DNA of 63,908 nt, counting the filler, from Reclinomonas americana ATCC 50394 (lineage: Eukaryota), in NCBI GenBank assembly GCA_048213135.1. It is 8 parts of 4 records of this genome, joined end to end, with 100 filler letters (N's around TTAATTAATTAA, not from the genome) between each part and the next. Parts side by side here need not be neighbours in the genome. Positions count along the whole stretch, not along the records: positions 40,331 to 49,025 come from PS015250.1; 7 more parts are not named here. One strand, given 5' to 3'. The notes below the pieces were generated by a model. That model did no database searches. It had not been told where the DNA came from and saw only the letters and a list, made by a program, of their open reading frames with translations. Position 1 is the first letter of the stretch, and each line of letters starts with the position of its first letter. Shown here piece by piece: positions 1 through 63,908 of this stretch. Made by a program: the position numbers and the translations under genes.

Positions 1-565
1 TTTTCTCAACCTCTCTCACTCTCTCTTCTTCTCCTGTCTCTGCTTCCCTTGCTGATTCGTGTAACCGCTGCGTCGGCCAATCTGGCGGTGGTCCTGGGAA
101 CGATGTGGCGATTGTTATTTTCAGGGGGATTGGTGGATAGGCAATGGACGAGGTTGTTGTGTGGAGTGTCCGCCCTGCTCTTCCTCCCTGTCTTCTCTGT
201 TCTCTAGGTTGTGCACTTTGCTGCTTTGTGTCAAGCTTCTTGTATCTTCTGTATTTCTTGTTTGTCTGCAAATGAAGTCCTTTTCTCAACCTCTCTCACT
301 CTTTCTCACTCTTGTCTCTGCTTCCCTTGCTGATTCGTGTATCCGCTGCGTCGGCCAATCTGGCGGCGGTGCTGGGAACGATGTGGAGATTGTTATTTTC
401 AAGGGGATTGGTGGATAGGCAATGGACGAGGTTGTTGTGTGGGGTGTCCGCCCTGCTCTCTCTGTTCTCTAGGTTGTGCACTTTGCTGCTTTGTGTCAAG
501 CTTCTTGTATCTTCTGTATTTCGTGTTATTTGTCTGCAAATGAGGTCCTTTTCTCAACCTCTTCT
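1..565. repeat. Tandem duplication of a ~280 bp unit (two copies plus the start of a third)
   Basis: ttttctcaacctct recurs at about 1, 281 and 550. The internal block cgctgcgtcggccaatctggcgg...gcaatggacgaggttgttgtgtgg is near-identical in both copies. Confidence 0.9.
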
Positions 566-766
566 CACTCTCTCTCGCTCTTGTCTCTCTCTCTCTCTNN
601 NNNNNNNNNNNNNNNNNNNNNNNNNNNNNNNNNNNNNNNNNNNNNNNNNNNNNNNNNNNNNNNNNNNNNNNNNNNNNNNNNNNNNNNNNNNNNNNNNNNN
701 NNNNNNNNNNNNNNNNNNNNNNNNNNNNNNNNNNNNNNNNNNNNNNNNNNNNNNNNNNNNNNNNNN

Positions 767-3700
767 CTTGGAGGTTCTTGTGCGACCGTCCTCTCTTTCT
801 CTCTCTCCCTCGCCCTCCCTCTCCCTCTTTCTTCCCTTGAATCTTCTCTCTTCTCGGATTGAGACGCGCTCTTATTGTGTTCGCCTCTCACTCTTCTCTC
901 ACTTGTCCAGTGACCGCGCCACCACCGAAAGACCTCAAGACAAGGGCCTTCTCGGCGCCACGTTGGAGAAGATTGTGGTGGAGGCTGAGGAGCGGCCAAT
1001 GCCCATCAAGAACTTTCAGTTTCCAGTTCCGTCCGCATTGTCGATTCTCTTGTGACTTCCTGCGAGACTCACCGCCCCCTTCTATCTGCTGCAGAATGTC
1101 GACCCGAAACTGCTGCCACCACCCGTTCGTGAGAGCTTCCGGCTATTTCGTGGCGAGTGGAAAGTCGTGCGGAGAAAAACCAACAAGTACAAGTCTGTGG
1201 ATCTCCAGTCGGTGCGTTTCTCCCTGCGTGGCATTCTCTCTCTCTCTTCATTCTTCGCCTCTCATCTCCTCTCGCCACAGGCCACCTCTTCGCGACCAGT
1301 GTTTGAGTTGTTTGACGGCAACACGGAGTGGAATGGTGGCGCCGAGCGTGAGCTGTGCCATCGCCAATTAGTGCCGCCATATCCGCTCAAGGCGTTGCGT
1401 CCGCGTCAGCATGTGTGAGTTTCTTTTTTCCGTGGAGATCTTCTAATGTTGGTGGTCGCGTGACGCTGCAGTGCCACCAAGTTTGTCGTCACGGCGCACC
1501 GACTGTGGTTTGAGGCGGGTGATCTGGAGCCCATGTTTTGTGGACTCGCTCTGTACAACATCAAGACCCGGGCCAAGTTGTCGGAGACCTTTTATTTCCA
1601 GCTCAACGCGCGTTCACTGAACACGTTGCTGCCGACCGGCAGCGGGGCGCAGCAGACCGCGTTTGAGTTTGGTCGCGACTCGGGATCACCGTCGGTGGCA
1701 CGGGCTCTTTTTTCGCTGACCAATCCCGATCCAGCAGGTGTGTGTGAGAGGGAGATGAAGAGCGAGAGAAGTGGGAGGACGTATAGCAGCACATTCTATT
1801 CCATCTCGTTCCGGTCTTCGTTCCATGGTGCTTGCCTTCTCTATCCTCTTGCTCCTTGCTCATCCTCCTCTCTTTCTCTCTCTCCTGTCTTTCCCTTGTC
1901 TTCCCTCTTCGATTTCTCCCTTCGCCTTCCGCTTTCAGTCTCCTCCTTTTTGATCATCCCGCCTTCTCCTTCTCCTCTTTGTTCTTCCCGCCTCCACCTT
2001 CTNNNNNNNNNNNNNNNNNNNNCCTTCCCACCTTCCGCCTCCCCCCTACTCCCGTCCCCCTTCTCTCCTTTCCATTTCCTCCTTCCCCTTTTCCTCCCCC
2101 CCCCCTTCATTCTTTCCCTTTTCCACTCACCCTTTCCCTTTCCCTTCCCCCCCCCCCCTCCCCCTTGTGCAGTGGCGCTGGTGATGTGGGTGGAAAAGGT
2201 GCTGCAGGGCGCACCCGAGAGCACCACGCATCGCCCGTACACGTCCGTGCGGCTGGCAGCCGAGGACAAGAACTTTGTGCCATCTGAGTTGCGGCAGTTA
2301 TTGTTGTTGTCTTGCTTCTTCTGGTGAAGATCAATCTGACACGCGTGCAACAGAATGGCACGCCTGAAGGCACGCGAAGTGTGCATTCAGTACGGCGACT
2401 ACCGCGAGCCCTTTGTGTGGACCGCGCTGCCGCTCTTTCATCGCGAGGCCGAGCTGGCGTCGCGTCGCACGCAGGATCGTGATTTCGCCACCATGGACAT
2501 TTCGTCGGAGGGCACGTCGCCGGGTGAACGGTTGCACATGCGCAAGGGCTACATTCGTTTGCGGCCGTTGTATCAGGTGAGAATCAGCGTTCTTTGAGGG
2601 GAGAGAGAGAGAGAGCGCGCGCGCGCGCGCACGCGACTGCCGATCCACGAAGAAGAATGTGTATGCGTGCAAGATTATTTTTCCCTTCTAATCCACTTTT
2701 TCTCTCAGGTCCCGGCCTCGGACGAGTCCCGTCCGTTCGATTTTTGCGAGTACATCAACTCGGGCAATGCCGACATGCACCTGCGTATGATTCCCGGCCA
2801 CATTGCACTCAGCGTCACGTTGCGTGAACCCCCATGATTTTTCCTCCTTTCTTTCCTGACACTCGCCGCACTCCTCCGCCCTCAGTCCAATCGCCGCCGA
2901 CATTGATGACGCGACACTGGCCGACCTCGATGCTGAGGAGAAGCGCAAGCGTCGCAAGTCAACCGCCAGGGCGGCGAACGGTTCATCCATTCCCGACGCT
3001 GCGGCAGACGACTCGGACGACTCGGATTCCGCCACCGAGGACGAGGCGGAGGACGACGGCGCCGTTGTCTCGCGTGGCAGGGTGCGATCCACATTTCGGC
3101 GAATGCTCATAATGGTCAAGCTTCTGTCTCACATCTGTGTGCGATCAGGCCCAGCAAGCGCTGCGAAAGCTGGCCAAGAAGAGTCGCCGCGACGAGCAGC
3201 AAATGCTGTACCAGCGTTTCCTGTACGAGGAGCGCCTGCTGCGCAGTTACACACTGGTGCAGGAGATTCCCACCAGCATCCCGCGCACACCGTACTTTAC
3301 GTATCAGCACGAACTCTTTGTGTACCCGTTGGTGGCGCGTTTTGGCGGTGTGCGCGATGCGCGCAACATCCTCGTGAGGGTGAGTGTGCACGGACACGCA
3401 CCAGCTGCAATCTCAGCGCCACACCTCATTTCCGTGCGCACGCACAGGCCATTCTGCGCGACACGGATGACCTGCCGTACCCGATTGGATCGCTGGCCGG
3501 GAGCGATGGCAGTGGCGCACCGCCGTCACCATCGGGCGGTGGCGGCGACGAGCTGTTGCCTGGCACACTGAGTGCGTTCCGCACAAAGCACGGCTCGCCC
3601 AAGTTTTGCCCGATGGCGCAGTCGGAGGTCCACTACAATGTGCGCAACCCGCAGTTCTTTGACGAATTCCGCGTCAACCTGCCGGTGCCGTTCCAGCGCA

Positions 3701-6700
3701 AGCACCATCTCCTGTTCTTGTTCTACAACATTAGCAGTCGCCGCAACATTGTGAGCACCAACGAGCTGGTGCCGGCCACCAAGGTCAGCTGCCCGCGTAA
3801 TGACTCGTTGTGCGTCACCTTTTTCCGCTGTGTTTCTCATGGAACTTGCAGACGCTGCTGGGTTACTCCATCATGCCCATTTTCGAGGAGGGCATCATTG
3901 CGGACAAGGAGCACGAGTTGGAGGTGTACACCGGCCTCCTCTCCGGTTACATGGAGCACGGACCACGCTCGACGTTTCGTATGCGGTGTGCTCGTGGGGT
4001 TGCGCGTGGTCTCTTACATGCTTTCACACAGATGTCCGGTGGTGGCTGGCGGTCGCAAACTGTTTACGTGCCGCACGCGACTCGTTAGCACCATTCAGCC
4101 GCAGGATGATTCGGTCAACAAGTTCTACAGTGGCTGCTCTCCGCTTCTCGACACGCTGGAATTCACGTGCGTTGATTTGTGCTCGATCCTCTTCCTTTTG
4201 CCGTCTCATATCTTGCCCCTCCACTCAGTCGTGGCAAGCGCAATGTGCGTTTCCTGGAGGCCGCCCTGGGCCAATGTCGCGAGACGATGAGTGGACTGCG
4301 TCAGGCCGACTTTTCACGCCTGCTTCCGTACTTGCCCGTTGCGTGGAGGTTGACTTACTTCTACCCTGCTCCTGCTTCCTTCCTCAAAGCTGTCCTGGCG
4401 GCGTAGGTACTTCTCAATCTGCTGTTGCAAACCATGGCGCAAGTGCCTCGCCTGGTGATGGTCGACGGAGGTGGCAGCTCTGGCGGCGGTGGTGGCTTTG
4501 GCGGTGGCATGGAGCCACTGGGCATGTCATCGCCCAGTGCCTTCTCACCTCCCGCCAACGTCGCGGCGCAATCGCGGTCACCGATCCTTCCGCCACTCAA
4601 CCTGACTGGAGTGACTTCGCCAACGCTCTCGTCGCCCGGCTCGCAAAAGGGATCACCCGTGCCCGCCTTGAATCTGGCCGCACTGCAACAGACCTCTCGT
4701 TGCGTCCTCTCTGTCTCATCTTATTCTGCGCTTGTATAGTTTCGCTCACCCTTCCACATCCGTGCGCAGCCCCGCAAGCCGCCAGTGCCTCGGAAAAGGC
4801 CATGTCGCTGATCAAGTCGAACGGCGGCAGCTCGGCATCGCTTGCGTCGCCGCGCTCGGCCACCGATGCTCCCACACTGAGTGCGCTCGGTGCTGCCGGT
4901 GCACTGATGTTGCAGCCGAGACCGACTCGCGGCGTCAGTGGCGCAGGCGGACCTGCGTCGCCTCGCCAGAGCGCGGTGAGTATGCATGCTCACCTGCGCC
5001 ACACTCTTTTTTTATGAGTCGTTGCTCATGTGATTCGTGCAGGGCCACCGTTTTTCGTTCGGCCTGCGAGAGCGTTCGCACAGCACTGCCGGTGACTCGC
5101 TGGAATCGCCGCGCAGCAACTCCGTCATGAGCACGCCGGAGCAACAGAACCCGCTGGCAGCGACGGCGGCAGCCGCTGCTGCAGCAACTGGCGGCACTTC
5201 GTCGCCACGTGGATCGCGCAGATCGACCACCTTTGTCTCGATGGAGAAGGCGCCGGAGCGAATGACATCGCTGCTCACGTCCATGTTGCAAGGTTCGTGT
5301 GCCACGTAAGCTGATTCTCTCTCGATTGTCATTCACTCACCCCATGTTGGTGTTCGCTCTGCGCAGGCACGGCGGCCGCGCCCAAGCCTGTGGAGGAAAA
5401 GATCACCACGCATGCTCTCGCCGAGAAGTTGTCGGAGACCGTCAAATTGTCGTCGCCACGCAACTCGCCGCTCAACTCGCCGCGCAACTCTCTGCCCTCT
5501 GGCTCGACTCCACCATTGCGCCTGTCTGACGCACTGGCATCGCCGCCGACGGCGGGAGCAGCGCCGATCAGCATGCTCTCTGGATCGCCCGATTCACCAC
5601 GCAATGCGCTTGGCTCGTCGCCCACATCGCGTGGTTCATTCAGCGGCGGAGAGAGTCAGCCGTCGCCCAGACGGCACTCGGTGGCCATTGGATTGTCGGC
5701 GCCCCGCATGGCTGCCTCGCCTCCTGATCGTGGATCACAGCGGGTGCGTGCGCTCCACCTATTTTGGTCGTCGTCACCACTGCTTCTCATTTGTGCTGCG
5801 CAGTTCATGGAGAGTGTTTCCCACGTGCAACGCACGTGCTTCATCACTCTGCTGTCGCTGCTGCGCGAGTCGGCCAAGGCTCTCGAGATGCAGCGCGAGC
5901 GTCGCACCGTTGTGGCCTCGGCTGGTGCGTTATTGCAGCCACTTGAGCGTTGATGCTGCTGGCTCTGAGAACTTACGTACGCGTTGTGTAATAGGTGCCG
6001 ATTCGAGTGGTGACGATTCGAGCGCGCTCGCCATGTCCATCAGACTGATGCGTGGCGTGTCAACGCACAATGTGGTCCCGACTCTGCCGTCTGCGGCGTC
6101 GCTGACTTCATCGTCGCGCCGGCAGTTGCTGGGCTCTGCGTCCTCGTCGTCATTGTCGGCAGGTGTGTGTGTGTGCAACAGCTGCAGTGATTGTTGAAGC
6201 GTACTTTTTCTCCTCGTTGCATTGATCCCGGCCCCTCTTCTGTTCGCAGCAGATCCGGTGGTGCAGTCGCTGTCGTACAGCACACGACAGAACACGCTGT
6301 TGTCGTCGTATGTGCAGTACATTTTCGACAGCATGGACACGGAGCGACCGTTCCACTTGGTGCTGATGGAGGAGTGGCTGAAGCTGCTGTCGTACGACGA
6401 CCTGTTCACGCCGCAGGCCATTGACGATTTGCGTGCCCGCCTCGCTCGTCGTGCCAGTTCCGTGCCTCTGGCCACACTCCGCTCGGCCACCAGTCCATCG
6501 CTGGCCTCGGATGTGAGTCGCGTGATGGTCAGTCCCTCCAGTGGCCTCATCAGCACCAAGGCCGACGCCGTTCCCGCCGTCGACGAACCGCCGGTCAGCC
6601 CGCCACCGGCCGCTGGCTCCGCGTTTGCTGACCTGCCGCTGGAGGATGAGCGTTCTCTCCTGTCGTCGGCCACTCATGCAGATGAGTTGGAGGACGTGGA

Positions 6701-9700
6701 GGAGGTCGCAGAAGACGTCAACGTTTCGTGCATGATCAGTTCTCGATGACTCCTTGCTGTCAAATCACGTGCTTATTCCCCTTTCTTTCGCTGCTGCAGT
6801 TTGAAGACGACGACGAGATCAAGCGCGCCAATCAGCGCCGTATCGAGTTCGCCTTGCTGCTGCACCGGTTCACACGCTCACTGCCGACGGCGTCCGATTT
6901 GGAGCAGCAGGCTGAGATGCTGGCAGTGGGTCGTCGGCTCGAGGCCGAGGTTCGTGATTTTCCATGCGTATCGCCGCACTTTTATTTTCTTTGTGTGTTG
7001 AAGCGTTTCTTTCTTGCTCTCCGCAGTGCGACACGCCGCGATTGCCCATTATTATTCGCGGAGAGGATCGTCGCGAGTCGGAGCGGCTGGTTACCGAGGC
7101 TCTTGGTGACCTGAATCGCTTCACCTGGTTCTTCATGGACATCCTCATCAAGAGCCTGATTTTGTTCCTCAAGCGGAACGAATCGCAGCCGGGAAGTGCG
7201 CCCCGCAGCCGTCACGGATCTGGCGACTTGCGTCTGGACGATGTGCGTCATTCGGGACAGCTGCGGTGTTTGCAACCCAGACATGCTAACTGTTGATATG
7301 TGTGTGTGCGTAGGATGCATTGATGGACGACGACGAGCACGACTTGGAGGCCGACATGATGGACATGGTGTCGTTGATCCTGGAGGGTGTCACGCACCAG
7401 GCGTTCCACTTGATGAAGAACCAGTCGTACGACGCCAAGTCCGTGTTCACCGCCACAGAGATGGTGCGCGCTGTGGCGCTCTTTGTGCGCGATCTCATTG
7501 GCCTCGTCGACCTGTCGTTTGTCATGCATTTGGTGCGTCCGCCAACTCGACATCCAGCCCTTCCCCTTCGCTCGCTGACTCTCTTTTTCACAGGTGACAT
7601 CCTTTATGGAAAACACTGGCTTCCAGTGGGGCCGCGGTGTCAGGGACAAGCGCGCGGTCGACGATGCATCGAGCGCTGGTGCCGCTGGCGAGTCAATGTC
7701 GTCGGCCTCGCGTGGTCGCTCCAACTCGGTGATTGGCCCGGTGACGAGTTGAGTATTTTTTCTTCTCGATAATGCTTCCTGGCCTCCGCCACATGCTGAG
7801 CGCCCCCCGTCATTAGCTACCCTGATGACACCGCCTGCGTGCGCACTGACAATGCGCATGGAGTTCCTGCGTGTGCTGCTCGATGTGCCGTACCTGCTGG
7901 ACTTGTCTGGCATCCAGGTGACGGCGCCGCTGCAGTCGACGCACCCGCAACCGATTCTGCCGACTCTGCCGCAATGGCTCTCCGCCGTGTTTGTGCAGGT
8001 GCTGGAGGAGCCGACGTTGCAGACGAGGCGGCTGGTGCGCATCGCATAGTTTACTTCCTCGTTCCCTCAATTTCCCCAGCACTCACTGTTGGACGTTGAT
8101 ACAGGGAATCGCCGCTGTGCGCCAACTCTTCCGCCAGCACGACCTCGATTCAAAGTATCAGACACCGGATGGAAGACATCGTCTCGCGGCCATGTACTTG
8201 CCTCTGTTGTCCACTGTTGCGTTTGATTGCCTGGTGCTGACTCTTGATTCATTGCCGTCGCCTCACGTTTTCCATAGATTATCGATTCGGTCCTGCTGAT
8301 CGAGTTCTACACGGAGGAGGACCAGCGGGAGTTGCTGCTGTGTGCGGTGTACCTGCTGCGCAGCTTGAACCGGGAATTTGTTATGTTGCGTTTTCTTCGT
8401 GCTGGCACACCGCCTTTCAAACATGTGTTGACTGACTGCCTGCATCGCAGTGACTGGCTGAGTCGTCGACCATACTCGTTTGTATGTCGCCTGCTGCGCC
8501 TGCTGAACCACACCATTCGGCTATTTGTCAGTTCCAACACTGCAGAAGTCGACGAGGTACATTTTCGGTGTTCTCTTGTGTGCTCTCTCTGCATTGCTGA
8601 CCTTTCCGTGCAATAGGTGGTGTCTCTGAAGGACGTGTACGAACGCGGTGGTGTGGCGCCGGACACTGCAAGACACGAGGTGTTTAGCGACGTTGTTGGT
8701 CTGCTGGCGCTGGACTTGGCACGTGTGTGCATTGTGACAACTGCCAGCAAGCCGCTGGGCGTGTCGGCCATGATGCTGCAGCCGTCGGACGAAGAGGATT
8801 CCGCTACGGTTTCGTCTACACGCATGCCCTGATGATCACACTTTTTGTTCTTCAAGTCTCTGTGTCTCACTTACTGGAACAGACGGCCCCGGCTCGCGTC
8901 GCCGATTTTGTGTCCAAGACATCCAATGCCGCGGTGGATGCGCCGTCGAGTGCCACTGGCCCGATTCGTGCAATGGCGGAGGAGGCTGCGGCCATGTTGC
9001 ATCAGGCGCTCTACACGCCTGTCGAGTCTTCACGTGCCTCGCGCAATGTGACGAATCGGCTACGAGTAAGCGCGGGCGGAAGGTGAGCGAGGGAGAGGGA
9101 GCGCAAGGCAAAATGTCATCTGCGAGACACGTGATTGACCTCCGCCCTCCTTACTCGCAGCGGGTCAATGGAGTCCTCGCAACCACCACTGGACATTCTC
9201 AGCACCGTTGTGATGCGGGCTGTTACGCAGACGGTGCCGTGTTTCTTGTTGCATTTCGCGCCGTACATTGTTCCGGCTGGTCCATCTCGTTGCGTCTCTT
9301 TTGTCATCATCGTCCCCTTGACTCCCTTGCGCGAGTTCTCAACGATCGTACGAATGCAACAGCCACTGTGGCCCGCGAGTGCGGTCAACGGAGCTGGAAG
9401 CTGCTGTTCAGTGCCGTGTTTTCCCAGTGCAAGCTGCCGACGCTGCAAGAGTCGCCGCAAGAGTTGTCGGTGGTGTTGCATGCTCTCATTCGGGTCTGTT
9501 CCCCTCTTACGTCTCTCCATTCGTTCACCCGTCCATGAACTCACACTTCAATGTCCTGCAGACGGGTGAGGGCCTGCCGCTGGCAGCGAGCGACTTGTGG
9601 ATGGCCAAGTTCGCCGAGCTGTGCACCGTCATTCTGCCACAAGCAGAGCGCAGTGTGTCGGCACTGGACGGCTTCAATGTGCGCTGTCTGCAGGACTTTA

Positions 9701-12183
9701 TCTGGGAGTGCGTGACCAAGTCGGCGGTGGAGTTGCGGTTGTTTTGAATCATCTGCACAGCCGCGATGGTGTTGTGTTTCTCACACGACAATTGTTGCAG
9801 TACCGCCTCTGGACCCGTGCTCATCGAGTCGTACGATGAGGAGGTGGAGACGGCACGCGAAGTGATTCGAAGTGCCGAGCCCGAGTCGGACCAGAACTTG
9901 TTGTTTGAGGGCGACGATGAGGGTGCTGCTCCGGCTGCTGGCGCAGCGGTGGATACAGCGTCGAGCAGCGACTCATCTGCGCTGACACCGAATGCCACTC
10001 CGGACTCGGCCGACGGGCTGAGCTCATCCGCAGAGGTGCGTGTGAGGGTGGAATAGATAGAGTTCCCTCTCTCGTGTTTACGATGCTCACGCCTGTGAGA
10101 AAAATGCAGTCGGGTCCACGATCACCCACGAGCGCCCCTGCTGCTGCGGTCGCGCGCGCAGCGCGTTCACCCAACGCCTCCATCCGTGCCGGCACGGTGG
10201 AGAAGCTGATTGACATGATCACCAGCCCGAGCAATCAGGGTACGTCGTCGAGACGGCAGAGTATGAAGCAGAGAGCAGAGTGAGGGAGGCATTTTTGCTG
10301 ACTGGCTTCTTTTCCGACTCGCAGATCCCAACTACCGCACCGTTTATTTCCTCACGTACCGCTCGTTCACGCCGCCTGCCGAACTGCTGCGTGGTCTCTT
10401 GTTCCGCTTCATCGCCGCCGATGCAATGTCCGGCAACGATGACGGCATCACGACTCAAATCCGTTTGCGGTGCGTGCGCGAGATGTGATGTGAGAAGGAA
10501 GGACGAAGAGCTCATCACCCTGTCATCCGCCACAGTGTGTTTAACAACTTGCGCACGTGGGTCGACAAGCACTTTTACGATTTCGACAGCACGCTGGTGG
10601 CGAGGCTCGCGCGTTTCTGTGACATGTTCATGAGCACGCACTTGCGCGGCAATGGCGCGGCGCAGCTGCAAAAGTCGATTATCAAGCAGCTGGTGGGCAG
10701 TGGCATGAGTGGCGACATGGACTGGCAGCAGGCGCTTCAGCTGGTGACGCCGGAGCCAATGCTGCCGCGCAGTCGCATCACGCAGAACCAGACGTTTAAT
10801 CTGCTGCAAGTTGCGCCTCCTGTTCCATGGCTCTGTTGTTGCGTATTGTGGTGGTGGTGGGCGCTGATTGTTTCGTCTCGTCCCAGTGGCCGTCATTGGA
10901 GATTGCACGGCAGCTCACGCTGGTCGAGTATTCGCTCTTTAGAAGAATTCAGCCGCGTGAGTTGATGAATCAGTGCTGGACCAAGTCGCACAAGTACGAC
11001 TCGGCACCCAACATTATGCGCATGATTGACCGCTTCAACGTGGTGTCGCGCTATGTGGCGACGTCGATTGTCACCGAGCCCGACGTTGCTCGTCGCAAGA
11101 AGATCATGTCCAAGTGGATTGAGATTGCGCAGGTGAGGGAGGGGAATGGACGGGAAGGGGTAAAGGGGGGAATGGACAGAGAAGAGTTGTGTTTTATTGT
11201 GTGTGTGTGTGTGGTAAGAGTAATGATAGCGAGAGGGAACAACTATGCGTTTGAATTAGAGATAGAGAAAGCAGAGTACGTGGTGTGATGGGGAAGAGGG
11301 TAAGACATGGTTGAAATTGGAAAAGAAATGTGTGCTGAAAGGATGGGAAGTGTTGTGTGTGGAAGAGAGATAATGGATGTCACAGTGAAGTGCTGTGTGC
11401 AGGCGAGAGAAACGATAGAGAGAGTGGAGAAAAGTGGAGGAGAGATATGGAGCGAAGTTTTTGTGTGTGTTTGAGGATGCGTGTGAGTTGGTGTTCCGTG
11501 GAGTGAGAGGATTGCATAGAAGAAGAACCGTGGGTTTGCCCGTGTACGAGAGAAAGATAGTGTGGTGAAGCTTGTGTGTATGTGAGCAAGAGCGTGAGAT
11601 AAGGATATACATAGAATAGTGCTGTGTTTGTGTGCGTTGTCATCGTTCTTATGTGCCTCTCCACCTTTGCCTTCATGCCCCTAATCTCTTTCCATATCGC
11701 CCGCAGCTCTGCCGCACTCCGCTGAACAACCTCAACGGCGTGCACGAGATTCTGGGCGGCCTGTCCTCCGCCGCCGTGCATCGTCTGAAGCGAACCAAGG
11801 AGCTGATGTCGAAGCGCGTGGTACAGCTGCATGAGGAGCTGGACGAACTCATGTCGCCGCGCAACGGCATGTACCGACTGCGCCAGCATCTGCAGCAGGT
11901 GGATCCACCCTGCATCCCCTACATTGGTCTGTACTTTACGGATCTGGTATTCCTCGACGACGGTGCACCAAATACGTGGCGCGGAACGGCCATGGTGAAC
12001 TTTGCCAAGTGCCGTCGCATTGCCAAGGTCATTATGGAGATTGGCACGTATCAGCAGCAGCCGTACCCCATTCGACCGGTGCAATACCTGCTGCATCACT
12101 TGTCGTCGTCGCAGATGACGGTGCTGGACGATAATCAGCAGTTTGCGGCGTCGCTCAAGATTGAGCCGCGCGTGCGCGCTTAA
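767..12183 (+). CDS. Multi-exon DOCK-C (DOCK6/7/8-like) N-terminal, C2-DHR1 and ARM-like regions fused to a C-terminal REM + CDC25 RasGEF domain; 5' end not visible
   Basis: DOCK-like motifs: EPMFCGLALYNIKTRAKLSETFYFQLN (1533), VMWVEKVLQG, YREPFVWTALPLF, PYFTYQHELFVYP, EVHYNVRNPQFFDEFRVNLP..HHLLFLFYNIS (C2/DHR1), HDLDSKYQ..RLAAMYLPLL. RasGEF motifs: AEPESDQNLLFE, IRAGTVEKLI, FLTYRSF, VFNNLRTWVDKHFYDF, EIARQLTLVE, PPCIPYIGLYFTDL, VNFAK, SLKIEPR then TAA at 12181-12183. GT-AG introns are mostly 70-110 nt. Confidence 0.85.
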
Positions 12184-12353
12184 TCTCTTCTTTACTATCG
12201 TAACCCCAATTTTGACCTATTTTCTCTCTCTTGTGCTTTTACACCTTCGTGTCCATGTTTTTTTGTGTGTGTATGTGTGCCATTACAACTCTCCTTCTGA
12301 TCCTGTTTAAAAAAAGAAAGCCATGTACATTAATCGCTGCGCACATTTCATTG

Positions 12354-14170
12354 CTACCTCACTGGCCGATTGCTGGCCTCGCGCATTCCCTGCTCTAGAA
12401 GCTCATCGCCGACCCACAGACCCTCATTCTTTAGCCCCTGCACCTTGTCGGCATCCATGTTGACGTACCCAACGTGGCTGGCCACGCGTTTCGCTCGCGC
12501 CGCCGTGAAGCCATTGGCCAGCAGTGCCTCGTAGCCGACCAGATTGTTGAAGCGTTCGGGATCCATGGCCGTCATCACTGGAGGAGGAGGAGGAATTAGT
12601 GCAACGAAGAAGATGTAACAATGGAAGACATGGGCACGCACCGAGTCCCTCTCGAACATGCAGGTCGAGAATCGTATTGAACGCCTCCTGCTCCCAGATG
12701 CCGCGAAACACGTCGAGCATGTCAACCACTTGCGCCAGGAGACGTCGCACGCGATCATTCGGCTGTGCCAACCAGATGCCGGTGGAGAGACAGTACAGGA
12801 ACTGCAGCGAGAGACGGTGAGGTGACGGTGTGAGGTGGACGAGGGAGAGAGAGAGAGAGTGAGAGGGAGGTCGGCACGGACCGGAAACATGGGGCAGCGC
12901 GGGTACACCACACACGTGGTCGGCAAGTGGCGGAACGGCGCCCGCACTCGATTCTCGTAGCCGTGACTCCAGTACTCGGTGCGCGGGTCGGTGCTGTCGG
13001 TCAGTGCCTGCCAGTCGGGCAGCGGTGGATCCCATGTCACTCGATGCAGCAGCGTGCGATCTGCTGTGTTGCCGCCCTCGTGCCCCGACACGGTATCAAA
13101 GGCCGCAAACGCGAAATGCTTGTGCAGAAAGGGCAGTGGCTCCTGCTGGAATGCCACATCCACATCGGAGAACATGGGCTCGTAGCCGAGCACGGTGAAT
13201 GCGTGCCCATACAACCACTTCAAGTTGACTGCAGCCATGGAGGTGAGACGAAGAAAGCTGCCGAAAAGCAGACACACGGCACGCACCGTGATTGGCTGGC
13301 GTATCCCATCCACTATCGTCCACGTACAGCAAATCGGCAGGAAAGTTGGCCTCCTGCACCAGCGTCACGCGCGTCCGCTCATCGGTACACACCACCAGCG
13401 GGCGCTGAAAACGCGTGTTCCGTCGCAGGTGGTACACCCAGTTGAAGAGCCACTTGGCGTAGCCGACATTATGCACGCGCACCACCGTAAACATGACAAC
13501 ACGAGTGCCCGCGGCCACAAACTCCTCGGCCAGTCGTCGCGCACTGACATCAATGAACGTGCTGTTGGCGTGGTGGTGCGTGAAGAAGAAGCGAGGGTCG
13601 AGTCGCGGAGCCTGCACAAAGTCGCGTTCCAGTGCAGTGCACTCGTCGGCGGTGCGAACGAGGGGGGTCTGTGGAGGGCAAAGGAGATGGATGAGGAGGG
13701 GAGGGAAGAGAAGGGGAAGAGAAGGGGAAGAGAAGGGGAAGAGAAGGGGGGAGGAGAAGGGGGGAAGGAGAAGGGGAAGAAAGCAGAGAGCAGAGAGCAG
13801 AGAGAGAGAGAGAGAGAGCAGAGCAGAGAGCAGAGAACAAAGAGCAGAGAGAAGCGAGAGAGGAGAGAGGAAGAGAGTTGCTCACCGGCACATACTCAGG
13901 TCGAGGCAAATGCGTGAGCTTTGCGCGATGCACAGGGCCTTCTGTGAGCATAGTGCGCATGCCACTCACACTGCGCGCGCTGACCACTGCAGCCCACACA
14001 GAGGCGACAACCGCAAGAGCAGCACAGAAGAGGAGACTGGCGACGAGAAGTTGCATGGAGGAGGGATGCATGAGAGTGAGAGGTCGTTGTTGAGGTTGAG
14101 GTTGTTGTGAGAGAGAAGGAGCGGTGAGTGTCACTCGCACATCATCGCCGCCGTTGTTGGTCGAGGTCAT
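12354..14170 (-). CDS. Nucleotide-diphospho-sugar transferase (GT77-like), type II membrane protein, spliced
   Basis: N-terminal hydrophobic anchor LLVASLLFCAALAVVASVWAAVV; NVGYAKWLFNWVYHL, PLVVCTDE; LGYEPMFSDVDVAFQQEPLPFL with a DxD motif; EQEAFN. Start codon uncertain. Confidence 0.7.
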
Positions 14171-14239
14171 GCTGATGAGCGCATATGCGCAAAGGAAGAC
14201 GAGAAGGAAAACGAAATTGAGAGGACTCTTGCAAAGGAC

Positions 14240-14590
14240 GAAGGAGGAAGCTGCTCGAAGGGGAAGGCTTGTGTGTTGCAGTTGCCACTTATGCTGCGTT
14301 GCAAAGTCGAGGCAGCATTGAGCGATCTTTATCGATATCGAGATCGATCCATTGAAGGAGGAAGCTGCCACTGTCGAAGAGAAGCGATCGCTCATCGCAC
14401 GTACCAGCCGTACGTATACAGCGTTCAGTATCGATATCATAATCGATCGACTGCGAAGGACATACAGCTGTGAAAAGGAAGCTGCCACTGTCGAAGAGAA
14501 GCGATCGCTCTTGCCCTTGCTCAAAAGTAGAGACAGCATGCAACGATTGACTGCGAAGGCACAGATCTGAGAAGACGGCGATCGCTCCTG
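14240..14590. repeat. Short dispersed/tandem repeat upstream of the GT77-like gene
   Basis: aggaagctgccactgtcgaagagaagcgatcgctc occurs at about 14358 and 14476, with partial copies at about 14240 and 14570. Confidence 0.7.
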
Positions 14591-14722
14591 CCCTGCTCAC
14601 TGCAGCTGCCGTGCCTGCATCGCCGTAAAGATATCGCTACAGGGTTCGCTCTCTCGGCTGCTATTGTGTGTTGGNNNNNNNNNNNNNNNNNNNNCATTTC
14701 ATTCTCTACACTATCTCTCTCT

Positions 14723-17521
14723 CTAAGCAACAGCCACGCTGAGCTGCTGCAGCTTCTCGACGCGACCGCGCTCGAGGAAGCGAGCGTCGATGCGGTCGAG
14801 GAAGGTGCGAATGGCAGGTATTGGGATGTACAGGCTGGTGTGCGGCTGGCCTTCTGGGTCAAAGTAGATGGATACCTGCGCGTGCGTGGTGGTGGTGGTG
14901 GCGATGAGTGCGTGAGGAAGAGATTGGAAGAGTGGCGGGTGGAGGATGAAGTAGCGCAACGTCCAATCCACAGCCCTTGGCCAGGAAAAAGTGGCACGGG
15001 TTCCACGAGATGGTCTCNNNNNNNNNNNNNNNNNNNNNNNNNNNNNNNNNNNNNNNNNNNNNNNNNNNNNNNNNNNNNNNNNNNNNNNNNNNNNNNNNNN
15101 NNNNNNNNNNNNNNNNNNNNNNNNNNNNNNNNNNNNNNNNNNNNNNNNNNNNNNNNNNNNNNNNNNNNNNNNNNNNNNNNNNNNNNNNNNNNNNNNNNNN
15201 NNNNNNNNNNNNNNNNNNNNNNNNNNNNNNNNNNNNNNNNNNNNNNNNNNNNNNNNNNNNNNNNNNNNNNNNNNNNNNNNNNNNNNNNNNNNNNNNNNNN
15301 NNNNNNNNNNNNNNNNNNNNNNNNNNNNNNNNNNNNNNNNNNNNNNNNNNNNNNNNNNNNNNNNNNNNNNNNNNNNNNNNNNNNNNNNNNNNNNNNNNNN
15401 NNNNNNNNNNNNNNNNNNNNNNNNNNNNNNNNNNNNNNNNNNNNNNNNNNNNNNNNNNNNNNNNNNNNNNNNNNNNNNNNNNNNNNNNNNNNNNNNNNNN
15501 NNNNNNNNNNNNNNNNNNNNNNNNNNNNNNNNNNNNNNNNNNNNNNNNNNNNNNNNNNNNNNNNNNNNNNNNNNNNNNNNNNNNNNNNNNNNNNNNNNNN
15601 NNNNNNNNNNNNNNNNNNNNNNNTGTTTGGTAGCCGGGGTGGATCTCAAAGTACGAGCTCCCCTCGCGAACAAACAGATTGTGAACGGAGCCTGTGCGCG
15701 CGCAGTCAATAAAATACTCCATGGCCGTCGTTTTTGACTGTGAGCGTGTCACGCACCTGCACCCTCCGGAGCAATGACCAGATCGGCGGTGGAGAAGAGC
15801 AACATGGAGTCGTAGAACGACAACTTCCCGTCGAACTTGTCGACAACCCAGTGCGGGAAGTTGTTCTGAATGTAGGCCTCGATCTGCGAAAACACAGTCG
15901 GTCAGCTGCCGAACAAGTCTCTCACAGACCAGCGCACTCACCTGATTCTCGCTGAGCAGCTCACGGGAACGACCCTTGCGTTGCACGATGATCACGTGAC
16001 GAATCTCACGCGAAACGGCACCACCGTTCGTCCGCTCGGCGCGCGCTCTGGCCTCTGCACCAACGAAAAAGAGAGCGTGAACGTAGCGACACCTACACCG
16101 TCACTCACTCGCCACGAACCAGGCCAGAAAGAGTTCCAGTGCGAGTTCAGCGCACTACCGTGCAGGCTCCAGATGATCTGGCGGAATTTTCGAATCAACG
16201 TCACGGGCGGCTGGCCGCAATACGTGCCGGCGGGGAAGTACACGCGATCGGCATTCAGGCCGGCAAAGCTCTTGTCCAGCCGAATGAGCTGCCACAAAGC
16301 ACGTGAGCGTGAGGGCGCGAGTGTGCGTGTGCAAGAGTGGTTCTGTGAGACGAAACTCGATGCTGCGAGATGCCGAGCAACTCCATCAGTTCCACATCCT
16401 TCTCACCGTACATGCTGGCCGAGATGGCCACCTTCAGCTTCGGCATGCTCTGCACCAGATCCCACACCTGCAGCAGGCGCATGGTCTCCTCCATGACAAA
16501 GTGGAAGAAGCCGTCGCCCCACGTCATGCGCAACACCACCACGTCCATCGCCGGCCGCACCGCTCCCTGCGGATACTGCGTCGACGATGCCTTGCCATCG
16601 CGATGACACTGCTCGGCCACATACGCAAACTTGGAGTCGTACACCACTCCACCATTGTCGACCAGCTGCGCACGGGCACCATTCAGCATCGACCAGCGAA
16701 ACAACACAGGTACAGCACGCACCGCGCCCGGAATCACGGCATACCACGACTGCCATCGCCCAGACTTGTGCATGACAAAGCCCGGCGCGCCAGGCACCGG
16801 CAGCACCGGCGGCCCCAACACATCGCGATTGCCCGGTATCCTCACCGGCTCCTCGACAATCACCGGCGTCGTCTGACGCATGACACGTAAGGTGGACAAC
16901 TCGAGTGCATACAGGCAAGCGACGACTAAACCAAATCATACTGCGGTAACCGCACGACTGAGGCGCCTTCCGGAAGCAACGCACGATGCTTCAGCACATC
17001 GCCTCCCACCAGCACCGTCAGACCGTTCTCATTCAACATCAGATCTTGCACGCATATAAGATGAGCTGTCACTGTCTCCACCAAAGGGACTTCAACACAG
17101 ACAGACAGAGTGACTGACCAGCCTCCTCGCGATAATCCAACACAGCATCGGGGGCGAGCGGGCGAATAACCTCGGGATCGGGTCGCACAGAGCCTCCCGC
17201 GCGTCGCACCTCAATCAACTCGTATCGTTGCGTTGCTCGCCATCGCCACACCAACGCCCACACAATCAACACCACTGCAACAGTGGCGACTGCTGCAATG
17301 ACCAGGCACTGTTGTTGGCGCTGTTGGTGGTGTTGGTGCTTTTGCTGAGGGGATTCGAGGAGATCTTCTTCTTCGACACTGGAGAGCTCATTGAGTGCGT
17401 GCTCGCTGTCGTTGTTGGAGTGGCGACAGCAGTGGTGGCGACACCAGGCGAGGATGTGAGAGAGGGAGGCGGGGAGAGGCACAGAGAGGAGACCGTGCGG
17501 GCGCATTCGCACTTGTCGCAT
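14723..17521 (-). CDS. Glycosyltransferase family 61 (DUF563-like), type II membrane protein, spliced, interrupted by a gap
   Basis: TM segment LVIAAVATVAVVLIVWALVW; WGDGFFHFVMEETMRL; VIIVQRKGRSRELLSE; FYDSMLLFSTADLVIAPEG. A probable last exon VSIYFDPEG...VAVA* lies beyond the N gap (assignment inferred). Confidence 0.7.
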
Positions 17522-18244
17522 GGCCGGGGTGGTGAGGAGAGGACGAACATGCAGGACAGCGAGAAGGAGCGTAAGGGTTCCCCTAGAGCTCTGCCCCTCT
17601 CTCACGTAGTGAAGGGTCTCAGCGTAACCGGATCCTCAAACCTCATCTCTTGGCGCACGTCGACCTGACAGCACGAACCCCTCTCTCGCGTATGGTGACG
17701 GGTGTTNNNNNNNNNNNNNNNNNNNNNNNNNNNNNNNNNNNNNNNNNNNNNNNNNNNNNNNNNNNNNNNNNNNNNNNNNNNNNNNNNNNNNNNNNNNNNN
17801 NNNNNNNNNNNNNNNNNNNNNNNNNNNNNNNNNNNNNNNNNNNNNNNNNNNNNNNNNNNNNNNNNNNNNNNNNNNNNNNNNNNNNNNNNNNNNNNNNNNN
17901 NNNNNNNNNNNNNNNNNNNNNNNNNNNNNNNNNNNNNNNNNNNNNNNNNNNNNNNNNNNNNNNNNNNNNNNNNNNNNNNNNNNNNNNNNNNNNNNNNNNN
18001 NNNNNNNNNNNNNNNNNNNNNNNNNNNNNNNNNNNNNNNNNNNNNNNNNNNNNNNNNNNNNNNNNNNNNNNNNNNNNNNNNNNNNNNNNNNNNNNNNNNN
18101 NNNNNNNNNNNNNNNNNNNNNNNNNNNNNNCACGTCGGTTTAGTATGGGGAAAAATCGGGGAAAGTTACTATGTGACAGAAGAGAGGAGAGGGCAGGAGG
18201 GGAAAAAAGAAAAGTGGAAGAAGAGATGGAAAGCTGCCTTTCGT

Positions 18245-21200
18245 CTAGAGCTTGAGCCACAGCTTGAGCGTGGCGGGTGTGAGGTAGTCGACGAGAGTCT
18301 GCGGTGGCGGGACGGCGTCGCGTGCGTACCACTCCAGCGAGTAGAGCACCATCATGAGGCCGTTACCGGCACCCAGCATCAACCACAGGAACACCTGTGC
18401 ATCCAAATGAGAGAGAAGCGCAACAACAAGAAAACACCGCAGCACGACGCAACATTCCACACGCGTGCTCGCATGCGGCGAGTGAGCACAATAAACAGCA
18501 TGCCCGGGCCGCCGAAGAGCAGGAGCAGAATGGGGTAGAAGCCGCCAAACACGAACGAAATGATCCACTCGTGAATGACGGCCGAGATGAAGAAGGCGAC
18601 GCCCATGGCTTGTGTGCGGGTGAGGCCGCCCAACTCGTGCAGATCGAGATACGCGTACTCCTTGATGAACTCGTGCACGACGCCNNNNNNNNNNNNNNNN
18701 NNNNGTTCCACTTGCGGTAGAACACCTGCATTGCGCGAGCGATGAGAGAAGGAGGAAAAAAGGAGGGAGGTAGGGAGGAAGAGAAAGAGAGAGGGAGGGA
18801 GGGAGGGAAAAGGAGGGAGGTAGGGAGGGAGAGAAAGAGAGAGGAAGAGAGGGAAGTGGTAAAGAGAGAGACGGAGAGAGAGATAGAGACAAAAGAGGGA
18901 AAGAGAGAAAAAGGGGAAATAGAGGGAAGTCAGAGAAAAAGAGAGGGAAAGAGAGAGACGGAGGGAGAGATAGAGAAAGGAGACAGAGAGAGGGGGGAGA
19001 GAAAAGGAGGAACGAGAGAGAGCGCGAGAGAGAGTAACAAACCTCCCACGTGCGCGCGTTCCACCAGTCCTCGTAGAAGCGGCGATCGGCGAAGCGAGTC
19101 AACTCCGCAAACATGTTCTGCATGAACGGTGAGACACGAGAACACGCAATCTTCACCCACAACCAAGACGCACCTGCCACGTGTGCAGGATCAAGTAGTG
19201 ACCGAGGAACATGAGCGCCATGCCAGGTCCCATCGCACCGACCCACGCCGCAAAGAACGACGTGTAATCGCTGAAAACACTGAGCCGGTCGAACTGCGGC
19301 AGCACCCAGCGGAACACGAGGTATGTGTAGTACACCACACCTGCCGCGGTTGTGTGTGTCAGCACCGAAATAAAGAGATGAGGGGCAAGGAGACGACCCA
19401 CGCACCAATGCCCTCCAGCAGACGCGTGACCACGGCACCCCAGTGGATGCAGGTGGTGCGCGGGTAGTGACGGCGGTACACCAGCGTCGGCGCAAACAGG
19501 AAGAAGAGGAAGGAGCGGAACTCCGAGTCCACGTATTCGGGAGTGATGGGGGAGACGGGTTCGGTGGCGTTGCCCATGGTCTTCCACAGGAGTTTCTCGC
19601 GGAAGTAGGCGTGCATCTGCGCAGGGGGGAGGAAAGGGGGAAGGGATGTGAGGAAAGGAAAAAAGATAAAGAAGGGGACAGCAAAGGCAGGAAAAAAAGG
19701 GGGGGAGAGACAGTGAACGGCAGGAGCGATAAAATGCAAAAGAAACAACAATAACGAAGGGCGAGAGGCAGAGAAGAAGGGAAGAGAAAGACTGAAAGTA
19801 AAAAGCAGGGTGGAGACAGAGAGAGCAAATTAAGAGACAATCACAAGGAAGGGGATGCGTGTGCGAGAGCAAAAGAAGAGTCAAAGGAGAAGAGGAAGTG
19901 AAGTCAGTGAGAGGATAATGGGAGATACAGATGGGGAGTACCAGAGAGAATAATCAGGAGGAAGAAGCAAAGCGCGGTAGTATTGCATGAGAGGCAGAGA
20001 GAGGGGATGGAGAAGAGAACGAGAGCGAGAGAGGAAAGGGAGGGAAGAGGAGGCAGAGGAGAGGAGGACGAAAACAGAAAGCAACCCGGAGGAGAAAGAA
20101 GACAAAGCGCGAAGAAGAGAAGCAAGCGTGATGGTAAAGTGCAGGAAAGAGAAGAGAGACGATACTTCTGCGGCCCTTGGCACGACAAACCTTCATGGAA
20201 ATACGTGCTTGCTCGGCCAGCAATGCCGCACGCAATGGTGGATTGAACGACGTTGTCCAGTACGCCGACAGACCAAACATCACAAACTGCGCGAGTGGCA
20301 AATGGAAGGAGTGAATAAACATGAGCGTCATCGATCGCGCTCGTGCCGCAACGAATTGCAGATAGAAGGCTGAAAGAAGGCAACTAGCACCACTACTCTT
20401 AACACACCTAATCTACCTTCCTCCTTCCCAACTCCCTTTTCCTCTCCTCTCTCCCGCTCTCTCCTAACACCACCCCCACGAAACCCACCTGCTGGGCAGC
20501 GTACACTGCGACCCAGAAGCGATAGGCCAGTCGACTGCCGGTCACGGCGAGATGACCGTAGAACAGTACAAGCAGCGACATGAACATCAGCGCCATCCAG
20601 CGCCACACGAATCTGTCGGCGCCCGCAAAGCCCCACAACAGCAGCGAGAAGTCGGTGAGTGTGCCAGTGCGCTGGTAGTCGGTGAGGATGAGGTTGAGCG
20701 AGATGGCAATCAGTGCCGACAGCGCAATATTGAAAATGGTCTGGCGCATGTCGGGAGTTGTGCAGTGAGTATGAATGATCACAGAGGAAGAGATGCATGC
20801 ATTCTTTCCCCACTCGCCACGCAACTTGGTACGAGTCCTCGCGCATCATCTTGGTCAGCGTGCTCTCGCACGCCACATACACCTTGCGACGCGGTCGCGG
20901 CGGCTGCGCCGGCGCCTTGCTCACCGACTGGATCGCCTCCATCATCACCGAATCCAAGTCATGCGACAGCTGCTGCACCTCCCTATCCAGCTCCGCATGC
21001 GCTCTCGAACGCACATCCTCCAGCTTGGTGATGAACGAGTTGCGCCACGAGGCAACCACCTAGCAAACCATCAGACTCGGGAGTCACAGGCAAACGAGCG
21101 AAGACCAGCACCTCTTTCAACTGGACACGCGCTCGTGCCTGTGACGGAGTCACCAGAGACAAGCACGCTGCATCTGCGTCCTCCAGCAGCGATGACGGAG

Positions 21201-21369
21201 CCGTGATGCTTCCATTGTTGTTGTGCTGATCGACAGCTGCAGAAGCTGCACTGCTGTCTCCATTGCTCACTGACGAATCCCCATTGTGATGATGATCAGC
21301 GGCTGCTCCATTGGGTCGCGAAGCACCATTGGAGGCACCACTGCCGCGTTTGCGCACTCCCGATGACAT
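18245..21369 (-). CDS. SOAT: Sterol O-acyltransferase (ACAT/SOAT, MBOAT family), spliced
   Basis: MHAYFRE, FLFFLFAPTLVYRRHYPRT, FAELTRFADRRFYEDWWN, FYRKWN..VVHEF, FFISAVIHEW (catalytic His), GNGLMMVLYSLEWYAR. Confidence 0.93.
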
Positions 21370-22479
21370 CTGCACACAAACGATCGGAGCAGGAAAATGC
21401 ACAAGTCGGAAAAGTGGGAGTGAGAGACTGAGAGTGTGCTCTCTCTCTCTCTCTCTCTCATACTCCTCTTCTCTCTTTTCGTGAATGAGTGGGAGGTGGA
21501 ACTGGGGTGCGACATGGCTCAGTTTCCACACAAAAGCAAACGCAAACGCACGCGCGCGGGCGCGAGAACGAGAGACAGAGATGCACACTGATGCACAGAG
21601 TGTGCACAGGAGAGCAACACAAGTGCGTTCAGTGAGTGCGTGCGAGTGAGACATGTCACCGGAGTGTGTGTGTGCAAGTGATGCAGTGCAGTGAGAATCT
21701 GTGTGTGTGCGGAGTGCGTGTGAGTGTGAAGAGACGCACCACACCACTGGCGGAGGAGTGTGCGTGCACCCGCGGCGAGTCGGCGACGGAGAGTGTGTTA
21801 AGTTGTCCACGCGCGCGCGAGTCGGACGGAGTTCACTTTTTTTCCCGATCCGAGGCGATTCTTCTTTCGGGTACCCGTCATGGTGTGTCTGCAGATGGCA
21901 TCTACTACACGCAGGTGTTAAGTGTGAGTGAGAGACAGAGGCGGAGTCAGCGCCCGGTCATTGTCTTTCGTTGGCAACCAATTGCGGATACGGGAACAAT
22001 ATGGCGTCGGCACCTGCGTTGCAAACACCACGCATACGCTCATAGCAGTGTGTCCCTGGTGACTCTCAGGGTGCTGCTTAAGTGCACACATACATGCACA
22101 TGCACAATTTGTATGTGTAATTAATTTGTTCGAATTTCCACTCAAGCACAAAATATGCGTGTGGTGAAGGTGTGGAGCTCCCTCTCTGTGCATAGAAGCA
22201 TCAGCGCACATGTACCGCATGTAACCATTCTCACAAGAAGCTTTCACTATTTCTCAAACACACAAAGAACAACTCATACATCAAATTTCATGTCGATATG
22301 TACCCACGGGAGTATACAAGCGGCAAGAAGCCCACACACGCCGCGCCGCATACGGCTCGACGGTCGTCATAATGGCTGGCACTCGCCTCCTCCCAACCCT
22401 CCCCGCTCTGCTCTCCCCTCCTCTCTCGCACACAACAATTTCGAATTTCCTGCACCCCCACTCACTCACTAACTCTCTG

Positions 22480-23744
22480 CTATTCCGCGGCCTGGTTCTG
22501 CTGCGAGTGCACCAATGCCAGCTTGCACATGGCGGAGGCGCGCGGCAGGTCCAGTCTTGCCAGCAGGCGCACAAAGTTCTCGAAGAGATCTCGGTCCTCC
22601 TCCTTGTCGAATTGCATGGCGGCCGCCGACAATGGCGACGCCATGGCGGAGCTGCCGGCGGCTGAACTTGGCCGACTCGCACTGGCGGACCTGGTTTATA
22701 TGTGAGCATGGAGCGCCATCGCATGTTCATGGGAGGAGAAGGAGACGCAACAGTTTCTTGCCCTGCAGGCCGGTTTGCGGAGTGTGTGAAGGCGGCTTGC
22801 CGTAGGCCTCGGACAGCGCTTGTGGTGTGAGAGGGCCTGTGTGGAGGGAGGGCGAGTCAGTTGAGTGTACAAGACGATTGTGCAGGCCTACACGCACCAA
22901 CGCTGAGCTGCTCCTCGTCGCCGTCGCCCGTGTCGATGGACACCGACACGGTGCTCATTCCCGGTCGCCCTCGCAGACCGGCCATGTTGGCTCGTCGGCT
23001 TCCCGGTGTGGCCGGCTTGGCGCCACCGAAGGTGGGCGATAGTGCCGAGGGTGACGAGTACATGCGGCCGTGCTTGGGGCCGGAGGGTGGTGTCGGGGTG
23101 TCAAAGGCATCGAAACTGACACACAAGCGGTGAGTGGCGTTTCTCTTTTTTTTCGTGTCAGTTGTGCAAGGAGGCGCAACTGTGGCGACGACGACTCTCC
23201 CAACGCGGCACCGTAGGGAGTGCTGGCAAATGTCCTTCCCGTGTCGCGTGATCCACCAAACGAGCCGCGCGAGATGGCAGAGAGCGGCCGTGTCCGGCCG
23301 GCCGAGGCTGACCTTGGTCGGCTGCTGCTGCGAGAGGGGCTGCGCGACCGATCGCCGCCGAGGTCTGCGGTGGAGTTGAGTTCGGGTCTCGTCGGTGCTG
23401 CACGAGGAGACATGAGAAGAAAGAGTGAGCGAAAGAGCATTGGCGTTGTGAACGGTGGGCGGGGACGCAACACTTTTGCAGTCCCGGCGGCAGGTTGACC
23501 ATGGTGCGAGGGGGTGAGGTGTCGATGCAGCTGCGCATGTTACGCAGCAGCTCGCGGTGCTTGCGTCGGTTTGAGTTGATCACATCACGGCCCATCTGCC
23601 GCAAAGGGAAGTGAGTCAATGCGAACAACCGAATCGCACACAAAAACGCACGCAGCCACACACACACACACACACCGGTGTCGAGGCAGCGTAGGCAAAG
23701 TGGCCCGGTCGCCAGTGCGCCATCGTCGTTCCGGGTCCGTTCAT
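22480..23744 (-). CDS. Hypothetical spliced protein with an N-terminal H-x(n)-IDTSPP motif resembling CFAP97/SPATA7-type proteins, followed by a Ser/Pro/Arg-rich low-complexity region
   Basis: Exon path MNGPGTTMAHWRPGHFAYAASTP|MGRDVINSNRRKHRELLRNMRSCIDTSPPRT ... EEDRDLFENFVRLLARLDLPRASAMCKLAL..AAE*. Family call rests on motif memory only. Confidence 0.5.
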
Positions 23745-24396
23745 GATGATGTGAGGAAAAGAGAGATGACTGTATGCGACAAAGAGAGAGAGTCAGTTTC
23801 CTCGCGGCATAACTCCTCTCACAAAAAAAGTGAATCATAAGTCACGCATACAGAAGGTGTGAAACTGAGCAGGGCAGGGCAGCGTGGCAGAGCGGTCTTG
23901 AGAGAGAACAAGGAAAAGAGCTGCTGCGCTGACAAGTAAAGAGTCCGAGCAAGAGAGGAGTTGAAGAACGGACGCGAGAGTGGAGATGGCCGCGTCTTGT
24001 TCAGACACCTCGCGCTCACTGCCTCGTGCCCTCTCTCTCACACACACACACGCACACTGGCAAGCAGCAGCAATGCACGCACATGCACCGCAAGAGAGCA
24101 GAAGAGCAGCGCAAAGGAGACCCGAGGAACGAGCGAGAGAGAGCCGCGGCGGGAAGAAACGCTGACACTGTAAACGCACCTTTCTAATGCAAGTGACAGG
24201 CAGGCAGGCAGTGGCGATGAAGCAAAGGGGGCGATTGACAACGGCAACGATGAAAGGTAAACACCCACACAACAACAACAACGGCTGGTAATACTCTCTC
24301 GCACACAACCAAGAAACTGAGCGCTGGACAGATTGGATGTCTACAGCTGGAGCCAATCTGTCCATCACACACATCACACACTCTTCTGGTTACGAG

Positions 24397-24906
24397 ATGG
24401 CAGATTTCCAAACGATCGGACAGCAGTTTGTCGAGGTGAGAGCGCGCGTTTACGTGTGTGAGCGTGCGTGTGTGAAGAGCTATTTGCGGATGATGGCGCG
24501 CGACATGTCATGTCGCGCAGTCTCTCTCGCTCGCTCTCTCTCTTCTCCACGCACACCGCAAGTCGTGCGTGAGTGACTGACTATATGTGTGTGTGTCGCA
24601 TCCACTGCAGTTCTACTATGGAACGTTTGACACGAACTTGGAGGGTCTGGCGGGCCTCTATGTTGCGTCACGTTGTTGCTTGACTCTGCACACACACGCA
24701 CTCTCTCTGTCTGTCTCTCTCTCACGCACATATGCACACTGACACACTGACACACTTCACTTCGAGTTGTCTGCTGTCGTTGAGCGTGTGTGTTTTCGCG
24801 CCATGTCACACAAAAGTGACGCAAACACTCACACTCTGTGCACAGACGGCCGACAGTCTCATGACGTGGGAGTCGGGCCAGTTTGGTGGCGTGGAGGCGA
24901 TTATGG
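24397..24906 (+). CDS. NTF2: Nuclear transport factor 2, 5' part (truncated by gap and linker)
   Basis: Spliced MADFQTIGQQFVE|FYYGTFDTNLEGLAGLY|TADSLMTWESGQFGGVEAIM matches the NTF2 N-terminus. Confidence 0.88.
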
Positions 24907-25671
24907 NNNNNNNNNNNNNNNNNNNNGAGAGAGAGAGAGGAACGGGGGACGGGGGTCAGAAATGAGCGCGGAATATGCGTGCTGTGTGTGTATGAGAAGG
25001 GGAAGGGAGAGGGTGTGTCTCTCGCCGCACCTCTTTATCAACGGCTGCATACGCACACTCTCTCTTTCTCCTTTTGCGTCGACATTCCCAGTTCGTAGCA
25101 CTCTTCCTCTTCTCGTTGGCTCCTTCCAATGACAGACACGGCCAACAACAACGCAGTTTGTCTTGTCTCCTCCTGCCTGTCACTGATATCTTCGAGTTCG
25201 TAGCACTCTTCCTTCTCTTCGTTGTTGATCACGTTTGTGCGCATCTCGCGTGCACATCCCACGTGCCGCCGAAAGTGATGGTCGACAGCTCTGCAGTGTG
25301 TCTTTGTAAATTCTGCTCTCTTTCTCCACTTGCACTCTTCCTTCTCATGTTGGTGTGACCGCGTTCACTTCCTCGTCGCACATCCCTCAGGTGAAGCACG
25401 GCGTTGACAGCCCCGCAGTGTGTCTCTCACAGCAGCTGCTCTTTCTTCACTCGTTTATGTCACCTCTTTCTCACCGTCGAAAGCTGTCGACCGTTGCACT
25501 GGTGTGATTGGAAGGAGAGAGAGAGAGATAGAGAGAGAGAGCGCGTCTCATTCGACTCTGTGCTTTGAAAGCTGCTTCTTATCTCTCTGCACTGTGAGTG
25601 TATCACTGACTTGCTCTGTTACAATGCNNNNNNNNNNNNNNNNNNNNNNNNNNNNNNNNNNNNNNNNNNNN

Positions 25672-25683
25672 TTAATTAATTAA
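25672..25683. other. Artificial scaffold linker TTAATTAATTAA in N-runs (also at 40275, 49070, 55120, 57663, 58839, 60767)
   Basis: The identical 12-mer, which puts stops in all six frames, is centred in symmetrical N blocks at seven positions. Confidence 0.95.
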
Positions 25684-25727
25684 NNNNNNNNNNNNNNNNN
25701 NNNNNNNNNNNNNNNNNNNNNNNNNNN

Positions 25728-26650
25728 GGCATACACGCAGTTCGCATGTGCTTGCAGCCGTTGCAGCTCTTCCCCACTCGCCAACGACCGCACCCGCACA
25801 GTCTTGTCGTAGCTTCCACTCACGACGCGCCGGCTGTCGGGAGTGACAGCAACAGATACCACACTGCAGGGCAACTTGAGTTGCCATACCTCTGCACCAC
25901 TCGCCAGCGACCACACTCGCACCGTCGCATCCCAGCCGCCACTCACCACGTGCTGCGAGTCGGGAGCGACAGCAACCGACACAATTCCTCCCGTGTGTCC
26001 CACCAGCCGTTGCACCTCCTCTCCACTCGCCAGCGACCACACCCGCACCGTGTTGTCAGAGCTGCCACTCACGACATGCTGGCCATCGAAGGAGACAGCC
26101 ACACAAATCACCGACAACGCGTGGCCAATCAACTGCCGCACTTCTTCCCCACTCGCCACCGACCACACACGCACAGTACGGTCTTCACTGCCACTCACAA
26201 TGTGCTGGCCATCAGGGGTGACAGCGACCGAGTTCACCTCGCCTCGGTGTCCCTTCAGTCGGCGNNNNNNNNNNNNNNNNNNNNNNNNNNNNNNNNNNNN
26301 NNNNNNNNNNNNNNNNNNNNNNNNNNNNNNNNNNNNNNNNNNNNNNNNNNNNNNNNNNNNNNNNNNNNNNNNNNNNNNNNNNNNNNNNNNNNNNNNNNGT
26401 TGCCGTGACACCCGACGGCCAGCACATTATCAGCGGCAGCGCGGACAAGACGGTGTGTGTGTGGTCGACGCCGTGTGGCCTTGCTCGCTGGGAGGTGGAG
26501 TGCGCGCGTGCGGCGATGCTCGCCGTGCGCGAGATGAATGGGGAAGGAGAAGAGCGCTGCCTGCCAGAGATGGTGTTGCGGTGCTTTTTGGTGGAGGATG
26601 CAGAGGCCGTTCTCTATCGATGTTCTGTTGATGACGAAATGCGCTTGTGA
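25728..26650 (+). CDS. WD40 paralog 1 (partial); contig 25728-26264 appears inverted relative to its C-terminal part 26399-26650
   Basis: The minus-strand WD repeats end ...AHANCVYA and the plus-strand piece begins VAVTPDGQHIISGS. The same junction (gtgtatgcc-gttgccgtgaca) is contiguous in paralog 4 near 30773. Shared tail PCGLAR..LPEMVLRCFLVEDAE. Confidence 0.75.
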
Positions 26651-26800
26651 GAGGAGGGGGTACAAGTGAAGAAGAGAGGTTTCTGCAAGAGGCTTGTCTT
26701 CGCAAACATGACAACTCGCCCTCAGTGAAATTAGAGGCGTGATTCTGGTTAAAGTAGCCTGTCCTTCCAATCGTCTCACTCGCAGTGCGTGTCCTTGTGA

Positions 26801-26915
26801 TCAAACGTCCTCACTTCCAATCACGACGTGCTGGCCATCGGGAGTCATGGCGACGGTATGTACATGATCAGTGTGTCCACGATCGCACTTGTGACAGACG
26901 GGAGAGCTGAGGACA
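26801..26915 (-). pseudogene. Truncated 5' stub of the minus-strand WD40 gene type
   Basis: Encodes HKCDRGHTDHVHTVAMTPDGQHVVIGSEDV*, homologous to the start of 28632-29750. The start codon is altered. Confidence 0.75.
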
Positions 26916-27058
26916 GGGGGGGGGCGCGGGGGAGAATTCACCTGTCCACTCGAGTCGACAGCTTTAAATCCCTCATATAATATCACTCGCTCGCTCTCAC
27001 GCACTCACTCACACACACACTCTCTCTCACTCACTCACTCTCTCTCTCTCTCACGCGA

Positions 27059-43727: not shown

Positions 43728-46700
43728 TCACGGTGGTGCCGCCGCCGTTGCTGGCGTTGCCGCTGCATGCGGGGGCGGCACTCGTGGTGGCGCGGCTGCA
43801 TGCCGTATCTTCACGAGTTCGAAAACCAAATCAGTCGAGGAAAGTCGCTTCGCCATCGACTGCAACCCAAACTCATTAGCAATTCACACCCAGAGCCGTT
43901 GTCAACAAGAAGCTCTCCACCACGCAACTTTCCAGCACATCTTGATCACTTCACGATGCATGCTAAATGCGTACAACGATGTGTCATCCAACGTTCCCGG
44001 CATTCTGCCGCGACTCACTGCGTCCAACAGATGTGTCGCTCCCACACCATCGTATGGCTTGGTCCGAGTGATGCAGTACCACAGAATGGTGCCGAACGAG
44101 AACACATCGGCGCGCTCGTCGTACTGCACGCATACACGGCGAAGGGGTATGAGTGCATGGGAGGCAGACACTCGCGCCCGCTAGTGCTGCAGCGTGCGCG
44201 CTCTCACCTGCTCGTCCTTGAGCACTTCGGGTGCTGCAAACGCCGGCGTACCCACTTTGCTTCGCATGCGGCCCAGCGTGCACCACTCCCTGGCCTCGCC
44301 AAAGTCACAAATTTTTAGAGTGCGGCAATCGCCACTCACGAGAATGTCTGCCACACATGCGGGATGAGTCTTGGAGCTCATAATCACCGAGTAACGGAGC
44401 TGGGACGCAACTCTCGGGTTTCAAATCGCGATGCACGACTCGTCGAATGTGCATGTGTTCAAGCGCCTCAGCGACTTGCAGGAGCAGATCGATCAAGTCC
44501 TCCGTGGGGAAAGTGCGATCGTCGATCAGCGATTGCAATGTTAGTGGCGCTCCGCCAACCTCGCCAACATACTCCAGTACCAGAGCGGGACCTCCAGGCA
44601 TCCCGTCACACACTGCATGCAACTTGACGATATTCGGATGACTGTACGCTCAGAGAAAGTCAGCAAAGCGAGCGACGCATCGGAGAAGCAACTAGAGACT
44701 AGACAGGGACGAAACTCGAGCTTCATCAGCTGGTGCTCCTCGTTCTGCAGCGACTCCAATGCTTCATCACTTTCGGATACGTATTGCTTGTACACCACGT
44801 CCATCTGCTGGCCATCGATCATGCATGTGGCTCGGCATACCAGCCACTGACCTGTTGTGCGACACAATGAGGAACGCTGAAGTTGACGACGACGTGAGCA
44901 AAAGCTTGGAGGACAACTGACCGATTGCAAGTGGGATTCTGTCAATAATGGCGTCTGGCTGCACACGTGGCGCACGAAGCACAAGTCGTTTGACAGCCTC
45001 ATTGTATTCCTCGTCCGTAACACGCATCCGACGAATATCTGTGATGTACGCACACAACGCAACGGTGGACAGTGTGAAGACTGAACAAGGCATCGCTTCG
45101 TGACCATACGATAGTTGACACAACTGTCGTATGAGATGAAAAACTCATTGATGCACTCGTGTCCGCCTGGGAACAGCTGGTGCAAAATGTCGTGAATTGC
45201 GCGCATCCAGTACAAGTACCTGCTGTCGGAGAGGGCCGCCGAAGCCACCAAGTGCGAAACCTCGTTGCGGCATTTCTTCAACTCATTCACCATACGAATC
45301 TGCTCAGGTTGCACCTTGAGGGATGGACGGAGTAATATGCACTCTGCATAGACACGGCACGCAACAATGGCCGCGTCTGTCCTCTTATGCAACAGTCGCA
45401 CAGCCTTCTGATCCTGCCCGGGACCACTGCCGACTCGGACGGCATAATCGCTAATGCTCCCATCGTCACAGGCTACAATCGGCACGTACGAGATCTCCAG
45501 CAACAGCGTGGCAAGCAGAGTCACATCCATTTTCGCGGTTGAATCCGACCTCGAGCTATTGAAGAGAAGTCTGAATTCTCGCACTGCGTTGTGTTTGTCG
45601 TCGAAAACTTTTGCCGCACGCCGCTCCTCGTTCCCGTCCTTGTCCACAGAAAACCAGGCGTAACTGTGAATACAACAGCGACACAGTGAGCGAGACACCA
45701 AGTGGAGAGACATTGAAAACGACCTCTCTCTCTCTCTCATCTTATCTCATGCTCACCGAGCAGGAATTTCCGTCAATGGCTGGCAAAGTTGCTCAATATC
45801 ATATTCAGGGAACAGCCTCATGAAGCTCGACATACGGTCCACAAAGAGTGCACCAAGAGCCTTGGGGACAGCGTTACGCATCATTTCGTCAAGCATCATG
45901 ACTTGCCGACGGTCGCTGCGTGTCGCCAGGGATGTGATGAGAGAGCAACCAGTGTTGGAGAACAACATCGAACTCCAGCGCACCGGAGAAACGCGGACTG
46001 CGTGGTAGTGATGGAAGCGCGCAACGAATGTCTGTCAGCTTCCGATTCTGCAAGCGACCGCCGTGCATCGTCCAGCCGTTGCTGCAAGTCGGAAACTTCA
46101 TGCGCCAGTTCGTCTCTGGCTCTGAGAAGCTCCATCTCACGTTCCCGCTGTCCAGCGACAACAGATACCAGCTCTTCCAGTCGTCGGCGAAGTTCCTCTA
46201 CTTCGGAGTGCTCTTCATGCTGCGAGCTGCCGGGAGGAGGCTATTGAAATACGAATGTGTAAGTGCGATGCTCGAGAGCAACTGCACACAACGATTGGAG
46301 GAGTGACAAACCTGACTGCTTGATGGGCCGACTGCGCAGTGGACGCACGCACACACACAGCGAGCAAGACGTATACAGCAAGAGAGGAGAAATACGATTG
46401 CCAAACAGGGTTAGAAAAAAACAGACCCCCGTTAACAATGCACCAACGCACCTCCTGCAGATCTGGTGGGCGACTGCTGTCGGAGGCGTGCATTGGTGCC
46501 CTTCCCCTCCAACTTCCGAGCAAGGTCCTCGTGCTTATTCCTCCGTGCGACTTCCGCAGCAGTACAACCGTCGCCATCAAGTCTGTTGATGAGGTCTGGA
46601 TACCTGTCGGCGAGTTGGATGGCGACTCGGGTGTGGCCCCTAGTGGCTGCGCAGTGCAGCGCGGTCGAGCGAGGAGCAATATCCAGCATGCGATCGGAGG

Positions 46701-47264
46701 TGACGGCAACAGCAACTTCGCGGGGGCATCGCTGGGTGTCTGCCAACAACCAGTCGACCACAGGTTGCACACCGTACGTAGCGGCGATCATGAGCGGCGT
46801 CCAGTTCCCGTCGGCCACCGTCACTGCAAGCCGTGGCCCGATCCCGGTGTCACGCCAGAGGTAATTTAGCAGTTCGATGTGACTGCGACGAGCGGCAATG
46901 TGGAAGCAAGTCCAGCGATTCTCGTCCTTTTCCGACTCCGCAAGTAGAATTGCTTCTCCCTGTTGATCAACCAATGCACGCAGCTTACCCAAAGCGCCTC
47001 GATTCGCCAGTTGCCATGCTGTTGCATGATCTTCGTGTGTGTGGGGTGTCGGAATGAGAGAAGAGCGTGGAGGAGAGCAAGTGATCTGAATAAAACCATA
47101 CCTCCGACACCAGCCGGGGGACTGCTGACGCCTGCACTGCCACTGCTGTCAGTGGATGCAGTCCATGCTACTGACGACGCGGTGGCGGCAGCAGCTGAAT
47201 GATCGGGGCCCGGGGTGAGCTCGTCGGCAACCACGTCGTCGTCACTGTCGTCGTGCGTCGCAGA
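43728..47264 (-). CDS. Ankyrin repeats - coiled coil - DZIP3-like HEPN domain - Ser/Thr (TKL-like) protein kinase; possible 5' exons extend to the ATG at 48441
   Basis: In-frame GT-AG path with no N gaps. Ankyrin exon 46452-47030; coiled coil EVEELRRRLEEL..LQQRLDDARRSL; HEPN-like MMRNAVPKALGALF..MDVTLLATLLL..ELKKCRNEVSH..LSDSRYLYWMRAIHDIL; kinase VVYK, LQNE, HPNIVKL, HRDLKPEN, ICDFG, GTPAFAAPE, DVFSFG, MCW; TGA at 43728-43730. Confidence 0.82.
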
Positions 47265-47359
47265 GAGCGGAGTACTGCGCGGACAGAGGGGGAGGGAGGG
47301 AGGGAGGGAGGGAGGGAGGGAGGGAGAGAAAGAGAGAGGTGAGAAACAGAGGGAAAGAG

Positions 47360-47760
47360 TGGGTGAGCGACGACAAAGTGGAACAAGAGTCAACAAGGGA
47401 GCGACGAAGGAGCGACTCATACAGGAGATGCAGACCACAAGAAAGGGACGAAGGTGCGACTCACACAGGAGACGACAAACAAGAGTCGCAAGAGAGCGGC
47501 GAAGGAGCGACTCACACAGGAGAGGGCAGACGCGACAAACAGGAGTCAAAAGGGGAGCGACGAAGGAGCGACTCACACAGGAGACGACAAACAAGAGTCA
47601 CATGGGAGCGGCGAAAGAGCGACATACACAGGAGACGGCAGACACGACAAACAAGACAGAGGCGAGCGACAGAAGACTGCGATGCACACAGGAGACGACA
47701 AACAAGAGTCACATGACTCACACGAGAGATGGCAGACGCGATAACAAGAGTCAGACATGT
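47360..47760. repeat. Intronic minisatellite with ~45-60 bp degenerate units
   Basis: gcgacgaaggagcgactcacacaggagacgacaaacaagagtc motifs repeat several times. Confidence 0.8.
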
Positions 47761-48809
47761 ACATTATCGAAACAATGAGTGGGTGACAGAGGAGCAACAC
47801 ACGACATAATCCCGGTCATCGCACCACCATGACGCCAGACAAAAGAGACAAAAACACCAAACACCGGCGCCGGTGAGACCAACAAAAAACACGACAAAAT
47901 CATCTGCACTCTTTCCACATTACTCATCACACACATACTCTCCCGCATAGATGCACACTCTCTGACACACACACACGCACACATGGGCAAGTTGCAAAGA
48001 GAATTCAACTCGACAGAAAATTGAAAAAAAGGGCACAATAAGCCACATTACGCAACTTTTGCGAAGGTGGAGGTGTCGCCATTGTCGATTACGTATCTCA
48101 CTCTCGTTTTTGATGTCGGGCGAGTGAGTGAATGAGCGCGCCGGGTCTTGCCGGGAACCGAACCCAAAAAGAAGACAAACAAAAAAGAAGTCGAAAAGAG
48201 AGCGCGCGCACAGGCGAGATAGAGAGAAACAAGAGAAAGACAAGACGAAGAGAGGTTCGCGCACACACGACGAGCGAGACGCGCACACACGGCACAGCGA
48301 GCACATTGTCTTGCCGCGCAAATGCGCGTACAGTGGCTCGAAGCGCTGCCAACACGCTGCGTCGTGCTCGCCAGTGCAGCGCTCATCACGCAGCTGCACA
48401 TTGTCGCTGCGCAAGTCGCTGTTGGAGAGAAACGCACTCATGTTTTGTAGACGCAGCGCGACCAATGAACCAGACTGTGAAAACCAACCACGTTTTTTCT
48501 GTGTGGCGCGTGAGGTGAGGTTGCTCTCTCTGTATGGCCTCACTCTTTCTCTGTTTCATTGCCGCACGCGCACACGTGCATTCTGTCACACATTTTGGTT
48601 TGTGTGTTTGTGCATGCGTGAGTCACCGCCAATGCGCGCGCTGACGTCAAAGCGCTCACGTCACCACGCACATGGACAAACTCAATTCACACTCTGCACA
48701 CGCAAACATGCACATTGCCTGACACACACACACGCATCTCTCGCTCTTGTGCACGTGCACTCACGTGTGTGTTTGCGCGCGCGCGTCATCTCTCACACAG
48801 GCAAACAAC

Positions 48810-49025
48810 ATGGCCGAGAAACGAGCTCACTCTGCGGTGAGTGCGAGGGAGGAGAGAGAAGAGAGAGAAGAGAGAGAGAAGAGAGTGTGTGAGAGAGTGA
48901 GAGAGTGAGAGGAGAGTGGAAGAGAGAGTGTTGTCACACACACATTCTCACTCTCTTTCCCTCCCTCTCTCCCTCTCTCTCTCTCTTCTTTTCAGCTCTC
49001 TGACGGCGACGATGTCGACGCGGGA
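48810..49025 (+). CDS. 5' exons of a gene (possibly the bZIP gene), cut by a linker
   Basis: ATG..MAEKRAHSA|GTGAGT..TTTCAG|LSDGDDVDAG. Confidence 0.45.
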
Positions 49026-49189
49026 NNNNNNNNNNNNNNNNNNNNNNNNNNNNNNNNNNNNNNNNNNNNTTAATTAATTAANNNNNNNNNNNNNNNNNNN
49101 NNNNNNNNNNNNNNNNNNNNNNNNNGGGGGGGTGGGGAGAGAGAGAGAGAGAGAGACTGTCCTTGCACCCCTCACCCCACTTGTCAGTA

Positions 49190-50190
49190 TCTGCTGTTTT
49201 CCATGAGTTGCACTACGAGTGATCCTCTCATCAGTTTCTGCCATCTCTGCTTGAGCGTTCCTTGCCCTTCACTTGTCAGTTTCACTCTCTTTTGCTTGCA
49301 CTGCAAGTGATACTCTTCGTCAGTTGCTGCTTTTTCTGCTTTGAGCATTCCTCGCCTCTCGCTTGTCAGTTTCTGCTGTCTTCCATGAGATAATTGCACT
49401 ACGAGTGTTTCTCGTTTCAGTTTCTGCTGTCTCTGCTTTGAGCGCTCCTCACCCTCTCGCTTGTCAGTTTCACTCGCCTCCTTGCTGCTTGCACTACGAG
49501 TGGTTCTCTCCATGAGTGGATCGCTTGTTAACTTGCATCCAGTGGGCGTTCGTTATCTCGCAGTTGCAGCGTTTTCACTGCCTTCTTGCGCTCTGCCTCT
49601 ACCTGCTTTCACACGCTCGCTGTCGGCTTGCATTCTCCTGTCAGCTTCCACTGCTCTCGTGCTGTTTGCACTCTGTGATTGGTTCTCTCATCAGTTGTCA
49701 AACTTGCATCCATGGGCTTCGCTCACCTCTCGCTTTTCAGTTTCACTGTCTTCCATGCTACTTGCACTACGAGTGGTTCTTGATTCAGTTGCTGCTGTTT
49801 CTGCGTTGAGCGTTCCTCACCTCTCGCTTGTCAGTTTCTGCTGTCTTTCATGCACTTATTGCACTCTGTGGCGGTCTCTCATCAGTTTCCATGCACAACT
49901 TGACGATCTTGCATCCTACGGACGTCTCTTCCTCTCACCTGTCAGTTCCGCTGTGTCAAGCTTCAACAGTTTGATGAGTGGTTCTGTCATCAGATTCTGC
50001 TGCCCTCCATGCACTCCTCTTCAAACTTGCATCCTGTGTGTGTTCTTCTTTTCTCTCTTGTCAGTTCTCTCTGTCTTCCATGCGCTACTCTTCAAACTTG
50101 CATCCTGTGGGTGTTCCTCACCTCTCGCTTGTCAGTTCCACTGTCTTTCACGTGCTTTTGCTTCTTGCAGCCCATCCGCTCCCTTGCCTC
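49190..50190. repeat. Degenerate tandem repeat, probably intronic
   Basis: ctctcgcttgtcagtttc, gcactacgagtg and aacttgcatcc recur many times. Confidence 0.75.
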
Positions 50191-50881
50191 TCTCTCTCTC
50201 TCTCTCTNNNNNNNNNNNNNNNNNNNNNNNNNNNNNNNNNNNNNNNNNNNNNNNNNNNNNNNNNNNNNNNNNNNNNNNNNNNNNNNNNNNNNNNNNNNNN
50301 NNNNNNNNNNNNNNNNNNNNNNNNNNNNNNNNNNNNNNNNNNNNNNNNNNNNNNNNNNNNNNNNNNNNNNNNNNNNNNNNNNNNNNNNNNNNNNNNNNNN
50401 NNNNNNNNNNNNNNNNNNNNNNNNNNNNNNNNNNNNNNNNNNNNNNNNNNNNNNNNNNNNNNNNNNNNNNNNNNNNNNNNNNNNNNNNNNNNNNNNNNNN
50501 NNNNNNNNNNNNNNNNNNNNNNNNNNNNNNNNNNNNNNNNNNNNNNNNNNNNNNNNNNNNNNNNNNNNNNNNNNNNNNNNNNNNNNNNNNNNNNNNNNNN
50601 NNNNNNNNNNNNNNNNNNNNNNNNNNNNNNNNNNNNNNNNNNNNNNNNNNNNNNNNNNNNNNNNNNNNNNNNNNNNNNNNNNNNNNNNNNNNNNNNNNNN
50701 NNNNNNNNNNNNNNNNNNNNNNNNNNNNNNNNNNNNNNNNNNNNNNNNNNNNNNNNNNNNNNNNNNNNNNNNNNNNNNNNNNNNNNNNNNNNNNNNNNNN
50801 NNNNNNNNNNNNNNNNNNNNNNNNNNNNNNNNNNNNNNNNNNNNNNNNNNNNNNNNNNNNNNNNNNNNNNNNNNNNNNNNN

Positions 50882-52698
50882 GCCGCCGGCGCCATGGCTG
50901 GCGCGGGCGGCGCGTCCGTAGGCTCGGGCAGTGGCGCCGACAGCGACGACGATTCAGGCAAGGGCGGTGGCGGCAGGCGACGAGGATCGACCGGCAGCCG
51001 TCGGGAGAGCGGTGGTGGAGATGTTGTGTTTGTGCGTGTGTGCATCTCTTAAGGTTGGTCGACAGCGGCTCAACGCGCGGTACGCACAGGTCGGTCAGCG
51101 ACGAGAGAAGAATCGCCTCGCCGCGCAACGCAGTCGCGAGAAGAAGAAAATGTGGGTGACGGAGTTGAATGGGCGCATTCAGGAGCTGGAGGAGGAGAAT
51201 CGCGGGTTGCAGGAGCGCATTCATCAGTTGGAGGTGCTTTGCAGGGAAAGGGGATAGAAAGGAGAGGGAGGGGTGGGATTGGAAGGGAGGGATAGGGAAG
51301 GAAGGGAGGGATGGAGAGGATAGTTCTTGACTTATGTGCTTCCGATGTGAGGGAGAAATGAGGCGCCTCATTCTTGTGGGCGTGATCATGACTCGAACAG
51401 ATACAACGATGTGAAGATAGAGAATTATTGTTCTCATGATGTGCTGTCTTGTCTACCTCTCTTTCTCTCCATGCATGCATGTGATTCCCTTTGCTTACCC
51501 TTCTCTTTCCCGTCGCTTTGCCCTGTGCCTCCCTCACAACTCGAACAGATGCAACTTAGTAGTGAGAAGAGGGGAGCGAGAGAGTGAGGGACAGAAGTAG
51601 AGAATTCATGTTCGCAAGATGTCATCTATTTCTCTTGTGAGCGCGACATCACGTCTTTCTCTTTCTCTCTCTTTCTCTCACTCTCTCCATGAATATACTC
51701 CCTCTCCGCTTTCTTTTGGCTTCCCCATTTCTTCCTTTTTCCTTCCCCGTCGCTTCGCGCTGTGCCTCCCTCGCGTCTCGAACAGATGCAACTATGTGCA
51801 GAGAGAGAGAGAGAGTTCGAGGGACAACACGAGAAATTTGTTTTGCAAGATGTCTTCTATGTCTCCTGTGAGCGTGATGAATTTCTTTCTCTTTCGATGT
51901 TTGTGTCAGTAGTCAGTCGATTTCTCGCTTTCTCTCTCTCTCTCTCTTCATGAATGTACACCCTCTTCGCTTTCTTTTGGCTTCCCCTTGTATTCCCTTT
52001 TTCTTTCGCGTCGCTTCGCCCTGTTCCTCGCTGGCGACTCAAACCGATGCACCATTGTGGAGAGAGTACGAGAGAGTGCGAGGACAGAACGAGAGAACGC
52101 GTGACGTCTTCCTACTCTCTCGCTCCCTGTCTGGGTGCCTCTCTGTCTTTCTCTCTGTCTTTCTCTCTCTCTCACACATAAACACACACAGACTATCTTT
52201 GTCTCTCTCTACGTGCTTGTGCTTCCCTTTGCTCCCCCCTTTGCTCCCCCCTTCTCTTCCCCTTCTCTTCCCCCTTCTCTTCCACCCTTCTCCTTCCCCC
52301 TTCTCTTCCCCCTTCGCTCTTCCCCCTTCGCTCTTCCCCCTTCTCTTCCCCCTTCTCTCCCCCCTTGCTCTTCCCTTCCCCTTCTCACTGCCCTTCCCCT
52401 CCTACCCTTCTCTCCCCCTTCTCTCCCCCTTCCCCTCTCACACCCTTCCCCCTTCCGCAGACCCTCGACTACGTCCGCGAAACGGAGCACCTTCGCGCCC
52501 AAATCAGTGAACTGCACATGGCCAACCAGATGCTCATGTTCCGTCTCGCCGAGGCCGGCGTGCCAATTGCACAACCGGCCATGCCCGACGCGGCAGGACA
52601 GGCACCACCGCCTCCTCCTCCGCCACCACCACCACCACCACCACCGCCACTGCCGCCGGCAGTCATGGATATTGAGGGTGTGGACCCAGCGCCGGAAG
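50882..52698 (+). CDS. bZIP transcription factor (partial) with proline-rich C-terminus
   Basis: RREKNRLAAQRSREKKK basic region, leucine heptads LNGRIQELEEENRGLQERIHQLE, and a downstream exon with poly-Pro. Confidence 0.88.
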
Positions 52699-52917
52699 GT
52701 GTGTGTGTGACGTTGTCGTGCTTGCTTTCGCACGTCAGATATTCATCCCCTCTGCTGTTGCTCAGTGCCTGCACCAAGTGCATGATCGGTCGGTCGGACT
52801 CTTCTTGTTTCATGACTGCCGCTTCCCCCCAATGTACACCGTCAAGTCATTAATATCCTGTCTCTCCAGAGCCCCCCTTCCCACCCTTCACCAACAAGCA
52901 TTGATTAATTCTACTAT

Positions 52918-53592
52918 TTAATTCTGCACCCGCTCCTCACCCTCCTTTCTCCCTTCCCCCTCTACTCCCTGTCCCCCTTCTCCACCCTCATCCTCTTCAT
53001 CATCGTTGAGTCCACTGCGCGCCGCATCCTCCAACAAATCGGCCACCGGCGCGAGCCCGCGCTCCACGCACATATTGTACTTGGCCTCGGCAATCATCTG
53101 CGCAATCTCCTTGCCCGACATGTACATGCCGTCGGCGTCCCACAACAGCGGCTGCTGGTTGTACGAGTCGTCGCGGCGAACGAGCGCATCCAGTCGCACC
53201 CGCTCCATGTTGACCATTTTCGGCGGGTACGAGTTGGCCAGCGACAGGCCGAATGTGGTGTGCGTGAGGCCGACGGTGTTGGCCAGATTCTGAAACGCCA
53301 TGTGGCCGCCCCATACCGCATTCAACGCCGGCATCACTTGCGTCACGTGCGCACCGCGTTGCATGAAAATCAAGTTGGACATGCCGGCGCCGTGTGCGCT
53401 AATCAGCAGGTCGGTGCGCGACAGCAGCTCCACCACGTCGCGCTGCGCGTAGGCGCCGAAATCCACTGCGCGCGCATCGACGCGGAGATCGGGTCGCAGG
53501 TGCTCGGGCATGGCGACTTCGAGTTCGTGCGCCAGGTTCTCGAAGCGGCGCTTGGCGCGTTGCAGAATGGTGACGCGCATGGGTCGTTCGTC
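52918..53592 (-). CDS. Glycosyltransferase family 61, last exon (copy 1)
   Basis: VTILQR..RRFEN; DLLISAHGAGMSNLIFMQRGAHVTQVMP; FQNLANTVGL. Confidence 0.85.
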   Translation of the reverse strand, partial: DERPMRVTILQRAKRRFENLAHELEVAMPEHLRPDLRVDARAVDFGAYAQRDVVELLSRTDLLISAHGAGMSNLIFMQRGAHVTQVMPALNAVWGGHMAFQNLANTVGLTHTTFGLSLANSYPPKMVNMERVRLDALVRRDDSYNQQPLLWDADGMYMSGKEIAQMIAEAKYNMCVERGLAPVADLLEDAARSGLNDDEEDEGGEGGQGVEGEGRKEGEERVQN

Positions 53593-53619
53593 CTGCGAAA
53601 AAGGGAATGGTGTGAGAAA

Positions 53620-54760
53620 GGGTTGAAAATCGACGGCCGCGAAGCGGCTGTCGTGAGCAGAGAGGAGAATGAGTGAGGGTGAAGAAGACAAGGATGGGGG
53701 GTGTAACGATGTGAGATGAAAAGGAATACTGCTGACGGCCGCGAAGCGGCTGTCATGAACGCGGAGAAATGGATGTGACCTTCAAGGATAGAGCAAGAAG
53801 ACGGAAGACGCGAGAAGGCAAGCTGCTTACACACGAGGCGAAAGAAATGCTGACAGCCGCGAAGCGGATGTCATGAACGTATTGAGATAGATGTGACATT
53901 CCGGGATAACGCAGGAGAGAAGGAAGAAGGCAATCACGCACGAGGCGAAAGGAATACTGCTGACGGCCGCGAAGCGGCTGTCATGAACGCAGAGAGATGG
54001 ATGTGCCCTTCAGAGTAAAGCAGGAGAGGAGGAAGACATAATGCGAAGCGGCTGCCATGAGCGCAGAGAGATGGATGTGACCTCCAATGATAGAACACGA
54101 GAAAAGGAAGACTAAACACACTGCGAACGAGAGTGAGAAGGCTATCTGATTACACCCGATGCGAAGAATTCTGTTGACAATTGCGAAGCGGCTGTCATGA
54201 ACGGCAGTATGATGGATGTGACATTCAAGGATGAAGCAAGAGAGACGAAAGACGCGAGAAGGCAAGCACGCACGAGGCGATAGAATGCTGACAGCCGCGA
54301 AGCGGATATCATGAACGTAAAGAGATAGATGTGACATTCCGGGATAACGCAGGAGAGAAGGAAGAAGGCAATCACGCATGATGCAAAAGGAATACTGCTG
54401 ACGGCCGCGAAGCGGCTGTCACGAACGCACAGAGATGGTAGAGACCTTCAAGGATAGAGCAGGAGAGAAGGAAGACTGAACACACTGCTCGAGAAAGCGA
54501 GAAGGCAAATCACGCACGAGGCGACAGGAACTGCTGACGGCCGCGAAGCGGATGTCTTGAACGAAGAGAGATGGATTTGACATTCAAGGATAAAGCAGGA
54601 GAAAAGGAAGACTGAACTCACTGCAAGAAAAGCGACAAGGCAATCACGCATGATGCAGAGGAGTACTGCTGACGGCCGCGAAGCGGCTGTTACGAACACA
54701 GAGAGATGGGTGTGATCTTCAAGGAAAGCAAGATCGACAGCCAACGACGCGTGACTTGCA
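53620..54760. repeat. Intronic minisatellite, ~100-130 bp unit (second version at 56560-57400)
   Basis: Core tgacggccgcgaagcggctgtcatgaacgcagagagatggatgtgac repeats roughly ten times. Confidence 0.88.
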
Positions 54761-55398
54761 GTGATACTGATGACGACCGAGATAAGAAGAAGGCAAGTGA
54801 CAACTGGAAGGAGCCTCTCGCACTCGAGCTAAGGGTGAAAGAAATGTCGGGCATTTGCAAACGGAGACAACAGAGACATGAGCTGAAAACAAAACGCAAA
54901 ATAGCACAGCTGCTACCACGCCGGGCGAGCTGAATTGAACAAAGGAAACACACAGTTCGCAGATGCGAGAGAAAGCACCAACGAGCGAGAGATGCGCATC
55001 AAAGACACACTCACACATTGTACGAGAACTGCATCCTCTCTGAACCCGCACTTCCCCTTCCCCCTCCCCCCTTCTNNNNNNNNNNNNNNNNNNNNNNNNN
55101 NNNNNNNNNNNNNNNNNNNTTAATTAATTAANNNNNNNNNNNNNNNNNNNNNNNNNNNNNNNNNNNNNNNNNNNNCCATCTCTTCCCCCATCTCTTCCCC
55201 CCTCTCTCTCCCCTTCTCTTCCCTTCTCTTCCCTTCTCTTCCCCTTCGCTTCCCTTCGCTTCCCCCTTCTCTTCCCCCTTCTCTCCCCCTTCCCTTCCCT
55301 TCCCTTCCCCTTCTCATTCCCCTTCCCCTTCTCCCTTTCTCCCCCCTTTCTCTTTCCCCTTCTCCCCCTTCCCCTTCTTCCCCTTCCCCCTTCCGCAG

Positions 55399-55650
55399 AC
55401 CCTCGACTACGTCCGCGAAACGGAGCACCTCCGCGCCCAAATCAGTGAACTGCACATGGCCAACCAGATGCTCATGTTCCGTCTCGCCGAGGCCGGCGTG
55501 CCAATTGCACAACCGGCCATGCCCGACGCGGCAGGACAGGCACCACCGCCTCCTCCTCCGCCACCACCACCACCACCACCACCGCCACTGCCACCGGCAG
55601 TCATGGATATTGAGGGTGTGGACCCAGCGCCGGAAGGTGTGTGTGTGTGA
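55399..55650 (+). CDS. bZIP 3' exon, copy 2
   Basis: TLDYVRETEHLRAQISELHMANQMLMFRL..PPPPP, same as 52461 onward. Confidence 0.8.
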   Translation, partial: TLDYVRETEHLRAQISELHMANQMLMFRLAEAGVPIAQPAMPDAAGQAPPPPPPPPPPPPPPPLPPAVMDIEGVDPAPEGVCV

Positions 55651-55848
55651 TGTTGTCGCGCTTACTTTCGCACGTCAGATGTTCATCCCCTCCATGCTGC
55701 TCAGTGCCTGCACCAAGTGCATGATCGGTCGGTCGGACTCTTCTTGTTTCATGACTGCCGCTTCCACCCCAATGTACACCGTCAAGTCATTAATATCCTT
55801 CCCTCCCCCCCCACCCCTTCACCTACAATCATTGATTAATTCTACTCT

Positions 55849-63908: not shown

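Follow-up and report, generated by a model that had tools for sequence, protein, structure and literature searches.

A predicted gene of Reclinomonas americana joins a DOCK-type scaffold lacking DHR-2 to a complete REM and CDC25 module

The window, by which we mean the whole stretch of 63,908 nucleotides (filler included) of Reclinomonas americana DNA that was analysed, carries a predicted domain-swapped GEF gene whose parts are collected in Table 1. In a Pfam search of 64 stop-to-stop plus-strand ORFs, DOCK-C2 (DHR-1), RasGEF_N and RasGEF were found in this order. DOCK-C2 (PF14429) was matched by residues 240-294 of the ORF at 2860-4287, corresponding to window positions 3577-3741 (E 7.6e-15; 55.8 bits, cutoff 33.6), and showed a sub-threshold extension in the ORF at 3804-4085. 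RasGEF_N (PF00618) was found in the ORF at 10267-10485 (31.2 bits, cutoff 28.3) and extends below threshold into the ORF at 10489-10962. The first half of RasGEF (PF00617; profile positions 1-78 of 181, E 1.4e-25) lies in the ORF at 10800-11285 and the second half (positions 83-181 of 181, E 2.5e-27) in the ORF at 11620-12180, the CDC25 domain being interrupted by a 574-nt intron between 11132 and 11707.

Table 1. Predicted gene and its parts, in window positions
Feature	Position	Strand	Details
Whole predicted gene	999..12183	+	35 exons, 34 GT-AG introns, 2548 codons plus TAA, no internal stop
DOCK-C/D-type N-terminal region and first C2-like region	1095..2576	+	exons 1095-1414, 1472-1770, 2173-2308, 2354-2576
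DHR-1 (DOCK-type C2 domain)	3149..4166	+	exons 3149-3373, 3448-3783, 3852-3985, 4032-4166; PF14429, tblastn colinearity
Armadillo-type helical scaffold	4229..8526	+	colinear profile domains 2-6
Lineage-specific linker	8617..9740	+	model exons 8617-8808, 8883-9033, 9363-9493, 9562-9740
Pre-REM segment and REM (RasGEF_N)	9801..10809	+	exons 9801-10035, 10110-10239, 10325-10484, 10536-10809; PF00618
CDC25-homology catalytic domain	10887..12180	+	exons 10887-11132, 11707-12180; PF00617
Stop codon TAA	12181..12183	+	relatives terminate here or a few residues away

The gene model comes from our own approximate splice-aware dynamic programming and was corrected by hand at two points. A false exon of the dynamic-programming model, 11419-11559, was taken out on homology grounds, and after manual refinement of the exons in the REM region the profile score was 864.2 bits instead of 860.7. 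Introns of the model are 44-574 nt long (median 71). The spliced model matches the family profile in 7 colinear pieces (E 1.1e-263, 864 bits), and the whole path scores 1024.6, whereas the reverse complement reaches 108.2 and 4 shuffles reach 15-34. No stop interrupts the frame upstream as far as the assembly gap at 767, so the 5′ end of the gene is provisional. The start at 767 that an earlier note on this DNA had given is merely the edge of that gap (N run 599-766), the first in-frame ATG of the model being at 999. The other landmarks of the note were recovered, namely the end of the frame at 12183 and the motifs AEPESDQNLLFE (at 9874-9909) and IRAGTVEKLI (at 10182-10211).

The same architecture was observed in four full-length predicted proteins: P0085, which is Andalucia godoyi ANDGO_07803 (2419 aa, annotated as ‘Ras guanine nucleotide exchange factor J’), P0015, P0156 and the metagenome protein P0044. 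Like the further relatives P0041 and P0063, P0044 is a metagenome gene call and could be mis-joined. P0015 and P0156 are uninterrupted ORFs of 2100 and 2114 aa on short contigs of 6750 and 6919 nt, respectively, so there is no room for two genes there. All four proteins are colinear with the window between about 1.1 and 12.17 kb, and plus-strand tblastn matches of P0015 and P0085 follow this order over the same range. Among the 18 top RasGEF relatives scanned, two combine DOCK-C2, RasGEF_N and RasGEF, and the DOCK-like 1700 residues of P0015 are matched by 6/156 collected proteins. The earlier note would have given up its reading had the architecture proved common and already annotated; it is rare, its members are labelled only ‘RasGEF J’ or ‘hypothetical protein’, and we found no description of a DOCK-scaffold/RasGEF architecture in the published literature. 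By its sequence the predicted gene belongs with a small family of protist genes in which this chimeric architecture is conserved, both modules being predicted on one polypeptide in the same order and colinear over the full length.

The front of the predicted protein is of the DOCK6/7/8 type, as had been proposed. Residues 109-1316 of human DOCK6, which comprise the N-terminal domain, C2, DHR-1 and armadillo repeats, are covered by the family profile (E 2e-70), with profile positions up to 866 corresponding to DOCK6 up to residue 1316. Most proteins retrieved in a profile search were vertebrate DOCK8 and DOCK7, with E values of about 1e-85 to 1e-90. The DHR-1 exon 3448-3783 likewise matches DOCK8 DHR-1 (7clx, 1.8e-7) and DOCK6 (6.5e-6), with weaker matches to DOCK1 (0.031) and DOCK2 (0.24). 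The N-terminal and first C2-like region gave tblastn matches to P0015 residues 57-439 and P0085 residues 248-507 and corresponds to profile domain 1 (hmm 183-623); Pfam reports weak DOCK_C-D_N matches in 3/6 relatives. Ser/Pro/Ala-rich low-complexity inserts lie within the armadillo scaffold at about 4.4-5.8 kb. The 3′-most DOCK-like matches are at 8105-8233 and 8278-8400, which places the end of the similarity at about 8.4 kb, in agreement with the earlier estimate of about 8.5 kb. The predicted protein carries a DHR-1 together with an N-terminal region, a first C2 and an armadillo scaffold that are colinear with a canonical DOCK protein.

Between the two modules lies the linker, for which no significant similarity to relatives, the family profile or Pfam was found (window 8398-9826, model residues 1782-2051); blastp alignments of the model to relatives resume at 9703-9880, on the pre-REM side. 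Its exons were outside the training set and show in-frame codon log-odds of 0.15-0.54 per codon, negative off-frame values and a GC3 of 0.68-0.81, and a sliding coding profile agrees with this coding signal. The segment 9034-9362 was modelled as an intron because it has no coding signal. The GT-AG path that the note had traced from 8617 to the stop exists, and our model picked the same acceptor (8616/8617). For the untrained stretch 8400-10320 the best path scores 93.6, well above the reverse complement (19.9) and block shuffles (6.4-17.6, 0/10 reaching 93.6).

One alternative, which is improbable, is that a truncated DOCK-like gene ends at about 9.0-9.1 kb and a separate RasGEF gene begins shortly after, the exon path being an in-silico artefact. 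This would account for the lack of a coding signal at 9030-9340, for a frame-2 stop at 9084 followed by an ATG in frame 1 at 9113, and for a linker that is not conserved in the relatives. On the other hand, the stretch without coding signal is merely about 300 nt long, the stop and the ATG would be spaced by 26 nt, and codon scores in frame 1 from 9113 to about 9330 are near or below zero, whereas the exons at 9363-9740 are coding-biased despite lying upstream of all RasGEF homology. Joined modules in all four full-length relatives, two of them uninterrupted ORFs, and a linker path scoring above 10/10 shuffles also argue against two genes. The open, coding-biased path and the relatives support the claim that one gene runs into REM and CDC25.

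The RasGEF side resembles SOS and RasGRF. The family profile matches the REM and CDC25 region of SOS1 with E 5e-100. Compared with solved structures, the CDC25 domain is closest to RasGRF1 (2e-30, for the last exon in the window) and SOS1 (1.4e-20), and in an alignment of 50 RasGEF domains it keeps 10/10 invariant and 13/13 near-invariant columns. An AlphaFold2 model of P0041 (pLDDT 82.9) supports the fold: its predicted residues 412-827 superpose on SOS1 574-1022 with Z 39 and an rmsd of 2.1 Å over 394 aligned residues. Residues 1-408 are all helical in the predicted model; their best match is the DOCK5 armadillo region 784-1140 (rmsd 5.1 Å, 339 aligned), with a Z of 13.3 that for a helical repeat is at a level where a common fold arrangement may explain the match. 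In the predicted protein a REM lies upstream of a full-length CDC25-homology domain with conserved core positions, as in CDC25-type RasGEFs. One could assume that the gene is real and its CDC25 domain a non-catalytic pseudo-GEF, making the protein purely a scaffold, as NSP/SHEP-type CDC25-like domains do occur among the structural matches (3t6g, Z 19.7). We consider this very unlikely, as all 23 invariant or near-invariant columns are kept and the nearest solved relatives are active GEFs.

DHR-2 was searched for with Pfam and with a custom profile. The Pfam DHR-2 families matched 0/64 and 0/31 window ORFs and 0/6 relatives at E<=10. The custom DHR-2 profile gave a best E of 1.7 when run on 443 window ORFs, the gene model and the 6 relatives, and detected 4/4 held-out canonical DOCKs, including a dictyostelid one, at E<=7e-94. 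Among the 67 PF14429 carriers of the profile-search set, 64 also carry PF06920, the exceptions being P0015, P0156 and an 810-aa fragment. Fort and Blangy (2017, PMC5499878) describe the DOCK core as an invariant pair of DHR-1/C2 and DHR-2, to which at most one SH3 or PH domain is added. A DHR-2 that has diverged too far or is split over small exons, giving a dual Rho/Ras GEF instead of a swap, is highly improbable. The exons are indeed short and no domain was assigned to the linker of about 270 residues, but this length is exceeded by the DHR-2 constructs of about 430-460 residues of DOCK6 (1587-2047 as given for the construct in PMC13503879) and DOCK5 (1216-1642). Moreover, intron-free P0015 has only about 155 residues between the last DOCK6-alignable position (1535) and the start of REM (about 1689), the pre-REM region of P0041 is purely helical in the predicted model, and profiles that recognise distant canonical DOCKs found nothing. 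Nor was there a match at 8.6-9.8 kb, where the earlier note would have taken a DHR-2 as refutation; its claim of absence holds. The predicted protein has no DHR-2 (lobes A-C), so the DOCK mechanism of Rac/Cdc42 exchange is not available to it.

That a draft scaffold misjoins a DOCK locus and a RasGEF locus has next to no probability, since even in this gap-rich draft (27 N runs) no N run occurs between 2023 and 14674, so that DHR-1 to the stop codon forms one contiguous block, and a misjoin would need a chance match to the order and orientation of independent relatives.

Our data indicate that the predicted domain-swapped GEF at this locus is real. Very probably, it is one gene, whose product of about 2550 residues has a DOCK-C-type scaffold without DHR-2, followed by the linker and a complete SOS/RasGRF-like REM and CDC25 module. 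The N-terminal part of about 1800 residues would form the scaffold (N-terminal domain, first C2, DHR-1 C2 and armadillo repeats), and a helical linker of about 270 residues with the REM and CDC25 module would take the place of DHR-2. By analogy to DOCK proteins, the tandem C2/DHR-1 and armadillo scaffold may recruit the protein to phosphoinositide-containing membranes and partners. At the membrane, the CDC25 domain might catalyse the exchange of GDP for GTP on a GTPase of the Ras subfamily (Ras or Rap) and not on Rac/Cdc42. Without lobe A, the protein cannot be regulated in the way of the DOCK dimer.

The CDC25 domain of the window groups with P0015 and P0156 (SH-aLRT 89-90). In unconstrained quick CDC25 trees the chimera family is not one clade, with 3 changes needed; holding 7 members and 2 fragments in one group improves the tree by 17.4 log-likelihood units (p-AU 0.816), the fragments having been added after the first tree had been seen. 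Tentatively, and with slightly less than even chances, the chimera might have arisen once, long ago, as a third branch of the DOCK superfamily that spans several deep protist lineages (a jakobid and this intron-rich organism) and in which the phosphoinositide-sensing DOCK scaffold was rewired from Rho to Ras/Rap activation. If so, it would provide a direct lipid-to-Ras link without counterpart in animals, fungi and plants. The architecture suggests that the DOCK scaffold is an autonomous, reusable targeting module and that some protists may link phosphoinositide signals directly to Ras-family GTPases. It offers a natural experiment on the role of the DOCK N-terminal two-thirds apart from Rac/Cdc42 exchange. 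A genome survey that takes the C2 domain as its marker when counting ‘DOCK’, or CDC25 when counting ‘RasGEF’, will assign such genes wrongly.

Compared to the DOCK-C subfamily (human DOCK6/7/8; DOCK6 cryo-EM structure 9vm2), the N-terminal domain, first C2, DHR-1 and most of the armadillo region are homologous and colinear, whereas the gene has neither the last armadillo part nor any of the DOCK6 DHR-2, whose lobe A mediates dimerisation and whose lobes B and C are catalytic. With SOS1/SOS2, RasGRF1 and yeast Cdc25 the gene shares the complete REM and CDC25 module, but it lacks their DH-PH, histone-fold, IQ and SH3-binding parts and carries the module on a DOCK scaffold. The closest counterparts are P0085, P0015, P0156 and P0044, which have the same DOCK-C2, RasGEF_N and RasGEF domains, no DHR-2 and both modules colinear. 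Identity to these chimeras is only 27-29% in the DOCK part and 31-40% in REM-CDC25, the linker is not alignable, and the 34 introns of the gene contrast with the uninterrupted ORFs of P0015 and P0156.

The gene (plus strand, predicted 999..12183) lies in a eukaryotic region of about 58% G+C with numerous short introns and with spacers of CT-rich, low-complexity sequence. The draft sequence is rich in gaps, with 27 N runs in the window, none of which falls between 2023 and 14674. A Pfam scan of 64 plus-strand stop-to-stop ORFs placed a DOCK-C2 domain upstream of RasGEF_N and RasGEF (see table). The two REM-region motifs named in an earlier note were found again in the sequence at 9874-9909 and 10182-10211, and a TAA at 12181-12183 closes the reading frame.

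Features of the window, with positions and supporting matches
Feature	Position	Strand	Match
DOCK-C2	3577-3741	+	Pfam, E 7.6e-15; weak continuation 3849-3956
RasGEF_N	10318-10476, continuing 10516-10602	+	Pfam
RasGEF	10899-11132 (profile 1-78) and 11722-12015 (profile 83-181 of 181)	+	Pfam
WD40 / beta-propeller ORFs (both strands)	26981-28147 (+), 28635-29858 (-), 29753-31042 (+), 31162-32361 (+)	+ and -	E 1e-41 to 1e-70
RHD3/Sey1-type dynamin-like GTPase gene, several exons	35309-39616	+	RHD3_GTPase E 8.8e-37, then Sey1 three-helix-bundle matches
Ankyrin-repeat ORF	46435-47148	-	
Glycosyltransferase family 61, two ORFs	52921-53781, 55852-56616	-	near-identical matches, E 3e-8 each
EGF/DSL-like cysteine-rich repeat ORF	63001-63795	-	

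With the last CDC25 ORF (11620-12180) as query, an exhaustive HMMER search returned 6403 proteins at E ≤ 0.001. Since the best matches are only 37-48% identical, neither the source organism nor a close relative is present in the searched library. The combination of DOCK-C2, RasGEF_N and RasGEF was observed in two of 18 Pfam-scanned proteins, taken from 150 listed of the 6403: P0015 (2100 aa) and P0085 (2419 aa), the latter being Andalucia godoyi ANDGO_07803, annotated as 'Ras guanine nucleotide exchange factor J'. When the first 1700 residues of P0015 were compared by phmmer with 156 stored proteins, six matched: P0015 itself, P0085, P0156 (2114 aa, on a 6919-nt contig, 78-80% identical to P0015), P0044 (1478 aa), plus P0041 and P0063, both truncated at the N terminus. 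Weak DOCK_C-D_N matches occur in three of these six relatives (Pfam, E ≤ 10). Residues 550-1700 of P0015 matched solely P0015 itself and P0156, and the window ORF 8278-8613 as protein query gave no matches among proteins of 197-2000 aa, a size range that leaves out the long relatives. A profile search of a large protein collection with the alignment query A1 yielded 77 proteins, just two of them chimeras (P0015 and P0156); this search is word-based and missed even P0085, and thus says little about how widespread the chimera family is. PF28208.1, probably a newer DOCK scaffold family, is found in the precomputed Pfam lists of canonical DOCK-C/D proteins and of the chimeras P0015 and P0156, and would serve as a handy marker for the DOCK/chimera group; our own Pfam scans of the relatives did not list it.

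Searched against PDB sequences, a profile built from the six relatives matched residues 109-1316 of the human DOCK6 chain (E 2e-70), DOCK8 DHR-1 (1e-23) and the REM+CDC25 region of SOS1 (5e-100). Both halves of the architecture proposed in the earlier note were borne out in the window itself. The DHR-1 exon matches DOCK8 and DOCK6 better than DOCK1 and DOCK2, as expected for a DOCK6/7/8-like front. The SOS-like REM and full CDC25 domain are represented by the Pfam matches to RasGEF_N and RasGEF and by the last exon, which is closest to RasGRF1 (2e-30) and SOS1 (1.4e-20). Conserved columns of a 50-sequence RasGEF alignment are kept throughout (10/10 invariant, 13/13 near-invariant).

Exons were assigned with our own small splice-aware dynamic program, using GT-AG introns of 40-1500 nt, iterated splice-site matrices and codon log-odds learned from 19 segments with homology support. 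It yields a single open path through the gene with a score of 1024.6, whereas the reverse complement reaches 108.2 and four block shuffles 15-34. Manual editing removed one false exon and refined two exons at about 9.8-10.3 kb (donors 10036 and 10240). The final model has 35 exons, encodes 2548 aa without stops and contains 34 introns of 44-574 nt (median 71). It matches the six-sequence family profile in seven colinear pieces (E 1.1e-263). The exon 11419-11559, within the 574-nt intron of the CDC25 domain, was rejected as false because the relatives join the flanking residues directly. This intron (11133-11706) is purine-rich on the plus strand and contains open frames, the source of the false exon; GC skew is +0.28 to +0.30 at 10.5-12 kb.

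In tblastn searches against window 1-14500, P0015 and P0085 gave colinear plus-strand matches from about 1.1 kb to 12171, which extend from the N-terminal region over DHR-1 and a number of armadillo segments, ending with those at 8096-8221 and 8299-8382, to REM and CDC25. The 6.3-kb ORF of P0015 is located on a 6750-nt contig and is therefore uninterrupted. It could be argued that the window carries two adjacent genes rather than one fusion, as model residues 1782-2051 (window 8398-9826) show no significant similarity to the relatives, and coding signal is absent over 9030-9340, where a stop and an ATG lie 26 nt apart. We consider two genes unlikely. The stretch 8400-10320, which was not in the training set, has a path score of 93.6, compared to 19.9 for the reverse complement and 6.4-17.6 in shuffles (0/10 reach it). 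The linker exons (8617-9740, between the DOCK-like part and REM), also outside the training set, have codon scores that are positive in frame and negative off frame, and their GC3 of 0.68-0.81 resembles that of the other exons. In the single-gene model, the 9030-9340 stretch is treated as a 329-nt intron (9034-9362). An extra frame-2 exon at about 9162-9279 was considered and discarded, as no GT-AG pair was found that brings the downstream sequence back into frame, and its codon scores are near zero.

DHR-2 families were matched by none of the 64 window ORFs (Pfam, plus strand), by none of 31 ORFs of at least 30 aa over 6.2-10.6 kb in a permissive Pfam scan (E ≤ 10) and by none of the six relatives at E ≤ 10. 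Among the 77 proteins of the A1 search, PF06920, a DHR-2 family, accompanies PF14429 in 64 of 67 PF14429 carriers; the other three are an 810-aa fragment plus P0015 and P0156, both of which have RasGEF families in place of PF06920. A custom DHR-2 profile of 622 positions, made from the last 620 residues of 14 canonical DOCK-C/D proteins of the A1 search, recovers all four held-out canonical DOCKs (dictyostelid, schistosome and two unnamed) with E-values of 7e-94 to 6e-261. Against 443 ORFs (window 1-14600, both strands), the gene model and the six relatives, its best E-value was 1.7. The Pfam scans and the custom profile agree with the earlier note that the gene has no DHR-2, and our data establish both which domains the gene encodes and that DHR-2 has been lost.

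An AlphaFold2 model of the relative P0041 (827 aa, 50-row alignment) reached a pLDDT of 82.9 and a pTM of 0.72. In this predicted structure, residues 412-827 superimpose on SOS1 574-1022 (Z 39, rmsd 2.1 Å, 394 aligned, 33% identity) and residues 1-408 are all helical. The fold search against 48,161 representative chains used the 827-residue model and is a weak test of the pre-REM helices: after RasGEFs, the best match of residues 1-408 is the DOCK5 armadillo 784-1140 (Z 13.3, rmsd 5.1 Å, 339 aligned), followed by exportin-4 (Z 11.7). According to PMC8294757, DOCK5 DHR-2 spans 1216-1642. A Z of 13.3 is borderline for helical repeats, and the predicted fold thus fits the sequence evidence while adding little to it.

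In CDC25 trees, the window clusters with P0015 and P0156 (SH-aLRT 89-90), and the remaining members form a second group. The chimera label requires three changes on these trees versus a shuffle mean of 6.6-6.9, and 0/500 shuffles are as low. In an AU test on a 41-row set, a tree uniting the seven members and two short fragments lies 17.4 log-likelihood units above the quick free tree (p-AU 0.816). Because these two fragments were picked after the first tree was seen, we regard a single origin of the chimera family as compatible with the data rather than demonstrated.

Elsewhere in the window, a segment of about 275 nt occurs in two similar copies within positions 1-598, upstream of a gap; when ORFs 1-207 and 276-1055 are translated, the products are nearly identical over long runs. 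Short CT-rich arrays were all that Tandem Repeats Finder listed in 1-2400, and the ~275-nt copies were not among them. The four WD40 ORFs at 26981-32361 may form a local gene cluster or belong to a single large gene with several propellers, and the pair of glycosyltransferase ORFs suggests a local duplication. The RHD3/Sey1-type gene is broken by N runs. N runs are often paired, 44 + 44 bases with 12 bases between (e.g. 25628-25727 and 40231-40330), a pattern due to scaffolding or masking rather than to biology.

DOCK DHR-1/C2 domains bind phosphoinositides, and REM-CDC25 modules carry out nucleotide exchange on Ras-subfamily GTPases. By analogy, the DOCK front would recruit the protein to membranes, where it might activate a Ras- or Rap-type GTPase. 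With lobe A missing, the canonical DOCK dimer would be impossible. A full-text literature search, with subscription journals and supplements outside its coverage, found no description of a DOCK-RasGEF chimera, and DOCK is absent from the Acrasis genome paper. The gene adds a member, in an intron-rich, GC-rich eukaryote, to a chimera family that is apparently undescribed. In Fort and Blangy 2017 (PMC5499878), DOCKs are described as a conserved C2 + DHR2 core, plus an SH3 or PH domain at most. PMC13503879 gives the order in DOCK6 as N-terminal domain, C2, DHR-1, armadillo and DHR-2; the DHR-2 construct used there covers 1587-2047. The DOCK6-alignable part of P0015 stops at residue 1535, and REM starts near 1689. 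Judged by this alignment end and the domain order, the relatives retain all of the DOCK6 layout from the N-terminal domain through the mid-to-late armadillo, and what follows in DOCK6 is missing from them.

Follow-up and report, generated by a model that had tools for sequence, protein, structure and literature searches.

Does a protist encode its own counterpart of RNase L? The question is raised by a locus in Reclinomonas americana ATCC 50394 (assembly GCA_048213135.1), where a first reading of the DNA had proposed that ankyrin repeats, a coiled coil, a HEPN-type RNase domain and a protein kinase are carried by a single polypeptide, as an RNase L-like effector. Here, "the window" is the whole stretch of DNA that was analyzed, 63,908 nucleotides of joined parts, in which positions 40,331 to 49,025, locus included, come from PS015250.1. 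Three matters must be settled if the question is to be answered: whether there is one gene, whether its helical domain is a HEPN domain, and whether such a domain, coupled to this kinase, would be a nuclease.

One gene of eleven exons

The four domains, in the order originally predicted, are joined in a single open frame on the minus strand that runs from 47264 to 43728, with 875 codons and no internal stop; splicing is predicted from the sequence. The outer limits are those given before, and the count of "about 12 exons" becomes 11 in the refined model (Table 1). All 10 introns are GT-AG, each of 64-110 nt except one of 203 nt. This last gap lies between the ankyrin and coiled-coil exons, and is too short to hold a separate terminator and promoter. 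Alternative GT-AG pairs are possible at introns 2, 3 and 5, with the same domain content under each. GC1 exceeds GC2 in all 11 exons and GC3 exceeds GC2 in 9 of the 11, while the interval 43728-47264 contains no N.

No ATG is seen for the start of the gene, whose model begins at 47264 without a start codon. Upstream of exon 1 is a polypyrimidine (CCCT)n tract (GGGA x9 on the plus strand, 47290-47326); this tract, together with the AG at 47275-47276, suggests at least one extra 5' exon upstream of 47264. Between 47300 and 49400, where further 5' exons and an ATG were sought, there were only repeats, low-complexity frames and an N gap.

An RHD3/Sey1 gene is the neighbor of this gene, and presumably argues for no more than a non-animal eukaryote as host, which falls short of the protist named in the first reading. 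Part of an ankyrin paralog lies at 40472-41047 of the window.

The ankyrin repeats, whose number was judged by eye, are recognized well above Pfam cut-offs in 46432-47148: Ank_2 scores 60.4 bits against a cut-off of 27.3 (E 2.5e-16) and Ank scores 50 bits against 21.1 (E 2.2e-13), with Ank_3, Ank_4 and Ank_5 likewise above their cut-offs. Directly upstream of the HEPN-like domain comes a continuous coiled coil, whose heptad register is unbroken over approximately residues 249-332, a segment with no Pro and one Gly. L, I, V or M fills 5-6 of the 8 a/d positions in most of the 28-residue windows sampled from residues 249-293. The Pfam matches of exon 3, all below threshold, are to coiled-coil families (ATG16 at E 0.0022, and others).

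Table 1. Exons and motifs of the ankyrin-HEPN-like-kinase gene, in positions of the window
Feature	Positions	Strand	Remarks
Exon 1	47102-47264	minus	Low-complexity N-terminal segment, acidic and rich in Ser/Ala; probable exon start at 47274, following AG 47275-47276
Exon 2	46444-47030	minus	4-5 ankyrin repeats, ~46504-47019
Exon 3	46026-46240	minus	Charged coiled coil, ~60 residues
Exon 4	45757-45915	minus	Helical segment with MMRNAVPKALGALF; GC1/GC2/GC3 = 0.62/0.35/0.54, coding-like
MMRNAVPKALGALF	45843-45884	minus	In exon 4
Exon 5	45110-45663	minus	HEPN-like all-helical domain, 184 residues
DVTLL block	45513-45527	minus	Presumed helix 2, with its acidic residue
RNEVSH (R-N-x3-H)	45252-45269	minus	Putative catalytic motif
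YLYW	45207-45218	minus	
Exon 6	44922-45038	minus	Linker and start of kinase, including first part of degenerate Gly loop
Exon 7	44716-44851	minus	Kinase N-lobe: beta3 Lys and alphaC Glu
VVYKQY	44781-44798	minus	beta3 Lys motif; aligned with beta3 Lys of bacterial kinase P0007, domain 2
Exon 8	44412-44641	minus	Kinase, hinge through HRDLKPE
Exon 9	44208-44347	minus	DFG, activation segment, APE
DFG	44298-44306	minus	
APE	44226-44234	minus	
Exon 10	43929-44123	minus	Kinase C-lobe; PK_Tyr_Ser-Thr E 4.9e-5
Exon 11	43728-43859	minus	End of kinase, Pro/Ala-rich tail, TGA at 43728-43730

A helical domain that resembles HEPN

Exon 5 matches one Pfam family and no other, HEPN_DZIP3 (PF18738), at 18.8-19.2 bits (E 0.0011-0.0015), below the gathering cut-off of 27. 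When the exon is cut into smaller pieces, all three front pieces that hold the DVTLL block match PF18738 alone, at profile positions 24-57 (E 0.096-0.11). Rear pieces with RNEVSH and without DVTLL match HEPN_MAE_28990 (PF18737) alone in three cases out of four, at profile positions 156-206 (E 0.058-0.092; 13-14 bits against a cut-off of 26.8); the fourth, 45213-45413, which includes RNEVSH, has no Pfam match. In the rear alignment, 51 residues lie on 51 PF18737 positions, with the R at position 167 and the H at 172, and columns 167-172 carry RN-x3-H in bona fide bacterial members. The motif itself lies exactly where it was first placed.

The HEPN domain that had been proposed is supported in that HEPN families alone were matched and that R and H fall on catalytic columns of a profile, and falls short in that every score is below its Pfam cut-off. 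Exon 4 gave no Pfam family at E<=10, so that MMRNAVPKALGALF, which had been counted as part of the domain, is at most a putative part of it. Further, DVTLL and RNEVSH lie about 80 residues apart, a spacing that the 144-position PF18738 profile accommodates only with a large insert.

How well does this agree with what is known of HEPN domains? According to part of the superfamily survey (PMC3710099), what defines the domain is Rx4-6H, the R being followed by a polar residue, and the polar N in RNEVSH agrees with this definition. The same part of that survey describes a long helix that ends in the motif and leads through a loop into the next helix, and a variable insert that separates helix 2 from helix 3 (PMC3710099). 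An AlphaFold2 single-sequence model of the exon, whose confidence is too low for use as a fold model (pLDDT 46.8, pTM 0.40), would agree with this layout: DSSP finds helices only, with RNEVSH near the end of the helix at 119-140, then a loop and another helix. An insert would also lie between the presumed helices 2 and 3 of the present domain. The fold match to HEPN that had been expected was not obtained, since Foldseek with this low-confidence model gave no PDB match at E<=0.001, and its top rows were designed helical proteins, which are uninformative.

Nor do homologs help. An exhaustive HMMER search of 1,835,955,588 representative proteins left no homolog of exon 5 after artefacts were removed. 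Its single match, P0001 (E 3.8e-13), a protein with DNA polymerase III alpha and OTU domains, was rejected as an artefact of repeats, since at least 19 copies of a 24-residue unit align to query residues 153-176. A word-indexed search among longer proteins found no homolog of exon 5 even at E<=10, a PDB sequence search found none at E<=10, the protein atlas held no usable match, and metagenome and viral contigs held no homolog. PF18738 itself was not found in the 301 searched genomes of one bacterial phylum or in 14 control genomes. Among other profile collections, PADLOC gave no match to the HEPN-like domain, and NCBIfam gave no HEPN match and one weak unrelated match. An HMM of our own, built from six bacterial PF18737 members, found nothing in the spliced domain by either hmmsearch or hhalign; a profile of so few members is too weak to be evidence against HEPN.

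One might therefore ask whether the likeness to HEPN is an accident. Ankyrin repeats with a TKL kinase are a common architecture, and the gene could encode an ordinary ankyrin-kinase signaling protein of the ILK, TNNI3K or ArkA type, where the coiled coil and helical region form a lineage-specific spacer or regulatory module, and where a helical sequence carries RNxxxH by chance. The motif is, of course, short, with an estimated chance of about 5% of one occurrence per 875 residues. The sub-cut-off scores and the want of homologs and of a fold match favor this account, as does a spurious-looking control match that is equally strong (PF23717, E 0.0011, in a frame that lies antisense to RHD3). 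An accident must, however, also explain why HEPN families, and no others among 24,736 Pfam models, are matched independently by two stretches of the domain that do not overlap, and why the motif falls on the catalytic columns of a profile. No HEPN match at E<=0.1 came from the other open frames in the window (116 frames, 22,238 residues), and the 14 R[NDH]xxxH strings within them are all without one. We thus find a chance resemblance somewhat unlikely, and read the helical domain as a probable divergent member of the HEPN superfamily that retains R-N-x3-H, by a sequence resemblance that is weak but consistent.

A kinase with an altered nucleotide-binding loop

The kinase is easier to recognize. 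Pkinase is matched separately on exon 8 (E 3e-11) and exon 9 (E 1.4e-8), and exon 8 matches 130 PDB kinase sequences at E<=0.001. Its best matches share 28-49% identity over 76 residues and are mostly bacterial; no close relative was found. The domain is TKL-like with intact catalytic residues; as located in the sequence, and with alignments to 4 of 80 kinases inspected, it keeps the eukaryotic protein kinase features of beta3 Lys, alphaC Glu, HRD, catalytic Asn, DFG and APE.

The Lys, HRDLKPEN, DFG and APE of the original prediction were all located, and a degenerate glycine-rich loop (IGQWLVCRA) had gone unremarked. GxGxxG is absent in all three frames of 44770-45144, and the loop region was reached by none of the eight kinase alignments inspected. 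Because this loop is degenerate, kinase activity and the use of ATP are in doubt.

This bears on a second alternative, in which the domain has a true HEPN fold and is not a nuclease, acting instead as a sensor or regulator that binds RNA or protein, with the kinase as effector. The retained Lys, HRD and DFG of the kinase favor it. Further, we know of no RNase activity, nor any biochemical RNase data, for a DZIP3-type HEPN domain. Non-catalytic binders are indeed numerous among HEPN domains, according to part of the superfamily survey (PMC3710099). However, R, polar N and H are all present here, and motif-bearing HEPN domains are predicted RNases in that same part (PMC3710099). Moreover, the degenerate loop is what one would sooner expect of a regulatory kinase fold than of an effector kinase. 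A HEPN domain of this non-nuclease kind is, in our view, decidedly unlikely.

Finally, a pair of neighboring genes, a pseudogene or a wrongly assembled draft sequence with N gaps could be suggested by the missing ATG, the nearby N gaps and the alternative splice pairs at three junctions, and this is most improbable for 875 codons that cross 10 introns without an in-frame stop, with coding-like codon-position GC in every exon, a largest internal gap of 203 nt and no N within the locus.

What the protein may do

The best explanation, whose chances we put at about even, is a single gene whose product, a cytosolic protein of several domains, has a low-complexity N-terminus, ankyrin repeats, a coiled coil, a divergent HEPN domain and a TKL-like kinase, and would act as a dimerizing, kinase-coupled HEPN RNase. 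The sequence itself gives the gene model, the ankyrin repeats, the heptads of the coiled coil, the kinase motifs and a sub-cut-off likeness to HEPN that is anchored on RNEVSH; from these we infer the HEPN fold, the RNase activity, dimerization, regulation and any part in defense.

HEPN activity requires dimerization, as stated in part of PMC10942766. Here, the coiled coil, possibly with back-to-back contacts between kinase domains, would pair two chains, and the two paired HEPN domains would then form a composite metal-independent endoRNase site. The ankyrin repeats may bind a partner or ligand that gates the nuclease. The kinase domain, in turn, could gate it through nucleotide binding or trans-autophosphorylation, or else signal downstream. 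Such a protein would work as RNase L and Ire1 do, and its assembly would be independent of theirs, with another HEPN clade and another order of domains.

A bolder version is that this is a second independent invention of a kinase-coupled HEPN RNase, made in a non-animal eukaryote, where a DZIP3-clade HEPN domain sits between a dimerizing coiled coil and a nucleotide-binding kinase fold, with an ankyrin sensor, as a dimerization-activated effector of RNA decay or suicide against viruses or intracellular parasites. This we consider unlikely; the sensor, immune and suicide roles within it are conjecture. The window shows no OAS- or cGAS-like gene, as had been stated: the 26 and 116 other open frames scanned in it include none (0 of 142).

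Much depends, of course, on the HEPN domain. If it is an active RNase, then evolution has more than once joined a sensor to a kinase fold and a HEPN nuclease, here with a HEPN clade and domain order different from those of RNase L and Ire1. This would bear on the shuffling of modules in eukaryotic innate-immune and stress RNases, and would offer a compact test case for how dimerization modules, a coiled coil before and a kinase after, switch HEPN nucleases on. DZIP3-type HEPN domains, so far known chiefly from animal proteins of the NLR-like and E3-ligase kinds, would also gain a kinase partner beyond the animals. Should the likeness to HEPN be accidental, the locus is one more ankyrin-kinase gene.

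Comparison with known systems

Several known proteins share parts of this architecture. MLKL, a four-helix bundle with a pseudokinase that follows a death-effector logic, likewise has a helical bundle upstream of a kinase fold with an altered nucleotide-binding loop; the present helical domain differs in bearing a HEPN motif. A four-helix bundle of the MLKL type was rejected, as no MLKL/HeLo-type Pfam match appears at E<=10, and a ROCO/LRRK-like reading was rejected, as neither Roc nor COR is matched. ILK, TNNI3K and Dictyostelium ArkA are ankyrin-repeat TKL kinases (the kinase of ILK is degenerate). As these are generally described, ankyrin repeats stand at their N-terminal end and a TKL-like kinase at their C-terminal end, as here; unlike them, the present gene inserts about 300 residues, the coiled coil and HEPN-like domain.

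In Las1-Grc3, a HEPN nuclease that works as a dimer is likewise linked to a kinase, and a coiled-coil domain adjoins the HEPN domain (part of PMC10942766). Grc3, however, forms a chain of its own and is a polynucleotide kinase, whereas the present kinase has a protein-kinase fold in the same chain; the Las1 profile has no match on the helical exons.

The DZIP3/hRUL138-like family (PF18738) is the best Pfam match, and has in common a DxTLL block followed by R-N-x3-H. Members of this family are fused to ankyrin repeats and immune-type domains and show lineage-specific expansion, including in the non-animal Capsaspora (part of PMC3710099). PF18738 is also the commonest NACHT partner in anthozoan NLRs, the cnidarian NACHT-HEPN NLRs, according to part of PMC8260672. 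The present gene differs in its sub-cut-off score, the large insert between blocks and an apparently non-animal host. Its coiled coil and protein kinase are partners missing from the family's fusion list, as given in part of PMC3710099, and full-text literature searches found no report of a DZIP3-type HEPN with both.

The comparison with RNase L, from which the question arose, has two sides. KEN (Ribonuc_2-5A, PF06479) is matched on no exon, and the frame ends about 45 residues past the kinase, which leaves no room for a KEN domain. Lacking KEN, the protein is not a member of the RNase L/Ire1 group, and we rejected membership; "RNase L-like" is to be taken as an analogy, for an arrangement that recalls the antiviral RNase L without common descent. 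RNase L has nine ankyrin repeats, its N-terminal sensor for 2-5A, against four to five here, and is a pseudokinase, whereas the present gene retains catalytic kinase residues. In RNase L and Ire1 the HEPN domain follows the kinase; here the HEPN-like domain precedes it, its nearest profiles are DZIP3 and MAE_28990, and a coiled coil is added. Still, RNase L, like the present gene, holds ankyrin repeats, a kinase fold and an Rx4-6H HEPN domain in one chain (part of PMC3710099), and the nuclease of RNase L and Ire1 depends on a dimerization that their other domains promote (part of PMC10942766), much as the coiled coil and kinase fold are proposed to do here.

Gene structure

The gene was modeled from a three-frame translation of 43400-47700, together with an enumeration of frame-keeping GT-AG pairs. 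Here, the minus strand carries a chain of open segments that switch frame at short intervals; joined, these give 11 exons and 875 codons with no internal stop, closed by a TGA at 43728-43730. The introns are 64-110 nt long, with a single exception of 203 nt, and eight of the ten have CAG as their acceptor. GC content is higher at the first than at the second codon position in all 11 exons, and higher at the third than at the second in nine, which is how coding sequence should look when a genome is rich in GC. The stretch that holds the gene is free of N, in a draft window with runs of N near 40.25, 41.5-41.75 and 49.05 kb. The splicing is, of course, a prediction from genomic DNA. Alternative in-frame splice pairs at introns 2, 3 and 5 would alter a few linker residues and leave the domains unaffected.

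The model opens at 47264 without a start codon, and an in-frame ATG is absent. Because of this, and because the AG at 47275-47276, preceded by a (CCCT)n tract, resembles an acceptor, at least one upstream exon is probably missing from the model. No upstream coding segment was recognizable in 47300-49400: besides an N gap, this region has frames of low complexity and tandem repeats with periods of 51-112 nt. A (GGGA)x9 run directly upstream of the first recognizable exon and a tandem array, also upstream of it, are probably intronic or promoter-proximal.

Positions of the modeled exons and of other features in the window
Feature	Position	Strand	Remark
Exon 1	47264-47102	-	GT-AG model
Exon 2	47030-46444	-	GT-AG model
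Exon 3	46240-46026	-	GT-AG model
Exon 4	45915-45757	-	GT-AG model
Exon 5	45663-45110	-	GT-AG model
Exon 6	45038-44922	-	GT-AG model
Exon 7	44851-44716	-	GT-AG model
Exon 8	44641-44412	-	GT-AG model
Exon 9	44347-44208	-	GT-AG model
Exon 10	44123-43929	-	GT-AG model
Exon 11	43859-43728	-	GT-AG model
(GGGA)x9	47290-47326		
Tandem array	47436-47716		periods 51, 60 and 112 nt; 72-86% matches
Paralogous ankyrin segment	40472-41047	-	36% identity, E 1e-23
Open frame of ankyrin paralog	40283-41233	-	runs into N gap near 40.25 kb
Ser/Thr/Ala-rich stretch, paralog and exon 1	40436-40473, 47136-47173		84%
WD40-propeller frame	26981-28150	+	WD40, E 1e-41 to 5e-67 over the four
WD40-propeller frame	28632-29858	-	
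WD40-propeller frame	29753-31045	+	
WD40-propeller frame	31162-32364	+	
RHD3/Sey1-type GTPase gene	35309-39616	+	several exons
Direct repeats in RHD3/Sey1 gene	38250-38531		56-68 nt, 93-99% identical
Glyco_transf_61 (GT61) frame	52921-53781	-	E 3e-8
Glyco_transf_61 (GT61) frame	55852-56616	-	E 3e-8
Cys-rich frame	63001-63795	-	multiple EGF and DSL matches; EGF_2 E 8e-21, DSL E 1.7e-17

Ankyrin repeats, coiled coil and kinase

At 60.4 bits for Ank_2 and 50 bits for Ank, the ankyrin exon lies well over the Pfam cut-offs, and a count by eye gives four to five repeats. In the exon that follows, 47% of the residues are charged and none is proline. One heptad register is kept over about residues 249-332, with L, I, V or M at five to six of eight a/d positions in most of the 28-residue windows that were sampled between residues 249 and 293; in Pfam, this exon meets only sub-threshold coiled-coil families.

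Three kinase exons each match Pkinase or PK_Tyr_Ser-Thr (E 3e-11, 1.4e-8 and 4.9e-5), and the joined protein holds the beta3 Lys (VVYKQY), HRDLKPEN, DFG and APE. The model was aligned to 80 fetched kinases, four of which, giving eight domain alignments, were inspected. All eight begin at model residues 610-631, and one pairs the model Lys with a beta3 Lys; none covers the glycine-rich loop region, IGQWLVCRA, and GxGxxG is absent from every frame of that region. The nearest kinases, mostly bacterial, are 28-49% identical over 76 residues, and the PDB matches of this part are generic kinases. The kinase fold is real; its use of ATP is uncertain. What the original prediction had observed in the sequence, namely a spliced frame joining ankyrin repeats, a coiled coil, a helical domain with RNEVSH and the kinase motifs, is confirmed.

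The sole match of the model elsewhere in the window (tblastn) is a paralogous ankyrin segment in a minus-strand open frame, about 2.7 kb downstream of the gene. The paralog and exon 1 also have a Ser/Thr/Ala-rich stretch in common, placed relative to the ankyrin part in the opposite order at the two loci.

Other genes in the window

The window also holds DOCK, RasGEF and peptidase S28 frames. Four long WD40 frames look like beta-propeller paralogs, whether genes or exons, that form a cluster, and two GT61 glycosyltransferase frames, about 2.9 kb apart and with near-identical matches, look like a tandem duplicate. RHD3/Sey1 GTPases occur in plants, fungi and protists; animals have atlastins instead. 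The RHD3/Sey1 gene is the one pointer in this analysis to a non-animal host. The DSL (Delta/Serrate ligand) matches of the Cys-rich frame would be unusual in a non-animal, and may reflect resemblance to EGF only.

The helical domain

Exon 5 (184 residues) has a single Pfam match at E<=10. This is HEPN_DZIP3 (PF18738), at E 0.0011 and 19.2 bits against a cut-off of 27, and at 18.8 bits with a longer piece; exon 4 (52 residues, with MMRNAVPKALGALF) has none, and is at most a candidate part of the domain.

How much is such a match worth? Controls were drawn from elsewhere in the window: 116 stop-to-stop frames, each 130-330 residues long and together making up 22,238 residues, were searched, leaving out frames that contain X or overlap 43000-47800. 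None matched a HEPN family at E<=0.1, and 14 R[NDH]xxxH strings occur among them. One, however, at 35363-36160 (-), antisense to the RHD3 gene, scores 19.1 bits against PF23717 (DUF7159), with E 0.0011. This is probably a chance match, and a yardstick for the sub-threshold matches of the window; as it is as strong as the HEPN match, a 19-bit match alone proves little.

Smaller pieces of exon 5 were also scanned. All three that bear DVTLL match PF18738 alone, at profile positions 24-57 (E 0.096-0.11). Three of four pieces with RNEVSH and no DVTLL match HEPN_MAE_28990 (PF18737) alone, at positions 156-206 (E 0.058-0.092); the fourth, 45213-45413, which stops inside the following helix, has no Pfam match. 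R-N-x3-H is found in all six bacterial PF18737 members fetched, and the motif columns were located by scanning 70-residue motif-centered pieces from five of them. These place R near position 167 and H at 172 (one match ends exactly on this H); one of the five pieces matches RiboL-PSP, another HEPN family, instead of PF18737. In the window protein, 51 residues align to 51 profile positions with R at 167 and H at 172, so the rear match is anchored on the catalytic motif. The evidential weight lies in two non-overlapping parts of the domain each picking a HEPN family only, among 24,736 models, with the motif on the right columns.

The domain also fits the HEPN description in PMC3710099: a polar residue (here N) follows R, the motif closes a long helix and is followed by a loop and a helix, and a poorly conserved insert separates helices 2 and 3. 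The secondary structure is taken from a low-confidence model (pLDDT 46.8, pTM 0.40), for which Foldseek returned nothing at E<=0.001. A word-indexed protein search with exon 5 found no homolog even at E<=10, metagenome and viral contigs gave none, and a protein atlas gave no usable match. An exhaustive HMMER search of 1.84 billion representative proteins returned one match, P0001, rejected as a repeat artefact unrelated to the gene: it matched solely through a tandem repeat. This library protein (2794 aa) has OTU and DNA polymerase III alpha domains, followed by a 46-residue unit that is repeated in tandem at least 19 times.

The helical domain probably has a HEPN fold. A nuclease assignment is plausible at this sub-threshold level; an active RNase is possible, if somewhat doubtful, and a defence or suicide role is unlikely.

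A proposed mechanism

Beyond the intact motif of the HEPN-like domain, every step that follows is inferred. PMC10942766 states that the active site of HEPN nucleases depends on their correct dimerisation, and that in RNase L and Ire1 dimerisation of kinase and HEPN is promoted by other domains. Here, the HEPN-like domain is directly flanked by a continuous coiled coil on its upstream side and by a kinase fold downstream; these two elements would pair two HEPN domains. The pairing would be controlled by a partner or ligand to which the ankyrin repeats bind. As for the kinase fold, it would either pass a signal on or, by binding a nucleotide or by trans-autophosphorylation, act as the gate of the nuclease.

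Relation to known systems

The original prediction called the protein RNase L-like. Because the gene has no KEN match, and what follows its kinase is too short to hold such a domain, membership in the RNase L/Ire1 family is ruled out. The family that best matches the helical domain is HEPN_DZIP3, yet the domain falls under Pfam's own threshold for membership. In a library of open-access full texts, no report of a DZIP3-type HEPN fused to a protein kinase was found, and the fusion partners listed in PMC3710099 include no protein kinase; the supplementary alignments and architecture lists of the 2013 paper may bear on the point. In anthozoan NLR-like proteins, according to PMC8260672, the commonest NACHT partner is a DZIP3-type HEPN. 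The original interpretation is supported in part: what stands of the proposed effector is a real and probably single gene, with HEPN-like similarity on the motif columns and known modules in a new order.
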